DNA of 63,966 bases, filler included, from Sandaracinaceae bacterium (GTDB lineage Bacteria; Myxococcota_A; Polyangia; Polyangiales; JADJQN01), in NCBI GenBank assembly GCA_947483975.1. It is 3 parts of 3 records of this genome, joined end to end, with 100 filler letters (N's around TTAATTAATTAA, not from the genome) between each part and the next. Parts side by side here need not be neighbours in the genome. Positions count along the whole stretch, not along the records: positions 26,843 to 53,218 come from CANKOL010000028.1; 2 more parts are not named here. The stretch is one strand, 5' to 3'. Shown piece after piece: positions 1-63,966 of this stretch (the first letter of the stretch is position 1; each line of letters starts with the position of its first letter). The translations under genes and the position numbers were made by a program. The notes beneath the pieces were generated by a model. It made no database searches, was not told where the DNA came from, and saw only the letters and a list, made by a program, of their open reading frames with translations.

Positions 1-1
1 A

Positions 2-445
2 GCCCGCGACAACCATCCGACCGTCGCCGCGCACCCCACGCCGACCGCACCGCCGCCCCGCGCGGCGCCCATCGCGGCAAGCCCGCGCCCGCCTGCGGCA
101 CCGCCTACGGTGCACGTGCAGGTCCACGTCGCGCCCGCCAACGCTGTGGTGACCTTCGACGGCATGCGCGTACGCGCCCCGTACGATGTGCACCTGACCC
201 GGAGCGCGACGACCCACCGCCTCGAGGCGTCGCTCCCGGGCTACACGACCGTCACGCAGAGCGTCGAGCTCTCGCGCGACCGTGTGCTCACGATCGCGCT
301 CCGGCCCACCGCGCCTGTGCGCCCTGCCCCCGTGGCGCACGCCGTGCCCCCGGTCCGCCCGACGCCCCCGGTGCGCCCGACGCCGCAAAACCGCCCGACC
401 AAGCGCGGCGGCGCTGGCTTCGTGACGGACAATCCCTTCGACTGA
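2..445 (+). CDS. C-terminal fragment of a Pro-rich, PEGA-like domain protein (probably the extracytoplasmic tail of a Ser/Thr kinase); 5' end outside window
   Basis: Frame open from position 2. Contains a PEGA-like beta segment (VHVAPANAVVTFDG...HRLEASLPGY), PPVRPT repeats and ends GFVTDNPFD, like the NPY tail of kinase 6265-7959. Confidence 0.6.
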   Translation, partial: ARDNHPTVAAHPTPTAPPPRAAPIAASPRPPAAPPTVHVQVHVAPANAVVTFDGMRVRAPYDVHLTRSATTHRLEASLPGYTTVTQSVELSRDRVLTIALRPTAPVRPAPVAHAVPPVRPTPPVRPTPQNRPTKRGGAGFVTDNPFD

Positions 446-549
446 AGCCGTCAGCGCGCGCAGTCGAAAGGGCGCGTTCGTCGACGTGCGCTCGTCGTCG
501 AGCACTCACGGTCGCCGTCCCCGCCGCACTCTGCTAGCGTCGCGCCCGC

Positions 550-1599
550 ATGGGCAAGCTCAGCTACCGGGACGCCGGCGTCGACATCGACGCCGGTGAC
601 GCGCTCGTCGACCGCATCAAGCCTCTCGCCGCGCGCACGCGCATCCCGGAGGTGCTCGCCGGCGTCGGCGGCTTCGCGGGGCTGTGCTCGCTGCCATCGG
701 GGCTAGTCGACCCGATCCTCGTCTCGGGGACCGACGGCGTCGGCACCAAGCTGAAGCTGGCGTTCCTCGCCGACGTGCACGACACCGTCGGCATCGACCT
801 CGTCGCGATGTGCGTCAACGACATCGTCACGTCGGGAGCGCGCCCGCTCTTCTTCCTCGACTACTTCGCGACGGGAAAGCTCGACCTCGACCGCGCGACG
901 GCGGTCATCAAGGGCATCGCGGCGGGCTGCGAGCAAGCGGGCTGCGCGCTCCTCGGAGGCGAGACGGCCGAGCTTCCCGGCTTCTACGCGGACGGGGAGT
1001 ACGACCTCGCCGGCTTCGCCGTCGGCGTCGTCGAGCGCGCGAAGATCCTCGACGGCAAGTCGGTGCGCGTCGGCGACGTCGTGCTCGGCGTCGCGTCGAG
1101 CGGCATTCACTCGAACGGCTACTCGCTCGTCCGAAAGGCGCTGCTCGAGCGCGCCGGACTCTCCCTCGACGCACACCTCGCCGAGCTCGGCGAGACGCTC
1201 GGTGCGGCCTTGCTGCGCCCGACGAAGATCTACGCGAAGTCCGTTCAAGCGGCCCTCGCCGCGGTGCCTGGAGCCGTCCACGCGCTCTCGCACATCACGG
1301 GCGGCGGGCTGCCGGGCAACGTGCCGCGCGTGCTGCCCGACGACCTCGGCATCTCCATCGACGCCAACGCCTGGGCGCGGCCGGCGATCTTCGACCTGGT
1401 ACAGCGCGCGGGCGACGTCGACGAGGACGAGATGCGCCGCACGTTCAACCTCGGGCTGGGGCTCGTGGGCGTCGTGGCGAAGGAGCACGCCGACGCGGTG
1501 CGCGCCGCGTTCGTGGCGGCGGGCGAGACGGTCAGCGTCATCGGGGAAGTGATCGCCACGCCGGGCGCCGAGTTCGAGGCGCGCGTCCGCTTCGCTTGA
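550..1599 (+). CDS. purM: Phosphoribosylformylglycinamidine cyclo-ligase (AIR synthetase)
   Basis: Motifs [50 protein letters not shown]. Confidence 0.97.
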
Positions 1600-1607
1600 G
1601 GGCCACC

Positions 1608-2312
1608 GTGAGCGCACCCGACGGCGTGACGAAACCGGCGGCGCTCGACGTCGTCGTGCTGGCCTCCGGACGAGGCAGCAACCTGCGCTCGATCCTCGCG
1701 GCCTGCGACGCCGGCACCTGCGCCGCGCGAGTCGTCGCGGTCGTGTCCGACAAACCGGACGCCCCCGCGCTCACGCTCGCCCGCGAGCGCGGCATCGCCA
1801 CGGCCGTCGTCGAACTGCACGGCAAGGCAGATCGCCCTGCCTGGGACGAGCGCCTCGCCGCCGCGGTCGCCCGCTTCCTCGCGCCGAGCGAGCAGCCTGG
1901 GCTCGTCGTGCTCGCCGGCTTCATGCGCATCGTCGGCCCCTCGATGCTCGCGCAGTTCCCGCACCGCATCGTCAACGTACATCCCGCGCTCCTGCCCTCG
2001 TTCAAGGGCAGCGACGGGCCGGCGCAGGCGATCGCCGCCGGCGTGCGGCTCAGCGGCTGCACGGTGCACCTCGTCGACGCCGGGATCGACACCGGGCCCG
2101 TGCTCGCGCAAGCCGCCGTGCGCGTGATTCCCGGCGACGACGCCGCAGCGCTGCACGCGCGCATCCAGCGCGCCGAGCACGTCCTCCTCCCCGCGGTGCT
2201 CGACGCCGTCGCCCGCGGGGTGCTCGTGCTCGCTGCGGTGCCGCTGCACCTCGAGCTGCCGAGCGGCGAGCCGGGCGCCCTCGCCGCGCTCTACTCGCCC
2301 GCGCTCGCATGA
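1608..2312 (+). CDS. purN: Phosphoribosylglycinamide formyltransferase
   Basis: VLASGRGSNL, VLAGFMRI, NVHPALLPSFKG, GCTVHLVDAGIDTGP. GTG at 1608, just after the purM stop, chosen over the track start at 684. Confidence 0.93.
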   Translation: MSAPDGVTKPAALDVVVLASGRGSNLRSILAACDAGTCAARVVAVVSDKPDAPALTLARERGIATAVVELHGKADRPAWDERLAAAVARFLAPSEQPGLVVLAGFMRIVGPSMLAQFPHRIVNVHPALLPSFKGSDGPAQAIAAGVRLSGCTVHLVDAGIDTGPVLAQAAVRVIPGDDAAALHARIQRAEHVLLPAVLDAVARGVLVLAAVPLHLELPSGEPGALAALYSPALA

Positions 2313-3847
2313 ACGGAAACTACTACGACGTCGTCGTGCTCGGCACACAGCTCGGTCCGCTGCTCGCGGGCACGCTGCTCGCCAAGCGCGGCTTCCGCGT
2401 GCTCGTGCTCGGCCAAGAAGACTTGCCGCCGACCTACGACGCGGGCGAAGGCCTCACGCTGCCGCGGGCGCCGTTCTCCTTCACCGCGGCGGGCTCGCCC
2501 GTCGCGCGGCGCATCTTCGCGGAGCTCGCGCTCAACCAGCTCTTTCGTCGCCGGGCGCTCGCGATGGACCCCGTGTTCCAGGTCGCGTTGCCCCGGCACC
2601 GGCTCGATCTGCCGGAGAGCGACGCCGAGCTCGAGCGCGAGATCGAGCGGGAATTCCCGGAGGTTCGGCGCCCGGTCGAGGACTTCCATCGCGGCACCAA
2701 GCGCGCGAACGCCGAGCTCGATCGCCTGCTCGAGCGCGATCTCGTGTGGCCTCCGGAGACGTTCTTCGAGCGGCGCGAGTTCGCCCGCGCCTCGGCGCAG
2801 CTCTCGTTCGACAAGAGCGGCGGCGGGCGCGATCCCTTCGCCGAGCTGCGCGAAGAGCACCCGTTTCGCCTCGTCGTCCAGGCGCCCGCGCGCTTCCTCG
2901 ACGGGATGGACCCCGACTACCCGACGCAGCTGCGCCTGAGTCGCCTCTACGGCAGCGCCTTGCGGGGCTCCACAGTGCTCGAGGGCGGCGAGGCGGGGCT
3001 CCGGCAGATGCTCGTCGAGAAGCTGCGCACTCACTCTGGCGAGCTGCGGGAGCGAGACCGCGCCGACGCCGTGCTGCTGCGTCGCGGTGTCGCGGTCGGC
3101 GTGCGGCTCGCGAACTCCGGCGAAGAGATCGGCGCGTCGTTCGTCGCGTACGGCGGCGACGTCTCCGGGCTGCTGCGCCTCCTGCCCGATCGCCGCCCTT
3201 TCGAAGAGCTCTTCGAGCGCCTCGGTGAGCCGCAGGCGCGCTGGTTCCGCTACACGCTCAACCTCGTGCTCGCTGGCGATGGCGTGCCAGTCGGCATGGC
3301 CCGCGACGTCTACTTCATCCGCGACGCGCGGCGCCCGCTCTCGGCCGAGAACCTCCTGCACATCGAGGCGCACCCGCCGGACGCGTCCGGGCGGCGACTC
3401 CTTTGCGTCGAGACGCTGCTCCCGCGGCGCGGCATCGAGGACGTGCCCGGCTACATCGACGGCGTGCGTGAGCGCGTGTTCGCTTCACTCGGGGACCTCG
3501 TGCCGTTCCTCGGGCGCACCGTGCAGCTCATCGACTCGCCGCACGACGGGCGCCCCGTGCTCGATGTGCGGACCGGGCGCAGCCGCCCGGCGCCCGAGCC
3601 TTGGACGCGCGGACCTCAGACGATGCGCACCGTCTACGGCTACCCGGTAACCGGCACGCTCGGCTTGAGCGCGCTGCCCGTCCGCACGCCGGTGCGTCGC
3701 CTGCTCCTCTGCAGCGGACAAACCACGCCGGGGCTCGGCATGGAGGGGCATCTCCTCGCGGCGTGGAGCGCCGCCCGCATCGTGACGCGCGCCGACCGCC
3801 GGAAAGCGTGGATGCGTGGGCGACTCTGGACGAAGGTCGAGATCTGA
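2309..3847 (+). CDS. Phytoene-dehydrogenase-like FAD/NAD(P)-binding protein with degenerate dinucleotide motif
   Basis: N-terminal YDVVVLGTQLGPLLAGTLLAKRGFRVLVL Rossmann-like unit and C-terminal LLLCSGQTTPGLGMEG motif; 4-bp overlap with purN. Confidence 0.65.
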   Translation: MNGNYYDVVVLGTQLGPLLAGTLLAKRGFRVLVLGQEDLPPTYDAGEGLTLPRAPFSFTAAGSPVARRIFAELALNQLFRRRALAMDPVFQVALPRHRLDLPESDAELEREIEREFPEVRRPVEDFHRGTKRANAELDRLLERDLVWPPETFFERREFARASAQLSFDKSGGGRDPFAELREEHPFRLVVQAPARFLDGMDPDYPTQLRLSRLYGSALRGSTVLEGGEAGLRQMLVEKLRTHSGELRERDRADAVLLRRGVAVGVRLANSGEEIGASFVAYGGDVSGLLRLLPDRRPFEELFERLGEPQARWFRYTLNLVLAGDGVPVGMARDVYFIRDARRPLSAENLLHIEAHPPDASGRRLLCVETLLPRRGIEDVPGYIDGVRERVFASLGDLVPFLGRTVQLIDSPHDGRPVLDVRTGRSRPAPEPWTRGPQTMRTVYGYPVTGTLGLSALPVRTPVRRLLLCSGQTTPGLGMEGHLLAAWSAARIVTRADRRKAWMRGRLWTKVEI

Positions 3848-3874
3848 GCGCCGCGGATCGCGTATCCTCGCCGC

Positions 3875-4987
3875 ATGATGCAGCCTCCGCCGGAAGCCCC
3901 GCGAATCACGCTCCCGCAGCTCCTCCGCGTGATGATCGAGAAAGGCGCGTCCGACCTGCACATCACCGCAGGCGCGCCGCCCTCGCTGCGCATCGACGGC
4001 GCGCTCATCCCGATGAAGACGCCAGCGCTCAGCCCCATCGAGACGAAGGAGCTGTGCTACTCGGCCCTGACTGAAGAGCAGAAGGTCACCTTCGAGCGCA
4101 GCAACGAGCTCGACCTCTCCTTCGGCGTGAAGAACCTCTCGCGCTTTCGCGCCAACATCTTCATGCAGCGCGGCGCCGCCGCCGGTGCGTTCCGCGCGAT
4201 CCCCTACAAAATCATGGGATTCGACGAGCTCGGTCTGCCGCCGATCGTCGCCGCGCTCGCTGCGCTGCCGCGCGGCCTCGTGCTCGTCACCGGGCCCACG
4301 GGCTCAGGCAAGAGCACGACCCTCGCCTCGATGCTGGACAAGATCAACAGCGAGACGCGCCAGCACATCATGACGATCGAGGATCCGATCGAGTACATGC
4401 ACCACCACAAGCTCTCGGTGGTGAACCAGCGCGAGGTCGGCACCGACACGGCCAGCTTCAAGGACGCACTCAAGTACGTCCTGCGGCAGGACCCCGATGT
4501 CGTGCTCGTCGGCGAGATGCGCGACCTCGAGACGATCCAAGCGGCGCTCACCATCAGCGAGACGGGACACCTCGTGTTCGCGACGCTGCACACCAACGGC
4601 GCCATCGCGTCCATCAACCGCATCGTGGACGCCTTCCCGGCGCACCAGCAGGCGCAGATCCGCGCGCAGCTCTCGTTCGTGCTGCAAGGCGTCGTCTCGC
4701 AGCTGCTGTTGCCACGAGCCGATGGCCCCGGACGCGTCGCTTGCGTCGAGGTGATGGTCCCGAACCCCGCCATCCGGAACCTGATCCGCGAGGACAAGGT
4801 GCATCAGGTCTACAGCGTCATGCAGACGGGCCAGGGGACCTCCGGCATGCAGACGATGAACCAGTCGCTGCACTCGCTGCTGCAGCAGCGGCTGATCACC
4901 ATGGAAGAGGCGGAGCTGCGGTCGCCCGATCCGGTGGAGCTTCGCTCGATGGTGGAGCATGGCGTCGGCTCACGGCGCCCGCGCTGA
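3875..4987 (+). CDS. pilT: Type IV pilus retraction ATPase PilT
   Basis: GASDLHI, Walker A GPTGSGKSTT, TIEDPIE, LRQDPDVVLVGEMRD, TGHLVFATLHT and the AIRNLIRE signature. Confidence 0.96.
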   Translation: MMQPPPEAPRITLPQLLRVMIEKGASDLHITAGAPPSLRIDGALIPMKTPALSPIETKELCYSALTEEQKVTFERSNELDLSFGVKNLSRFRANIFMQRGAAAGAFRAIPYKIMGFDELGLPPIVAALAALPRGLVLVTGPTGSGKSTTLASMLDKINSETRQHIMTIEDPIEYMHHHKLSVVNQREVGTDTASFKDALKYVLRQDPDVVLVGEMRDLETIQAALTISETGHLVFATLHTNGAIASINRIVDAFPAHQQAQIRAQLSFVLQGVVSQLLLPRADGPGRVACVEVMVPNPAIRNLIREDKVHQVYSVMQTGQGTSGMQTMNQSLHSLLQQRLITMEEAELRSPDPVELRSMVEHGVGSRRPR

Positions 4988-5018
4988 CCCCATCGGCCGA
5001 CGAACCGACGGACGCCGC

Positions 5019-5039
5019 GCCGCGATGACGCATCGCGGC
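5019..5039 (+). terminator. Hairpin downstream of pilT (terminator or operator)
   Basis: GCCGCGATG-ACG-CATCGCGGC, perfect 9-bp stem, no U-tract. Confidence 0.35.
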
Positions 5040-5082
5040 ATCGCGCGGTCGAGTTCCCAACGGCCCAAGCCCGCCACATGGC

Positions 5083-5112
5083 TTGACGTCAGAGCGTGGC
5101 CACCGTCATGAT
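5083..5112 (+). promoter_or_regulatory. Putative sigma70-type promoter of the TPR-like/kinase pair
   Basis: TTGACG-18 nt-CATGAT; implies the true start is downstream (e.g. in-frame TTG at 5129). Confidence 0.35.
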
Positions 5113-6265
5113 TCGAAGCGGGATTCGGTTGACGAAAACACGCGCGCCACTACCCACCTCACCCGCTCCGGCCCATTCGCGCGCCGGGCGCTTCGTCGCG
5201 CGCTTTTCGGGCGTCCTGTGGGCCGCGACACTGTTCGCGACGACGCTCGCGGCGACGAGCGGCGCGAACGCGCAGCAGACCGAGCCTGCCGTCCCCTCGG
5301 ACGCGCCGACGGCCACGGCTGAGCCGAGCGCGCAACAGCGGCAAGCGGCGGCAGAGGCCTACGATCGCGGGACGGCTGCGTACCTGGCGCGCGACTACGT
5401 CAACGCAGCGCGCTGGTTCGAGACCGCGCACCGCATGGCGCCGGCCGCTCCCGCGCTGCTCCAGGCCGTGCGCGCCAATCAGCGCGGCGGCAACACCTTG
5501 CGCGCGTCCAACCTCGCGCTCCGCCTACAGACGCAATACCCGCGCGAGCGGCAAGCGCTGCGCGTCGCCGACCCGCTCGTCAGCGCGGCGAACCGGGCCT
5601 TCCTCCGCGTCGACGTGACGTGCGCGGGCTGCACCGTGGATCTCGACGGAACGCTGCAGGAGTGGACGTCCTTCTACCTCGAGCCAGGCGCGGACCACGT
5701 CGTCGGGGCGCACTTCGAGACCGGCGACGCGGAAGCGCAGCACGTCAACGGCGCAGCGGGAGCGCAGCAAGCGCTGACCTTCACGGCGCCCCCGCCGCCG
5801 CCTGAGCCCGTCGCGGTCGTCGAGCCGCGCCACGGCTGGCCGGCGAATGCGCTCCGGCACCACGACGGCACCGCGACGGACGACGACCCCGGCGCGGCAG
5901 GCGAGAGCGGCGGCACCCACGGCGCGCGCGCGGGTGCCAGTGGGCTATCGCCGATCATCTTCCTCGCGAGCGCTGCGGCGACCGTCGTGGCGGGCGGCGT
6001 GCTCATCTGGTCGGGCGTCGACACGACGGCGGGAGTCGCTGACTACGAAGCGAACCCGACGCAGGCAGCGCTCGACGCCGGGCAGAGCAAAGAGCTTCGT
6101 ACGAACATCCTCATCGCCGCGACCGGCGTGCTCGGCGCCACCACGTTGGTCTTCGCGCTCCTGACCAACTGGAGCGGTCAGCAGGAAGCGGCCCCGCCCG
6201 CGGTGGAGGCGACCATCACCCCTGTCGCCGGCGGCGCGGTCGGAGTGCTCGGAGGGCGCTTCTGA
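5096..6265 (+). CDS. Exported TPR-like protein with C-terminal hydrophobic segments and beta-hairpin ending in Phe
   Basis: Signal-like segment ending ANA-Q; TPR-like helices (AAEAYDRGTAAYLARDYVNAARWFETAHRM); two hydrophobic stretches; ends GAVGVLGGRF; TGATG overlap with the kinase. Start uncertain. Confidence 0.65.
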   Translation: MATVMIRSGIRLTKTRAPLPTSPAPAHSRAGRFVARFSGVLWAATLFATTLAATSGANAQQTEPAVPSDAPTATAEPSAQQRQAAAEAYDRGTAAYLARDYVNAARWFETAHRMAPAAPALLQAVRANQRGGNTLRASNLALRLQTQYPRERQALRVADPLVSAANRAFLRVDVTCAGCTVDLDGTLQEWTSFYLEPGADHVVGAHFETGDAEAQHVNGAAGAQQALTFTAPPPPPEPVAVVEPRHGWPANALRHHDGTATDDDPGAAGESGGTHGARAGASGLSPIIFLASAAATVVAGGVLIWSGVDTTAGVADYEANPTQAALDAGQSKELRTNILIAATGVLGATTLVFALLTNWSGQQEAAPPAVEATITPVAGGAVGVLGGRF

Positions 6266-7959
6266 TGGCCGGAACTGCGCCTGCAACGCCCGCCAGCCTC
6301 GGCGCGGTGCCGAGCCTCGCGGGTCGGCGCCTCGGCAGGTATCAGGTCCTCGCGCAGCTCGCCGCGGGCGGCATGGCCGGCGTCTACGTCGGACGCGCGC
6401 TCGCCGTCGCGGGCTTCGAGCGGCTGGTCGCGCTGAAGGTGCTGCACCCGCACCTCGCGCACGAAGAAGAGTTCATCTCGATGTTCCTCGACGAGGCTCG
6501 CCTCGCCGCGCGCATCCATCATCCGAACGTCGTCGCGACCCTCGACATCAGCGACACCGAGGGAGACGGCTTCTTCCTCGTGATGGACTACATCGAGGGC
6601 CATCACTTCGGCGCGCTGCTGCAACAAGCGGCGAAGGACGGCCTCCGCGTGCCGCCGCCCGTCGTGCTCCGCGTCGTGCTCGATGCGCTCGCGGGGCTCG
6701 CCGCGGCCCACAACCTCGTCGATGAACACGGCGTCCCGCTGCAGCTCGTTCACCGAGACGTCAGCCCGCACAACATCATGGTCGGCACCGACGGCATCGG
6801 TCGACTGACCGACTTCGGCGTCGCCAAGGCCGAGGTGCGCCTGACCTCGACGCGCGAGGGCCAGTTCAAGGGCAAGCTCGCGTACATGGCACCCGAGCAC
6901 GCCTCGACGGGCTCGACCGATCAGCGCTCCGACCTCTTCGCGATGGGCATCATCCTCTGGGAGGGGCTCACCGGGCGGCGCCTGTTCCGGGCGGATACGA
7001 ACGCGCAGACGCTCAACAAGATCCTCATCGAGCCGATCCCCGGCGCCTCGGAAGCCCGCCCTGAGCTCGCGCCATTCGACGCGATCTGCGCGCGCGCGCT
7101 CGAGCGCGATCCCGCGCAGCGCTTCCAGAGCGCGGACGAGTTCGCTGAGGCGCTCGAGGCCGTCGCGCGCTCCGTGGACGGCATCGCCTCGGCGCGGCAG
7201 GTCGGCGAGGTCGTGCGCAGGCTGGCCGCTGAGAAGCTCTCGCGAGACCGAGCGCGCATCCAAGAGGCGATCCGCGGCCTCAGCACCGGCGAGGGTGCGA
7301 TGGCCGCCTCGCTTCCGGCGCCGCGTCACTCGTCGGAGCCGTCGATCCCGTCGATGCCGTCGCGGAGTCGCAGCATGCCCCTCGGTGCCTGGGCCGGGGC
7401 GAGCGGGACGAACGCCACGGCGACCGCCTCTCTGCCTGGAGTGCCGCAGCCGGGCGCGCTCGGCCCGGCGCCCGGCTCGATGCCCGATGGCGCTGCGCCC
7501 GTCGCGGTCGGTATCGCGGCGGCTCCGCATGCCCCGGCACCCGCGACGCGGAGCCCGAAGGTCATGGTGGGCGCGGTCCTCGCTGCGCTGCTGCTCATCG
7601 GACTCCTCGGTGCCGGTGCGTTCTACGCGAGCCGTACGCCGTCGACGACGACCGCGTTCGTGGCGTCGCCTCCGGCGGCGGTCGCGGCTCCGGTCGGGCC
7701 TCCCCCAGCCGCAGCCCAGCCGACGGCCGTACCCGCCGCGCCGCTCGCGCCCGCTGTGGGGCTTCCCACCGCGCTCGGCGCCACCCCGGAGGTCCCCGCT
7801 GCGGACGTCCCGGCGACGACGCCCCCCGACCCCGCGGGCGATACGCCCGACCACCCGCGTCACCACCATGGCCGCACTCCCCGAGGCGCAGACGGGACGA
7901 CGACGCCCCCCGCAGGCTCGGAGGACGACGACCTCATGAACAACCCGTACCGGCGCTGA
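6265..7959 (+). CDS. Membrane-anchored Hanks-type Ser/Thr protein kinase
   Basis: LAAGGMAGVY, VALK, HRDVSPHN, DFG, GKLAYMAPE, DLFAMG; TM helix; Pro-rich tail ending DDDLMNNPYRR. Confidence 0.95.
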   Translation: MAGTAPATPASLGAVPSLAGRRLGRYQVLAQLAAGGMAGVYVGRALAVAGFERLVALKVLHPHLAHEEEFISMFLDEARLAARIHHPNVVATLDISDTEGDGFFLVMDYIEGHHFGALLQQAAKDGLRVPPPVVLRVVLDALAGLAAAHNLVDEHGVPLQLVHRDVSPHNIMVGTDGIGRLTDFGVAKAEVRLTSTREGQFKGKLAYMAPEHASTGSTDQRSDLFAMGIILWEGLTGRRLFRADTNAQTLNKILIEPIPGASEARPELAPFDAICARALERDPAQRFQSADEFAEALEAVARSVDGIASARQVGEVVRRLAAEKLSRDRARIQEAIRGLSTGEGAMAASLPAPRHSSEPSIPSMPSRSRSMPLGAWAGASGTNATATASLPGVPQPGALGPAPGSMPDGAAPVAVGIAAAPHAPAPATRSPKVMVGAVLAALLLIGLLGAGAFYASRTPSTTTAFVASPPAAVAAPVGPPPAAAQPTAVPAAPLAPAVGLPTALGATPEVPAADVPATTPPDPAGDTPDHPRHHHGRTPRGADGTTTPPAGSEDDDLMNNPYRR

Positions 7960-7991
7960 GCGCTTGGCCGCCGCTGCAGCCGGCGCGACTT

Positions 7992-8021
7992 TTGACCGTA
8001 GCGATGCGCATCGCGTACACT
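7992..8021 (+). promoter_or_regulatory. Putative sigma70 promoter of pilC with palindrome in the spacer
   Basis: TTGACC(7992-7997)-18 nt-TACACT(8016-8021); spacer holds the perfect palindrome GCGATGCGCATCGC (8001-8014); SD-like GAGGT before ATG 8037. Confidence 0.5.
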
Positions 8022-8036
8022 CGCGCCTGAGGTGTC

Positions 8037-9248
8037 ATGGCTGAGTTTGCCTGGGAAGCGCGCGGCCGGGCCGGCGAAGTAAAGAAGGGCGTGATGGAGG
8101 CCGAGACGGCCGACGTCGTGCAAACGCGCCTCCGCGCCCAGAATCTCAACCCGGTCAAGGTCAAGAAGAAGGGCAAGGCGCTGAACATCACGTTCGGCTC
8201 CCCCGTCAGCGAGAAGGAGCTCGTCATCTTCGTGCGGCAGTTCGCCACGATGATCGACGCCGGCTTGCCGCTCGTGCAGTGCCTCGAGATCCTCGCCGCC
8301 CAGGGCGACAACAAAGAGTTCAACGCGATCATCCGGGACATCAAGGCCACCGTCGAAGAGGGCGCGACCTTCTCTGACGCGCTGCGCAGACACCCGAAGA
8401 TCTTCGACGATCTCTTCACCAACCTCGTCCAGGCCGGCGAGATGGGCGGCATCCTCGACACGATCCTCAATCGTCTCGCGGTCTACATCGAGAAGAACGT
8501 CAAGCTGAAGCGCCAGGTGAAGGGCGCGCTCGTCTATCCGGCGGGCGTCGGCATCATCGCCGGTGGCGTCCTGATCATCCTGCTCGTCTGGGTCATCCCG
8601 ACCTTCGAGGCGATGTTCAAGGACTTCGGCGGCGACGCAGAGCTCCCCGGGCCGACGGCGTTCGTCATCGCGCTCAGCCGAGGCTTCGTCACCTGGCTGC
8701 CGGCGATCATCCTCGCGATCATCGGCGGCGCGACCGCGTTCACGTACACGTACCGCCGACCCAAGGGCAAAGAGTTCTTCCACCGCCTCTTGCTCACGCT
8801 CCCGATCATCGGCCCGGTCATGCGAAAGATCGCCGTCGCGCGGTTCACTCGCACGCTCGGAACGCTGCTCTCGTCGGGTGTGCCGATCCTCGACGCGCTC
8901 AACGTCGTCGCGAAGGCCAGCGGCAACGTCGTGATCGAGAAGGCGATCGTCAACACGGCGGACAAGATCCGTGAGGGACGGACGATGGCCGAGCCGCTCC
9001 TCGAGACGAAGGTCTTCCCTGCGATGGTCGTGCAGATGATCGGCGTCGGTGAGCAGACCGGCGCGCTCGATCAGATGCTGAACAAGATCGCAGACTTCTA
9101 CGAAGAAGAGGTCGACGTGGCCGTCTCGGCCCTCACGTCGCTGCTCGAGCCGATCATGATGGTCGTCATCGGCGGCATGGTCGGCTTCATGCTCATCGCG
9201 ATGTACCTGCCGATCTTCGGCATCGCCGGCAAGATCAAGGCTGAGTAA
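8037..9248 (+). CDS. pilC: Type IV pilus inner-membrane platform protein PilC (T2SS F family)
   Basis: RQFATMIDAGLPLVQCLEIL, AGEMGGILD, ARFTRTLGTLLSSGVPIL, GEQTGALDQML, AMYLPIF. Confidence 0.96.
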   Translation: MAEFAWEARGRAGEVKKGVMEAETADVVQTRLRAQNLNPVKVKKKGKALNITFGSPVSEKELVIFVRQFATMIDAGLPLVQCLEILAAQGDNKEFNAIIRDIKATVEEGATFSDALRRHPKIFDDLFTNLVQAGEMGGILDTILNRLAVYIEKNVKLKRQVKGALVYPAGVGIIAGGVLIILLVWVIPTFEAMFKDFGGDAELPGPTAFVIALSRGFVTWLPAIILAIIGGATAFTYTYRRPKGKEFFHRLLLTLPIIGPVMRKIAVARFTRTLGTLLSSGVPILDALNVVAKASGNVVIEKAIVNTADKIREGRTMAEPLLETKVFPAMVVQMIGVGEQTGALDQMLNKIADFYEEEVDVAVSALTSLLEPIMMVVIGGMVGFMLIAMYLPIFGIAGKIKAE

Positions 9249-9249
9249 C

Positions 9250-10983
9250 GTGCCTGCGCGCCCGGCGGCTGCGCGCTCTCCCGCCGCGCTCGTCGCGGCT
9301 GCGAGCCCAGCCGAGGGCGGCGACGCGCGTCGCGTAGCACAGTGGCTCGGCGGCCGGCTCGTGGTCGCCACGCTGATGCTCGGCGGTCATCTGGTGACCG
9401 CAGCCGCGCACGCCAACACGTTCACGGGGCGGGCGCTCTCCGGGCTGATCGTCGCGACCTACGCGGCGACGCTCGTGTCAGCGATCGCGCTTCGGCGTGT
9501 GAGCCAGCGGCAGGGCCTCGAACGAGCGCGCGGGCTGCGCGCCCTCGGGAACGTGCAGGTCGCCCTCGACCTCGCGCTCGAGCTCGGGCTGGTGTGGCTC
9601 GTCGGTGGCGTGATGAGCGCGTTCACGTTCCTCTTCGGGATCACGACGCTCGCCGGAGCCGTGCTCGTGGGGCCGGGCGCAGCGCGTGGCGCGGCGGCAT
9701 CGGCGGTGGTGCTCTACGTGACGCTGAGCGTCGCGACCTCGACCGGCTGGCTCCCTCCCCCGCCGGACCAGCAGGCGAGCCAATACCGCCTCGACGCTCC
9801 GGCCAACGCCTTTGCGCTCGTGCGAAACGTGGTGGGTCTGACGGTCGTCGGTATGCTCGCGAGCTACCTCGCCGCACGCCTACGCCGCACGGGCGGCGAG
9901 CTCGCCAAGGCCGCCGAGAGCGCAGCGGCCCTCGCGCGACTGAACGACGACATCGTGCGGTCGACCCCAGCGGGCCTCCTCACCACGGATCCAGGCGGGA
10001 AGATCCGCACGGCGAACCCGGCCGCGAGGGCGATCTTGGACGCCGACGACGGCGGACTCCTCGGCCTCCCTGTGAGCGACTTCCTCACGGCGATGCACGA
10101 CGACGTCCCCGAGACCTCGCGCGCCGAGACGACCGCGCGGCGCTGCGGCGGCTCGACCTTTCCAGCCGGCTATTCGCGCACCGTGCTCCTCGACGCGGAG
10201 GGACACAGCCTGGGGAGCCTCTTCGTGTTCCAAGACCTCACGGAGGTCACTACCCTGCGCGACTCGGCCGAGCGCGCTGAGCGGCTCGCTCAGCTCGGGC
10301 GTATCGCCGCGGGCCTCGCCCACGAGATCCGCAACCCTCTTGGCTCGATCTCAGGCTCCGTCCAGCTGGTGCGGGAGGCCGCCGAACTCGGCGCGGAGGA
10401 CCGGCACCTGCTGGGCATCGTCATCGCCGAGGTCAAGCGGCTCGACGAGCTGGTCGCGACGATGCTTCAGCTCGGACGACCGCGCGCGCTCGAGCGCGAC
10501 GAGCACGACCTGCGCAGGATCGCGCAGGAGGTCGTCGCCGTCGCGCGCGTCGGAGTGGCCCAGACGAACGGCATCGCGCTCGAGCTCGACGTGCCTGAGG
10601 ACTCGGTCACGGCGAGGGTCGATGGCGCGCAAGTGCGCCAGGTGATCTGGAACCTGGTGACCAACGCGGTGCAGGCGTCGCCGGGCGGCGCGTCTGTGCG
10701 TGTCGTGGTGCGGCGCGGGGAGCCGAGCGGCGCGGTCGTCGAGGTCCACGACCGAGGGCACGGGGTCTCGCGCGATAGCCTTCCGCGACTCTTCGAGGCG
10801 TTCTACACGCAGCGGGCCCAGGGCACGGGGCTCGGGCTGGCGCTCGTCAAGCAGATCGCGGACGCGCACGGCGCGTCCATCGTCGTCGAGAGCGCCGCGA
10901 TCACGGCGCTGGACGCCGGAGACCCCGACGCCGAACAGCGTCAGGACGGGGCGATCTTCCGGATCACGTTCCCGACGGGCTGA
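9250..10983 (+). CDS. pilS: PilS-like membrane sensor histidine kinase
   Basis: Multi-TM N-terminus, PAS-like region, H-box AHEIRNPLGSISGS, N-box QVIWNLVTNA, G-box GTGLGL; directly follows pilC. Confidence 0.8.
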   Translation: MPARPAAARSPAALVAAASPAEGGDARRVAQWLGGRLVVATLMLGGHLVTAAAHANTFTGRALSGLIVATYAATLVSAIALRRVSQRQGLERARGLRALGNVQVALDLALELGLVWLVGGVMSAFTFLFGITTLAGAVLVGPGAARGAAASAVVLYVTLSVATSTGWLPPPPDQQASQYRLDAPANAFALVRNVVGLTVVGMLASYLAARLRRTGGELAKAAESAAALARLNDDIVRSTPAGLLTTDPGGKIRTANPAARAILDADDGGLLGLPVSDFLTAMHDDVPETSRAETTARRCGGSTFPAGYSRTVLLDAEGHSLGSLFVFQDLTEVTTLRDSAERAERLAQLGRIAAGLAHEIRNPLGSISGSVQLVREAAELGAEDRHLLGIVIAEVKRLDELVATMLQLGRPRALERDEHDLRRIAQEVVAVARVGVAQTNGIALELDVPEDSVTARVDGAQVRQVIWNLVTNAVQASPGGASVRVVVRRGEPSGAVVEVHDRGHGVSRDSLPRLFEAFYTQRAQGTGLGLALVKQIADAHGASIVVESAAITALDAGDPDAEQRQDGAIFRITFPTG

Positions 10984-11710
10984 GCAGCGACTCGCTCGCC
11001 GAGGCGGCCTCGAGGTCCCACGCGAGCGCCTCGATGACGCGCGCGTACACCCCGCGATCGAAGAGGAGTTCGTTGTGCCCGAGCGCATCGAACCAGTGAA
11101 CGACGGCGTCGTCGAGGGCCGACGCGCTCGCCGGGGGCGTGATCATCCGGTCGGCGCCCGCGACGATCGCCGTGTGCACCACGCCGCGCGCCTTGTGCCG
11201 CGTCTCGACCAAGCGCCGTACGATGTCGCTCCCGGGCCGAAGCGCATGCCCAAGCGCCGTCGGCGCCATACGGGCGGCTTCCGTGCCCGCGTGAGGCGTC
11301 GCGAGGGTGACGAGGCGCCCCGTGTGCCGCGCGCCATCGAGCTCCTGCAGGTACCAGCGCGCGAGGAGCCCGCCGAGCGAGTGCCCGACGAGGTCGATCG
11401 GGCCACGCTCGGCGTGTCGATCGGCGAGCGCGGCGAACCGCGCAGCGACGTCCTCGAAGCGGCCGATCGGCCCGTAGGTGAAGTGGTCGGTCGACACGTG
11501 CAAGGCGCGCTCGACGTGCTCGCGCATCGGGTCGAAGACGGGCCCCGCCGCGAAGAAACCATGCACGAAGATCACCGTGCGCGGGGCAGCTGCACGCAGC
11601 GGTCGCGCCAAGCGTTGGCCCGCCACCCGACGCGCGACGAGCAGCGCCTGCTCGACGACCGCCGCGCCCTCTCGTTGCATCGCCAGCGCGCGCTGGATCT
11701 TCTGTCGCAT
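10964..11710 (-). CDS. Alpha/beta hydrolase (lipase/esterase family)
   Basis: VIFVHGF, nucleophile elbow VGHSLGG, LVTLATPHAGT, GHNELL. Confidence 0.88.
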   Translation of the reverse strand: MRQKIQRALAMQREGAAVVEQALLVARRVAGQRLARPLRAAAPRTVIFVHGFFAAGPVFDPMREHVERALHVSTDHFTYGPIGRFEDVAARFAALADRHAERGPIDLVGHSLGGLLARWYLQELDGARHTGRLVTLATPHAGTEAARMAPTALGHALRPGSDIVRRLVETRHKARGVVHTAIVAGADRMITPPASASALDDAVVHWFDALGHNELLFDRGVYARVIEALAWDLEAASASESLLSPSGT

Positions 11711-11769
11711 GGCGTGGCTCTCCGTTGGGCAGGAGTCAGAGCGCTCGTCGCTGCGCGAGGGGCACGCGC

Positions 11770-12840
11770 TCAGGAGTATCGCGGGACCCAGCGCTCAGCC
11801 TGGTACCACCGTAGCACTTCTCGAAAGCCCTCCGCGAACCTCGGAAAGCGCGGCGTCCAGCCGAGGGCGCGCAGCTTGCTCACGTCGACCACGAGCTCGT
11901 CGTCGAGCAGCGTCACCGCCTCCGGATCGAGGCGCGGCCGCAGCGCCGCCTTGAGCCCGTGCCGCAGCACGACGAGCCGCCAAGCGACGAGCGCGCTCGT
12001 GTCGGCGGCCTGATACGCGCCAGGCGCCGAGAACGAACGCGCGGCCCAGTGGAGCACGCCGTCGCGGAGGCGCCCCGTCGGCACGGTCGGCAGGCCGTAC
12101 GCCCGAAACGTCTCGACGAGGCGCTCGCCGAGCGGCAGCGGGTCGTCGTCCGACACGTTGTAGACCTGCCCCGCCGTCTGATCGCGGCGCAGCGCGAAGA
12201 GCAGCGCGCGCGCGACATCCTCCGCGTGAACGAAGGTGTGGCGCGGACCGCCGCGCGGGCGTGGCACGACCGGCAGCCCGAGCTTGAGGATCGGCCCGAC
12301 GGCGAGCAGCATCGCAGCGAAGTGTCGGCCGCGGCGGCCGTAGATCGGCGCAGCGCGCAGGATCGTCCACGCCGGTCCGGCGCTCGTGCCGCGTCCGCGC
12401 AGGAACGCCTCTGCGCCATGCTTCGAGAGACCGTGGGGACCGCGCGGCGCGACCTCGCTCTCCTCGGTGAGCGGCTGCAACTGCCTCGGCGCGTACAGCA
12501 TCGACGTCGACATGTGCACGAAGCGCTTCACGCGCGCTGCCTCGGCGGCCTCGTAGAGCCGCACGACGACGTCGGTGTTGCTCGCCGCGAGCTGCGCGGG
12601 ATCGGCGACTGCATCGAGCTGTGCCGCCGTGTGCACGACGTGATCGACTCCGCGCACGACGCGCGCCCGCACGGCCTCATCGCGCAGATCGCCAGGACGC
12701 ACCTCGCCGCGCACGGGCACGGGCACCCCGGCGGCGGTGAGGTCGTTCGCGATGACGCGATAGCCGGCAGCCTCTGCGAGGCCGACCACGTAGTTACCGA
12801 CGGTGCCGCGGGCACCGGTGACGAGCACGGTCTCGGTCAT
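11770..12840 (-). CDS. NAD-dependent epimerase/dehydratase (extended SDR)
   Basis: VLVTGARGTVG, VVHTAA, FVHMST, HGLSK (H in place of the catalytic Y), IYG, FVHAEDVARA; ATG 12840 preceded by GAGGA. Confidence 0.85.
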   Translation of the reverse strand: MTETVLVTGARGTVGNYVVGLAEAAGYRVIANDLTAAGVPVPVRGEVRPGDLRDEAVRARVVRGVDHVVHTAAQLDAVADPAQLAASNTDVVVRLYEAAEAARVKRFVHMSTSMLYAPRQLQPLTEESEVAPRGPHGLSKHGAEAFLRGRGTSAGPAWTILRAAPIYGRRGRHFAAMLLAVGPILKLGLPVVPRPRGGPRHTFVHAEDVARALLFALRRDQTAGQVYNVSDDDPLPLGERLVETFRAYGLPTVPTGRLRDGVLHWAARSFSAPGAYQAADTSALVAWRLVVLRHGLKAALRPRLDPEAVTLLDDELVVDVSKLRALGWTPRFPRFAEGFREVLRWYQAERWVPRYS

Positions 12841-12847
12841 TGATTCC

Positions 12848-13501
12848 TCACTGCGCACCCAGCGACTCTGGATGTTGGTGTACATACGATGCGGAGCCCG
12901 ACGCCGCCTGCTTCACAGCCCGCCGACCCAGCTCGGGCAACGTGTGAAGAAACGTCTGCAGGAGCGCGTGCCCGTGCTCCGTCAGGAACGCCTCAGGGTG
13001 GAACTGCACGCCCTCGATCGGCCAGAGGCGATGACGCAGGCCCATGATCTCGCCGTCCTCGGTCCACGCCGTCACCTCGAGCACCTCCGGCAGCGACGAG
13101 CGCTCGACGACGAGCGAGTGGTAGCGCGTCGCAGAGAACGGCGACGGTAGCCCAGCGAAGACGCCGCGCCCGTCGTGGAGCATCGGCGAAGTGCGACCGT
13201 GCATCGGCTGCGCAGCGCGCACGATCCTCGCGCCGAACGCCTGCGCGATCGCCTGATGCCCGAGACAGACCCCGAGCAGCGGCACGCGTCCGCCGAGCGC
13301 GCGAATCACCTCGAGCGTGATGCCCGCGGCATCGGGCGCGCCGGGTCCAGGCGACAGGACGATCGCCTCGGGCTCAAGCGCGGCGAGCGCTGGCACGTCG
13401 ACTTCGTCGTTGCGGTAGACGACGACGTGCGCTCCAAGCTCGGCCAGGTACTGCACGAGGTTGTAGGTAAACGAGTCGTAGTTGTCGACGACGGCAATCA
13501 T
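12848..13501 (-). CDS. trpG: Anthranilate/aminodeoxychorismate synthase component II (TrpG/PabA glutamine amidotransferase)
   Basis: [34 protein letters not shown]. TrpG and PabA cannot be distinguished by eye. Confidence 0.88.
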
Positions 13502-13525
13502 GCGCAGGACCCGTGGGTTCGCATT

Positions 13526-14071
13526 CTACTCCACGACCGCGCCCGGCGCGGGCCTTCGCTTCGTCGGCGCCGGCTGAGCGGGATGTCCGAGCTGCTGCGC
13601 GGCCTCGATGACGGCGAGGACCTCCTCCTCCGCCTCGCGGTGCGCGCGGACCGCGCCGAGGAGGGTCTCGTCCTCCACCTCGCCGCGCGCGAGCGCCGCG
13701 GCATAGCGCTCGATGGCCTCCATCCGCCGGCGATACGCCCGCGCGGCGCGCTCCTGCAAAGCGCGCCCCTCGGCCGTTTGGAGCGACACCGCGCCCACTC
13801 GCTCGAGGTGCCGCCGCACCGCCGGCAGCGCGGCCGTGCGCATGATCTCGGAGGCGCGCACCGACCTGCGGTCATCGATCATGCCGTCCGCTTCGCTGAG
13901 GATCTGCGGCGCGGGATCTCGCGCAATCGCTTCCGACAGGGCAGCCGAGTCTGCGCGCAGGAGCGCAGCGGAGGTCGGCGGAGGCGCGCTCGGGCCGCAC
14001 GCGAACGCGCCCGAGAACGCGACGGTCAGCACGCCGCAGAGGAGCGCTTTGGTCGCGAGCGACCGGCTCAC
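13526..14071 (-). CDS. Helical lipoprotein of unknown function
   Basis: Lipobox-like AFAC after a hydrophobic segment; 4-bp overlap with the upstream hydrolase. Confidence 0.6.
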   Translation of the reverse strand: MSRSLATKALLCGVLTVAFSGAFACGPSAPPPTSAALLRADSAALSEAIARDPAPQILSEADGMIDDRRSVRASEIMRTAALPAVRRHLERVGAVSLQTAEGRALQERAARAYRRRMEAIERYAAALARGEVEDETLLGAVRAHREAEEEVLAVIEAAQQLGHPAQPAPTKRRPAPGAVVE

Positions 14072-14955
14072 ACGGCGCCCGACGGCCAGCCGCGCTCGCG
14101 GAAGAACTTCTCGACGCGCAGGTTCACGAGCTCCGGATACTCGACCGCGACGTAGTGCGTGCCGCCCGGAACGACGAGCAACTCAGCCCCGCGAATCGCC
14201 CGCACCATGCGCTCTGCGGCGCTCCGAGGCGTAAACAGGTCGCGGTCTCCGGCGACGACGAGGGTCGGCACGTCCACGTGCTCGAGGGTCGCCCACGCGT
14301 CGTGCAGGCCGAGCTTCTCGAGGGTGCGTACGTAGATGTCCATGTCGAGGTCCTGGAACGAACCCGCGAGATCCGCCCAGAGCTCCTCGTCGAGCGTGCG
14401 CCCCGCGAGCCCGAGTCGCTTGGCCCAGCCGACCGTCTCCGGCCAAGAAGTCACCCGCCGCGTGAGCGCGCCGACGAGCCCAGGCGCTGCGCGCGCCGCT
14501 CCGAGCGCCCGCGGGACGACGTGCTTCATCGAGTCGAGGTTGAGCACCGTCTCCCAGGGTCGCCCCGCGACGCCGTTGACGAGCACGAGCGTCGAGACTC
14601 GCTCGGGCGCCACGCGAAAGAGCTCGAGCGCCACCTGCACGCCCATCGACCAGCCGAGCACAGCCGTCCGCTCGACGCCCTCCGCGTCGAGCACCGCGAG
14701 GACATCCTTCACCTGCGCGTCGATGCCGAGCGCATCGGGATCGCTGGGCGGTCCCGAGCGGTAGAGCCCACGGTAGTCCCAGCTGATGAAGCGATAGCGA
14801 TCGCCGAGGTACGCGATCTGGTGCTTCCACGCCTTCCAGCTGCCCCCGAGACCGTTCGCGAGCACGATCGGGGGTCCCTCACCGGTGACGTGATACGCGA
14901 GCTCTGTACCGTCGAACGAGGCTACGCGACGTTCCTCGACTCGGACTTGCTTCAT
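14068..14955 (-). CDS. Alpha/beta fold hydrolase
   Basis: SFDGTELAY, WDYRG, GWSMG nucleophile, PTLVVAGDRD, GGTHY. Confidence 0.9.
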   Translation of the reverse strand: MKQVRVEERRVASFDGTELAYHVTGEGPPIVLANGLGGSWKAWKHQIAYLGDRYRFISWDYRGLYRSGPPSDPDALGIDAQVKDVLAVLDAEGVERTAVLGWSMGVQVALELFRVAPERVSTLVLVNGVAGRPWETVLNLDSMKHVVPRALGAARAAPGLVGALTRRVTSWPETVGWAKRLGLAGRTLDEELWADLAGSFQDLDMDIYVRTLEKLGLHDAWATLEHVDVPTLVVAGDRDLFTPRSAAERMVRAIRGAELLVVPGGTHYVAVEYPELVNLRVEKFFRERGWPSGAV

Positions 14956-14964
14956 GTGCGCGGG

Positions 14965-14993
14965 AATCTATTCGCCACCGGTTGATTTCGCAA
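14965..14993 (-). promoter_or_regulatory. Putative sigma70 promoter of the hydrolase operon
   Basis: Minus strand TTGCGA-17 nt-TAGATT, 9 nt before the ATG. Confidence 0.5.
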
Positions 14994-15054
14994 CGGATCG
15001 CTGCGTCAGGGGCCACACGAATGCGCCACCGAAGCGCCGTATGTGCAGACGTCG

Positions 15055-15084
15055 TTGACAGCGCCCCTCCGCGGCAGATACGTT
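15055..15084 (+). promoter_or_regulatory. Putative sigma70 promoter, divergent from the previous one
   Basis: TTGACA-18 nt-TACGTT, 11 nt before ATG 15096. Confidence 0.5.
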
Positions 15085-15095
15085 GCGCGGCACCC

Positions 15096-16349
15096 ATGTC
15101 CGCCGACCCGCCGAAGAAGCCGAAAGACATCAAAGACCTCAAGGCCCGGCTCGGGCGCACCATCGCGCCGAACACGCAGAAAGCGGTCATTCCCGCTCCT
15201 GCGATGGGCTTCGGAGGTGTCCCCGACCCGAGCAGCATCGCCCCGCCGCCGATGGCGGCTCCGCCGGGCTTTGCGCCACCTCCAGGCTCGGCCGTCGCGG
15301 CGCCTCCCGGACTAGGCGGCCCTGCGCCGCTCCCGGGCGCGTCCGCGGTCGCACCGCCGCCCTTCATGCAGCGGGCCCCTGCCGCCCCGGCGGCTCCCTC
15401 CGCGCCGCCTCCTCCCGTCGATCCCTTCGCGGCCGGCCAGGCCTCCTCGGGCGGGTCGCGTGAGGTCCGCCTCGTCATCGACGAGAAGCCGGTCGATGAC
15501 TCCGAGATCGGTCGCAAGCAGCGCGGCCGCGTCTTCATCATCCTCGGCCTCGGCATGCTCCTCGGCGGAGCCCTCGGCTTCGGCACCGGAAACGTCGTCG
15601 AGCAGAACCGCCTCCGCGGGCAGGTCATCGCCGATGGCAAAGAGATCTACACCGCGGTGCACACCGCGTCGGACACGGTCAACCAGGCCAAGCGCTTGGT
15701 CAACACCGCGCTCGAGGCCTCGGCAGCGACGCCGAAGCGCGTCGATTTCGCCAGCATCGAGGCGCTTCGCGCCTTGAAGAAGCCGTTCGAAGCGGGCGTC
15801 TTCGCTCGCCGCAAGTACGGCGCCTTCCAGCCCGGGACCGTCGACGCGCTGTTCGAGTACTACAACAGCGTCAACCAGCTCTGGGACAAGTTCGCGTCGA
15901 TCTCCGCGCGCACGCTCAACGCGGGCGCCCGCACGGAGCTGACGAACGCGGCGCAAGCCACGGACTCGCTCTCCTCGACGCAGTACGGCCTCGTGCCGCG
16001 CAGCATCGAGGGCGCGCTCGTCGGCACCCTCGTGTTCGTCGACCCGCCGCCAGCCCCGGCGCCCGGCGTGGCTCCCACCCCACGGACCGAGGCCAGCGTT
16101 CGCGCGAGCCGCGGAGGCGCGGCTGCCACGAAGAAGATCTACACGGGTCAGCCGCTCGACACCGAACCGAGTCAATACGTGATCCTCGTGGAGGGCGCGT
16201 CGAGCGTGAACATCCTCGGTCAGCAAGCGGGAGCGTTCGGGCAGTACCGGGCGAGCCTGACGGAGCTGAAGACGTTGCTCGACAAGACCGTCGAGGTTCA
16301 GGGGCGACTCGAGAACGAGCTCGGGCAGATCGCGGCCCTCTCGAACTGA
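15096..16349 (+). CDS. Bitopic membrane protein of unknown function with Pro-rich cytoplasmic N-terminus
   Basis: MSADPPKKPKDIKDLKARLGRT start, Pro/Ala-rich region, one TM (VFIILGLGMLLGGALGFG), helical C-domain; typical GC3 codon bias. Confidence 0.75.
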   Translation: MSADPPKKPKDIKDLKARLGRTIAPNTQKAVIPAPAMGFGGVPDPSSIAPPPMAAPPGFAPPPGSAVAAPPGLGGPAPLPGASAVAPPPFMQRAPAAPAAPSAPPPPVDPFAAGQASSGGSREVRLVIDEKPVDDSEIGRKQRGRVFIILGLGMLLGGALGFGTGNVVEQNRLRGQVIADGKEIYTAVHTASDTVNQAKRLVNTALEASAATPKRVDFASIEALRALKKPFEAGVFARRKYGAFQPGTVDALFEYYNSVNQLWDKFASISARTLNAGARTELTNAAQATDSLSSTQYGLVPRSIEGALVGTLVFVDPPPAPAPGVAPTPRTEASVRASRGGAAATKKIYTGQPLDTEPSQYVILVEGASSVNILGQQAGAFGQYRASLTELKTLLDKTVEVQGRLENELGQIAALSN

Positions 16350-16416
16350 GCTCTCGGCGCCAGCGCTCCACAAACTCGTGTGAACGCGGCGCCGGGCGTG
16401 ATAGCTTCGCCGAGCT

Positions 16417-17319
16417 TTGGCGCGCTACCGACTGCGCTATCAGTCTACTGACCTGGAAATGCCGCCCGGTGAGTTCGTCATCGGGCGGAGTTCAGACTGT
16501 AGCCTTGCGGTCGATGACCCCCTGGTCTCTCGACGGCACGCGGTCTTGCGTGTCGGCGTCGACGGCGTAATCGCCGAGGACCTCGGCAGCCGGAACGGGA
16601 TCAGCGTCAACGGCGAGCGAGCCGCGGGGCCGCACAAGCTCAAGCACCAAGATCGCGTGACCGTCGGCTCCCAGGAGTTGGTCTTGCTCGAGGTCGGGGC
16701 GCGCGACCGCGACAGGCGCCCGACGGGCCTGATGCTCGTGTGTCCGACCTGCCGCCTGCCAGTGCCCGCCGACGATGTTCGCTGCGCGCACTGCGGCACG
16801 GTCACGCAGGTCGAGTCGACGTCTCGCCAGACCATGGAGATCACGACGCACTCGGCAGCGACAGGTTCGAGCCGCGTCGACGAGGACACCCGCCGTGTGT
16901 CCGCATTTCAACTGCTCGCCGGCATCGCGGACAAGGCGCTCGCGCTCGGTCGGCCCGACGACGCCGAGCGTATCCTCTCCAACCTGCTCGGTGAGTTCCT
17001 CCAGAAGGCGCAGGCTGGACGACCGGCTGGCGAGGACAGCCTGCGCGACGCGGTGCGCTACGCCCTCCGACTCGCGGATCTGACCGGCAAAGCCAGCTGG
17101 GTCGACTGGGTCTTCCAGGTCCACCAGACGACCGACCGGCTGATGAGCGCGGAGACCATCGACGCCCTCTACGCGCTCGTCCGCAAGGTGAAGCATCCCG
17201 GCGGGCGAGCGATCATCGACTACGTTCAGGCCATGCAGCGGAAGGTCGAGTCCTTCTCTCCGCGCGAGAAATTCCTGCTCCAGCGCCTCGCGGGGCTCGA
17301 GCGCGTCGTCGGAGCGTAG
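16417..17319 (+). CDS. FHA domain + zinc-ribbon protein
   Basis: GRS..C......DPLVSRRHA, DLGSRNG..VNG; CPTC...CAHC; TTG start. Confidence 0.88.
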   Translation: MARYRLRYQSTDLEMPPGEFVIGRSSDCSLAVDDPLVSRRHAVLRVGVDGVIAEDLGSRNGISVNGERAAGPHKLKHQDRVTVGSQELVLLEVGARDRDRRPTGLMLVCPTCRLPVPADDVRCAHCGTVTQVESTSRQTMEITTHSAATGSSRVDEDTRRVSAFQLLAGIADKALALGRPDDAERILSNLLGEFLQKAQAGRPAGEDSLRDAVRYALRLADLTGKASWVDWVFQVHQTTDRLMSAETIDALYALVRKVKHPGGRAIIDYVQAMQRKVESFSPREKFLLQRLAGLERVVGA

Positions 17320-17324
17320 TCGCA

Positions 17325-17344
17325 CCGCCGCCGAAGCCCGGCGG
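17325..17344. terminator. Hairpin between convergent FHA genes
   Basis: CCGCCG-8 nt-CGGCGG in the 36-bp gap between the stops. Confidence 0.3.
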
Positions 17345-17355
17345 GGGGCGAACGC

Positions 17356-18222
17356 TCACGGTCGGCGGGCCGCGAAGGCTTCCAGGCGGGAGAGGTTGCT
17401 CAAGTCCGAGCCCTTTGCCGAGAGCCCGCTCGCCTTGTACCAAGCGCAGTAGGTGCCCACGAGGCGCGCCGCCTCCGGAAACGCGTCGAGATCGAACCGC
17501 TCGATGGCGTCGACGACCGATCCCGAGAGCATCAGCAACTGCCGCCGGTACAGCGTCAGGGCCCACCCGAGCCACTCCGTACCGCCGTCGAGCGCGGCAA
17601 GCCGCACGGCGAAGCCCGCGATCATGGCGACGTGCGAAGTGTCGAGCTTGTCGCCGCCAGCGAGGCGCTCATCGACCTCTTTCGACGCGCGGCGGAGCAG
17701 CCGATCGCTCTCGACGGCGCGCCCAGTCGCGAGCGCACGCTCGATGACCTCGCCAAGGAGCTGAAAGGTCCAGTTTCTCCGAGGCTCGACGACGATCCCG
17801 CTCATCGTGTCCTCGTCTTCAGCGGTCCGCGCGCCGCAGTGAGGACAGGTCCCGGCGCCCTCCGGATAAGGCGTGCCGCATGCGTTGCACATCCGCATGA
17901 AGCCCGTGGTGCGCCCCGGGAGCTCGCGCCCTTGCACGACGGCGAACACGAGCTCCTGTGTGCCGATGCGGATCCGATCGCCGTCCTTCAAAGGACACTC
18001 GCCGCGGCTGGGCACGGGGCGCCCGTTCACGCGCACGCCGTTTCGGCTGCCGAGGTCGACGACGACGGCGCCGCCCTCCTCCAGCACCCGAATCCGGACG
18101 TGCTCGCGAGACACGAGCGGATCCTCGAGCGTGATGTGACAGCCGGGGCTGCGCCCGATCAGAACCTCGGGGCCGACCAGGTCGAATTCCTGCAATAGAA
18201 AGCGCAGGCGATAGCGGGCCAA
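17356..18222 (-). CDS. FHA domain + zinc-ribbon protein (paralog of 16417-17319)
   Basis: GRSPGC....DPLVSREH, DLGSRNGVRVNG; CNAC...CPHC; TTG start with GGAG upstream. Confidence 0.88.
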   Translation of the reverse strand: MARYRLRFLLQEFDLVGPEVLIGRSPGCHITLEDPLVSREHVRIRVLEEGGAVVVDLGSRNGVRVNGRPVPSRGECPLKDGDRIRIGTQELVFAVVQGRELPGRTTGFMRMCNACGTPYPEGAGTCPHCGARTAEDEDTMSGIVVEPRRNWTFQLLGEVIERALATGRAVESDRLLRRASKEVDERLAGGDKLDTSHVAMIAGFAVRLAALDGGTEWLGWALTLYRRQLLMLSGSVVDAIERFDLDAFPEAARLVGTYCAWYKASGLSAKGSDLSNLSRLEAFAARRP

Positions 18223-18382
18223 GTCTGCTCCGGAGCGGCTGAAGACTACGCCAGCATACAGATCTCGGGGAGGCTACGTCAAACACGAGCGTCCAAACTC
18301 GACGCTTCGGTCGCGTTATTCTGGGCGCCCCCGCGCGGAGGGAGTCGCCCCGCGGTGGACGTCGGCGTGCTAGCTTGGCGCG

Positions 18383-18643
18383 GTGTCCGACGCCCTTTCG
18401 ACCGACGACGAGAAGACCGCGGAGATCGAGGGAGTCCTGCGCGACGTCGTGCGACCGTTGCTCGAGCGCGACGGCGGCGGCATCGAGCTCGTCTCCGTGC
18501 GCGGCTCAGCGGTCGTCGTGCGCCTCGTGGCCGTCTGCGCGGGCTGTCCAGGGTCGGGCTACACGACCGAGTCGGTGCTCTTGCCGGCCTTGCGGACGGT
18601 CCTCCGCGAGGTGTCGCTCACCGTGGAGCGCGCGCCGAATTAG
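18383..18643 (+). CDS. NifU/NfuA C-terminal domain Fe-S carrier
   Basis: VRPLLERDGGGIELV...RL...CAGCP motif. Confidence 0.85.
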   Translation: MSDALSTDDEKTAEIEGVLRDVVRPLLERDGGGIELVSVRGSAVVVRLVAVCAGCPGSGYTTESVLLPALRTVLREVSLTVERAPN

Positions 18644-18754
18644 CGAAGCGGGCGCCGCGGTCGAGCGCCCCCCGACTTCGCGAAAGACGTCCAGAATTGG
18701 CAGAGCGCGCCCCGCAAGCCTGCGACGCGCGCCCTGAGAGTCCGTGAAGCGCGA

Positions 18755-19729
18755 CTAGAGGTCGATGCCGCTGAGCGGATCGCCGCCCGGGGGCCGACGA
18801 GTCGTGGTCGGAGGCGTGGTGGCCGGATGCGCCCCCGGACGGGCGCCGGGCGTGCCCGGCTGGGCGGCAGGAGCGTCCTGGCGATTCCGGATGTTGCCAG
18901 TGATGCGGTCGACGATATCTGGGTTCGCGTCCGGATTCGCCGTCTCGCCCTCGCCTGACGTCACGGCGTCGACGAGCGCGTGATGCCCGTCGCGGGGAGG
19001 CGGCGCGTTACGGCGCAGCGTGGGGAGGTTCGTGACGGTCGCCTTCTCCTCGAAGACGAGGCAGAAGAAGCCGTAGAAGCTCGTCTGGTCGATCGCGCGG
19101 AGGCGAGTGGTCGGGTCCTGCCACTCGAGCCATTGCCGCCGACCGCTACCCGCGGTGAGCTCGCCGCTCGCTTGCCGAGCCGCGCCGTAGCGCGTCTGCA
19201 AGGCCTGGCTGAACTGCGCGAAGTCCTGCCCCTGGAAGACCTCAGCGTTGAAGGCTTTGTACCATTTCCAGAGCTTCCCGCTGATGAAGAAGTAGAAGTT
19301 CTGACTGTTCGCGTCGTTGTGGACGAGGATGCACTCCCCGTTGTTGTGCGTGAATTCATCGCGGATGAACGACGCATCCCAGCCGGTGCGGTTCCCGTTG
19401 AAGCAGACCTCGCTCTCGCGCAGGCGCCGGAGCTCGTCGCCCATCTCGGCGCGCAGGCGGTCCTCTTCGATGGCGCCGCTCGCCTTGGCGAGCTGCGGGC
19501 GATAGCGCTCGCGAATCTGCCCCTGGAAGTACGTGAAGACCTCGGCCTTCGTCATGCCCCAGTGGAGGTCGCCCATGGCGGGCGAGATCGCCTCGCTCAT
19601 CGGGGCCTCTTGCGGGACGACGGCCGCCGGACGCGCGCGGCGACCGCGGCGACGCTGGGCGTCTGCTTCGTGGGCGAAGGCGAGCACGAACAGGCTCGCG
19701 ATCATGGCGATGGCTACGGCCTTCTTCAT
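18755..19729 (-). CDS. Exported protein of unknown function
   Basis: Signal peptide MKKAVAIAMIASLFVLAFAHEADA, GGAGG SD, WGMTKAEV motif, Pro-rich tail ending DPLSGIDL. Confidence 0.75.
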   Translation of the reverse strand: MKKAVAIAMIASLFVLAFAHEADAQRRRGRRARPAAVVPQEAPMSEAISPAMGDLHWGMTKAEVFTYFQGQIRERYRPQLAKASGAIEEDRLRAEMGDELRRLRESEVCFNGNRTGWDASFIRDEFTHNNGECILVHNDANSQNFYFFISGKLWKWYKAFNAEVFQGQDFAQFSQALQTRYGAARQASGELTAGSGRRQWLEWQDPTTRLRAIDQTSFYGFFCLVFEEKATVTNLPTLRRNAPPPRDGHHALVDAVTSGEGETANPDANPDIVDRITGNIRNRQDAPAAQPGTPGARPGAHPATTPPTTTRRPPGGDPLSGIDL

Positions 19730-19832
19730 CACTGCCTCCAATGCACTCGGGCTTCGAATTACGGCGCGACCTTACCACACCAGGACTGGCTTGCAGGGTC
19801 GTGCCTTGGGACGGTCCGCACGCCGAAAGGAT

Positions 19833-20699
19833 TCACGACGCCGGCGGCGCGCCCCCCGCGCCCTGCTCGAGGTCGAGGAACAGCAGCGTCCCCCCGGCGA
19901 CGGCGGCGGGCATGAAGAGCAAGTTCACGAACGGCACGAACAGGAACAGCCACACGCCGGTGCCGAAGCCGAACATCGGCCAGAAGTTCCTGCGCAGGAC
20001 CCCGACGCGGTAGCGCATGCCGCGGTTCTTCCGCGAGGCGGGCCAGTCGATGTAGTCGATGGCGAAGTAGATCGCGGTGAAGAGGAAGCCGAAGATCGAG
20101 TAGACGACCTGCCCGACGGCCGGCAAGAAGAGCGAGGCCACGAAGAGCGGGCCCATCACGGCGGCGTAGAGCGCCAGCTTCGACACCTCGAGCAGCACCG
20201 TGCGCAGGAGGTCGCGCGCGAGCACCTGGAGCGAGAAGGGGATCGCGGGCGCGCCGGTCTGAAGGCGCTCGACCGCCTCGCTGAGCGCGTCGTTGAAGGG
20301 CGCGGCGATCACGTTCGTCACGAGGCTGAGCACGACCAAGCCGCCGAGCGCGACCGTGAGCCCGACGAGCCACTCGAGCACCGCGTGAAAGAAGCGCGCG
20401 ACGCTCGGCCAGAAGCCGTGGCTCGTCGGCGTCGCCCAGATCGCGTCGACGAGGGTGCCGTGCACAGCGACCGCGCCCCACACGATCCCGACGACGGCGA
20501 AGAGCGTGACGACGATCGGGATGCCCCAGTAGCGCACGAGCCCGGGATTGCGGAGGTAGACGACGCGCGCGCCGCGGAACGGATAGGTGAGCCCGCGCCA
20601 GTAGCCGATCACGCTGCGCCCGATGGGCGCGGCGACGTCGCGCTTGGCGCTGACGACGACGTTCTTGGCCGTCTCTGCGACCTGCTCGGTGACCTTCAT
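19833..20699 (-). CDS. EI24/CysZ-family membrane protein
   Basis: Multi-TM; NVIAAPFNDALSEAVE, DYIDWPASR, VPFVNLLFMPAAVAGGT. Confidence 0.82.
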   Translation of the reverse strand: MKVTEQVAETAKNVVVSAKRDVAAPIGRSVIGYWRGLTYPFRGARVVYLRNPGLVRYWGIPIVVTLFAVVGIVWGAVAVHGTLVDAIWATPTSHGFWPSVARFFHAVLEWLVGLTVALGGLVVLSLVTNVIAAPFNDALSEAVERLQTGAPAIPFSLQVLARDLLRTVLLEVSKLALYAAVMGPLFVASLFLPAVGQVVYSIFGFLFTAIYFAIDYIDWPASRKNRGMRYRVGVLRRNFWPMFGFGTGVWLFLFVPFVNLLFMPAAVAGGTLLFLDLEQGAGGAPPAS

Positions 20700-20703
20700 C
20701 GCG

Positions 20704-22197
20704 TCAGCGCCCGCTGCTGATCCCCGAGATCGCGCTGCCGCCGACCGAGAGGATCGCCTTGAGGTCCTCGTCGTTGAAGCGGAGCGCGGCGCCCAGGTAG
20801 AAGTCGCGGCTCGAGTTCAGATAATCGTCGACGCCTCCGAGGATCCAGAGGCGCGAGATCACCTGGAACGCGAGGTTCGTGCGCAGCCGCGGGTACGCGC
20901 GCTCGCCGAACGCGAACACGTCGTTCGTGATCTCGAGGTCGTCCGCGAGGAAGTGCAGGTCGAGCCCGACGCCGCCCGTCGACTCGATGACGCCGAAGCG
21001 GAACGTCGCGAACTCGATGCGCTTCGCCAACCCGAGCGAGAAGCGGAAGGCGTCGCGCGTCGTGACGGTGTTCACCTGCTGCACGGCGGGCTCGCCGTCC
21101 GCCGGCGGGCTGCGGATGATCTCGGTCTGCTCGTAGTTCGTCAGCCCGCGCGGGTCGTTGACGAGCTCGATGTAGTAGTAGCGGTCCTCGCGCGGCTGCA
21201 GGCGCAGCTGCACGTAGGTCTTGAGCGTGTTCGCGAGGAAGTTGTAGTCGGAGCGCAGCTGCACGATGGTCTGCAAGCGCGAGACTCCTCCGACGAGGTC
21301 GCCGACGCCCTCCGCGACGCCCTGGACCTCGTCGACGAGCGTCTCGTCGCTCGTCAGCCGCCCGAGCGTGCCCTCCCCGCGCGCCGTCCGCCCCGTCACG
21401 TCGCGCACGTCGGCGAGCACGCCCTCGAGCTGCTCCGCCGAGCGCTGCACGCTCTGCACTGTGTCGGCGATGCCGCCGACGGTCTCGCCGATCTCGCCGC
21501 CGTTGCGCGCGAGCAGGCTGTTCGCCTGCGCCGTCGCGCGCTCGACGTTCGCGAGGATGCGCTCGAGCTGCGGGGCGGACTCGCTGATCATGCCGTCGAC
21601 GCCGCGCAGCGCGTGGGCGATGACCTCTTGGTTCTCGTGGATCGTCTCGTTGATCGCGGCGAGCGCGTCCGAGAGGTTCGCGAGCGCGAGGCTCATCTGC
21701 CGCCCGCCCTCGTCCGTGCCGAAGGTGCGCTCCATCTGCCGCGTGATGTTCAGCACCGCGTCGCTGATGCGCGCGACGTTGGCGAGGATGGCGTCCGTGC
21801 CCGGCGTCTCCTGCGCGGTCGCGATGCGCGCGCCGTCGTGCACGACAGGATGCGTCGCCGTGCCCGGGTTGATGGCGAGCACCGCCTCACCGAGGATCGA
21901 GGTCGTCTTCTTCGCGACGAGCGCGTCGTCGTGGAGAGCGACGCCCTTGCGCATGCGGATGTCGATCCGCGCCTGCGCGCCCCAGAGCCGGATCTCGTCG
22001 ATGTAGCCGACCTGGATGCCGGCGACCATCACGCGCGACTTCGGCACCAGGCCCGAGGCGTCCTGAAACACGGCCCAGACCGTGTAGCCATCATCGCCAC
22101 CGCCGCGCTCGTCGACGGCCCGATACACCAGCCAGCTCGCCACGAGCGCGACGACGACGAGCAGGCCGACCTTGGCCGCGGTCCACGAGTCGCGCAT
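20704..22197 (-). CDS. mlaD: MCE/MlaD-family protein with long helical region and beta-rich C-terminus
   Basis: TM, then FQDASGL...SRVMVAGIQVGYI, TSILGE...INPG; GEGTLGRL; amphipathic beta strands at the C-terminus. Start set at ATG 22197. Confidence 0.85.
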   Translation of the reverse strand: MRDSWTAAKVGLLVVVALVASWLVYRAVDERGGGDDGYTVWAVFQDASGLVPKSRVMVAGIQVGYIDEIRLWGAQARIDIRMRKGVALHDDALVAKKTTSILGEAVLAINPGTATHPVVHDGARIATAQETPGTDAILANVARISDAVLNITRQMERTFGTDEGGRQMSLALANLSDALAAINETIHENQEVIAHALRGVDGMISESAPQLERILANVERATAQANSLLARNGGEIGETVGGIADTVQSVQRSAEQLEGVLADVRDVTGRTARGEGTLGRLTSDETLVDEVQGVAEGVGDLVGGVSRLQTIVQLRSDYNFLANTLKTYVQLRLQPREDRYYYIELVNDPRGLTNYEQTEIIRSPPADGEPAVQQVNTVTTRDAFRFSLGLAKRIEFATFRFGVIESTGGVGLDLHFLADDLEITNDVFAFGERAYPRLRTNLAFQVISRLWILGGVDDYLNSSRDFYLGAALRFNDEDLKAILSVGGSAISGISSGR

Positions 22198-22285
22198 TCG
22201 GCGGGCATCGTACGGGCGCGCTCCACTGTGGGCAACCGGCGAGACCCGGCGCGCGACGCCGCAGCTCGGCGTCACGCGATCGACG

Positions 22286-22315
22286 TTGACCGCGCGGCTC
22301 GCCCTTTGGCATGGT
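22286..22315 (+). promoter_or_regulatory. Putative promoter of the lipoprotein-uppP-manC-PMM run
   Basis: TTGACC-18 nt-(TGG)CATGGT; in-frame GTG at 22323 lies 7 nt downstream. Confidence 0.4.
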
Positions 22316-23294
22316 GCGCGTCGTGCGAGCCCACCAGACAGCGCGGTTCCTCCTTCTATTCTCGGCGCTCGCACTCACGGCCGGCTGCAGCCGTCGCATC
22401 GCGACGACTCCCGTCGCAGACCCTGAACCGAGCGCGGTGCTGCCGAGCGCCCCTGAGGTCCAGACCGCGCTGCCCGAGGGCACGAGCTGCGCGGGCCGCG
22501 GCGACTGCACCACGGATCAGATCTGCGTGCGCAACGTCTGCAGCTACCGGCTGACGAGCGCTGCGGGCGAGATCCTCGCGACCGCCGCGCGCGCTCAGGT
22601 CGACGCGGGCGATCTCGAAGGCGCACTCCGCACGTACGACCAAGCCGTGGAGGCGTTCGACGCGGCCGAGGCTCCCGTCCCCGCCCGCGTCGTGTGCGGC
22701 GCTGCGGGCGCATCGTTGCGCGCCGCGCGCACGCCAGAGGCGCGGGAGCTCGCGGCCAAGAGCGCCGACCGCTGCTTCCGGCGATCGCTGCCGGGCGCGC
22801 CAGAGCGCACCGACGTGCAGGTCGCCCTCGCGCGCCTTCGCTACGACGGGCTCGCGATGGGGCGCTTCGATCGTCCGGAGCCCGCCGATCAGTTCTTCTC
22901 TGCGCCGCCGACGCGCCCGACCGTCGACGCGATCGACATCGCCATCGACATGGCGCAGCAGCCCGATCAGCCGGGCTACGCGGAGCTGCGGGCGGCGCTG
23001 CAGGGCGAGCCCGCGCGGCGCTCGATCGCCGACTGTTTCGTGCAGGACTGGGAGCTGCGGCACGAGCGACAGGCGAGCGCCGCCCTGACGCTCAAGCTGA
23101 CGACGCGGCTGCGGGACATGGGCGACTACGACGCCTACGAGGGGACCGCCGAGGTGACCCGCACGACGCCCGCCGAGGAGGGCTTCGAGGCTTGCCTCGC
23201 GAGCGCGCTGACGACCGTGCTCGGCACGGGCCCCCGCATGAACCGCATCGTCGCGTGGCAGTCGCCCTTCGAGGTCGCTGCGCGCCTGCAGTGA
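22311..23294 (+). CDS. Lipoprotein with Cys-rich motif, TPR-like helices and alpha/beta C-domain
   Basis: Lipobox LTAGC; CAGRGDCTTDQICVRNVC; true start may be GTG 22323. Confidence 0.7.
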   Translation: MVRVVRAHQTARFLLLFSALALTAGCSRRIATTPVADPEPSAVLPSAPEVQTALPEGTSCAGRGDCTTDQICVRNVCSYRLTSAAGEILATAARAQVDAGDLEGALRTYDQAVEAFDAAEAPVPARVVCGAAGASLRAARTPEARELAAKSADRCFRRSLPGAPERTDVQVALARLRYDGLAMGRFDRPEPADQFFSAPPTRPTVDAIDIAIDMAQQPDQPGYAELRAALQGEPARRSIADCFVQDWELRHERQASAALTLKLTTRLRDMGDYDAYEGTAEVTRTTPAEEGFEACLASALTTVLGTGPRMNRIVAWQSPFEVAARLQ

Positions 23295-23345
23295 GGGCGA
23301 GGCAGAGCGGCTTACGCGCCGCGGCTCGTGCTACAAGCGGGCGCC

Positions 23346-24155
23346 ATGGCAGACCCGATCAGCCTCGCCGAGGCGGTGGTACTCGGAGTGGTCCAAGGGG
23401 CGACCGAGTTCCTCCCCGTGTCGAGCGATGGGCACCTCGCGATCGGCGCGATGCTCTTCGGAAATCACGAGATGCCGCTCGCGTTCGTCGTGATGCTGCA
23501 CGCCGGCACGCTGCTCGCGACGCTGATCGCGTTTCGAAAAGACGTCGCGCAGCTGACCGTGGGCCTCGCGCGCGGGCTGCGTTCGCCGCGCGACTACCTG
23601 AAGACCGACGACGGCTGGCTCACGCTGACGATCGTCGTCGCGTCGGTGCCGACGGCGATCGTCGGGCTCTTGCTCGAGCACCGCGTCGAGGCGTGGGCGA
23701 GCGTGAAGTGGATCGTCGGCGTGTGCCTGCTCGGCTCCGCGGCGATCATCGCGCTCCCGGCGCTGGTGCGTGGCAAGACGGAGCGCCTCACCGTGCCCGC
23801 CGCGCTGCTCCTCGGCGCCGCGCAGGGGCTCGCGGTGCTGCCGGGGCTCTCGCGGAGCGGCACCTCGATCGGCGTCGCGATGCTGCTCGGGATGACCGGG
23901 CCCAAGGCGTTTCGCCTCTCGTTCCTGATGTCGCTCCCGGCGGTCGGCGGCGCGGTGCTGCTGAAGGCGCTGCACCCCGAGGCGCTCGAGGGCCTCGGCG
24001 CGCAGGCGGCCATCGGCGCGGTCGTCGCCTTCGTCGTCGGCTTGCTCGCGATCTGGGCGGTGCGCGAGTCGGTGAGCCGCGGCAAGCTCTGGGCCTTCGC
24101 CGTTTACCTCGCGCCGCTCGGCATCGCGCTGATCGTCTGGCAGTTCTTCTCTTGA
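23346..24155 (+). CDS. uppP: Undecaprenyl-diphosphate phosphatase
   Basis: LGVVQGATEFLPVSSDGH, HAGTL, AQGLAVLPGLSRSGTSI, SFLMSLPA. Confidence 0.95.
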   Translation: MADPISLAEAVVLGVVQGATEFLPVSSDGHLAIGAMLFGNHEMPLAFVVMLHAGTLLATLIAFRKDVAQLTVGLARGLRSPRDYLKTDDGWLTLTIVVASVPTAIVGLLLEHRVEAWASVKWIVGVCLLGSAAIIALPALVRGKTERLTVPAALLLGAAQGLAVLPGLSRSGTSIGVAMLLGMTGPKAFRLSFLMSLPAVGGAVLLKALHPEALEGLGAQAAIGAVVAFVVGLLAIWAVRESVSRGKLWAFAVYLAPLGIALIVWQFFS

Positions 24156-24174
24156 TCGACCTCGGAGCTCGGAT

Positions 24175-25263
24175 ATGACGACGACAAGCAGCGACCCGCG
24201 CGTGTACGCGGTGGTGATGGCCGGCGGACAAGGCACGCGCTTCTGGCCGCTCTCGCGCGGCAAGACGCCGAAGCAGCTCCTGCCGCTCGCCGGCGGGGAA
24301 GAGTCCCTCTTGCGCGCGACCGTCCGCCGCATCGCGGACCTCGTGCCGCCCGAGCGCGTGCTGATCGTCACCGGCCTCGGCCTGCGCGACGCGGTGCTCG
24401 CGGAGCTGCCCGAGCTGCCGCCGGAGAACGTCCTCGCCGAGCCCGTCGGTCGCAACACCGCGCCTTGCGTCGGCTGGGCCGCGGCGACGGTCGCGCGGCG
24501 TGATCCGGCCGGCGTGCTCGCCGTGCTCGCGGCGGACCACTTCATCCGCGACGAGCCCGGCTATCTCGAGGTCGTGCGGCGCGCGGTGCGCACGGCGGCG
24601 AGCGGCGAGATGGTGACCGTCGGCATCCGGCCGACGCGACCGGAGACGGGCTACGGCTACCTCGAGGTCGGCGAGCCGCTCGCGGACGGCGTGTTCCGCG
24701 CCAAGCGCTTCGTCGAGAAGCCGGACCGCGCGCGCGCCGAGGACTTCCTCCGCGCGGGGACGTTCCTCTGGAACAGCGGGATGTTCTTCTTCCGCGCAGA
24801 CGTCGTGCTCGCGGCCATCGAGCGCTTCCTGCCGCAGCTCGCGCGCGGGCTCGCGGAGTACGACGTCGCGGCGAAGTCCGGCGAGGAGACGGCGGCGGTC
24901 GCGCGCACCTACGCGACGCTGCCGAGCGTCTCCATCGACACGGGCGTGATGGAGCGCGCCGAGCAAGTCGCCGTCGTGCCGGGCGACTTCGGCTGGTCGG
25001 ACGTCGGCTCGTGGACGACCGCCTACGAGCTCGCTGACAAAGACGCCGCGGGCAACGCGCTGCCGAGCGACGCCGTCGCCGTCGACAGCGAGCGCAACTA
25101 CGTGCGCGCGCCGCACGGCAAGCTCGTCGCGCTCGTCGGCGTCGCGGACCTCGTCATCGTCGACACCGACGACGCGCTCCTCGTGATGCCGCGCGAGCGC
25201 GCGCAGGACGTGCGCGCCGTCGTCGACGCGCTCCGCGCCCGCGGCTCGCTCGACAAGCTGTAG
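24175..25263 (+). CDS. manC: Mannose-1-phosphate guanylyltransferase
   Basis: MAGGQGTRFWPLSR..PKQ, EPVGRNTAP, PETGYGY, FVEKP, WNSGMF, WSDVGSW. Confidence 0.95.
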   Translation: MTTTSSDPRVYAVVMAGGQGTRFWPLSRGKTPKQLLPLAGGEESLLRATVRRIADLVPPERVLIVTGLGLRDAVLAELPELPPENVLAEPVGRNTAPCVGWAAATVARRDPAGVLAVLAADHFIRDEPGYLEVVRRAVRTAASGEMVTVGIRPTRPETGYGYLEVGEPLADGVFRAKRFVEKPDRARAEDFLRAGTFLWNSGMFFFRADVVLAAIERFLPQLARGLAEYDVAAKSGEETAAVARTYATLPSVSIDTGVMERAEQVAVVPGDFGWSDVGSWTTAYELADKDAAGNALPSDAVAVDSERNYVRAPHGKLVALVGVADLVIVDTDDALLVMPRERAQDVRAVVDALRARGSLDKL

Positions 25264-25335
25264 CCCCGCTTTGCCAGTCGCCCCGCTCGATCCCACGTTC
25301 GTCTGCCCGAGCAGAGCCTCCCGGAGACCGCGCCC

Positions 25336-26724
25336 ATGAGCATCGTGACCACCAACGTCTTTCGCGAGTACGACATCCGCGGCGTCGCCGATCGTGACCT
25401 CCCCGACGAGCTCGCGCGCGACCTCGGGCGCGCCCTCGGGACGTTCCTGCGACGGGCGGACAAGCACCGCATCGCGCTCAGCCGCGACTGCCGGCTCTCG
25501 TCCCCGCGGCTGCACGCGGCGCTCTGCGAGGGCTTGCTCGAGGCCGGGCTGACGCTGATGGACCTCGGGATGCAGCCGACGCCGCTGATGTACTTCGCGG
25601 TCTTCTTCTACGATCTCGACGGCGGCGTGCAGGTCACGGGCAGCCACAACCCGCCCGGCGACAACGGCTTCAAGATGATGATCGGCAAGGCGTCGCTGTT
25701 CGGCGCGGACATCCAGGTGCTCCGCCGCATGATCGAGGCGCGCGACTTCGATCGCAGACCCGGCGGGCGCGTCGAGGAGCGCGACCCGGTTCCGGCGTAC
25801 GCCGCGTACATGAAGGGGAACATCCGGCTCGGCCGCACGGACGTGAAGGTCAGCTTCGACGCGGGGAACGGCGCCGGCGGGCACGCCGCGCTCGCCGCGT
25901 TCCAGGCGGTCGGGCTCTCGCCCGAGACGCTCTTGCTCGAGCCGGACGGGCACTTCCCGATCCACCACCCGGATCCCTCGCAGCCCGAGAACCTCGCGCT
26001 CTTGATCGCGCAGGTGCGCGCCGAGGGGCACGAGCTCGGCATCGCGTACGACGGCGACGCGGATCGCATCGGCGTCGTCACCGCCGAGGGCGAGACGCTC
26101 TGGGGCGACAAGCTGCTGATCCTCTTCGCGCGCGCCGTGCTCGCGTCCCGCCCCGGCGCGGCGGTGCTCGGCGAGGTGAAGTGCTCGCAGACGCTCTACG
26201 ACGACATCGCCGCGCACGGCGGCCGGCCGATCATGTGGAAGACCGGGCACTCGCTCATCAAGCAGAAGATGAAGGAGGAGCACGCGCTCCTCGCCGGCGA
26301 GATGAGCGGCCATATGTTCTTCGCCGACCGCTACTACGGCTACGACGACGCGATCTACGCGAGCCTGCGCCTGATCGAGATCCTCTCGCACACGAAGCTC
26401 ACGCTCCGGCAGCTGCTCGCCGACGTCCCCGAGACGTTCTCGACGCCGGAGCTGCGCGTCGACTGCCCCGACGAGCTGAAGTTCGACGTCGTGACGAAGG
26501 TGCTCGCGCACTATCGCGCGACGCACGAGGTCGCCGAGGTCGATGGCGCCCGCATCCAGTTCGAGGGCGGCTGGGGGCTGGTGCGCGCGAGCAACACGCA
26601 GCCCGTGCTCGTCCTGCGCTTCGAGGCGCAGACCGAGGAGCGCCTCGCGGAGCTTCGCGCCGAGGTCGAGGCCGTCGTCGCGCAGGCAGGCGGCGGCGCC
26701 GTCGGCGGCGCGGCGAGCCACTGA
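25336..26724 (+). CDS. Phosphomannomutase/phosphoglucomutase (AlgC-like)
   Basis: FREYDIRG, TGSHNP, DGDADR, GEMSGH, RASNTQP. Confidence 0.95.
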   Translation: MSIVTTNVFREYDIRGVADRDLPDELARDLGRALGTFLRRADKHRIALSRDCRLSSPRLHAALCEGLLEAGLTLMDLGMQPTPLMYFAVFFYDLDGGVQVTGSHNPPGDNGFKMMIGKASLFGADIQVLRRMIEARDFDRRPGGRVEERDPVPAYAAYMKGNIRLGRTDVKVSFDAGNGAGGHAALAAFQAVGLSPETLLLEPDGHFPIHHPDPSQPENLALLIAQVRAEGHELGIAYDGDADRIGVVTAEGETLWGDKLLILFARAVLASRPGAAVLGEVKCSQTLYDDIAAHGGRPIMWKTGHSLIKQKMKEEHALLAGEMSGHMFFADRYYGYDDAIYASLRLIEILSHTKLTLRQLLADVPETFSTPELRVDCPDELKFDVVTKVLAHYRATHEVAEVDGARIQFEGGWGLVRASNTQPVLVLRFEAQTEERLAELRAEVEAVVAQAGGGAVGGAASH

Positions 26725-26742
26725 GCGCGGGCGCGCCGCTCA

Positions 26743-26842
26743 NNNNNNNNNNNNNNNNNNNNNNNNNNNNNNNNNNNNNNNNNNNNTTAATTAATTAANN
26801 NNNNNNNNNNNNNNNNNNNNNNNNNNNNNNNNNNNNNNNNNN
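26743..26842. other. Artificial contig linker
   Basis: 44 N + TTAATTAATTAA (stops in all six frames) + 44 N. Confidence 0.99.
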
Positions 26843-27585
26843 CCCTCGCCCGCGAGCGACGCCTCCGTCGGCACCGCGCCCGCGAGCCCGATCGTCGCGC
26901 GCGCGCCGCAGAGCACGCGCCCACGCTGCGCGACGACGTCCGCGTGGGTGATCGCCGCGAGCCCGCGCTCGGTGCCGAGCTCCGGGTGCCCGTAGGGCTG
27001 CCCCTCGTAGAGCATCGACTCGAGCACCTCCTTGCCGAGCTCCTCGTCGTCGCTGCCGCGCAAGCCGAGCAGCAGCTCGCTCTGCTGCTGCTCGCGCACG
27101 CGCTCGAGCTCCGTGTCGAGCAGCTGCGGGCGCACGAGCACGTCGAGCAGCAGCTCGAGGTAGCGCGCGACGTGATCGCGGTGCACGCGCCCGATGAACG
27201 TCGTCTGCTCGCGATCGACCTGCACGTCGATCGACGCCGCCATCGGGAACAGCGCCGCCTCGCGCGCCGCATAGCTGAGCTCGCCCGCGGCGCCCTCGGC
27301 CATCAGGTGCGCGGTGAGGTCGGTCAGGCCCTCCTTGCCGACGGGATCGTCCGCCGAGCCTGCGTCGAAGACGACGCGCACATCGAGCACCGGCGAGCTC
27401 GACGGCTGCGCGACGAGGCGCAGCCCCGGCAGCGGCTCACGCGGCGCGGGCGCGACGCTGACATCACCCGGCGGCGTGACGGGCGCGTGCTGCGGCGTGA
27501 CGGGGAGCGCCGCGCCGCCACAGCCGGCGAGGACGAGGAGCGCCGCAGAGAAGACATACAGACTACGGGTCGAGCGGGCGTTCAT
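26843..27585 (-). CDS. M16 peptidase family lipoprotein, non-catalytic subunit; 3' end truncated by contig edge
   Basis: Lipobox LAGC; FDAGSADDP..KEGL..LTAHLMAEG without HXXEH; HPELGT; overlaps the upstream M16 gene by 4 bp. Confidence 0.85.
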
Positions 27586-29123
27586 CGCACACCTCCGGTC
27601 GCCGCGGCCGCGGCAGGTGTTGGGGCAGGTGTTGGGGAGGCCTGGGGCGGGCCGGGCATCGGCGGAGCCTCGGGCGGCGCGGCGCCGGGCTTCAGCGTCA
27701 CGACGAAGCGGCGCCCCTCGACGAGGTAGCGCCCGGCGGCGTGCGCGACCTCCTCGGGCGTGACCGCGGCGAGCGCGGCGAGGTACTCGTCGAGGCGCGC
27801 GAGGTCTCCGCCGATGGCGAGCGTGCTCGCGATCACCTCGGCGATGTCGTCGGGCGTCTCGAGCCCGAGCAGGCGCGCGTAGCGGAGGTGCGACTGCACG
27901 TCGCGGATGCGCTCCGCCGGCGTGTGCCCGCCCGCGATGCTCGCGAGCTCCGTCTGCATCGTGGTGACGACCGCGGCGAGATCCGTGGCGTCGGCGGCGG
28001 TCGCGTCGATGATGAAGAGCCCCGGATCGCGGCTCATCGTGCCGCTCGCGTAGCTCGAGAGATCGAGCAGCTTGCGCTCGTCGACGACGAGCCGCTGATA
28101 GAGCGGCGACGAGGTGCTGAACGCGAGCGCGTGCACGATCTGCAGCGCCGCCGTCTCACGCAGCGCCGCCGCGCGCCCCGCCACATCACGCCGGCTCGCC
28201 CCCGCGAAGCCACCGTCGAAGCTCGGCGTGCGATAGCCGACGAAGATGCGCGGCGGCGTCGCGCCCTGCCACGGAAGCTCGCGCGCCGCGCCCGCGCGCG
28301 GCTCCGGCTCGACCGGAATGCGCGGCTGATCGCGGTGCCCCGCCCACGCGCCGTATTGCGCCGTGACGAGCCGCAGCACGTTCGCGTGATCGACGTCGCC
28401 GACGACCACGATGGTCGCGTCATCGGGCGTGTAGAAGCGGCGGAAGAACGCCTGCGAGTACGCGAAGTAGCCCGGCATCGCCTGCACGTCGCGCAGGTAG
28501 CCCATCGTCGTGTGCCCGTAGGTGTGCCGCGTGAACGCCAGCTCGTTGAGCGTCTCTTCGAGCAGCAGATCCGGGCCCGACGCGTTCTTGTTGTACTCGC
28601 CGAGGACGGCGCCCGTCTCCGTGCGGAACTGCGCCTCGTCGTACTGCAGGTGCTGAAAGCGGTCCGCCTCGAGCTCGACGATGCGCGCGAGCGCGGTCGA
28701 GGGGCCGGTCACCGTGTAGCAAGTGTAGTCGCTCGAGGTGTACGCGTTGTTGTCGGCGCCGAGGGACTGCATCGTGCGCTCGTACGCGGCCTCCGGATAG
28801 CGCGCGGTGCCGCGGAACATCATGTGCTCGAAGAGGTGCGCGAAGCCCGAGTGCCCCGCCTCGACCTCGTCGCGCGAGCCGACGCGCATCAGCGTGTAAT
28901 ACGCGAGGATGCCCGGCGTATCGCGGCGCACCGTGATGACGGTCAGCCCGTTCGGCAGGCGCGTGAGCGTCGGCGGCGCGTTGCCCCAGATCGGGTGAGG
29001 CGGCGGGCGCGACGGCTCGGGGGGAGCCTCCACGTTCTGCTGCGCGTGCGCGTGCGCGAGCGGAGCGGCGAGCGACAGGGCGAGGGCGAGCGCGGTGAGC
29101 GAGAGCGTCGGGGTCGAGCGCAT
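27582..29123 (-). CDS. M16 (insulinase/pitrilysin) zinc peptidase, exported
   Basis: Signal peptide; LPNGL, VGSRDE, GFAHLFEHMMFRGT (HXXEH), NAYT, FYTPDDA.VVVGD. Confidence 0.93.
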   Translation of the reverse strand: MRSTPTLSLTALALALSLAAPLAHAHAQQNVEAPPEPSRPPPHPIWGNAPPTLTRLPNGLTVITVRRDTPGILAYYTLMRVGSRDEVEAGHSGFAHLFEHMMFRGTARYPEAAYERTMQSLGADNNAYTSSDYTCYTVTGPSTALARIVELEADRFQHLQYDEAQFRTETGAVLGEYNKNASGPDLLLEETLNELAFTRHTYGHTTMGYLRDVQAMPGYFAYSQAFFRRFYTPDDATIVVVGDVDHANVLRLVTAQYGAWAGHRDQPRIPVEPEPRAGAARELPWQGATPPRIFVGYRTPSFDGGFAGASRRDVAGRAAALRETAALQIVHALAFSTSSPLYQRLVVDERKLLDLSSYASGTMSRDPGLFIIDATAADATDLAAVVTTMQTELASIAGGHTPAERIRDVQSHLRYARLLGLETPDDIAEVIASTLAIGGDLARLDEYLAALAAVTPEEVAHAAGRYLVEGRRFVVTLKPGAAPPEAPPMPGPPQASPTPAPTPAAAAATGGVR

Positions 29124-29303
29124 GGGCCAGCGAGGGTACCAGACCCGCGCGCTCCGGCGGCGACGCACGGCGGGAGTTGGGCACGCTCCACCGAAAGGCT
29201 GAAAGCCGGCTGGCGCGCAGAGGTCCCGAAGCCTCTGGAATGTATCTCGCCGCTCTATGATCTAGGTCATAGGTGGGCCTGGCCGACACCGTACTGTCAC
29301 CAA

Positions 29304-29873
29304 ATGAGGACTTTCGAAGCGGCGATGCGGATGGAGCTCGACGGGTGCGCGTTCTATCGAGAGCGCGCCGAGAAGATGAAGCAGCCCGCGCTCAGGCGAA
29401 TCCTGCTCGAGATCGCGGAGGACGAGCTGAAGCACTTCGCCCTGTTCGAAGCGCTGCGGGATGGGCGCGCCGTCGAGTACGACGGGAGCACCAAGACCCA
29501 GATCGTCCGCACGCTCAAGAGCGTCTACGAGGAGCTTCGCGCCAGCGGCATAGCGTTTCACTTCGAGGACGACGCGGCCGCGATCTGGGCGCAGGCGCGG
29601 GATCTCGAGCGCCAAGCGGAGACGTACTACCGGCAGCAAGCGCTCCTCGCGGCCAAGCCGAACGAGCGGGAAGCGCTGAACAAGGTCGCCGACGAGGAGT
29701 ACCGGCATCGCGTCGTGCTCGAGCAGGTGCTCGAGTTCCTCGAAGACCCGGCGGGCTACCTCGACAGCTCCGAGTGGTCCCAGCTGTCGGACACGCCCCG
29801 GCCGCTGGCGCCGACGGCCGCGGTGCAGGAGCACGACGCGCCCGGCGGGGGTGACCGCGAGTCGGCGGCCTAG
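29304..29873 (+). CDS. Ferritin-like (rubrerythrin-type di-iron) protein
   Basis: Duplicated E-x6-Y...EExH pattern: MELDGCAFY/EDELKH and LERQAETYY/DEEYRH; no rubredoxin domain. Confidence 0.85.
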   Translation: MRTFEAAMRMELDGCAFYRERAEKMKQPALRRILLEIAEDELKHFALFEALRDGRAVEYDGSTKTQIVRTLKSVYEELRASGIAFHFEDDAAAIWAQARDLERQAETYYRQQALLAAKPNEREALNKVADEEYRHRVVLEQVLEFLEDPAGYLDSSEWSQLSDTPRPLAPTAAVQEHDAPGGGDRESAA

Positions 29874-30622
29874 CCGAGCCGCGCGACGAGGTACGCGACG
29901 ACGTCCGCGCCGCGGACCAGCGCGCCGGGCGCGATGCGGATCTCGGAGCCATCGCGCGCGAGGAGGTCGTAGCCGAGCACGACGTTCGGGCGGTGCGCGG
30001 CCACGCGACGGCGCAGCGTCAGCTCGCTCCAGCGGTAGCTGCGTCCGTTGCGCAGCGTGAGGCCGTCCGCGTCCATGCGCCTCGGAAAGCGGCGCCAGGT
30101 GAGCAGCAAGCCGAGCGCGCCCACGCCGCAGGTGAACACGCCCACGACCGCCAGCATCACCCAGCTCGAGGGCGCGACGCGCACCTCCATCGGCGCGGGT
30201 CCCGCCGCCACCACGGTCGCGCCCTGCCGCGCGCGCTCGAACCCAGCGACCACCGCGTGCAGCCCACCGCTCGAGGCGTCCGCGCTCGCGAAGACCCACT
30301 CGAGCCGGTCCTGCCCGCAGCGCAAGGAGAGCGTGAGGCGGTGCGCTGGATCCGCGTCGGGGCGCGACGCGAGCCCCGCGCGCGCGACCACGCCCGCGAG
30401 CGCCCGCACCTCGTCGAGCCCGACGCGCCCGAGCGGACGGCGCACCGGCGCGCCGCCCGACGAGGGGCTGAAGGTCGTCTCCTGCACGAGCCCGTCGCTC
30501 CCCACGCTGAGCCAGCGCGCGCCGCGCATTCCCTCGTGCACGCCCCAGCTCAGCTCGAGCGGCGCGGGGGGCGTCGCGCCGCGCGCGAAGGCCTCGAAGA
30601 GCGAGAGATCGAAGGCACTCAT
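29870..30622 (-). CDS. Hypothetical membrane protein with C-terminal PH-like segment
   Basis: One hydrophobic hairpin followed by MDADGLTLRNGRSYRWSEL. Confidence 0.55.
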   Translation of the reverse strand: MSAFDLSLFEAFARGATPPAPLELSWGVHEGMRGARWLSVGSDGLVQETTFSPSSGGAPVRRPLGRVGLDEVRALAGVVARAGLASRPDADPAHRLTLSLRCGQDRLEWVFASADASSGGLHAVVAGFERARQGATVVAAGPAPMEVRVAPSSWVMLAVVGVFTCGVGALGLLLTWRRFPRRMDADGLTLRNGRSYRWSELTLRRRVAAHRPNVVLGYDLLARDGSEIRIAPGALVRGADVVAYLVARLG

Positions 30623-30765
30623 GGAAGGTCTTGGTCTCCGATTCGATGCGCGCGCCGCGCTCGAAGAAGGGCCGTGTTGACGCGAAAAGTCCAGCGCATG
30701 ATACCGAGAGTTCTGCGACGCGCGAGCGTGTAAGGTGGCCGGGCGCAGGAGGCTTCGAGGGCGTG

Positions 30766-31440
30766 ATGAACGACGGTTTCCCCTGGTTTCCCCTGATGAT
30801 CGGCGCGGGCGTGCTGCTCTTCGTCGGCGCGCGCTGGTGGCTCTCGGAGGCCGAGCAGACCAAGCGTGCGATTCGCAGTATCCCGCGCACGCCCATCCGC
30901 GACGTGCGCGACGGCGAGCTCGTGCGAATCGTCGGCAAGCTGCGGTACCTCGCCGAGCCCACGATCGCGCCGCTCAGCGGGCGCCGCTGCGCGTACTTCG
31001 AGGCGAGGGCGTTCGAGAAGCAGGGCAGGAGCGGCCTCACCGAGCGCGCGATGGAGGGCGGCGGCGTGGAGTTCCTCCTCGAGGACGAGACCGGGCGCGC
31101 GGTCATCGATCCCGTGCTGCTGCGCGCCGCGGTCGTCGAGGACGTGAAGTCGCAGTCGGGCATCTGGATGGCACCGAGCGACCGCATGGAGGCGTTCTTG
31201 GCGCGACACGCGCTGGCGACGACGGGCGCGCTCGGGCTCAACAAGGCGATCTTTTACCGCGAGGGAGTCTTCGAAGAGGGCGAGACCATCACGGTCGTCG
31301 GGCTCGGCACCTCCGAGCTCGACCCGTCCGAGCGCACCTCGATGTCGGGCTATCGGAACCGCTCGATGCGGCTGCGCATCTCGGCGCCGGCGGACGGCCA
31401 TGTGCTGATCAGCGACCATCCGAGCGTGACGAAGGCGTGA
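30766..31440 (+). CDS. Membrane-anchored GIDE-like domain protein
   Basis: N-terminal TM; TPIRDV..GELVRIVG, APLSGRRCAYF, FLLEDETGRA, YREGVF..GE.ITVVG; AGGAGG upstream. Confidence 0.6.
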   Translation: MNDGFPWFPLMIGAGVLLFVGARWWLSEAEQTKRAIRSIPRTPIRDVRDGELVRIVGKLRYLAEPTIAPLSGRRCAYFEARAFEKQGRSGLTERAMEGGGVEFLLEDETGRAVIDPVLLRAAVVEDVKSQSGIWMAPSDRMEAFLARHALATTGALGLNKAIFYREGVFEEGETITVVGLGTSELDPSERTSMSGYRNRSMRLRISAPADGHVLISDHPSVTKA

Positions 31441-31480
31441 GCGCGGGGCTCACGCGCGGCGCGCGCCGCGGCCGAGCGGG

Positions 31481-33139
31481 TCAGACGTCGACGAGCGAGC
31501 GCTCGTAGTCGTCCGGCGCTTCGTAGCCGAGCAGCGTCAGCGTCGTCGCCGCGACGTTCGCGAGGCCCGGCTTGCTCACGCCGCCCGCGAGCGTCAGCCC
31601 GCGCGCGCCGGGCGCGTAGACGTGAAAGGGCACGGCGTTGAGCGTGTGCGAGGTCTTCGCGGCGCGCTTGCCGCTGCCGTCGACGACGAACGACTTCGTC
31701 TTCTTGTCGAGCTCGAGCATCTCGTCGGCGTTGCCGTGATCGGCGGTGACGAGCAGCGCGCCGCCGAGGCGCTCGATCACGGGCAAGAGCCGCGCGAGCT
31801 GCAGGTCGACCGCCTGCACCGCGAGCACCGCGGCGTCGAGCGCGCCCGTGTGCCCGACCATGTCGCCGTTCGCGAAGTTGATGCGCCCCGCGCGGAAGCT
31901 TCCCGCCAGCAGCGCCGCGATCGTCGCGTCGCAGATCTCCGCCGCCTTCATCCAAGGGCGCTCCTCGAACGGCAGCGTGCCGCTCGGCAGCTCGACGTAG
32001 GTCTCGCGCGCCTCGTCGAATTTCCCCGAGCGATTGCCGTTCCAGAAGTACGTGACGTGCCCAAACTTCTGCGTCTCGCTGCACGCGAACTGCGGCACTC
32101 CGAGCCGCGCGAGGTACTCGCCCGAGGTGCGCTCGATCGTCGGCGGCGACACGAGGAAGTGCCTCGGCAGCTTGAGGTCGCCGTCGTACTGCATCATCCC
32201 GGCGTAGGCGATGTCGGGGCGCGCGCCCCTATCGAAATGAGGCAAATCCTCATCGTCGAACGCGCGCGTGATCTCGATCGCGCGGTCCCCGCGGAAGTTG
32301 AAGAACACGAGCGCGTCGCCGTCGCGCACGGGCCCGACGGGCGCGCCCCGCTCGACGATGACGAACGGCGGCAGGTTCTGATCGCCGACGCCCGGCTGCT
32401 CGGCGCGCAGCGTCTCGACCGCCTCGCGCGCGCTCGAGAAACCGCGCCCCTCGCCGCGGACATGCGTGCGCCAGCCGCGCTCGACCATGCCCCAGTCGGC
32501 GTTGTAGCGGTCCATCGTCACCTGCATGCGCCCGCCGCCCGACGCGATGCGGTAGTCACGGTCGCCGCGCGCGTTGAGCTCGGCGAGCACGCCCTCGAGC
32601 GCGTCGAGGAAGCGCGGCTCGCTCGTCGCCGGCACGTCGCGCCCATCGAGCAGCGCGTGCACGCGCACCGTGCGCACGCCCTCCTCGCTCGCGCGCCGGA
32701 GCATCGCGTAGAGGTGCTCTTGGTGGCTGTGCACGTTGCCGTCCGAGAGCAGCCCGAGAAAGTGCAGCGCGCCGCCGCGCTCCTTCGCGCGCCCCGTCAC
32801 CCGCTGCCACTCCGCGCCCGCCCAGAGCGCGCCCGACGCGATGGCCTCGCTGACGAGCTTCGCGCCTTGATCGAAGACGCGCCCCGCGCCGAGCGCGTTG
32901 TGCCCGACCTCGCTGTTGCCCATGTCGTCGTCGCTCGGCAGCCCGACGGCGGTGCCGTGCGCGCGCAGCGTCGTCGAGAGCGCGTGCTGCCCGAGCCAAT
33001 CGAGCGTCGGCGTGCGCGCGAGCCACACCGCGTCGCCCTCGTCGTGCCGCCCGATCCCGACGCCGTCCATCACGACGACGAGCACGGGCCCAGGGACACC
33101 AGCGAAGCGCGCGTGCTTGCGGAGAGTGAGGTCGCTCAT
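31481..33139 (-). CDS. gpmI: 2,3-bisphosphoglycerate-independent phosphoglycerate mutase
   Basis: VMDGVG, MGNSEVGH, SDGNVHSH, DGRD, FNFRGDR, ETQKFGHVT, NGDMVGHTG, TADHGN; real start at ATG 33139. Confidence 0.95.
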   Translation of the reverse strand: MSDLTLRKHARFAGVPGPVLVVVMDGVGIGRHDEGDAVWLARTPTLDWLGQHALSTTLRAHGTAVGLPSDDDMGNSEVGHNALGAGRVFDQGAKLVSEAIASGALWAGAEWQRVTGRAKERGGALHFLGLLSDGNVHSHQEHLYAMLRRASEEGVRTVRVHALLDGRDVPATSEPRFLDALEGVLAELNARGDRDYRIASGGGRMQVTMDRYNADWGMVERGWRTHVRGEGRGFSSAREAVETLRAEQPGVGDQNLPPFVIVERGAPVGPVRDGDALVFFNFRGDRAIEITRAFDDEDLPHFDRGARPDIAYAGMMQYDGDLKLPRHFLVSPPTIERTSGEYLARLGVPQFACSETQKFGHVTYFWNGNRSGKFDEARETYVELPSGTLPFEERPWMKAAEICDATIAALLAGSFRAGRINFANGDMVGHTGALDAAVLAVQAVDLQLARLLPVIERLGGALLVTADHGNADEMLELDKKTKSFVVDGSGKRAAKTSHTLNAVPFHVYAPGARGLTLAGGVSKPGLANVAATTLTLLGYEAPDDYERSLVDV

Positions 33140-33217
33140 GGCCACGGTTTTACACAAAGGCGTGCCGCGGCCGGGAACTATTGTGAAGTTCACGCGGCCG
33201 CGGTATGGACTGCGCCC

Positions 33218-35194
33218 ATGCCGCCAGAGCTGTCTGCGAACGAAACTGGGATTCGGTTCACGGGACGCATCCTCTACCTGACCGAGGACGCCGATCTCCT
33301 CCGACAGCAGCTCGCCGGGACGGATATTCCGTACGATCCCGAGCGCAAGCTCATCGACAACATCTCGACGGACGAGATCACGCCCGGCTGGGTCTGCTTC
33401 TACTACGACGAGACGCTCGGGCGATTCTCGCTCGTCGGGCTGCGCGGCGGGCTCTTCGGCCGCGACACGCTCAAGAGCGGCGGCTTCGACGTCATCGTCA
33501 GCGGGCAGTCGAAGGGCTGCGGTTCCTCGCGCGAGACCGCGCCGTACAGCGAGCTGACCGCGGGCATCAAGCTCGTCATCGCGCGCAGCATAGAGAAGAT
33601 CTACGGGCAGAACTCGACGAACATCGGGCTCCTGACGAGCACGAACTTCGACCTGATCCCGCGCATCCTCCGCGGCGAGTCGATCCCGATGACCGAGTTC
33701 ACGGACGGCGTCGATCCGATCAGCGCCGACATCATCCGCGCGGGCGGGCTCTTCGAGTACAACAAGCTGCGCCTGCGCGGCGAGGTCACGCCGCCTGCGC
33801 TCGAGACGGGCGCGCGCCCGATGACGATGGTCGAGAAGATCATCGCCGCGCACGCCATCGTCGACGCCAAGACGGGGCGCCTCGGCGTGCCCTTCGTCAA
33901 GCCCGGCGACGCGCTCTTCGTGCGCACCGATGTGCGCTTCTCGCACGAGTACGTGACGCCGATGGCCGACTCGCTCTTCCGCGCCGGCTTCGGTGAGGAC
34001 GCGGCGGTGCAAGAGCCCGAGTCGGTCTTCACGTTCCGCGATCACCTCACGTTCCTCGCGGACGTGATGCCCGAGGACAAGCGCAAGCTCGGCCTGCTCG
34101 ACAACGCGAACGGCCTCGCGACGACGCAAAAAGCCTTCGCCGAGCGGCATCAGCTGCGGCTCTACGGCGAGAACGAGCGCGGCGGCTCCGAGGCGATCTG
34201 CCACAACGCCGTGATGGAGGATCTCGCGCTCCCCGGGCAGGTCGTCGCGGGCACCGACTCGCACACCTGCATGGCGGGCGCGCTCGGCTGCTTCGCGTTC
34301 GGCGTCGGCAGCACGGATATGGCCAACGCTTGGTTCACGCGCGACGTGCGCGTGCACGTGCCGGAGACCGTGCGCTTCGTGCTCGGCGGACACATGAAGC
34401 CGGGCGTCGCCGCGAAGGACGTGATGCTGCACCTGCTCGCGCAGCCGTTCTTCCGCACGAGCAAGGGCATCGGCCGCGTGCTCGAATTCGCGGGCGCGGG
34501 AGTGCGCTCGATGCCGCTCGACGAGCGCGCGACCTTGACGAACATGGCCGTCGAGGCGGGCGGCTTCACCGGCATCCTCGAGGCGGACGACGTCGTGCTC
34601 GACTACCTGACGTCGATGCGGACGGGGCTCGATCGCGCGGCGCTCGCGAGCAAGTTCGTCAAGGGCGACGCGAACGCCGAGTACCTCGAGACGTTCCACG
34701 TCGACCTCGGCGACGTCGTGCCGATGGTCGCGACGCCGGGCGATCCGCGCAACGGCGTCTCGATCGCGCAGCTTCCCGGCGGCGTGAAGATCGACATCGC
34801 GTACGGCGGGTCCTGCACGGGCGGCAAGCGCGCGGACATGGACATGTACGCCGTCGTCCTCGAGGCGGCCGTCGCGAAGGGGCTGCGCGTCGCGCCCGGC
34901 GTCACCGCGTTCATCCAGTTCGGCTCGCAGGCGATTCGGCAGTACGCGGAGAAGAAGGGTTATGTCGAGATCTTCGAGGCCGCGGGCGTCGAGCTGATCA
35001 ACCCTTCCTGCGGCGCGTGCATCAACGCCGGTCCCGGCGCGTCGACGGCGAAGGAGCAGATCACCGTCAGCGCGATCAACCGCAACTTCCCAGGGCGCAG
35101 CGGCCCCGGCGGCGTGTACCTCGCGTCCCCCTTCACGGTCGCGGCGAGCGCCATCGCGGGCCGCATCGTGAGCCCCGAGGCGCTGCTCGCCTGA
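33218..35194 (+). CDS. Aconitase-family [4Fe-4S] hydro-lyase with the swivel (LeuD-like) domain fused N-terminally to the LeuC-like domain
   Basis: DNISTDEITP and GCGSSRE first; then MTMVEKI, DH, GTDSHT, GGSCTGG, CGACIN, NRNFPGR, YLASP. Confidence 0.9.
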   Translation: MPPELSANETGIRFTGRILYLTEDADLLRQQLAGTDIPYDPERKLIDNISTDEITPGWVCFYYDETLGRFSLVGLRGGLFGRDTLKSGGFDVIVSGQSKGCGSSRETAPYSELTAGIKLVIARSIEKIYGQNSTNIGLLTSTNFDLIPRILRGESIPMTEFTDGVDPISADIIRAGGLFEYNKLRLRGEVTPPALETGARPMTMVEKIIAAHAIVDAKTGRLGVPFVKPGDALFVRTDVRFSHEYVTPMADSLFRAGFGEDAAVQEPESVFTFRDHLTFLADVMPEDKRKLGLLDNANGLATTQKAFAERHQLRLYGENERGGSEAICHNAVMEDLALPGQVVAGTDSHTCMAGALGCFAFGVGSTDMANAWFTRDVRVHVPETVRFVLGGHMKPGVAAKDVMLHLLAQPFFRTSKGIGRVLEFAGAGVRSMPLDERATLTNMAVEAGGFTGILEADDVVLDYLTSMRTGLDRAALASKFVKGDANAEYLETFHVDLGDVVPMVATPGDPRNGVSIAQLPGGVKIDIAYGGSCTGGKRADMDMYAVVLEAAVAKGLRVAPGVTAFIQFGSQAIRQYAEKKGYVEIFEAAGVELINPSCGACINAGPGASTAKEQITVSAINRNFPGRSGPGGVYLASPFTVAASAIAGRIVSPEALLA

Positions 35195-35247
35195 ACCGAG
35201 CGCGTAGGCCGTTGACAGAGCGGAGGGTCGCGCGGAAGGTTCCGCGC

Positions 35248-36126
35248 GTGAACCTTCCCCGCGTCCTCCTCGCCGCCCTGCTCGCCCTCCCGGCCACTGC
35301 CTGCACCGCTCCGCATCGGCGGGCGCCGGCCGTCGATCTCGGCTCGACCGATCTCGGGCCCATCGGGATGGACATGCCCGCCTTCACGGACGACGCGGGC
35401 AGGGACGCTGGTCCGCCCGACCTCGGCTTCGACGCGGGTCCCGCAGACCTCGGCTTCGATGCGGGGCGTCCCGACCTCGGCGTGGACGCGGGTCGCCCCG
35501 ACCTCGGCGTCGATCTCGGCGTGGACGCGGGTCGCCCCGACCTCGGCATCGACGGCGGCCCCGCGGGCACCGGGCGGCTGCTGCTGTCGGAGATCGCCAC
35601 GGGGCGCGGCACGGTCCCAGACGACGAGTTCGTCGAGCTCTACAACCCGAGCGCGTCGGCGTACGACGCGAGCGGACTGCTCGTCGAGTACCGCGGCGCG
35701 TCGAGCACGGCGGTGTACTCCACGATGGCGACCCTCCCCGCGGGCACGACCATCGCCGGGCACGGCTACTACCTGCTGACGCACGCCCTCATCTACACCG
35801 CCGGGCCCGTCGGCGACCTGACGTTCACGACCTCGCTCGGCGGCGCGGGCGGACACATCCGCCTCACCTCGGCGACGGGCGCCGAGCTCGACCGCTGCGG
35901 CTGGGGCACCGCGCCCGCGCCCGAGGGCACGCCCACGGCTGGCGGCCTCACGGGCACGCAGACGCGCGAGCGCAAGGCGCTGGCGACGAGCACGGCGGCC
36001 ACGATGGCCGTCGGCGGCGCGGACGAGCTCAGGGGCAACAGCAGCGACACGAACGACAACGGCGCGGACTTCGTCGTGCGCGAGCTCGCCGAGCCGCAGA
36101 ACAGCGCGAGCGTCGAGGTCCCCTGA
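35248..36126 (+). CDS. Lamin-tail-domain lipoprotein with DAG/DLG repeat linker
   Basis: Signal ending ATAC; LLLSEI, DEFVELYNPS, GTTIAGHGYYL, DTNDNGADF; TTGACA at 35212-35217 upstream. Confidence 0.78.
   Translation: MNLPRVLLAALLALPATACTAPHRRAPAVDLGSTDLGPIGMDMPAFTDDAGRDAGPPDLGFDAGPADLGFDAGRPDLGVDAGRPDLGVDLGVDAGRPDLGIDGGPAGTGRLLLSEIATGRGTVPDDEFVELYNPSASAYDASGLLVEYRGASSTAVYSTMATLPAGTTIAGHGYYLLTHALIYTAGPVGDLTFTTSLGGAGGHIRLTSATGAELDRCGWGTAPAPEGTPTAGGLTGTQTRERKALATSTAATMAVGGADELRGNSSDTNDNGADFVVRELAEPQNSASVEVP
35404..35550 (+). repeat. Imperfect 27-bp coding tandem repeat (DAGxxDLGx), 5 full copies plus one partial
   Basis: Units such as GACGCGGGTCGCCCCGACCTCGGCGTC read directly. Confidence 0.9.
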
Positions 36127-36146
36127 CGGCGCGGGGCGCACTTTTT

Positions 36147-36175
36147 TTGCCGCGGACGGGCGTGCCCGCGACAAT
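36147..36175 (+). promoter_or_regulatory. Putative sigma70 promoter of small ORF 36182
   Basis: TTGCCG-17 nt-GACAAT, 6 nt before the ATG; T-run immediately upstream. Confidence 0.5.
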
Positions 36176-36181
36176 GCCTAC

Positions 36182-36343
36182 ATGTACGACACGCCGCACC
36201 TGCACATCGACACGAGCACCCGACTGCCGAGCTTCTTCGAGACGGACCGTCGCCGGGACGGACGCGAACAAGACGCGAGCCGCGTCAAGGTCGAGCGGCG
36301 CGCGGGTGAGCGGCGGACGGTCGCGTCCCTGCGGCGCGGCTGA
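36182..36343 (+). CDS. 53-aa small protein with DRR/ERRxxERR motifs (not in ORF track)
   Basis: MYDTPHLHIDTSTRLPSFFETDRRRDGREQDASRVKVERRAGERRTVASLRRG; fills the intergenic gap; GC-rich third positions; promoter-like sequence upstream. Confidence 0.55.
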   Translation: MYDTPHLHIDTSTRLPSFFETDRRRDGREQDASRVKVERRAGERRTVASLRRG

Positions 36344-36411
36344 GCTCATCGTTCGCGTCGGGATGCAGACGGCCGTTGCATTCCCGTCGCGCGTCTGATG
36401 TTCTGCGGGTC

Positions 36412-36687
36412 ATGCCTGTGAAGAAGATCCTGCGTGCGACGGTCGAGCGGCTGGAGAAGAGCACTGCGGTGCTCGACGTCGAGGGACACGAGGTCGCGTT
36501 CCCCCGCGCTTCGCTGCCGACGCCGCTGCTCGAGGGCGAAGTGCTCGTCTTCTCGATCGACGTCGATGCCGCGAGCGCGGCGCGCGACGAGGTCGCGGAG
36601 AACATCGACAGCGAGACGAGCAAGGCCGGCGCCGGGCGCAAGCGCGGGAATCCGCGCACCGCCTCGACGCGCTCGAACAAGAAGTGA
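36412..36687 (+). CDS. Small DUF3006-like protein
   Basis: ATVERLEKSTAVL...FPRASLP..L.EGEVL pattern. Confidence 0.6.
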   Translation: MPVKKILRATVERLEKSTAVLDVEGHEVAFPRASLPTPLLEGEVLVFSIDVDAASAARDEVAENIDSETSKAGAGRKRGNPRTASTRSNKK

Positions 36688-36735
36688 TCGCGCGGCGCGA
36701 CGACGCGCGGCGCGGCTGAGGGAGAGGGATCGAAG

Positions 36736-38262
36736 ATGTTCACGAAGGTGCTGGTCGCGAACCGCGGCGAGATCGCGGTGCGCATCCTGCGCACGCTGCG
36801 CGAGCTTGGGCTCCGCTCCGTCGCGGTCTACAGCGACGCGGATCGAACCGCGCCGCACGTCCGCCTCGCCGACGAGGCCGTGAACATCGGCCCGGCGCCG
36901 AGCGCGCAGAGCTATCTGCTCAGCGAGCGGCTGATCGACGCGTGCAGGAGGACCGGCGCGCAAGCGGTCCACCCGGGCTACGGCTTTCTCAGCGAAAAAC
37001 CGCAATTCGCGCAGGCTTGCCGCGACGCGGGGCTCGTGTTCATCGGGCCCGATCCGAGCGCGATGATCGCGATGGGCAGCAAGACGGCCGCGCGCGAGCG
37101 GATGATCGCCGCCGGCGTGCCCGTCGTGCCGGGGATTCAGTCCGCGGGCTCCGTCGAGGAGCTTGCGCGAGAGGCCGAGCGCATCGGCTTCCCCGTGATG
37201 CTCAAGGCGGCGAACGGCGGCGGCGGCAAGGGGATGCGCCTCGTCGAGAAGGCGAGCGACCTCGCCGCGGCCTACGAGCGCGCGCGCAGCGAGGCGCTCA
37301 GCGCGTTCGGCGACGACGCGGTGTACCTCGAGAAGGCCGTGATTCGCCCGCGGCACGTCGAGATTCAGGTGCTCGGCGATCAGCACGGGAACACCGTCCA
37401 TTACTTCGAGCGCGACTGCTCGATCCAGCGCCGCCATCAGAAGGTCGTCGAGGAGACGCCCTCCCCCGCCGCGCTCGCGACGCCCGAGCTCATCGCGGAG
37501 ATGGGCGAGGTCGCCGTCCGCGCCGCGAAGGCGGTCGGCTACTACTCGGCCGGCACCTGCGAGTTCCTGCTGTCGGAGACGGGGGAGTTCTACTTCCTCG
37601 AGATGAACACGCGCCTGCAGGTCGAGCACCCGGTGACGGAGCTGATCACGCAGACGGACCTCGTCGCGGAGATGGTGCGCATCGCGCAGGGCGAGAAGCT
37701 CGGCTACGCGCAGGAGCATGTGCGGCGGCACGGGCACGCGATCCAGTGCCGCATCTACGCCGAAGATCCGGCGACGAATTTCATGCCGAGCCCCGGGCGC
37801 ATCGACACGCTGCGCGTGCCCGCGGGCCCGGGAATTCGCGATGATTCAGGCGCGTACGAGGGCTACGAGGTCTCGAGCTTCTACGATCCTTTGATCAGCA
37901 AGCTCTGCGTCTGGGCGCAGGACCGCCCGCGCGCGGTCGCCAAGATGCGGCGCGCGCTCTCGGAGTACGTCGTCACCGGCATCAAGACGAACCTCCCCTT
38001 CCACCTCGCGCTCTTCGGGCAGCCGGACTTCGTGCGCGGCGCGTACGACACGGGCTTCATCGAGCGACACAAGGAAGCGCTGCTCGTCGGCGGGCACGTC
38101 GACGCGGGCGACGGCGACGCGATGACGCTCGGCGCTGCGATCGCGCAGGCGCTGCGCGATCACGAGTCGTCGAAGGGCGGCGCCAAGCCCGCGCACGCGA
38201 ACGGGCACGCCGCCTCGGGCATGAGCCCGTGGCGCATGGGCGGGCTCTCGCGCCTGCGCTGA
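36736..38262 (+). CDS. accC: Biotin carboxylase subunit of an acyl-CoA carboxylase
   Basis: KVLVANRGEIA, HPGYGFLSE, GGGGKGMR, ERDCSIQRRHQK, FLEMNTRLQVEHPVTE, YDPLISKL; no biotinyl domain. Confidence 0.93.
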   Translation: MFTKVLVANRGEIAVRILRTLRELGLRSVAVYSDADRTAPHVRLADEAVNIGPAPSAQSYLLSERLIDACRRTGAQAVHPGYGFLSEKPQFAQACRDAGLVFIGPDPSAMIAMGSKTAARERMIAAGVPVVPGIQSAGSVEELAREAERIGFPVMLKAANGGGGKGMRLVEKASDLAAAYERARSEALSAFGDDAVYLEKAVIRPRHVEIQVLGDQHGNTVHYFERDCSIQRRHQKVVEETPSPAALATPELIAEMGEVAVRAAKAVGYYSAGTCEFLLSETGEFYFLEMNTRLQVEHPVTELITQTDLVAEMVRIAQGEKLGYAQEHVRRHGHAIQCRIYAEDPATNFMPSPGRIDTLRVPAGPGIRDDSGAYEGYEVSSFYDPLISKLCVWAQDRPRAVAKMRRALSEYVVTGIKTNLPFHLALFGQPDFVRGAYDTGFIERHKEALLVGGHVDAGDGDAMTLGAAIAQALRDHESSKGGAKPAHANGHAASGMSPWRMGGLSRLR

Positions 38263-38271
38263 CGCGGGCGC

Positions 38272-39078
38272 TCAGCGCACGAAGAGCGAGCGCGTGTAGT
38301 AGACGAGATCCCAGCTCTCGCTCTCGGTGATCGCGTCGTGATAGGAGGGCATCGGCGTGCCGTCGATGCCCGTGTGGAACGTGCGGTAGATGTCCTCGGG
38401 CGCCGAGCCGCCCTTCATCTTCCAGCCGCGCGTGAAGTCGAACGCGTAGACGCGCCGACCGTGGTTGTCGGTGAGCGTCGCCGCCGCCCGCCCATCGCCG
38501 CGCCCCCCGCTCCCGTGGCAGGTGCCGCACTGCATGCGCGCGTACACGTCACGACCGCGCGCGACGCTCGCGTCGGTCGGCGCAGGCGCCGACGGGATGA
38601 CGAGCGGCACGCCCGGCTCCTCCTCGGTGAAGCGCGGCGACAGCGACTTCAGGAACGCGACGAGCGCCCACGTCGTGCGGTCAGGCAGCCCCGACCAGCC
38701 GGGCATCGACGTGCCGGGCAGCCCGCGCCGCAGCGTGCGGTAGATGTCCCAGTCGGTCGGCAGCGCGCCGCTCTCCGTAGTGCGGAACATATACTCGCCC
38801 TCGGTCAGATCACGCGGCGCCGGCGACAGATAGCGCGCGTCCGGCCCATCGCCCTGCCCGCCCGCGCCGTGGCAGTCCGCGCAGCGCTCTGCGTAGGTGC
38901 TGCGCCCGAGTCGGAGGAGCGCGGGAGTCGTCGCATAGGGCGAGCGGGGAATCGCCACCTCGACGAGCGCGGGAGTCGGCGACGCGACTGGCATCGACTG
39001 CGCCCGCGCCAGCTCGCCGAGCGCGAGGGTGCCGAGACTCCCGACGAGCGCACAGAGCACGAGTATTCGTCGAGTCAC
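38272..39078 (-). CDS. Exported dihaem cytochrome c
   Basis: Signal peptide from GTG 39078 (GTGA overlap); CADCH and CGTCH; distal Met motifs GTSMP and GTPMP; internal duplication. Confidence 0.9.
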   Translation of the reverse strand: MTRRILVLCALVGSLGTLALGELARAQSMPVASPTPALVEVAIPRSPYATTPALLRLGRSTYAERCADCHGAGGQGDGPDARYLSPAPRDLTEGEYMFRTTESGALPTDWDIYRTLRRGLPGTSMPGWSGLPDRTTWALVAFLKSLSPRFTEEEPGVPLVIPSAPAPTDASVARGRDVYARMQCGTCHGSGGRGDGRAAATLTDNHGRRVYAFDFTRGWKMKGGSAPEDIYRTFHTGIDGTPMPSYHDAITESESWDLVYYTRSLFVR

Positions 39079-40277
39079 AGCGCGGTCTCCACGAACGCGG
39101 ACACGCGCGTCTCGTTCTTCAAGCCGGACGAAGCGCCGCCCTCGCCGAGCCACTGCAAATCGGCCGTTCCTTCGATGGAGAGTCGCAGGCTCGTGAGGAG
39201 CAGATAGCCGACGTGCAGCGTCGCGAGCCTGTGTCGCAGCGTCGCGTCGGGGCTCTCGACGGCGTCGTAGCGCGCGATGGCCGAGAGCTCGTCGGTCAGC
39301 GCCCAGAGGACCTCGGCGCGCACTCCGAAGTAGTGAATCGCCTCGCCCTCGCCGTGCGGGTCGCGGTGCAAGCCATAGATGCCCGCGGCGTAGAACAGGA
39401 GCCTCGACACCGAGAGTTCGGCGTCCGCGCCCGTCAGGATCAGGCGGTCGTCCCACTCGTGCTCGACGCCGCCCTCATCGACGCGCAGGCGCGCGATCGC
39501 GCCATAGCCGAAGAGCCCGAACGTCTGCCCGCCCATCGTGAACCCGGCGCGTCCGAGGAGCCCGGGAGCCCCTGCGCCGGTCTGATTTCGCTGACCGGGG
39601 GAGCCCTCGGCGAACGCGAGCTCATAGGAGATAGGGCCCCAGCGCGGGCGCCCTTGCAGCGAGATGCCGAGGTGTGTGCCCTCGAGCACGAAGGGATTGT
39701 CCCCGACGTGCACGGCGGCGAGCGGGTTTCCGACTCGCGTGATCGAGCGGTGTCCCGGGCGCTGAAAGCCAGTCATCAGGAGCTGTCCCGCGACGAGCGA
39801 CAGCGCACCGTGCGGCAGCAAGTTGTGGAAACCGAGCGTGAGAAAATGGAGGGCGGGAGTCGGCACGAGATCCGCCGAGAAGAGGAGCGAGACGTCCTCG
39901 TACAGGCTGCCTCCGCCGACGAGTCGCGCGTAAGGGACGCTCCCACCGAATTGGTGCGTGCCGGGCGAGACCTCCGTCCACTCACCGAGCAGGCGCGCGC
40001 GCACCGAGAGCGGCGGCGTCGCGAAGATCGCCGTGCGCTCGTCGAGCGTGCCGGGCTCGATCATCGCCGCCGCGCGCGCCGGATCCTCGGCGCCCTCGGG
40101 GAGCTGATAGCCATTCTGCCGAAAGCGGACTCCGTACGCGTTGAGGTACGGGAAGCTCCACGCGTGGCAGGTCCGACAGCTCGTGCGATAGCGGCGCGCG
40201 AAGGACGGATTGGCCCGCGCGCTCGACGCCCCGAAGAGCGTCGCGAGCACGACGAGCACGGCGATTAGGTGGCGCAT
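39075..40277 (-). CDS. Cyc2-like monohaem cytochrome-porin fusion
   Basis: Signal ending ARA, then NPSFARRYRTSCRTCHAWSFPYLNAYGVRFRQNGY; PPLS; amphipathic beta strands to the C-terminus. Confidence 0.8.
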   Translation of the reverse strand: MRHLIAVLVVLATLFGASSARANPSFARRYRTSCRTCHAWSFPYLNAYGVRFRQNGYQLPEGAEDPARAAAMIEPGTLDERTAIFATPPLSVRARLLGEWTEVSPGTHQFGGSVPYARLVGGGSLYEDVSLLFSADLVPTPALHFLTLGFHNLLPHGALSLVAGQLLMTGFQRPGHRSITRVGNPLAAVHVGDNPFVLEGTHLGISLQGRPRWGPISYELAFAEGSPGQRNQTGAGAPGLLGRAGFTMGGQTFGLFGYGAIARLRVDEGGVEHEWDDRLILTGADAELSVSRLLFYAAGIYGLHRDPHGEGEAIHYFGVRAEVLWALTDELSAIARYDAVESPDATLRHRLATLHVGYLLLTSLRLSIEGTADLQWLGEGGASSGLKNETRVSAFVETAL

Positions 40278-40804
40278 CAGTGCACGTGCCCGACGACGCC
40301 AGCGTCTGCGCTGCCGGAGGCTGCGACGGCGTCAGTGCCCGCCGCGCCGGTGAGCACGACGAGGGTCGAGGGACCGACCGCGCCGTGTCCATCGAGCGTC
40401 AGCATGGCCGCGCGGATCTTCTCGAAGGGGAGCGCGACGTTGACCTGCGCCACCTGAGCGAGCGCGACGCCGAGCGGGTTCGAGCCGATGTCCGCCGCGT
40501 GCACCCAGCCTCCGCCCGCGTCGGCGCGGCCGTCCGAGAGCCAGAGTCGATAGAACATATGCGGCGACGTCGGGGGCAGCGGGAGCCCGGCGAAGTGCGC
40601 GACGACGAGGTTGCTCGCGGGAGTCGCCTCGAAGGTGCCGGAGGCGCGCGACACCTCGAGCGCGTCGAGCGGCGGCGGCGTCAGCCCGGCGAAGTTGAGG
40701 CTCGCCGGCGGATGGAGCGTGAAGTGAACGCGCACGACCCCCGCAGGCTCGCCACATCCGACCATCACGAGGACGGCGAGCACCCCGACACTGAAGCTCC
40801 GCAT
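40277..40804 (-). CDS. Lipoprotein of unknown function, first gene of the cytochrome operon
   Basis: MRSFSVGVLAVLVMVGC lipobox; YRLWL; ends GHVH; TGATG overlap with the Cyc2-like gene. Confidence 0.65.
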   Translation of the reverse strand: MRSFSVGVLAVLVMVGCGEPAGVVRVHFTLHPPASLNFAGLTPPPLDALEVSRASGTFEATPASNLVVAHFAGLPLPPTSPHMFYRLWLSDGRADAGGGWVHAADIGSNPLGVALAQVAQVNVALPFEKIRAAMLTLDGHGAVGPSTLVVLTGAAGTDAVAASGSADAGVVGHVH

Positions 40805-40906
40805 GAAGGCCTTTGTGGGGAGTACCCCCGGTGGAACGTCGCCCACGCCGACACGCTACACGACCGGGGCCCCGCGGCGAAAGCGTCGAGCGCGCGCCGT
40901 CGCGCC

Positions 40907-42988
40907 TCAGGCAACGTCGAGCACCTGCCGGATCTTCGCGGCGAGGTCGTCCTTGGAGAAGGGCTTGTGCAGCAGGGACACCCCTGCTCCGAGCGCGCCC
41001 TGCGTGCCGAGGAAGTCGGCCGAGTAGCCCGACACGAACAGGCACTTCACGCGCGGGCGGCTGGACTCGATCTTCCTGGCGAGATCGCGCCCGTTCATCT
41101 CCGGCATGATCACGTCGGTCACGAGCAGATCGAGCTCGCCCGGGTGCTCTGCCGCGAGGCGCATCGCCTCGCTCGGCCGGCCCGCGGCGAGGACGCGATA
41201 GCCCATTTGCTCGAGCATTCGCTTGGTCAGCGCGAGGATGGCCGCCTCATCCTCGACGAGCAGGATCGTCTCTTGGCCGCGCGGCGCTGGTGCCGTCAGG
41301 CGGTCTGGCGGCTTCTGGTCGGTCCTCGGCGCTTGGCGGGGGAGGTAGACGTCGAAGACCGTCCCGCGCCCGGGCGCGCTGCGGACGTCGATGATGCCCT
41401 GGTTCTGCTGGACGATGCCGTAGACCGTCGCGAGGCCGAGGCCGGTCCCCTTGCCCGTCGCCTTCGTCGTGAAGAACGGCTCGAAGATCCGCTGCTGCGT
41501 GGCAGTGTCCATCCCCGCGCCGTCGTCAGCGACGGTCAGCCGCACATAGTCCCCGGGGACTGCGCCGACGCGCGCGGAGCAGTCGTCCGCGTCGAAGGTC
41601 CTGTGTCCCGTCTCGACGGTCAGCTTCCCGCCGGCGAGCATCGCGTCGCGCGCGTTGACGCACAAATTCGCGAGGATCTGGTCGATGTGCGACGGGTCGA
41701 CGTGCACCGGCCAGAGGCGCGCGGCGGGCCTCCACTCGAGGTCGAGGTCCTCACCGATCAGCCGCCGCAGCATCGAGAGCATCCCGGTGACGGTCGCGTT
41801 GAGATCGAGCAGCTTCGGGGCGACGGCCTCCTGTCGAGCGAACGTCAGCAGCTGCCGAGTGAGGTCCGCGGAGCGCTTGGCGGCGAGGCGGATCTCCTCG
41901 AGGTCCTGGTGCAACGGCGTGCTCGCGTGCACCTCCTCGAGCGCCAATTCGGCGTGCCCGAGGATCACGCTCAGCATGTTGTTGAAGTCGTGCGCGACGC
42001 CGCCCGCCAAGCGCCCCACGGACTCCAGCTTCCGCGCTTGCTCGAGCTGCAGCTGGAGCTTGGCGCGCTCGTCCTCCGCGCGCTTTCGCTCGGTGATGTC
42101 GCGGACGATGCCGGTGAAGAACCACCCGCCGGCGCTCGCCCATTTGGCCAGCGAGAGCTCGAGCGGGAACTCGCTCCCGTCCTTGCGGAGCCCATACAGC
42201 TCGACCACCCGCCCGAGCACATGGTCCGGGCCGCCGGCCGCGACGCGAGCGACTCCCGCACGATGCGGGTCGTGGAATCGCGAGGGCATCAGCAGCGTCA
42301 TCGGCTGCCCGAGGATCTCCGACTCCGCGTAGCCGAAGATCGCCTCCGCGCCGCGGTTCCAACCCACGAGTATCCCCGCGCTGTCGGAGGTCAGGAACGC
42401 GTCGTGCGCCGACTCGGTCATGGCCCGATTCCGCGCCTCACTCTGCGCCAGCGCGTACTCGACGCGCTTGTGGTCGGTGATGTCCGTCCAAGAGCCAATC
42501 ATCCCCGTCGGCTGGCCGTCGGCGTCGCGCAGCAAGCGCACCTGATCGAGCATCCAGCGGTAGGCGCCGTCGGCGCAGCGAAACCTGTATTCGTGGGTGA
42601 TCCGGTCGTGCACGAACAGCGGGCCGATCTCGGCGAAGACCCGCAGCGCGTCGTCGGGATGAAGGTGGCTCGCCCAGAAGCCCGGGTCTTCGATGAAGTC
42701 GCGCGCGGTGTAGCCTAGCTGCGCTAGCACCCCATCGGAGACGAACGTCGCGCCGAAGTCGCCGGACGCGCGACACGTGTAGGTCACGCCGGGCGCGGCG
42801 TTGACCAGGAAGGCGAGGTGCTCGGCCGTCTCGCGCAGCGCTCGCTCTGCCTGCGTGCGCGCGACGACGTCGTCGGGTTCTTGACCTTGTGCGTGCAGCG
42901 CCTGCCTCAGCGCCGCGATCTCTGCGCGAGCGTCCGCAAGCTCAGCGGCGAGCCGAGCGACAGTCTCCTCGCTCTCAGTCTTGGGCAT
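40907..42988 (-). CDS. Cytoplasmic hybrid histidine kinase (PAS-PAS-HisKA-HATPase-REC)
   Basis: PAS3 (LHPDD, YRW), FixL-like PAS (LLMP...H...[10 protein letters not shown]), [40 protein letters not shown]. Confidence 0.93.
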
Positions 42989-43082
42989 TTCCGTGCGCTC
43001 CGGGCCGACCCACGGGGTCGACGCGCTCCTCGGACGGGTCGAACGGCCGCGCTCCGCCGCGCTGAAGGAGGCCGCCTGCGCC

Positions 43083-43559
43083 CTAGCGAAACAGCGCCCG
43101 CCCGCGCGCGCTGCAGGGCCCTGCGCAGCGCTGCTGTCCTGGCTTGGGACGCTCGGCATAGGAGTAGTCGAGCCCCGCCGAGGACAGCGCGCCGCGCAGG
43201 TGCTGGTCAGTCGTCCACTGGCATCCATCGGAGTAGTCGAACTCGGTGTTGAGGACGAGGTCGAGACTCCCGCCGTCGAGACGGCCGATGAACATCGCCT
43301 GTCCGAACACCGCCTTGACCCAGCCGTTCCCGTCGCAGGGATAGCGGAGCGTGCCGGGCGTCTGCGTCACGCGCTCGTCGATGAAGCAGCCCTCGGCGCC
43401 CTCCGTGCGCACGACGACGAGCTGCTTCTGGCAGATGCGCTCGGCGCCCGTCGGGGGCGGAAACGCCGGCAAGTGAGGGGGCACTTCGCGCACCTCTGCG
43501 TGCGCAGCCGCCGCACCGAGCGCGACGGCGAGCGTGAAGAGCGCGACCGCGCGCCTCAT
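43083..43559 (-). CDS. Small secreted Cys-containing protein
   Basis: Signal ending AHA; six Cys; 4-bp overlap with the upstream VWA gene. Confidence 0.65.
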
Positions 43560-45739
43560 GTGCCGAGCCGCGGGACCACGATGATGACGGGCTTCTCGTC
43601 GAGGACCGTGACGCCGTCGCCGATCACCTGCAGATGCACCGTGAAGACCTGATCGACGGCGGTCTGAGCGACCGAGTCGTTGTACGCGGTCACGGTGAAC
43701 GTGACGACGGTGCCCGGCGTGACGTTGACGAACGAGTCGAAGATGGAGTCGCCGTCGAGATCCGCGACGGTCGGCGCGGGGGCGCCCGCGGGCGGCCGGG
43801 CGCTGCGCGGGATGGTCGCCTTCACGAAGTGATGGGGGTCGTCGACGATGCGGATCGACACGGTGTCGAGCGCGATGCCGGTGACGAGGGTGTTCACCGC
43901 GTCGACGAGCGTCGCGGAGAGCCCTGAGCCGTTCGCGCGCGCGTCGAAGACGAGCGGGCAGGTGTCGAGGCCGTCGAGTCCGGGGACGGGGCGCACATCG
44001 CGCCCGTCGACGCCCGTCGTGCAGAAGCCGCGCGAGTCGGGTGGCGTGACGGCGCCCGTCGCGACGGCGAGGTCCTCGAGCGGCGCGCGAGCGACCGTAC
44101 CGGAGGCGACGCCGATCAGCCGCGCGCGAATGCCGGTGAGGGCCGTGACGACGTCGTCGCGCGAGTGCGCGCCGAGGATGCCGCCGGCGAGATACTCCGC
44201 CGGCGTGTGCGGCACATCGTCGGTGACGAAGATGACGATCGGCAACGCGCCATCGCGGAAGCCCGCGCCACCGATCGTGCCGCCACCGGGCGTCCTCGGG
44301 TCGGGTCGAAACACCGGGACTGAACCGCCCGTCCAGGTGACGCCGTCGCCCGCCGCGATCTGAAAGAGGCTCTCGAAGATCGCCTCGGGCAGATCAGCGC
44401 CGCAGCCGAGCGGCGTGTCGAGGCGATTGAGCGCCGCCTGCACGCGCGCGTCATCCGAGGTGATCTGCTGTAGCAGCGTGAACGGCTTGTCCGAGGTGCC
44501 ACCGCAGTCGAGCGTCCCGAACGGGTTGAGCGGGAAGTCCTCGAACTCGTTGACGCCGAACGCGCTGTCGGCGATCGCGGCGCGCACGCCGGGGATGATC
44601 GTCGTGCCGAGGGACGCCTGGAGGTTGTTGATCTCCTCGCCCATCGAGCCGGTCGTGTCGACGCTGATCTCGACGTCGGCGATGCGGATGTTGGTGTCGA
44701 AGGTCAGCGTGTTCGCCGCCTCGCCGCCCGGATCGTCCGTCGGCAAGACGAAGTAGAACTCGGGGATGCGCGACGCCGGGTCGCACGGGTCCGTGCCGGC
44801 GATGGTCTCCGCGAGGTCGCTCTGCCCGTCGCCGTCGGTGTCGGCGCGCGTGCGATCGAGACAAGCGCGCAGGGACTCGTCGTGGTCGGAGAGACCGTCG
44901 TTGTCGGAGTCGAGGTCGCGGAAGTCCGGGATCCCGTCGCGGTCGTTGTCGACGGGCGTCGTCCCCGGGTCCGTGTCGCCCGCCTCGACGCTGTCGAGCA
45001 CGCCGTCGCCGTCGGCGTCGGGGTCGAGGTAGTCGGGGCGCCCGTCGTGATCGGTGTCCGGCGCACCGCCGGCGGCGTCGCGCCCCTCGTCGATGTCGGC
45101 GATGCCGTCGCCGTCCGAGTCGGTCAGCTCGCGCACCGGGATGCACGCGGAGGCGCGGCAGACGCTGTCGGCGGCGCACGCCAGGCCACAGCCGCCGCAG
45201 TGGAGCGGATCGACCGATCGGTCAACACACTCCGCGCCGCAGCGCGTGAGGGGGGCGGGGCAGGTGTCCGTGCATGCCCCGCCGCTGCAGAAGCCCGTCG
45301 GTCCACAGGCGAGCCCGCAGCGCCCGCAGCTGACGGGGCTGGTGTCGAGGTCGACGCAGAGCGCGCCGCAGACGGTCAGCGGGCACGACGCGGTGCACGA
45401 CCCCTCGTTGCAGAATTCGCCGGACGCGCAGCCGCGCCCGCAGACGCCGCAATTGGCCGGATCGCTGCGCCGGTCGACGCACTCACCGCCGCAGGACGAG
45501 AGCGCGCCCGTGCAGCGCGGACCGCCGTCGGGAGGAACCGAGCCGTCCGGCGGGACGAAGCCGTCGGGCGGGACGAAGGCGTCGGGCACGACGGATCCGT
45601 CGGGCAGCGGCGCGACGGACGCGTCGAAGCGGAAGCTGTCGCGCGTCGGTCCGCGGCTGCCGACGCAGGCCGCGAGGGACAGCGGGGCGAGGGACAGCGC
45701 GACGAGCGCGAGCGCGAGGGGAGCGGCGCGAGAGGACAT
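43556..45739 (-). CDS. CglD-like lipoprotein: Cys-rich repeats, Ca-binding TSP3-like repeats, integrin-beta-like VWA domain
   Basis: Lipobox LAAC; 3x C.D...D/P..CG.CG..C repeats; DxDxDG repeats; MIDAS-like DTTGS; GADLPEA; GFR....IVIFVTD. Confidence 0.8.
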
Positions 45740-45827
45740 TGGCGCAGGGTACACCTCGCGAACATCCTTGGCATCGCGGGCCGGATGCTGTAACCGAAGA
45801 GACGCGCCTCGACGCAGAGAGACCCAC

Positions 45828-47870
45828 GTGACGCTCGAGCTTCCCCTCGCCGTACGCAAGCTGCTCGCCACTCATCAGCTCGGGGTCGATCGCCCGCCGA
45901 CACCGGAGCGCTGGGGGGAGTTCCTCAGCGACCTCGCCGAGATGCCGGACGTCGCGGCGGGCGCCTCCGAGAACGGGCTCGAGCGCGCGCGCCTCGGCGC
46001 CCTGCTCGAGAGCCTGAGCGCGGGCGTGATCGTCGAGGACCGCGAGCGGCGGACCGTGCTCGTCAACCAGCCGTTCTGTGACCTCTTCAAGGTCCCCGCG
46101 CCTCCCACGGCGCTCGTCGGGATGGACTGCGCGGTCGCCGCGCTGAGCGCGGCAGGGATGACCGCCGACGCGGGCGCGTTCATCGCGCGCATCGACGCGC
46201 TGCTCGCCGCCGGCGTTCCCTGCCCGACGGAGACCATCTCGTTCACCGACGGGCGGACGCTCGATCGCAGCTACGCGCCGGTCCGCGTCGCCGGGGAATT
46301 CGCGGGCCATATCTGGCTCTACCGCGACATCACCGAGCAGACGCGGCACGAGCAGGAGCTGCGCGCGGCGAGCGAAGAGGCCGAGCGCGCGAGCCGCGCG
46401 AAGGACGAATTCCTCGCCTCGATGAGCCACGAGCTGCGCTCCCCGCTGACGAGCATCCTCGGCCTCACGGAGCTGCTCCTCGAGCAGGCGCGGGCGGACG
46501 ATCGGCAGGCGCTCCGCGTGATCTTGCAGTCGGGCACGACGCTCCTCGCGCTGCTCAACGAGCTGCTCGATCTCTCGAAGCTGCGCGCGGGGAAGTTCAC
46601 GCTCGTCGAGGAGGAGGTCGACGTCCGCGTGGTCGTGCAGGAGACCGTCTCCGCGCTGGCGGTGCACGCGCGGCGGAAGAACCTCAGCCTCGAGACGCGC
46701 CTCTCGCCCGACCTGCGGAAGGCCGTGCGCGGCGACAGCCTGCGGCTGCGGCAGGTGCTGACGAACCTCGTCGACAACGCGATCAAGTTCACCGCGCAGG
46801 GCGCCGTCATCGTCACGGTGGACGTCGATCAGCCGGGGCAGGTGCGCTTTCAGGTTCGCGACGACGGGCCGGGGCTCGACGCAGAGCAGCAGACGCGGCT
46901 GTTCCGGAGCTTCGAGCGCCTCGACACGGACTGGTCCCGGGCCGAGCGCGGCACCGGGCTCGGGCTGTCGATCGCCCAAGAGCTCGTCACGAAGATGGGC
47001 GGCACCATCCAGGTCGAGTCAAAGGTCGGCGCTGGCACGACGTTCAGCTTCTCGATCCCGATGGCGCCCGCCGCGAGCGCGGTGCCCGAGCCTCGACCGT
47101 CCCGCCCGGCGCCGAGCGCCAACGCTCACCCGCGCCTCCGCGTGCTCGTCGCGGAGGACGACGCGGCGAGCCGGCTCTTCCTCGAGAAGGCGCTCGAGCG
47201 GCTCGGGCATGACGTGCAGGTCGTCGGAGACGGGCAAGCCGTGCTCGACCTGCTCAGCCTGGGGCAGGCGTTCGACGCCATCCTGATGGACGTTCAGATG
47301 CCGGTGCTCGACGGGCTCGCGACGACCCGCGCCGTGCGACGGCTCGAGGGCGAGGGCGCGCACACGGCGATCCTCGCGCTGACGGCGAACGTGATGCGCG
47401 GGGACCGTGAGCGCTGCCTCGAGGCGGGCGTGGACGCGCACGTGCCGAAGCCCGTCTCGCTCGCTGCGCTCGACGCGATCCTCGCGCAGGTGACGGGCAC
47501 CCGCCGCGCCGCGCGCGCCCGTCGCGCGTTGCCGGACGACGACGTGCCGACGCTCGACCCGGAGCGAATCGAGGTGCTGCGGGAGCTCGGCGACGACGTC
47601 GTCAAGGGGCTCGTGCGGGACTACGAGGGCACGCTGGCGAGCAGCGTGGACGCGCTCGCGACGGCGCTCCGCGAGCGGCAGTGGAGCGACGCGCAGCGGC
47701 TCGCGCACAAGCTGCGCGGCTCGAGCCAGACGCTCGGCGCTGCGCGGCTCGCGGCGCTGACGCTGCACATCGAGCAGGCGATCGCCGAGAAGACCGCGAG
47801 CCCCGAACAGCTCGCCGACGAGCTCCAGGAGACGGCGTTCGAGACCCGCGTCGCGCTCCGCGCGCTCTGA
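45828..47870 (+). CDS. Unorthodox hybrid histidine kinase (PAS-HisKA-HATPase-REC-HPt)
   Basis: [43 protein letters not shown], HPt [11 protein letters not shown] 45828 chosen. Confidence 0.92.
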
Positions 47871-47903
47871 GCGCCGCGCGGCTCGCCCGGGGGCCCTGAC
47901 GCG

Positions 47904-50060
47904 TCAGTGCGTCGTGCCCCAGCCGCCGTCGCCGCGCGGCATCGGCACCCCGCCGTCGAGCGAGGGCACGCTGCCGTCGATGGGCGCGAGCGTCGTCGGC
48001 ACGAGCTGGTTGCCGCGCACGAGGACGGCCCCGCCGTCCGGCAGCACATAGCCGCCGCGCACCGTGTCGTACTTCGGGATCGGGAAGTCGATCGGCGAGC
48101 GCACGCTGCCGCGGATGCGCCCCTCGAGCACCTGCACGCGCAGCGGTCGGTCGAGCTGAAAGACGTAGCCGCCCTGATCGATCCGGAGGTCGTAGGTCTC
48201 GCCCTCGTACTCCATCGAGCGCTCGAAGTTCACGTTCTGCATCCCGATGCGGTGATGCGGGCGATGCGCGAGCACGAAGCTCATCAGGCGCACGGCGATG
48301 TGGTTGAGCAGCCGGTGACAGCCATGCGAGTACCGCCGCATGATGCTCATGTAGTCGACGGAACCGTGCGTGCGGATGCCCTCGTCGCCGTAGATGCGGA
48401 GCGAGCCATCGCCCGTCTCGCGGAACTGGTGGTGGTACGCCGCGACGAGCCCGTAGGCCGACGCGTAGCTCGGCCCGGTCTCGTGCAGGTTGACGACATA
48501 CGGCTTGGCGCCCGGGTGACGACGACCGGGGTTCGGGTCGAGGAGCGCGCGCGGGGGCGTGCTCTCGGGCGGGAGCCACACCGGGGCCGCGACGATCTCG
48601 GTCCAGACGACGGGACCGAACGGCGAGCCCTTGTACTTCCACCACTCGAGCCCATCGATGAACTCGCTGCGCCAGCCGCCGATCGTCGTGCCGAAGCGCG
48701 CGAGCGGGATGCGCTGCTCGCCGTAGGTCACGAAGATGGTCTCGTGCGGGCGGCGCTCGATCGGCTGCGAGATCTCGCCGCCGTGATCGTCGTAGGGGAA
48801 GTCGTACCAGACGTCGCCACGGTCGACCTCGACGCTCAGCTCCATGTCGCCGTCGTAGTACTCGGGCAGCGCGGGCCCCGCGAACGCGACGAGCTTCTCG
48901 CCGTCCGCCGGGAGCTCACCGAGCCCTTGGAGGAACGCGAGCGACTTCTCGGGAGTGTCGAGCCCGAACGCCGAGACGAGCGCGTTGCGCAGGTCGTCCT
49001 CGAGGTTCGGGATCGGGTGCTCCGCGCCGTCGCGCCCACGGAAGGTGCGCGGCGTGCCGTCGGGCTTGGTCGAGGTGCTGCCGTCCTCGATGACGCCCGC
49101 GGCGTGGATCGCGCGCTCGGTGAGCACGCGGACGAGGTCGTCGCGCTCGCTCTCCATCGGCGTGCGCTGCAGCACGGCGAGCGTCTGCGCGCCGATGAAG
49201 CCCCAGCCGGCCACGCGATGCCGCTTCTCGAGCCGCGCGAGCGCGTCGTGCGTCACGCGATCGAGGGCGCCCGGGGAATAGCGGCCGAGGCCGCGATAGA
49301 AGCCCTCGCACTCGAGCCGCGCCTGCAGCGCGAGGAGCGCGCGAGCCTTCGGGGCGCGCTGCGCGTATTGGTCGAGCGCGCCCTTCTCGCGATCCGAGAG
49401 CCGCGCCCGGTCGAGCGCGGCGACGGCCTCGACGTGATGGCGCGCGAGGATCGCCTGCACCTCGCGATCGAGGGCGACGAAGCGCGTCGCCGCTCGGCGC
49501 CCCTCTTCGTTGCCGGTGAACGGGATCGTGCCGTCGAAGCTCGTCAGCGGGCTGAGGTCGAGCGTGCGCGCGCAGGCAAGCTCGCTCGTCGCGGTCATGC
49601 GCGTGCGCAGCAGCGAGAGCGTGGGCGCGATCCCGAAGAGCTCGAGGTACTCGTCATCGCGCGCTCGGTCCCCGTGGAGGTCGTCGGGGAACTCGCCGCG
49701 CGCGAGCGCGAGGTAGGTGTGCCGGTAGCCGTTCGGCACGAGCGGCTCGGACTCGTTGCCGCGCTCGCCGAAGAGGTACGGCGCCCAGCCGTCGCCGAGG
49801 TCGAGCACGACGAGCCCCTGCTCACGCGCGTGCGCCGCGTCGATGTCGCGCACGAAGCGCCCGCCCTCCCAGAGTGGCACCGGACGCGCCATCGGCGGCG
49901 GACGACTGTCGGTCTCGTGCGGGGGTGCGATCGGCGGCGGCTCGAGCGGGTTCGGCGCGACGGGCTCCGGGTCAGCGGGCCCTCGCGTCGCGGCGCCCCC
50001 GCTGCACGCCGACAGCGCGAGGACCGTGAGCAGGAGAAAACAGGAGCATGAGAAGCGCAC
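47904..50060 (-). CDS. Large lipoprotein with peptidoglycan-binding-like segment and L,D-transpeptidase (YkuD-like) domain
   Basis: Lipobox LSAC; LQARL..EG...T..AL..; PVWLPP; IRTHGS-x10-SHGCHRL catalytic motif. Start could be ATG 50120. Confidence 0.75.
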   Translation of the reverse strand: MRFSCSCFLLLTVLALSACSGGAATRGPADPEPVAPNPLEPPPIAPPHETDSRPPPMARPVPLWEGGRFVRDIDAAHAREQGLVVLDLGDGWAPYLFGERGNESEPLVPNGYRHTYLALARGEFPDDLHGDRARDDEYLELFGIAPTLSLLRTRMTATSELACARTLDLSPLTSFDGTIPFTGNEEGRRAATRFVALDREVQAILARHHVEAVAALDRARLSDREKGALDQYAQRAPKARALLALQARLECEGFYRGLGRYSPGALDRVTHDALARLEKRHRVAGWGFIGAQTLAVLQRTPMESERDDLVRVLTERAIHAAGVIEDGSTSTKPDGTPRTFRGRDGAEHPIPNLEDDLRNALVSAFGLDTPEKSLAFLQGLGELPADGEKLVAFAGPALPEYYDGDMELSVEVDRGDVWYDFPYDDHGGEISQPIERRPHETIFVTYGEQRIPLARFGTTIGGWRSEFIDGLEWWKYKGSPFGPVVWTEIVAAPVWLPPESTPPRALLDPNPGRRHPGAKPYVVNLHETGPSYASAYGLVAAYHHQFRETGDGSLRIYGDEGIRTHGSVDYMSIMRRYSHGCHRLLNHIAVRLMSFVLAHRPHHRIGMQNVNFERSMEYEGETYDLRIDQGGYVFQLDRPLRVQVLEGRIRGSVRSPIDFPIPKYDTVRGGYVLPDGGAVLVRGNQLVPTTLAPIDGSVPSLDGGVPMPRGDGGWGTTH

Positions 50061-50256
50061 GGTGGGCCGACCTTTCGACGAAAGCCTGGGGCGCGCAAGT
50101 TCTCCGCTGCCCCGGTTCATCGAGGTGAGAAAGCGCGAAACGTGCCAGGGACGAACGCGCGTCAGCGACGGACAATTGCCCAGGCTGCGCGAGGCGCCCG
50201 TGGGAGCCGGGACGCGCTCGCGCGTACGTCGAGCCACGGACGCGGGCGCGGGAGGC

Positions 50257-50937
50257 TCAGCGCGCGTGGTGGGGCGCGCTCGGGTCCTCGGGCTCCGGGT
50301 GGAACGGCCCGCGCCAGTCGCTGATGACGGAGAGCACGGGCAGCGGCGCGAACTTCACCGAGAACGCGACGGGCTCCGGGAACACCGGCGCGCTGGTGGC
50401 GAGCCGAACATAAGTGAGTGGAAGTCGGAGCGTGAACGAGAACGCGCCGATGCAGAGGTAGATGCCGAGGCGCGGCGAGAACGTCGTCGCGAAGCCGTTG
50501 CCGCCGCCTCGCAGCCCGAGGTCCGCCTCGACGCCGAGGAAGCCGCCGAAGTGTCCGCCGAGCGCGAAGTTCGGCTGCAGGTCCACGCTCGGCGACGAGC
50601 CGAAGACGTTGGTCAGCTCCAGGGTCGCGTGCGCGCCGACGCCGAACGTCAGCAGGCGCTGCGTGACGTCCTCGAGCGACGAGCCGAAGAGCGTGCGCGT
50701 GCGGTCATCGGTGCCGGGGACGAGCGAGCCGAGGTAGAGCGTGTAGCTCAGCTCGAGCCCGAGGCTGCTGCCCGCCGGGCGCCCGCTGCCCGCCTCCTCC
50801 CGCGCGAACAGCAAGCCGATGTTCGGCAGCGCGCGCCCCCGCCAGCCGTCGTCGGCGCGAACCGTTGGTGCAGCAAACAACATGGCTGCAGCAAGCCATG
50901 CGGACAGCGCGAGCAGAGCGCTCGAGCGCACACGCAC
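50257..50937 (-). CDS. Exported beta-strand-rich protein (possible small outer-membrane barrel)
   Basis: Signal ending VRA; alternating hydrophobic strands; track N-extension overlaps the divergent gene and was trimmed. Confidence 0.5.
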   Translation of the reverse strand: MRVRSSALLALSAWLAAAMLFAAPTVRADDGWRGRALPNIGLLFAREEAGSGRPAGSSLGLELSYTLYLGSLVPGTDDRTRTLFGSSLEDVTQRLLTFGVGAHATLELTNVFGSSPSVDLQPNFALGGHFGGFLGVEADLGLRGGGNGFATTFSPRLGIYLCIGAFSFTLRLPLTYVRLATSAPVFPEPVAFSVKFAPLPVLSVISDWRGPFHPEPEDPSAPHHAR

Positions 50938-51013
50938 CAGCCGACGACGAGCAGCCACGCGCGCAGCGTAGCGCGCCCTCACGCGCACCGCTCCGACGCA
51001 GTACGCTCGGGCG

Positions 51014-51907
51014 ATGAACTCACTCCGACTCGGCAAAGTGCCCGCCTTGCTCGCGCTGCTCGCCCTGCCCGCCGTCCTGATCGGGGCTGCCTGCGGCGAC
51101 GACACGACGCCTCCCGCCCGCACCGACGCGGGCCTCGACGCGGGTCCCGCCGATCTCGGTCCGCCCGATCTCGGACCGCCTCCCGACTTCGGCCCGCCGC
51201 CCGATCTCGGACCGCCCCCGGGCGACGTGCACGTCGTGATGACCGCCGACAACGCCTACAGCTTCGCCTACGGCACCTCGAGCATGATCGAGACGTTCAT
51301 CCGCGGCTCCCGCGCCTCGCTCGCCGGGGAGATCTTCAACTGCCCCGTCGGCAACGGCCCTGAGCAGTACACCGTGCCGGCGGCGTCCGCGCCGGCGGGC
51401 GCGTACCTCTACGTCGTGACCTGGGACGACCTCGCCGTGACGCAGGGCGTGCTCGGCGAATTCGAGCGCGACGGCGCCTACGTCTACACGGGCGACGAGC
51501 GCTTCGAGGTCTGCGCGACGGGCCTCGACTACTCGGTCGCGAGCGCCGGCGTCGACCCGGTCAACGGGCCGACCAAAGAGGTCGTCGAGGCCGAGATCGC
51601 GCGCTGCAACGCGGGCAGCGGCGACGCGGCGACGACGAGCCAGGGCTGGGTCGACCTCGCGGGCGCGGTCACCGCGGGCGCGACGGGCACGCTCGCCGTC
51701 GGCGAGGCCAACGACGCGGTGCCGGGCGGCGACTTCCCGACGGTCTGTCAGGGCGACGCGACGACGCCGGGCGTAGACGCCGCCTCCAAGTGGATGTGGT
51801 ACTCGCCGCCGGGCCTCAGCGGCTCGCCGTTCCACTCGACTGGCACCAACACGTTCAAGGCGTTCCTGATCTTCCGGCTGCCCGCCGACCAGATCATCCT
51901 GCTCTGA
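51014..51907 (+). CDS. Lipoprotein with DLG/Pro linker and beta-sandwich-like domain
   Basis: GAAC-GDD; DAG/DLGPP repeats; MTADNAY; four further Cys. Confidence 0.8.
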   Translation: MNSLRLGKVPALLALLALPAVLIGAACGDDTTPPARTDAGLDAGPADLGPPDLGPPPDFGPPPDLGPPPGDVHVVMTADNAYSFAYGTSSMIETFIRGSRASLAGEIFNCPVGNGPEQYTVPAASAPAGAYLYVVTWDDLAVTQGVLGEFERDGAYVYTGDERFEVCATGLDYSVASAGVDPVNGPTKEVVEAEIARCNAGSGDAATTSQGWVDLAGAVTAGATGTLAVGEANDAVPGGDFPTVCQGDATTPGVDAASKWMWYSPPGLSGSPFHSTGTNTFKAFLIFRLPADQIILL

Positions 51908-51936
51908 GCGGCTCGAAGCCGCGCCGCGACCGACCG

Positions 51937-51969
51937 GAAGGGCCCGATGCGCTCCGCACCGGGCCCTTC
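51937..51969. terminator. Strong hairpin between convergent genes (probable bidirectional terminator)
   Basis: GAAGGGCCCG-A-TGCG-CTC-CGCA-C-CGGGCCCTTC; a second hairpin GCGGCT-CGA-AGCCGC at 51908-51922. Confidence 0.6.
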
Positions 51970-51974
51970 GTCCG

Positions 51975-52739
51975 TCAGAGCCCGCCGCCGCCGTCGACGT
52001 CGATCGTGCGCGCGTTGAAGTAGTCGCACTCGAGCACGAACTTCACGGCGACCCAGAGGTCCTCGGGCAGGCCGATGCGCCCGACGGGGATGGTCGCGAC
52101 GATGGCGTCGCGCGCCTTCTGGTTCATGCCCTGCGTCATCGGCGTCTCGACCATGCCCGGCGCGACGCAGCCGACGCGAATCCCGAAGTTCGCGAACTCA
52201 CGCGCCCAGGTGACGGTGTTCGTCGCGAGCGCCGCCTTGGCCGCCGCGTAGTTCGACTGCCCACGATTTCCGTGCCGCGCGATGGACGCCATGTTGACGA
52301 TGACGCCGGGCTTGCTGCCCGTCTCGACCATCTTCGCCACCGTCTCGCGGACCATCATCACGGCGCCCGTCAGGTTCACGTCGATGACGGCCATGAACTG
52401 CTCGCGCGACATCTTCTTCACCTCGCCGGTCTCGCGGTCCTTCTTCACGAGGAGGCCGTCGCGCAGGATGCCGGCGTTGTTGACGAGGCCGTTGAGCCCG
52501 CCCATCGCCTCGTGCGCCCACGCGACGAAGGCGATGCAGTCCGCCTCGCTCGAGACGTCGAGCTTGCGCGCGTGGATCTTGCCCGGGCCCGCGACGCTCG
52601 CCGCGACCTCCGCGAGCAGCTCCTCCTTCACGTCGCCGATGGCGACCTGCGCGCCCGCCTCCGCGAGACGCTTGGCAAAGTGCGCGCCCATCCCCTGGGC
52701 GCCGCCGGTGACGATGATCTTCAGGTCGTCGAGCTTCAT
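51975..52739 (-). CDS. Short-chain dehydrogenase/reductase (FabG-like)
   Basis: TGGAQGMG, NNAGILRD, NYAAAKAA, APGMVET, IPVGRIG; GGAGG SD. Confidence 0.93.
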   Translation of the reverse strand: MKLDDLKIIVTGGAQGMGAHFAKRLAEAGAQVAIGDVKEELLAEVAASVAGPGKIHARKLDVSSEADCIAFVAWAHEAMGGLNGLVNNAGILRDGLLVKKDRETGEVKKMSREQFMAVIDVNLTGAVMMVRETVAKMVETGSKPGVIVNMASIARHGNRGQSNYAAAKAALATNTVTWAREFANFGIRVGCVAPGMVETPMTQGMNQKARDAIVATIPVGRIGLPEDLWVAVKFVLECDYFNARTIDVDGGGGL

Positions 52740-52898
52740 GTCGTGGGCCTCCATGCGCAGCCACCGAGCGATCGAGCCGGGGGCGCGGCGAGCCGATACC
52801 ACGCGCGGGCGAGCGAGTCAGCGCGCGCGGCGCTCCGGGGCAGCGCTCGCCGCAAGGTTGCCCTCCGCCGCCGACTGCGCTCTGCTGCCGAGGTCGAG

Positions 52899-53218
52899 AT
52901 GCAATCGCCGGAACAGCCGAAGCCGAAGGCCACCGTCAAGCTGTGGAACGCAGTGGCGGACTCCCTCGTGCAGGACGCGGGCGTCTCTGGGCTCGAGGAG
53001 ACCGTCGCGTCGCTGCTGCACGCGCGGGCGTTCCGACACTTCGCCGAGGGCCTGCGGCAGTATCTCGCGGTCCGCGTCGGCAGCACCGAGGCCGCGGACG
53101 TCGTGCTGCGGCGCCTGCGCCTCGTCGCGGGCGAGTGGCCCGCCTCGGAGCTCGTCGCGGCGCCCGGGGCGCGCGCGCGCCTCTATCGGAAGGCGCGGGA
53201 GCTCGCCTCAGCGCAGCG
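52899..53218 (+). CDS. N-terminal fragment of a protein with a degenerate ECF-sigma region-2-like segment; truncated at contig edge
   Basis: LRQYLAVRVGSTEAADVVL...ARLYRKARE resembles sigma2 but lacks DxxQ and W. Confidence 0.4.
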
Positions 53219-53318
53219 NNNNNNNNNNNNNNNNNNNNNNNNNNNNNNNNNNNNNNNNNNNNTTAATTAATTAANNNNNNNNNNNNNNNNNNNNNNNNNN
53301 NNNNNNNNNNNNNNNNNN
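53219..53318. other. Artificial contig linker
   Basis: 44 N + TTAATTAATTAA + 44 N. Confidence 0.99.
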
Positions 53319-55653
53319 CGCGCGCGGGGCCATCATCGACGTGCGCGCGCACATCGGTCCGCGCTACGAGCTGGTGCTGCGCGGGCACGCGCCGCTGACG
53401 CGCGACGCCCTCTCGACGGCGCTCGCCGTGCGCACCGAGCGGCTGACGGGCTCGCCCGGGGAGCGCGGGCTGCACGATCGCATCGTCGATCTCTACCTGC
53501 GGCACGGCTTTCTCGACGCGCAGGTCGAGATCCGACGGGAGGCTGCGGCCGAAGGGCACGCGCGGCTCGTCATCGCCATCACGCCCGGAGCGCAGCGCCG
53601 GGTCGCGCGCCTCGACTTCCCGGGCGCCGCGCACTTCGAGACGAGCTTCTTGCGCGATCAGGTCGTCAGCTACCTCGAGGAGGACGTCGCGGGCGCGACG
53701 CTCGTGTATCCCGTCGACTCGGAGGTCGCCGACGCGATCGGCGCGAACGGGCGCGCGCTGCAACGGCGCCGGGAGGTGCCCGAGCCGCTGCTGGTCGAGC
53801 CGAGGCGCATCTACTACGCGCCGACCTACGCGCGCGCGCTCCAGCACATCGAGGACCTCTATCAGTCGGCGGGCTACCTCGGCGCGCAGGTCGGACCCGA
53901 GCGGCTCGAGCGCCTCGCGAGCGGGGAGCTCGCCGTCGCGGTGCCGGTGGTCGAAGGGCCGCAGACGCGCCTCCGCGCCGTGTCGGTCGTCGGCAACACC
54001 GTGATCGGCGCGCGTGAGCTCGTCACCGCGGCTGGCCTCGAGCGCGACGCGCCGTTCGGCTATCTCGCGGTCGAAGAGGCGCGCGCCAAGATGCAGGCGC
54101 TCTATCACGAGCTCGGCTACCTCTACGCGACGGTCGAGCCCGAGTCTCGCTTCAGCGCCGACCGCACGCGCGCCGAGGTCACGTTCCGCGTGATCGAGCG
54201 CTTCCCGGTGCGCGTCAGCGGCGTGATCTTTCACGGGCTCGCGCGCACGAGCCAGGCCCTCGTGCGCTCACGCCTGCGCCTGCACGAGGGCGACCTCTAT
54301 CGACCGAGCCTCGCGCGGCGCTCCGAGGAGCTGCTGCTCGAGCTCGGCGTCTTCAGCGGCGCGACCATCGCGGTCGAGGACGAGGACCTGCCCGCGCGCG
54401 AGAAGCGCCTCGTCGTCACGCTCTCCGAGCGCCGCACCCAGTACCTCGAGACGTCCCTCGGCATCTCGACCGGCCAGGGAATTCGCGCGGGCTTCGAGTA
54501 CGGCTATCGCAACCTCGTCGGCACGGCGGTCTCGACGTCGCTGCGCGTGCAGCTCGGCTATCAGTTCTTCCTGATCGACCCGGTGATCCAGAGCTACTTC
54601 GATCGACTCTCGCTCGCCGATCGCCTCGAGCGGCGTGTCACGCTCGCGGTCACCGCGCCGTACATCTGGGGCCTGCCGAACGTGCACGGCTCGGTCGAGG
54701 CCTCGCTCATCCGGCACAACGAGCGGCAGTTCGGCTACGACAACAACAGCGCCGTCTTGTCGCTCTCTTGGCGCCCGGCGCGCGCGCTCGCGATGACCTT
54801 CAGCGGCGCGGTCGAGAACAACAACCTCAGCCTCTTCGGCGGCAACGCGCTCGCCGATCTGCGCGAGACCGCGGCGAGCGATCCGCGCCTGTCGCGCCTG
54901 CTGCGCATCCCGAGCGGCGCGTCGACGCTCGTCTCGACGAGCGTGACGACGTCCGTCGATCTGCGCGACAACCCGTTCACGCCGACGCGCGGACTGTTCT
55001 CGACGCTGACCGCGGAATACGCCCGCTCGCTGACGACGGAGCAGCTCGCGAGCGGCGACCAGTTCTTCTCGAATTTCGTGAAGCTCTCGTTCAGCGCGAG
55101 CGGCTACGTCCCGCTCGCGACGGGGCTCGTGCTCGCGCTGCAGTTCCGCATCGGGCGCATCTTCGCCGTCGACCCGCGCTCGGAAACGTACCCGAATCGG
55201 CAGTACTTCCTCGGCGGCGTCGACTCGATGCGCGGCTATCTGCAAGACGCGCTCATCCCCCAGGAGTTCGCCACGGTGCTGCAGCACGACGTCGGCGGGC
55301 GCGCCTCGCCGAGCGCGATCTTCCGCGGCGGCGACGCGTTCGTGCTCGCGCGCGCGGAGCTGCGCTTCCCGATCCTCGGCGCCCTCGGCGGCGGCGTCTT
55401 CATCGACGCGGGCAACGTCTGGGCGGACGCGCGCGACCTCGACGTCTTCGAGCTGCGCCCGACGGCGGGGCTCGGGCTGCGCCTCGCGACGCCCGTCGGA
55501 CCGCTCGCGTTCGACTACGGCTTCGTGCTCTTGCGCCGCAGCCTGCCCGTCTCGGGCTGCGGCGAGCCGTCGTCCCTCAGCCCGCGAGAGTGCGTCGCGG
55601 ACGCGCCGTTCGAGCCCGTCGGAGCCTTCCACTTCTCGATCGGACTCTTCTAG
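53319..55653 (+). CDS. Omp85 (BamA/TamA family) protein with POTRA domains; 5' truncated
   Basis: POTRA motifs (LY...GY..A.V, VVEGPQ), DLRDNPFTPTRG, GG.DSMRGY, FIDAGNVW, GLGLR..TPVGP..FDYG, FHFSIGLF. Confidence 0.92.
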
Positions 55654-55673
55654 CCCTCGGACCAACATCGACG

Positions 55674-55702
55674 TTGACAGGCTGGGAGCGCATCACCACA
55701 GT
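55674..55702 (+). promoter_or_regulatory. Putative promoter of small ORF 55712
   Basis: TTGACA-17 nt-CACAGT, 9 nt before the ATG. Confidence 0.45.
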
Positions 55703-55711
55703 GAATGAGCG

Positions 55712-55873
55712 ATGACGGACCCAAAGCATGACTCGACCAGCAAGCCCCTCGGCGAGCGTGTGCGCGAGATCCTGCAGGGCTGGCTCGACGCAGGGGACGA
55801 GCTCGCCGCGAGCGTGTTCGGACCGCCGAAGCTGCAGCCGGCGATGATCCCGCTGCGCCGCCCGCGGCGCTGA
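55712..55873 (+). CDS. 53-aa small protein (not in ORF track)
   Basis: MTDPKHDSTSKPLGERVREILQGWLDAGDELAASVFGPPKLQPAMIPLRRPRR; strong GC3 bias; fills the gap. Confidence 0.6.
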   Translation: MTDPKHDSTSKPLGERVREILQGWLDAGDELAASVFGPPKLQPAMIPLRRPRR

Positions 55874-55916
55874 AGCTCGGTGACGGCGACTCGCTGCGCC
55901 GCGCGCGCCGTGTCGG

Positions 55917-56444
55917 CTAGCGCGCGACGAGCTCGGCCATCTCGCGCGTGATCGTCTCACGCTCGGCGAGGGAGAAGCCCTCACGCTCGCGGATGATGCG
56001 GCCCTGACGATTGACCCAGACGCTGAACGGCGCGGCGTGGCGCGGGTTCATCTGCGAGGAGACGCGGGTGTCGAGGTCGCTCAGGACCGGGAAGGTGACG
56101 CCGAGCCGACGCGACGCCGGGCCGACCTGCGTGATGGTCGAGGTGTCGTCCATCGCGACGGCGACGACCTGCAGGCCGGTCGCCCGGTGCCGCACGAAGA
56201 GCGACTGATAGAAGGGGATCTCCTGCCGACAGGGCGCGCACCACGTCGCCCAGAACAGGATGACGATCGGGTCATGCCCGAGGTGCTCGGCCATCTCGAA
56301 GCGCCCGCGGGTCGGACCGCCGACCACGGCAGGCAGCGTGAACGACGGCGGGCGCGCGCCGACGCGAGCGGCAGAGCGCGCGGGCACGAGGGCGGCGAGC
56401 GAGGCGAGCACGAGGGCGGCGATGACGAGAGGGAGGCGCTTCAT
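55917..56444 (-). CDS. Exported TlpA-family thiol-disulfide oxidoreductase
   Basis: Signal peptide; PSFTL, FWATWCAPCRQEIP, FPVLSD, cis-Pro AAP; GAGGA SD. Confidence 0.9.
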   Translation of the reverse strand: MKRLPLVIAALVLASLAALVPARSAARVGARPPSFTLPAVVGGPTRGRFEMAEHLGHDPIVILFWATWCAPCRQEIPFYQSLFVRHRATGLQVVAVAMDDTSTITQVGPASRRLGVTFPVLSDLDTRVSSQMNPRHAAPFSVWVNRQGRIIREREGFSLAERETITREMAELVAR

Positions 56445-56495
56445 GTCGGTCCTCGGACGTTGCGGGAGGCGGCGGTATTCGCGCGCCGAGCGAGC

Positions 56496-58454
56496 TCAAA
56501 TCCGTAGCACGAGCTGGGCGAGAAACCCCTCGAACGCCTGCACGTCGCGGCACACGCCGCCCGAGCAGAAGCGCCCGCCGGGCGTCGAGCCAGCGAACAC
56601 GCTGACGAAGTTCTCGGTGGTGAAGTGCCACTTCGCCTCGAGGGCGGGGTACATCGAGCCGCCGAGGAAGTTGTACGAGCGGTCCGCGCGAGCCTCGGTC
56701 AGGGCGAGGTTCTCGTCGCTCCAGCGCACGCTCGGCGAGAGCGAGAACTGCGCGCCGTACGACCAGGTGAGCGCAACGCCACCCTGCGTGAAGTTGGAGT
56801 ACTCGATGGCGAGCCGCTCGCGCTCGAAGCGCTGATCGACGCGGATCTCGAAGCTGTGCTTGCCCGCGGCGAGCGAGACGTCCACCTCGCCGTGCAGCAC
56901 CTGCCGGTCGAGATCGCCCTGCGCCGCGCGCCCCGGCGGGTCGTGCAGGAACGTCTCGCGCCGCGCGCCGACGAGCGTCTCGATGCTCCAGCCGAGCGCG
57001 TCGCTCTCGTCGTCGTCGCCTGCCGCGCCATCCTCGCCCGGGTCGTCGCTCGCGGCCGGGTCGCCGCCGCCTCCGACCTCGCTGTGCCGACGCAGCCCGA
57101 GCCAGCCGTGCGTGACGAGCACGCCGTCCCACGGGTCCTCGTTCTGCTCGTTGAAGCCGTAGACGAGCGCGTTGACGGAGAAGCTCCACGGGCCAGGCAG
57201 GAACGCGTAGTCGAAGCGCACGCTGCCGCCGCGACGATTGCCGATCGCGCGCACGCGCTGCAGCCCGTCGAGCTCGAGCGTCGGCAGGCTCGAGTAGATG
57301 CGCCAATTCTCGAGCGGCGTGGTCGAGGTCGCCACGAGGTAGTTCCGGTAGTCGACCCACTCCGCGAGCAGCGTGATGCGCTCGAGCTGGAGCTGCGCCG
57401 AGCCGTAGACCGCGCGCCCGTATTGGTGAGTCTCGCCGCGGAAATTGGTCGCGGTGCGGCGGAGCGCGTTCGCCTCGACGTAGAGCGCGAGCTGCCCGTC
57501 GATCAGCGCGGGCGCCGACGCGTGCCAGCCGGCGACGTCGACGCTGCGGTCACGTTCGACGTCGTCCTGCGCGTCCTCGAACCAGAGGCGCGTGGCGTGA
57601 AAGCCGAGCTCGAGATCCTGCATCGCGCCGAGGCGCATCCCGAACTCGCCGCCGACGACGACGTCGGTCGGCTCCTCGATGAAGGCGAGGTTCGTCGGAT
57701 CGAGGTTCTGCGGGTTCGCGACGCCGCCGACGACGCGGGCGTAGAGCTTGTCGCCCTCGTAGGCGACGCGCCCGCCGCGCAGCGTGTTGTCGAGCCCGAC
57801 CAGGTCCGCCTTGCGGAACGAGAGCGCGAGCCCGCGGCCGAGCACCGCGTAGTGATCGCCGAGCACGACGCTCCACTCGCCGTGATCCCAGCGGAGCGCG
57901 ACGCGCTCGGGGCGGTAGTCGTTCGAGAGAAAGCAAAGATCGGCGTCGTCGACGCCGCACGCTTGATGCAGCGAGACGCCGTGATCGAAGAAGAACGGCT
58001 GAAAGCCGTCGAGGCGCACCTCGAGGCGCACCTCGTCGGACGAGAGCGAGAGATCGAAGCGCTGCTGCAGCGACAGGAAGTCGTCGTCGTAGTGCTGGTC
58101 GGTCGGCTCGACGCCGCTGTAGTTCTGGCCGCGAAAGCGAGCCGTCGTCGTGCTCGTCATCGAGAACGTCGTCGGACCGACGAGCGGCAGCCGGAAGGTC
58201 AGCGGACCGAGGTCCTCGTCTTCGGCGTCGGCGTCAGCGGCCGCGTCGACAGCGTCGGCGGCCGTGTCCGCGGCAGCGTCCGAGTCGTCACCGGCGGCTT
58301 CCGCGACGGCGTCCGGCGCCGCGGCCGTGTCGCCTGCCGGCAAGGGCTCGTCCTGCGCGCTCGCGAGGGACGGAACGGCGACGGCCGCGAGGAGCACGAA
58401 GCCCATCGCGGCCGTGAGCCGACTTGCGTGGAAGGAGGGTCGCTCTCCGCTCAT
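56496..58454 (-). CDS. Outer-membrane beta-barrel protein, DUF6029-like, with C-terminal CxGGVC motif
   Basis: Signal ending ASA-Q; acidic linker; LGDHYAVLGRGLAL, DNTLRGG; ends GGRFCSGGVCRDVQAFEG..AQLVLRI; TGATG overlap with the upstream redoxin. Confidence 0.75.
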   Translation of the reverse strand: MSGERPSFHASRLTAAMGFVLLAAVAVPSLASAQDEPLPAGDTAAAPDAVAEAAGDDSDAAADTAADAVDAAADADAEDEDLGPLTFRLPLVGPTTFSMTSTTTARFRGQNYSGVEPTDQHYDDDFLSLQQRFDLSLSSDEVRLEVRLDGFQPFFFDHGVSLHQACGVDDADLCFLSNDYRPERVALRWDHGEWSVVLGDHYAVLGRGLALSFRKADLVGLDNTLRGGRVAYEGDKLYARVVGGVANPQNLDPTNLAFIEEPTDVVVGGEFGMRLGAMQDLELGFHATRLWFEDAQDDVERDRSVDVAGWHASAPALIDGQLALYVEANALRRTATNFRGETHQYGRAVYGSAQLQLERITLLAEWVDYRNYLVATSTTPLENWRIYSSLPTLELDGLQRVRAIGNRRGGSVRFDYAFLPGPWSFSVNALVYGFNEQNEDPWDGVLVTHGWLGLRRHSEVGGGGDPAASDDPGEDGAAGDDDESDALGWSIETLVGARRETFLHDPPGRAAQGDLDRQVLHGEVDVSLAAGKHSFEIRVDQRFERERLAIEYSNFTQGGVALTWSYGAQFSLSPSVRWSDENLALTEARADRSYNFLGGSMYPALEAKWHFTTENFVSVFAGSTPGGRFCSGGVCRDVQAFEGFLAQLVLRI

Positions 58455-59095
58455 CACGGAGTCGCGAGGAGCTGGTCGAGCTTCGCGCGAAGCGAGGCGA
58501 GGCCGTCCGTGGTGCCGTACTCGCGGAACACGATCGTGCCCTGGTTGTCGACGATCACGGTCGCGGGCAGTGAGCCGGCCGGGAAGTAGATCTGCGTCAG
58601 CTGCGCGGGGTCGTTGAGCTCGACGTTGGTCAGGCCGTACTCGTCGACCCACGCCTGGCAGTAGGCGCCGGAGGCCGCGTGATAGGTCTCGTCCTGGAAC
58701 ATGACCTGCAGCAGGCGGATGCCGCGCGGCTCGTACTCGACCTGCAGCGCGTGAAGCTGGCTCGTCTCGTAGCGGCAGGGATTGCACCAGCCGGCCGCGA
58801 TGCTGAGGATGGTGTACTTCGCGCCGCAATAGTCAGCGTTGTAGAACGCGTACGGATCCCCGCCGCAGGTGTCGAGCGTCAGCGGCTTGAACTTCGAGCC
58901 CTCCCGCGTGCCGAAGCCCGACGTCGGCACCGTGGCGCCCGTCGTGCAGCTGAGCGGGCCGCCCGCGTCGACGTCGCCGCCGAGATCGACGGTGATGCCG
59001 GCGTCCGTCGCCGCCGGTGTGGTGTCGTCACCGCAACCAGCGAGGCCAGCGAGCGCTGCGAGCACGAGCATGGGAGTGAAAGCGGACTTCGACAT
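58454..59095 (-). CDS. Thioredoxin-fold (redoxin) lipoprotein
   Basis: LAGC-GDD lipobox; AAGWCNPC active site; SLPATVIVD..G.I; GAGGT SD. Confidence 0.85.
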   Translation of the reverse strand: MSKSAFTPMLVLAALAGLAGCGDDTTPAATDAGITVDLGGDVDAGGPLSCTTGATVPTSGFGTREGSKFKPLTLDTCGGDPYAFYNADYCGAKYTILSIAAGWCNPCRYETSQLHALQVEYEPRGIRLLQVMFQDETYHAASGAYCQAWVDEYGLTNVELNDPAQLTQIYFPAGSLPATVIVDNQGTIVFREYGTTDGLASLRAKLDQLLATP

Positions 59096-59191
59096 GACTA
59101 CCTCTTGGAGCAGGGTCGCGCGCCTCGGAGGCGTGCAGTGCGGGATGGGAATAGGGTCGCACGCCTTGGGGGCGAGCAGAATCGAGAAGTA

Positions 59192-60142
59192 TCAGAGCGG
59201 CGCGCAGACGGCGCGGGAGCCCGACACATCGCAGCCGTAGCCGGCGGGGCAGCCCGCGGTGTCGCAGTTCGTGATCGGATAACAGACGCCGTTCATGAAC
59301 GTCTTGGAGTCGCCGCTCTGAAGGCCGAAGGTGCGGAAACAGAAGTAACCCTCGTCTCGGCGACAGTCGCTGTCGACGGTGCAGCCGTCGTAGCAAGCGC
59401 CGAGATCGCCCTCCGCCTGCCCAGCGATCGCGGGGAAGCAGACGGCGTCCCCGGTGCAGGTGCCCGTCGGGAGCGTGTCGCCCGCGAAGAGATCGTTGCC
59501 GTTGTAGCCGGGGGGCAGCACGCAATAGGAGATGCAGTAGCCGCCGTTGTTGCCGGTGGGCGCGCCCGAGGAGGTCTCTTGGAGGCAGATGCCGGTGAGG
59601 CAGTCGGCGTCCCGCGCGCACGACTCGCCGTAGCTGCTGCCGGTCGTCGGCACGGTGCCCGTCGCCACACAGCGCCCCGAGATCTCGTTGCACTCGGCGC
59701 CCTCGCCGCACTCGGCGTCCGAGGTGCAGAGCCCGATGCAGCGCCCGCCGCTCGGCGGATAGCTGCCCTCGCAGGTGTAGTCGTTGCGTCCGCAGTCGAT
59801 GCCGTTGAGGCAGTTCTGCTCGCAGTAGGACTGAGTCGCACCCGTCTCGCGCAGGCAGTGATGATAGGTGTAGCCGTCATCGCACTGCGAGCGGTCGACG
59901 CACGGCACGGTGCAGCTTCCGCCGGTGTAGCCGGTGCTCGAGCGGCGACACACGGCGCCCTCGCCGGGGCACTGCGAGTCCATCACGCAGGGCCCAAAGA
60001 GCACGCTCGGCTGCGGTCCGAGGTCTGGCTGCCCGAGGTCTGGCGGGCCCGCGTCGGTCATCGGCGAGTCATCGTCGCCACAAGCAGCGAACAGCACCAG
60101 GACGAGCGAGCAGGCGGTGAGAGAGCGGAGGGGGAGGCGCAT
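59192..60142 (-). CDS. Extremely Cys-rich lipoprotein with CxxDxxC repeats
   Basis: FAAC-GDDD; DLG linker; 32 Cys after the lipidated Cys (manual count). Confidence 0.85.
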   Translation of the reverse strand: MRLPLRSLTACSLVLVLFAACGDDDSPMTDAGPPDLGQPDLGPQPSVLFGPCVMDSQCPGEGAVCRRSSTGYTGGSCTVPCVDRSQCDDGYTYHHCLRETGATQSYCEQNCLNGIDCGRNDYTCEGSYPPSGGRCIGLCTSDAECGEGAECNEISGRCVATGTVPTTGSSYGESCARDADCLTGICLQETSSGAPTGNNGGYCISYCVLPPGYNGNDLFAGDTLPTGTCTGDAVCFPAIAGQAEGDLGACYDGCTVDSDCRRDEGYFCFRTFGLQSGDSKTFMNGVCYPITNCDTAGCPAGYGCDVSGSRAVCAPL

Positions 60143-60153
60143 CGGGAGAGGCG

Positions 60154-60182
60154 ATGGTTCCGCTTGCCCGCTCAGATGTCAA
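60154..60182 (-). promoter_or_regulatory. Putative promoter of the Cys-rich lipoprotein gene
   Basis: Minus strand TTGACA-17 nt-AACCAT, 11 nt before the ATG at 60142. Confidence 0.4.
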
Positions 60183-60261
60183 TCTACACCTCGCAAGAGC
60201 TGCATTTTCGGGCATGATGGGCGGCGGCGCGCGTGGCGCGTGCCCCCTCCCCATGGATGTC

Positions 60262-61899
60262 ATGAACCCTCGCGCACGCCTCTCGACTCACTCCTCGCTC
60301 TTGACCCTCGTGGCTGCAGGCTGTCTCTGCGCGCTCCCTGCGTGCGGCGATGACGACGTGACGCCGCCCGTCCCCGACGCCGGTCCCGACGATCTCGGCG
60401 CTCCCGATCTCGGCCCGCCCGACCTCGGTCCGGTGTATCCCTCGGGCGGGACGTGCGCGGACCCGCACCTGCTCGTCGGCACGCCGACGGGCGACGTCAG
60501 CGTGGCGTTCAACACGACGGGCGAGCCGTCAGGGCAGCGCGACATCGGCCTCTCCTGCGGCAGCCAAGAGGCCCCGCGCTGGGCGCCTCAGCACATCGTG
60601 CAGTACACGGTGCCAGGCAGCGGCCTGCAGCGCGTCGACTTCTCGACGATCAGCTCAGGCACCGGGCGCCGCGTCGACACCATCGTGCAGGTGCGCACGA
60701 CCTGCGACGAGATCCCGGGGATCTTCCCGCCGAACTGCTTCGACAACACCTCGGGGACGGAGCTGCGCGCGAGCGGTTCGACGAACGCGATGGGCGGCGA
60801 GACGCTCTACTTCGTCGTCACCACGTTCGAGGCGACCGCCGCGACCGGCTGGAGCGACCGCGGCCCGATCGAGCTCACGGTCAGCTCGCGGAGCGCGACC
60901 CCGCCGACGATCACCGAGGGCACGGCGTACCGCATCGGCACGCGCGTCGAGTTCAACGCGACCGGCATGGACCCGGACGGCGACGCGGCTGGCGTGCACG
61001 CGGCCTTCCTCGACGCGGCGGGCAATCCCGTCGACCTCAGCAACAACGGCACGACCGACGAAGGCGACGTGCCCTCGCTGCAGTTCGCGACCTCGGTCGC
61101 GGGGATGACGACGTTCAGCGGCACCTCGGTCTTCGAGGGGCTCACGGCCTACATCGAGGGCGCACCGACGCGCGCGACGCAGGTCGAGCTCAGCGTGTTC
61201 GACCAGGGCTTCGCGCTGAGCTCGGCGCTGCGCGTGCCGCTGACGACGCTGACCGAGGTCGGCACGGGCGAGGCCTGTGACACGCTCAGCCGCTGCCGCG
61301 CGCCGCTCACCTGCGACGCGGGCGCCTGCGCCGTGCCGCCGGCGTTCGCAGCGCTCTGCGGGGCTGCGACGACGATCATGGTCGCCGAGCCGACGACGAC
61401 GACGACGACCGGCACGGCGTCCGGCACGGCGGGCGCGGGCACGAGCAGCTTCGCGCCCTCGCGCTGCCTCAACCCGGACGGCTCGATCCTCCCGGCGACG
61501 GGCGGCGAGAAGCTCTTCACCTTCACGGTGACGGCCGCGAACTTCGATCTCACCGCGACGACGGATGTCCCCGGGACGGGCGCGATGGAGGACACGATCC
61601 TCTACGTGCGCTCGAGCTGCGCGGACCCGGGCAGCGAGTTCGCGTGCAACGACGACATCAACTACTCGGCCGGCAACGCGCGCTCGCGCATCGAGCGCCA
61701 AGACCTGACGCCCGGCACGTACACGATCTTCGTCGAGCCCTTCGCGACGGCGTCGTCCGGGCCCGGCAGCACGACGTTCAGCCTCTCGGTCAGCCTGCGC
61801 CCCGTGCTCGCGACGGGCGCGGCGTGTGACCCCGCGCAGGTGCAGAACCGCTGCGGCGCGGGCGCCTGCCCCTCCGGCGCGACGCCGACCTGCCCGTGA
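60262..61899 (+). CDS. Cys-containing lipoprotein with two PPC-like beta-sandwich domains
   Basis: LPAC-GDDD; DLG linker; DTIVQVRTTC..CFDN and DTILYVRSSC...ACNDD, LTPGTYTIFVE. Confidence 0.78.
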   Translation: MNPRARLSTHSSLLTLVAAGCLCALPACGDDDVTPPVPDAGPDDLGAPDLGPPDLGPVYPSGGTCADPHLLVGTPTGDVSVAFNTTGEPSGQRDIGLSCGSQEAPRWAPQHIVQYTVPGSGLQRVDFSTISSGTGRRVDTIVQVRTTCDEIPGIFPPNCFDNTSGTELRASGSTNAMGGETLYFVVTTFEATAATGWSDRGPIELTVSSRSATPPTITEGTAYRIGTRVEFNATGMDPDGDAAGVHAAFLDAAGNPVDLSNNGTTDEGDVPSLQFATSVAGMTTFSGTSVFEGLTAYIEGAPTRATQVELSVFDQGFALSSALRVPLTTLTEVGTGEACDTLSRCRAPLTCDAGACAVPPAFAALCGAATTIMVAEPTTTTTTGTASGTAGAGTSSFAPSRCLNPDGSILPATGGEKLFTFTVTAANFDLTATTDVPGTGAMEDTILYVRSSCADPGSEFACNDDINYSAGNARSRIERQDLTPGTYTIFVEPFATASSGPGSTTFSLSVSLRPVLATGAACDPAQVQNRCGAGACPSGATPTCP

Positions 61900-63044
61900 C
61901 CCGCGCGCGAGAGGCTCACGCTCTCGCTGCGCATCTCCACACCGCGCTCGCGGGCGGGCTGTTCGCAGCCTCGCTCGCGGGCGTCGTGCTTTGTGGCTGC
62001 GGCGCCAAGAGCGGGCTCGAGATCGCGACGCGCGACGCGGCGGCGGTCGACGCGCCGACGCTCGACGCCGGACCTCCTGACGAGGGCACACCCGACGAGG
62101 GCGCGACGGTGCTCGACGCGGGCTGCCGCCGCGACGAGGACTGCGCCGACGACCTCGGCTGCACGCGGACGCGCTGCGGCTCGGGCGGGCTCTGCCTCGT
62201 CGTGCCGGACGACGTGAGCTGCGGCGACGGGCTGTTCTGCACGGGGGTCGAGCGCTGCGACGTGCACACAGGCTGTGTGCGGCCGACGCCGCCTTCGTGC
62301 GCGGACGCCATCGACTGCAGCGTCGACGCCTGCGACAGCACCCTCGACGGCTGCACGCACACGCCCGACGACACGCGCTGCCCGCTCAGCCATCGCTGCG
62401 ATCTCGTCCGCGGCTGCGTCGCGCGCGTGCTCGCGATCGACGTCTCTGGTGGGCTCTGGGACGTCGAGGTGCCCGGCGCGGAGATCACCTCGCTCGGCAC
62501 CACCGACCGCACGCTCGCAGACATCGCGCTCGCGAGCGACGGCACGTTCTACGGCGCGAGCTTCGGGGAGCTCGTGCGCGTCAACTCGACGAGCGGCGCG
62601 ACGACGCCCGTCGCGTCGGTGCTCACCGGCACCTTCAACGCGCTCGACTTCGGACCGGACGGGCTGCTCTACGGCGCCGGGCGCGATCAGATCGTGCGCA
62701 TCGACGTCGCCTCGGGCGCCGTCGACTACATCGCGGTGCTGCCGTCGGGCTACGAGTCGAGCGGCGACCTCGCGTTCTTGCCCGATGGGCGGATGCTGCT
62801 CACGGCGACGCGCAGCGGCAGCACATCTGTCCCCGACGACCTCTTCGAGCTGCGCCTCGACGGGCGCGCGCCGCGCCTCGTCGGCCCGATGGGCAGCCCG
62901 TGCGTGTGGGGCCTCGCGGCGTTCGGCGCGACGGTCTACGGGCTGACGTGCCGCGGCGAGGTGCTGTTCGTCGACCCGGCGACGGGCGGCTCGCGCGTGC
63001 TCTCGCGCGCAGCGGCGCGGTTTGGTGGGGCAGCGGCGAGGTGA
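61896..63044 (+). CDS. Lipoprotein with Cys-rich repeats and C-terminal beta-propeller
   Basis: LCGCG lipobox region; CGDGLFCTGVERC, CADAIDCSVDACD; blades DIALASDG, ALDFGPDG, GDLAFLPDG; GTGA overlap. Confidence 0.78.
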   Translation: MTRAREAHALAAHLHTALAGGLFAASLAGVVLCGCGAKSGLEIATRDAAAVDAPTLDAGPPDEGTPDEGATVLDAGCRRDEDCADDLGCTRTRCGSGGLCLVVPDDVSCGDGLFCTGVERCDVHTGCVRPTPPSCADAIDCSVDACDSTLDGCTHTPDDTRCPLSHRCDLVRGCVARVLAIDVSGGLWDVEVPGAEITSLGTTDRTLADIALASDGTFYGASFGELVRVNSTSGATTPVASVLTGTFNALDFGPDGLLYGAGRDQIVRIDVASGAVDYIAVLPSGYESSGDLAFLPDGRMLLTATRSGSTSVPDDLFELRLDGRAPRLVGPMGSPCVWGLAAFGATVYGLTCRGEVLFVDPATGGSRVLSRAAARFGGAAAR

Positions 63045-63116
63045 GGTAGAGGGGCTGGCGCGGCGTTCACGTCGGGAAGCGCGGCGGCCTCGCGCGGCCC
63101 GCGTATACTCCGCGCC

Positions 63117-63966
63117 GTGCGCCCCGGAGACGTCGTCGCTGAACGCTTCGAGCTCGAGCGCAAGGCGGGCTCAGGCGGCATGGGCACCGTCTACGCGGCG
63201 CTCGATCGGCTGACGGGCGCGCGGGTCGCGCTGAAGGTGCTGCACGTCCTCGACGCGGCCGATCTCCAGCGTTTTGCGCGGGAAGCCGAGGTGCTCGCGT
63301 CGCTCACGCATCCAGGCATCGTCGCGTACATCGCGCACGGGGCGACGGGCGCAGGCGTGCCCTGGCTCGCGATGGAGTGGCTCGACGGCGAGGACCTCTC
63401 GGCGCGGCTCGCGCGCGGCACGCTCAGCGTCGCGGAGGCCGTCGCGTGCGTGCAGAGCGCGGCGGAGGCGCTCGCCGTCGCGCATCGCCGCGGCATCGTG
63501 CACCGCGACGTGAAGGCGTCGAACGTGTTCCTCGTCGCGGGCGACGTCACGCAGGTGAAGCTCGTCGACTTCGGCATCGCGCGGCTCGCGCGCGGCGCCC
63601 GCGGACCGACGCGCACGGGCATCATCGTCGGCACGCCGCACTCGATGTCGCCCGAGCAGGCGCGCGGCGAGCGCACCGTCGACGCGCGCACGGACGTCTG
63701 GGCCCTCGGCTGCTTGCTGTTCGAGGCGCTCGCCGGGCGCCCGCCGTTCGACAGCGAGAGCGCCGTCGGGGTGCTCGCGAAGCTCCTGCTCGACGAGCCC
63801 GCGGACCTCCGCGCGCTCCGCGCAGACGTGCCCGCAGCGCTCGCGGAGCTCGTCACGCGCACGCTCCAGAAGGACCCCGACGCGCGCTTCGCGGACGGCG
63901 CCGCGCTCGCCCGCGCCCTCGCGGACCTCGGCGCGGACGCCCCCGACGCGACGGCGAGCGACCGAG
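63117..63966 (+). CDS. Hanks-type Ser/Thr kinase; runs off the window end (absent from ORF track)
   Basis: From GTG 63117: RFELERKAGSGGMGTVY, VALK, HRDVKASN, DFG, GTPHSMSPEQ, DVWALG. Confidence 0.93.
   Translation, partial: MRPGDVVAERFELERKAGSGGMGTVYAALDRLTGARVALKVLHVLDAADLQRFAREAEVLASLTHPGIVAYIAHGATGAGVPWLAMEWLDGEDLSARLARGTLSVAEAVACVQSAAEALAVAHRRGIVHRDVKASNVFLVAGDVTQVKLVDFGIARLARGARGPTRTGIIVGTPHSMSPEQARGERTVDARTDVWALGCLLFEALAGRPPFDSESAVGVLAKLLLDEPADLRALRADVPAALAELVTRTLQKDPDARFADGAALARALADLGADAPDATASDR

Follow-up and report, generated by a model that had tools for sequence, protein, structure and literature searches.

A Cyc2-family cytochrome-porin, a dihaem cytochrome c and a histidine-tailed lipoprotein: candidate outer-membrane electron conduit in a myxobacterium

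Introduction

The gene cyc2 is a standard marker of microbial iron oxidation, and a Cyc2-like gene in a lake myxobacterium (Sandaracinaceae bacterium, assembly GCA_947483975.1) raises the question of what substrate it would act on, in which direction its electrons would flow, and what its two partner genes contribute. The stretch of DNA analysed here (hereafter the window) is 63,966 nucleotides long and consists of three contigs with N spacers between them; the genes under study lie well within the middle one (CANKOL010000028.1, positions 26,843–53,218). An initial annotation had proposed an outer-membrane conduit made of a Cyc2-like porin, a dihaem cytochrome c and a lipoprotein, and I re-examined this proposal through structure modelling, comparison of related loci and survey of the host genome.

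Organization of the locus

The three genes had been described as translationally coupled, and the TGATG and GTGA overlaps are indeed found in the sequence, on the minus strand. They encode a lipoprotein (40277..40804, 175 aa), the porin (39075..40277, 400 aa) and an exported dihaem cytochrome c (38272..39078, 268 aa), forming a self-contained 2.5-kb unit, hereafter the trio. This is flanked by a biotin carboxylase gene and by a gene for a PAS hybrid histidine kinase (40907..43228, minus strand), which lies upstream of the trio on the same strand. Neither a sigma70 promoter nor a meaningful terminator was found at the trio, nor a sigma54 box upstream of it.

In G400, a genome of the same genus, the trio and the PAS kinase gene are absent at the syntenic site, where about 130 bp are found; the corresponding indel block spans 38263..43050, with approximate boundaries. 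Contigs about 94% alike, from two runs of other studies, span the trio without internal gap, one run (X15) in a single piece and the other (X11) in two adjoining pieces, and no empty-site allele was found among the listed joints of these contigs. The run search placed trio DNA in lake and freshwater metagenomes, with no RNA dataset among the matches listed. Against a 79%-identical relative, rough Nei-Gojobori estimates on these GC-rich genes give dN/dS values of 0.21 for the porin, 0.28 for the dihaem cytochrome and 0.75 for the lipoprotein. The GC3 of the trio (0.87–0.90) falls in the 5th–25th percentile of the genome, which is weak evidence of foreign origin.

The middle gene encodes a Cyc2-family porin

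The Cyc2 signature occupies residues 22–38 of the porin (ANPSFARRY to CRTCH; 40164..40214, minus strand). The N-terminal motif reads exactly as first noted, PSFARRY-RTS-CRTCH-AWSF-PYL-NAY-G-VR-F-RQN-GY, but the mature chain had been placed one residue too late, as the signal peptide is likely cleaved after A-R-A, leaving N-P-S-F at the new N-terminus. Behind this signal peptide, which was read by eye, stands one CxxCH, whose two Cys and His are invariant across 144 aligned porin homologues, so that the motif is not there by chance. The published Cyc2 definition, used here for comparison, has AxPxFAR[Q/K][T/Y] before CxxCH (PMC8406198); ANPSFARRY carries Arg at the Q/K position, one conservative change from the strict pattern. 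In 34 parsed clade members, the pair that follows FAR is RY (17), RT (8), KY (6), QT (1), QY (1) or RH (1). The spacing from the FAR motif to CxxCH is identical in 118 of 118 parsed rows, and PxL lies four residues past CxxCH in all 34 parsed clade rows, as in CH-AWSF-PYL here. Searching the literature for FARKY, FARQT and PXFAR returned the Keffer paper alone among the matches listed.

The structure model (pLDDT 92.4, pTM 0.89) contains 17 strand elements by DSSP; counting two of them as a single bulged strand gives the 16-strand, OprP-like barrel with N-terminal haem domain that had been anticipated. Its best structural match is OprP (Z 24.9, rmsd 3.9, 305 aligned), and a profile search matched OprO (E 8e-5). 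Neither Pfam nor NCBIfam assigns the protein to a named family, and 38 homologues drawn from the 144 aligned porins likewise had no meaningful NCBIfam match. Sequence and profile searches retrieved no solved structure of a Cyc2, and a distant homologue had no match when used as a query against plasmids.

Taken alone, the OprP and OprO matches would suit an ordinary porin for anions or solutes (OprP/OprO or ExtI type) in which the CxxCH is incidental. I consider this highly improbable: the CxxCH is invariant together with the Cyc2 motifs on either side of it, a cytochrome is inherited along with the porin, neither the protein nor the 38 homologues matched an NCBIfam porin model, and Cyc2 itself has been modelled on OprP/OprO (PMC8406198). 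Plain OprP and the selenite porin ExtI were rejected on the invariant CxxCH/Cyc2 motifs and the lack of ext context; the porin has no NCBIfam match, the locus has no ext-like neighbours, and the available part of the ExtI report mentions no haem motif (PMC5877670).

At 400 aa, the porin exceeds the Cyc2-family minimum of 365 aa. Signal peptide, single CxxCH, PxL, OprP/OprO-like barrel and length all agree, and sequence and model together confirm the middle gene as a Cyc2-family cytochrome-porin, to which haem would be covalently attached. In a quick IQ-TREE search, assessed by SH-aLRT only, with L034, L042 and L150 left out and without reference sequences, the porin falls within a supported clade, and the labels of its closest relatives support Myxococcota as the phylum. 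By its sequence it looks like a cluster 3 Cyc2, with a FAR[KR]Y motif as in Cyt572 and tree neighbours that include Acidobacteriota, near whose sequences Cyt572 has also been reported. Cluster 3 is the Cyc2 cluster with the most uncertain function (PMC8406198).

Six barrel residues are conserved in the clade, namely H144, H151, H176, H304, D277 and E287. The four histidines are found in 31, 33, 34 and 34 of 35 clade rows, respectively, and the 109 other rows mostly have E at 144, N at 151, mixed residues at 176 and D at 304. The barrel is not strongly acidic (37 D+E vs 30 K+R), and this, together with His in place of Glu/Asp at 144 and 304, would fit softer metals better than iron.

The dihaem cytochrome belongs to a family of general carriers

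The downstream gene had been read as an exported protein with two CxxCH and two GTxMP motifs, which are present as CADCH (residues 66–70), CGTCH (184–188), GTSMP and GTPMP. It comprises two class I domains, each with a CxxCH and a conserved Met (M125 and M243), both Met being invariant in the dihaem cytochromes of 14 loci. PF00034 and PF13442 each match two stretches, and residues 56–265 align to PDB 6H5L chain B (E 1e-52), the two CxxCH and the two Met motifs falling in register. The protein is thus a class I dihaem cytochrome c of the 6H5L_B type, homologous over its full length; it is not a cytochrome c4, which bears out the claim that its family differs from that of the Acidithiobacillus partner. 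A match to the cytochrome 579 model (E 4e-13) was below the cut-off.

I take 6H5L chain B to be Kustc0457, which is paired with Kustc0458, a reductive HAO. The available part of the source describes Kustc0457 as a dihaem electron-transfer subunit (PMC8042395). In contrast to this Kuenenia protein, the cytochrome described here is paired with a porin-cytochrome and not with an HAO. The family is a general carrier, also present beside another type of monohaem porin (L036), and so fixes neither the direction of flow nor the substrate.

The lipoprotein has a SOD-like fold and a histidine tail

The first gene had been described as a lipoprotein ending in GHVH. It has a lipobox (Cys17) and, in all 17 members, the Cys and the terminal HxH are invariant, consistent with a dedicated His-tailed protein. 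The tail histidines are H173 and H175 (codons of G-H-V-H at 40280..40291, minus strand) and form a candidate metal-binding or haem-ligating motif. Invariance across all 17 rows is confined to the columns for Cys, Gly, Leu, Pro, Arg, Gly and the two tail His. In many members an acidic loop contains a second GHxH. No Pfam or NCBIfam family matches, and there is no sequence match to SOD.

The model (pLDDT 84.6) is a sandwich followed by a flexible tail, with residues 143–159 of the mature chain below 50. It has the Greek-key beta-barrel/sandwich topology of the Cu,Zn-SOD-like fold, including CCS domain 2. Cu,Zn-SOD and CCS entries fill the top 15 rows of the structure search (Z 10.3 to 7.8; next row 6.6), with a best match at Z 10.3 (rmsd 2.5, 105 aligned), CCS entries at Z 8.8–9.8, and sequence identities of 11–18%. 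Foldseek agrees on the fold, with all E-values above 0.01. The model also resembles RskA_C models (TM 0.61), although none of 10 members matches RskA_C (PF10099) by sequence; a distant homologue in G300 reached 26 bits, below the cut-off of 29.4. The conserved Cu/Zn His/Asp ligands of the SOD enzyme are absent in the 17 rows, and since the folded domain has no invariant His or Asp, the SOD metal site is not retained. The lipoprotein differs from Cu,Zn-SOD and CCS in that its conserved His pair lies in the disordered tail. CCS itself combines a SOD-like domain with a tail that carries a copper motif.

The co-fold that had been called for lends weak support to a porin–lipoprotein contact: with haem, the pair scored 0.55 against 0.01 for the best control, a value in a range that is oftener wrong than right unless the pairing is likely beforehand. 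The runs share at least 53% of contacts, and the pLDDT of the partner is at least 75. Of 157 solved pairs, 116 attained the co-fold mark, as did 2 of 215 mismatches; those attaining it at 0.60 or under comprised only 18 solved pairs, together with both mismatches.

The three genes form a conserved and possibly mobile module

A check of trio conservation had been suggested. Among 14 subfamily loci of at least 10 kb, the lipoprotein and the dihaem cytochrome are each present in 13, and at the 14th the contig ends inside the porin. Control loci from other Myxococcota Cyc2 genes have the lipoprotein in 1 of 20 and the dihaem in none, and those mostly from other phyla have them in 0 and 2 of 36, respectively. 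The trio occurs in two gene orders within the subfamily, and the trees of its three genes are congruent over the 14 loci (Mantel rho 0.89, 0.75 and 0.58), as is expected for any linked genes, with kin that are not independent. The lipoprotein is not strictly exclusive to the clade, a claim softened by G300, in which a distant tandem homologue ending in GHLH (hhalign 93.5%, E 2e-7) lies directly upstream of another, non-clade Cyc2.

The host lineage had been considered surprising for Cyc2, a view that the genome survey weakens: Cyc2-type N-termini were found in 48 of 401 genomes of the phylum, and Cyc2-like genes being common there, the host is no surprise. A published Cyc2 tree, in its available part, already includes deltaproteobacterial/Myxococcota sequences (PMC12442345). 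The new part is the three-gene module, not Cyc2 in this host. Their shared occurrence suggests a device at the cell surface that would exchange electrons with a metal ion in solution, iron or possibly copper.

The PAS kinase was not counted in this module, because it is not conserved beside the trio at other loci. Sensor kinases nonetheless adjoin many subfamily loci, this one included, and the haem domain plugs the OprP-like pore in the model. RskA_C-like domains, for their part, are sensory parts of anti-sigma factors. The trio may accordingly be pictured as a channel that is gated by haem or serves for sensing, or as a module protecting the envelope, whose haem would report or buffer outside redox with no net metabolic current. 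This seems rather improbable, as a co-inherited, dedicated soluble dihaem fits electron transfer, the kinase here is of a different type from those beside its relatives, and the lipoprotein lacks any signalling part that crosses the membrane.

Copper genes near related loci

The SOD/CCS-like fold, the invariant HxH with its frequent second GHxH, and the clade-specific barrel histidines suggest a copper-handling device, in which barrel His and tail would bind copper at the outer membrane. The haem chain would then oxidise Cu(I) to Cu(II) for detoxification, with electrons flowing inward, or reduce Cu(II) for uptake, and the lipoprotein would be a CCS-like chaperone, its SOD-like domain being followed by a flexible metal-binding tail. 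I regard this as possible but doubtful. Still more doubtful is its evolutionary form, an outer-membrane haem-based copper oxidoreductase derived from a Cyc2 branch, in which pore carboxylates were replaced by His and a CCS-like lipoprotein was recruited, with an HxH tail that delivers copper (or ligates the haem in trans).

Several neighbourhoods argue for the copper reading. Core copper/heavy-metal transport genes are present at 6 of 14 subfamily loci, compared to 2 of 20 and 1 of 36 controls, with marker queries taken from the subfamily loci themselves and a Fisher p of 0.04 (6/14 vs 2/20) that is overstated by kinship. Both P-type ATPases adjoining relatives' loci score above the copper-ATPase cut-off. 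In G152 and G272 the trio is surrounded by CusBA and heavy-metal genes, joined in G272 by CopA, and G699, a distant member left out of every profile, has a co-oriented upstream DUF1775 gene, presumably YcnI-like and copper-linked. Two-component systems of the sigma54 type, with His-rich sensors, adjoin 6 of the 14 loci and recall the M. xanthus curA operon, and the GHLH-ending homologue of G300 also stands beside a Cyc2.

However, copper-resistance clusters of curA/cus/cop type, found at 6 of 14 related loci, do not extend to this one: no copper transporter or copper sensor lies within 20 kb of the trio, and the two closest relatives likewise lack nearby copper genes and a sigma54 box. The copper-linked loci that could be placed belong to one subclade, so that the linkage represents about one event, and metal islands gather unrelated genes. 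The SOD-like fold is common to RskA_C, and a shared fold is no proof of function; the location of the histidines in the pore is a candidate one, based on sequence. In other Myxococcota Cyc2 operons cupredoxins act as carriers and sigma54 boxes occur as well (6 of 16 parsed operons), so that both a copper protein and sigma54 control are general in the vicinity of cyc2. The G272 island, moreover, already has its own multicopper oxidase.

Two ideas were dropped along the way: that in copper islands the trio stands in for a multicopper oxidase, in view of the one in G272, and a wider copper count (9/14 vs 2/20), whose cupredoxin queries missed cupredoxins beside control Cyc2s.

Proposed function and direction of electron flow

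His/Met dihaem carriers are usually of high potential, and the conserved Met, by general cytochrome c chemistry, suggest the same for the two haems of this one, hence inward flow. I tentatively favour an accessory, mobile, three-subunit outer-membrane conduit that oxidises Fe(II) or a similar donor, a reading I hold as plausible while short of an even chance. The Cyc2-type barrel would let a reduced metal ion in solution, which precedent in the family suggests is Fe(II) but which may be Mn(II), reach the single c-type haem at its periplasmic mouth. The electron would then pass to the co-translated periplasmic dihaem cytochrome, and from there possibly to the aa3 or cbb3 oxidase, NO reductase or N2O reductase of the host, whose genes are present. 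The lipoprotein may dock on the porin, where its HxH tail could capture or hand over the metal, or give the haem its sixth ligand. With regard to this ligand, predicted models of Cyc2, Cyt572 and Cyc2PV-1 have one axial His (PMC13741234), and EPR of another Cyc2 indicates two ligands (PMC13692758). The benefit would be supplementary energy for a heterotroph, not lithoautotrophy.

Tested Cyc2-family proteins of all three clusters oxidise Fe(II) (PMC8406198, PMC13692758), and the cluster 3 Cyt572 of Leptospirillum, with its FARKY-type N-terminus, passes electrons to Cyt579 (PMC13741234). The gene is nevertheless carried by many non-iron-oxidisers (PMC8406198, PMC5566968), and direction is not readable from the family, since one Cyc2 has a potential of −130 mV (PMC13692758). 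Together with the host's multihaem cytochromes and MtrAB-like cluster, and with the A. ferrooxidans chain, described as reversible in the available part of its source (10.1101/2021.03.22.436458), this low potential would allow an outward conduit, from dihaem to porin haem to an extracellular acceptor such as chelated Fe(III) or humic quinones, serving redox balance or reductive metal uptake. The conserved dihaem Met argue against it, as does the lack of a conserved gene for a quinol dehydrogenase next to the trio, and I find this direction unlikely.

The host genome encodes CcmF, aa3 and cbb3 oxidases above cut-off (on contigs other than that of the trio), a NosZ domain, and NorB/NorC-like and ACIII-like clusters. 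Suitable oxidases and Cyc2 family membership are compatible with iron oxidation as the principal energy pathway of a lithoautotroph, as it is in Acidithiobacillus or Zetaproteobacteria. Yet the 81%-complete genome has no RuBisCO or acetyl-CoA synthase match, which is not proof, the cassette is an indel that G400 lacks, and the lipoprotein marker occurs in only 5 of 401 class genomes; the chance of such a pathway is very slight. The ATP-citrate-lyase search was uninformative, with no signal in any control genome.

Implications

The trio makes three ideas testable: that heterotrophic lake myxobacteria draw electrons from dissolved metals, that Cyc2 can act on copper, and that it can need a lipoprotein subunit. 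Residues for such tests are H144, H176 and H304 of the porin and H173 and H175 of the lipoprotein. If the copper reading were true, this Cyc2 would be the first to act on copper and also the first to have a lipoprotein subunit of its own; many of the cluster 3 genes called as "iron oxidation" in metagenomes would then serve metal homeostasis.

Comparison with known systems

The Acidithiobacillus ferrooxidans rus operon, according to the available part of its description, encodes a cluster 2 Cyc2, Cyc1, Cup, rusticyanin and an aa3 oxidase, and shares with the trio an outer-membrane monohaem porin and a periplasmic dihaem in one operon. A rus-type set (cyc2 with cytochrome c4, cupredoxin and terminal oxidase genes) is not what is found here, as the cassette has no cytochrome c4, oxidase or rusticyanin gene, and the host genome search found no carbon-fixation marker. 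The FARQT-type Cyc2s form a long separate branch and align with the trio porin only over the haem domain; two plasmid examples have c-type cytochromes directly after them or near. With a porin far from the FARQT types and cluster 3-like, the analogy to Acidithiobacillus drawn at the outset is therefore loose.

Other Myxococcota Cyc2 operons, which are uncharacterised, have the same N-terminal motif and come from the same sample of phylum genomes, but their porins belong to a separate clade, and cupredoxin with Rieske or azurin-like genes lie downstream instead of the dihaem. The M. xanthus curA operon comprises CorSR, CopA, His-rich proteins and a PF13442 cytochrome c in the available part of its report (PMC3707914). 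Its sigma54 two-component system, CopA, His-rich envelope proteins and PF13442 cytochrome resemble the setting of several relatives, whereas that part lists no porin-cytochrome in curA, and the trio described here has no such neighbours.

The cluster 3 Cyc2 of Leptospirillum (Cyt572, with Cyt579) shares with the porin a signal peptide, a PxFAR-[KR]Y type motif, a single CxxCH, PxL and a 16-strand OprO/OprP-like barrel, and the dihaem cytochrome is weakly like the cytochrome 579 model. Nitrospira and Ca. Manganitrophus homologues are also placed in cluster 3, in the available part of one report (10.1101/2024.12.25.630300). The word "lipoprotein" is absent from a 2026 review of iron-oxidation proteins and from a 2023 network survey. 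Relative to cluster 3, the trio porin has Arg at the Q/K position and clade-specific barrel histidines, is shorter than Cyt572 (400 vs 570 aa), and comes with a tandem dihaem partner and a dedicated SOD-fold HxH lipoprotein.

Identification of a three-gene locus with a Cyc2-like porin

The three genes lie on the minus strand within the middle contig of the window, clear of the N spacers, and encode a lipoprotein (40277–40804, 175 amino acids), a porin (39075–40277, 400 amino acids) and a dihaem cytochrome c (38272–39078, 268 amino acids). The trio, its gene overlaps and the motifs quoted in the initial annotation were all found in the sequence. Since contigs C27, C28 and C165 of this genome (81% complete) are joined by N spacers at 26743–26842 and 53219–53318, any gene seemingly spanning these intervals is an artefact. 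A short G/C inverted repeat around GTAC (40814–40832) is located just 5′ of the lipoprotein start, and was not seen upstream in the two closest relatives. Among the matches listed, ten sequencing runs contain at least half of the sampled words, and each carries a lake or freshwater metagenome label. Four may themselves be the source; the remaining six belong to three studies, and two of those studies also contributed a possible source run. The trio is covered without internal gap by contigs ∼94% alike, from two further studies.

The porin sequence has no match in Pfam, NCBIfam or the PDB. In the excerpted text of its definition (PMC8406198), Cyc2 possesses a signal peptide, the motif AxPxFAR[Q/K][T/Y], a CxxCH, a PxL four residues on and a 16-strand OprO/OprP-like barrel, within more than 365 amino acids. 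All of these are present here, except that Arg replaces Q/K. The structural model, built with 144 sequences (pLDDT 92.4, pTM 0.89), consists of the anticipated small helical haem domain and barrel, with 17 DSSP elements that I read as 16 strands. Compared with 48,161 chains, the model is closest to OprP (Z 24.9, rmsd 3.9, 305 residues aligned), and the porin family profile matches OprO. The initial annotation was right both in assigning the protein to the Cyc2 family and in describing a conduit-like anatomy; that it is a plain porin is highly improbable.

A quick tree of 97 sequences puts the porin inside a 36-row clade (SH-aLRT 99), remote from two plasmid-borne Cyc2s of the FARQT type. This distance, and the FARKY-type N-terminal motif of Cyt572, a characterised cluster 3 member (PMC13741234, in excerpt), make it likely that the porin belongs to cluster 3. 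The record titles of relatives assign the host to Myxococcota; one GC-rich locus (L037) groups with Myxococcota sequences despite an Enterobacterales title, and is probably a mislabelled record. Another Cyc2-like protein (P0103) carries ∼110 additional N-terminal residues that appear cupredoxin-like by eye, with no Pfam match.

A profile search returned 4,691 cluster representatives at E ≤ 0.001, showing that the wider porin family is large. Cyc2-type matches were found in 48 of 401 sampled genomes of the phylum, near full-length in only four besides the host, and deltaproteobacterial/Myxococcota Cyc2 sequences are already in print (PMC12442345, in excerpt), so that the host lineage is less surprising than had been claimed. 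Excerpted sources also report Cyc2 from organisms without known iron oxidation (PMC5566968, PMC7029218, 10.1101/2024.12.25.630300) and a MAG from the Polyangiaceae whose iron-oxidation genes are not specified (PMC13055281).

Conservation of the trio

Both partners adjoin the porin in 13 of the 14 clade loci of at least 10 kb, the fourteenth stopping within the porin. Among Cyc2 loci outside the clade, the lipoprotein profile matched 1/20 other Myxococcota loci (weakly) and 0/36 loci mostly of other phyla, and the dihaem cytochrome 0/20 and 2/36, respectively. The host and two close relatives have the order lipoprotein-porin-dihaem; in 11 other loci the porin comes first, followed by lipoprotein and dihaem. 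Distances in the three gene trees are correlated (rho 0.89, 0.75 and 0.58; permutation p 2e-4; 14 loci), as expected for genes linked for long.

The cassette is rare and patchy. Six strong lipoprotein matches occur in 401 phylum genomes, each adjoining a clade porin, five of which had served to build the profile; 5/401 genomes of the class and 4/154 genomes of another order have matches. In a same-genus genome (G400, 94% complete), synteny ends with the stop codon of the biotin carboxylase gene and restarts near 43113, leaving out the trio and the PAS kinase. The latter is one of two hybrid histidine kinases encoded close to the trio (40907–43228 and 45828–47870), and the syntenic region of G400 lacks both genes. 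In another genome (L034:3314–9495), the clade porin gene is interrupted by insertion-sequence genes, with intact lipoprotein and cytochrome genes.

The trio is a real, conserved and new variant of the Cyc2 kind. A literature search, largely outside subscription journals and confined to main texts, found neither an account of the trio nor mention of a lipoprotein subunit for Cyc2 or of a connection between Cyc2 and copper.

The partner proteins

In the PDB, the dihaem protein matches 6H5L chain B (E 1e-52), which I take to be Kustc0457. Kustc0457 is a dihaem subunit, according to excerpts of PMC8042395. Both Met residues are invariant across 14 loci, implying a cytochrome with two putative His/Met haems.

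In the lipoprotein, the Cys and the terminal HxH are invariant in 17/17 aligned members; outside its invariant motifs the protein is fast-evolving (dN/dS 0.64–0.75). It is modeled as a well-defined beta-sandwich with a disordered tail. Cu,Zn-SOD and CCS chains fill the top 15 places of its structural comparison, the SOD ligands being absent from the lipoprotein, and it resembles Atlas models of RskA_C at TM 0.61. Co-folding with the porin and haem scored 0.55, against 0.01 for the best control, with contact agreement of at least 53% between runs and partner pLDDT of at least 75. This mark was reached by 116/157 solved pairs and 2/215 mismatches, scores of 0.60 or less among them belonging to just 18 solved pairs and both mismatches. 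The co-folding models lend weak support to binding. In G300, a distant tandem homologue, an RskA_C-like lipoprotein ending in GHLH (L213:8401–9180) lies directly 5′ of a non-clade Cyc2, and is a second, independent pairing.

Possible electron uptake or copper handling

My tentative preference is for accessory electron uptake, in which electrons from Fe(II) or a comparable donor would pass inward from the porin haem to the dihaem cytochrome and on to terminal reductases, with the lipoprotein a bound subunit of the conduit. What the analysis establishes is the sequence with its motifs, the predicted folds, the gene linkage and the indel; haem attachment, binding, direction and substrate are inferences. 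The host genome encodes CcmF, aa3 and cbb3 oxidases, NorB/NorC-like and ACIII-like clusters and a NosZ domain. At three related loci (L039:289–6464, L040:2708–8904, L094:1–5741), a DMSO-reductase type II (Nar/Nxr-like) operon adjoins the trio in a back-to-back arrangement, consistent with a coupling to nitrogen respiration. Outward reduction by the same proteins is rather unlikely, and a sensing or gating role unlikely. Lithoautotrophy is very improbable, as neither RuBisCO nor acetyl-CoA synthase was found in the 81% complete genome.

Copper handling is possible, if doubtful; its strong form, a haem-based copper oxidoreductase of the outer membrane, is more doubtful still. Porin residues H144, H151, H176 and H304 are kept in 31–34 of 35 clade rows, while most of the 109 other rows have E, N, mixed residues and D, respectively. 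From strand order, as read from secondary structure only, the outer mouth would contain H144 and H304, and the infolded loop H176. Core copper/heavy-metal transport genes adjoin 6/14 clade loci, against 2/20 phylum controls and 1/36 others, with marker queries that were derived from clade loci. The flanking ATPases are of copper type, two clade loci lie within larger metal islands, and a distant member (G699) sits 3′ of a DUF1775 gene. However, four of the six copper-linked loci are in the main tree as a single subclade (support 94); of the others, L034 groups with that subclade in the 14-locus trees and L042 is unplaced. Neither the window nor its nearest kin has copper-gene neighbours, and control Cyc2 operons carry cupredoxins. 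A sigma54 box (score 9 or 10 of 10) precedes 7/16 clade regions, none of them in the branch of the window trio, and also 6/16 parsed controls. The curA operon of M. xanthus provides a precedent for a c-type cytochrome within a sigma54-controlled copper cluster (PMC3707914, in excerpt).

A helical lipoprotein without a name, with abundant His, Met and acidic residues and several conserved Cys, is encoded at loci of the copper-island branch and at two control loci (L033:8594–9070, L037:8246–8773, L042:9422–9928, L032:8357–8842, L093:9253–9747).

Other cytochrome-porin loci

The host genome has a second, different monohaem porin-like gene on contig C11 (L150:3980–17516; PxFAAR...CxxCHxNP), weakly matching the Cyc2 profile, whose neighbours encode a cupredoxin, a NirJ-like radical SAM protein, several cytochromes and a cytochrome bd-like subunit I. 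A third weak match (E 0.02) is a 449-amino-acid frame between trihaem and monohaem genes (L163, C79:2154–5380). On contig C3 (L151:3699–9854), three 8–9-haem cytochromes flank an unannotated 409-amino-acid gene in an MtrAB-like porin-multihaem cluster, and further multihaem proteins have 10 (C64, C320) or 18 haems (C100).

A second conserved module recurs among other Myxococcota Cyc2 genes (L195–L214): the next gene regularly encodes a cupredoxin that has a carboxypeptidase-regulatory-like domain, and after it comes one of Rieske or azurin-like type; a sigma54 box is often present. In one Gemmatimonadota genome (L055:5562–16422), a Cyc2-like gene is accompanied by a member of the dihaem family found in the trio and by sulfocyanin-like and cbb3-like oxidase genes, an arrangement that is rus-like.
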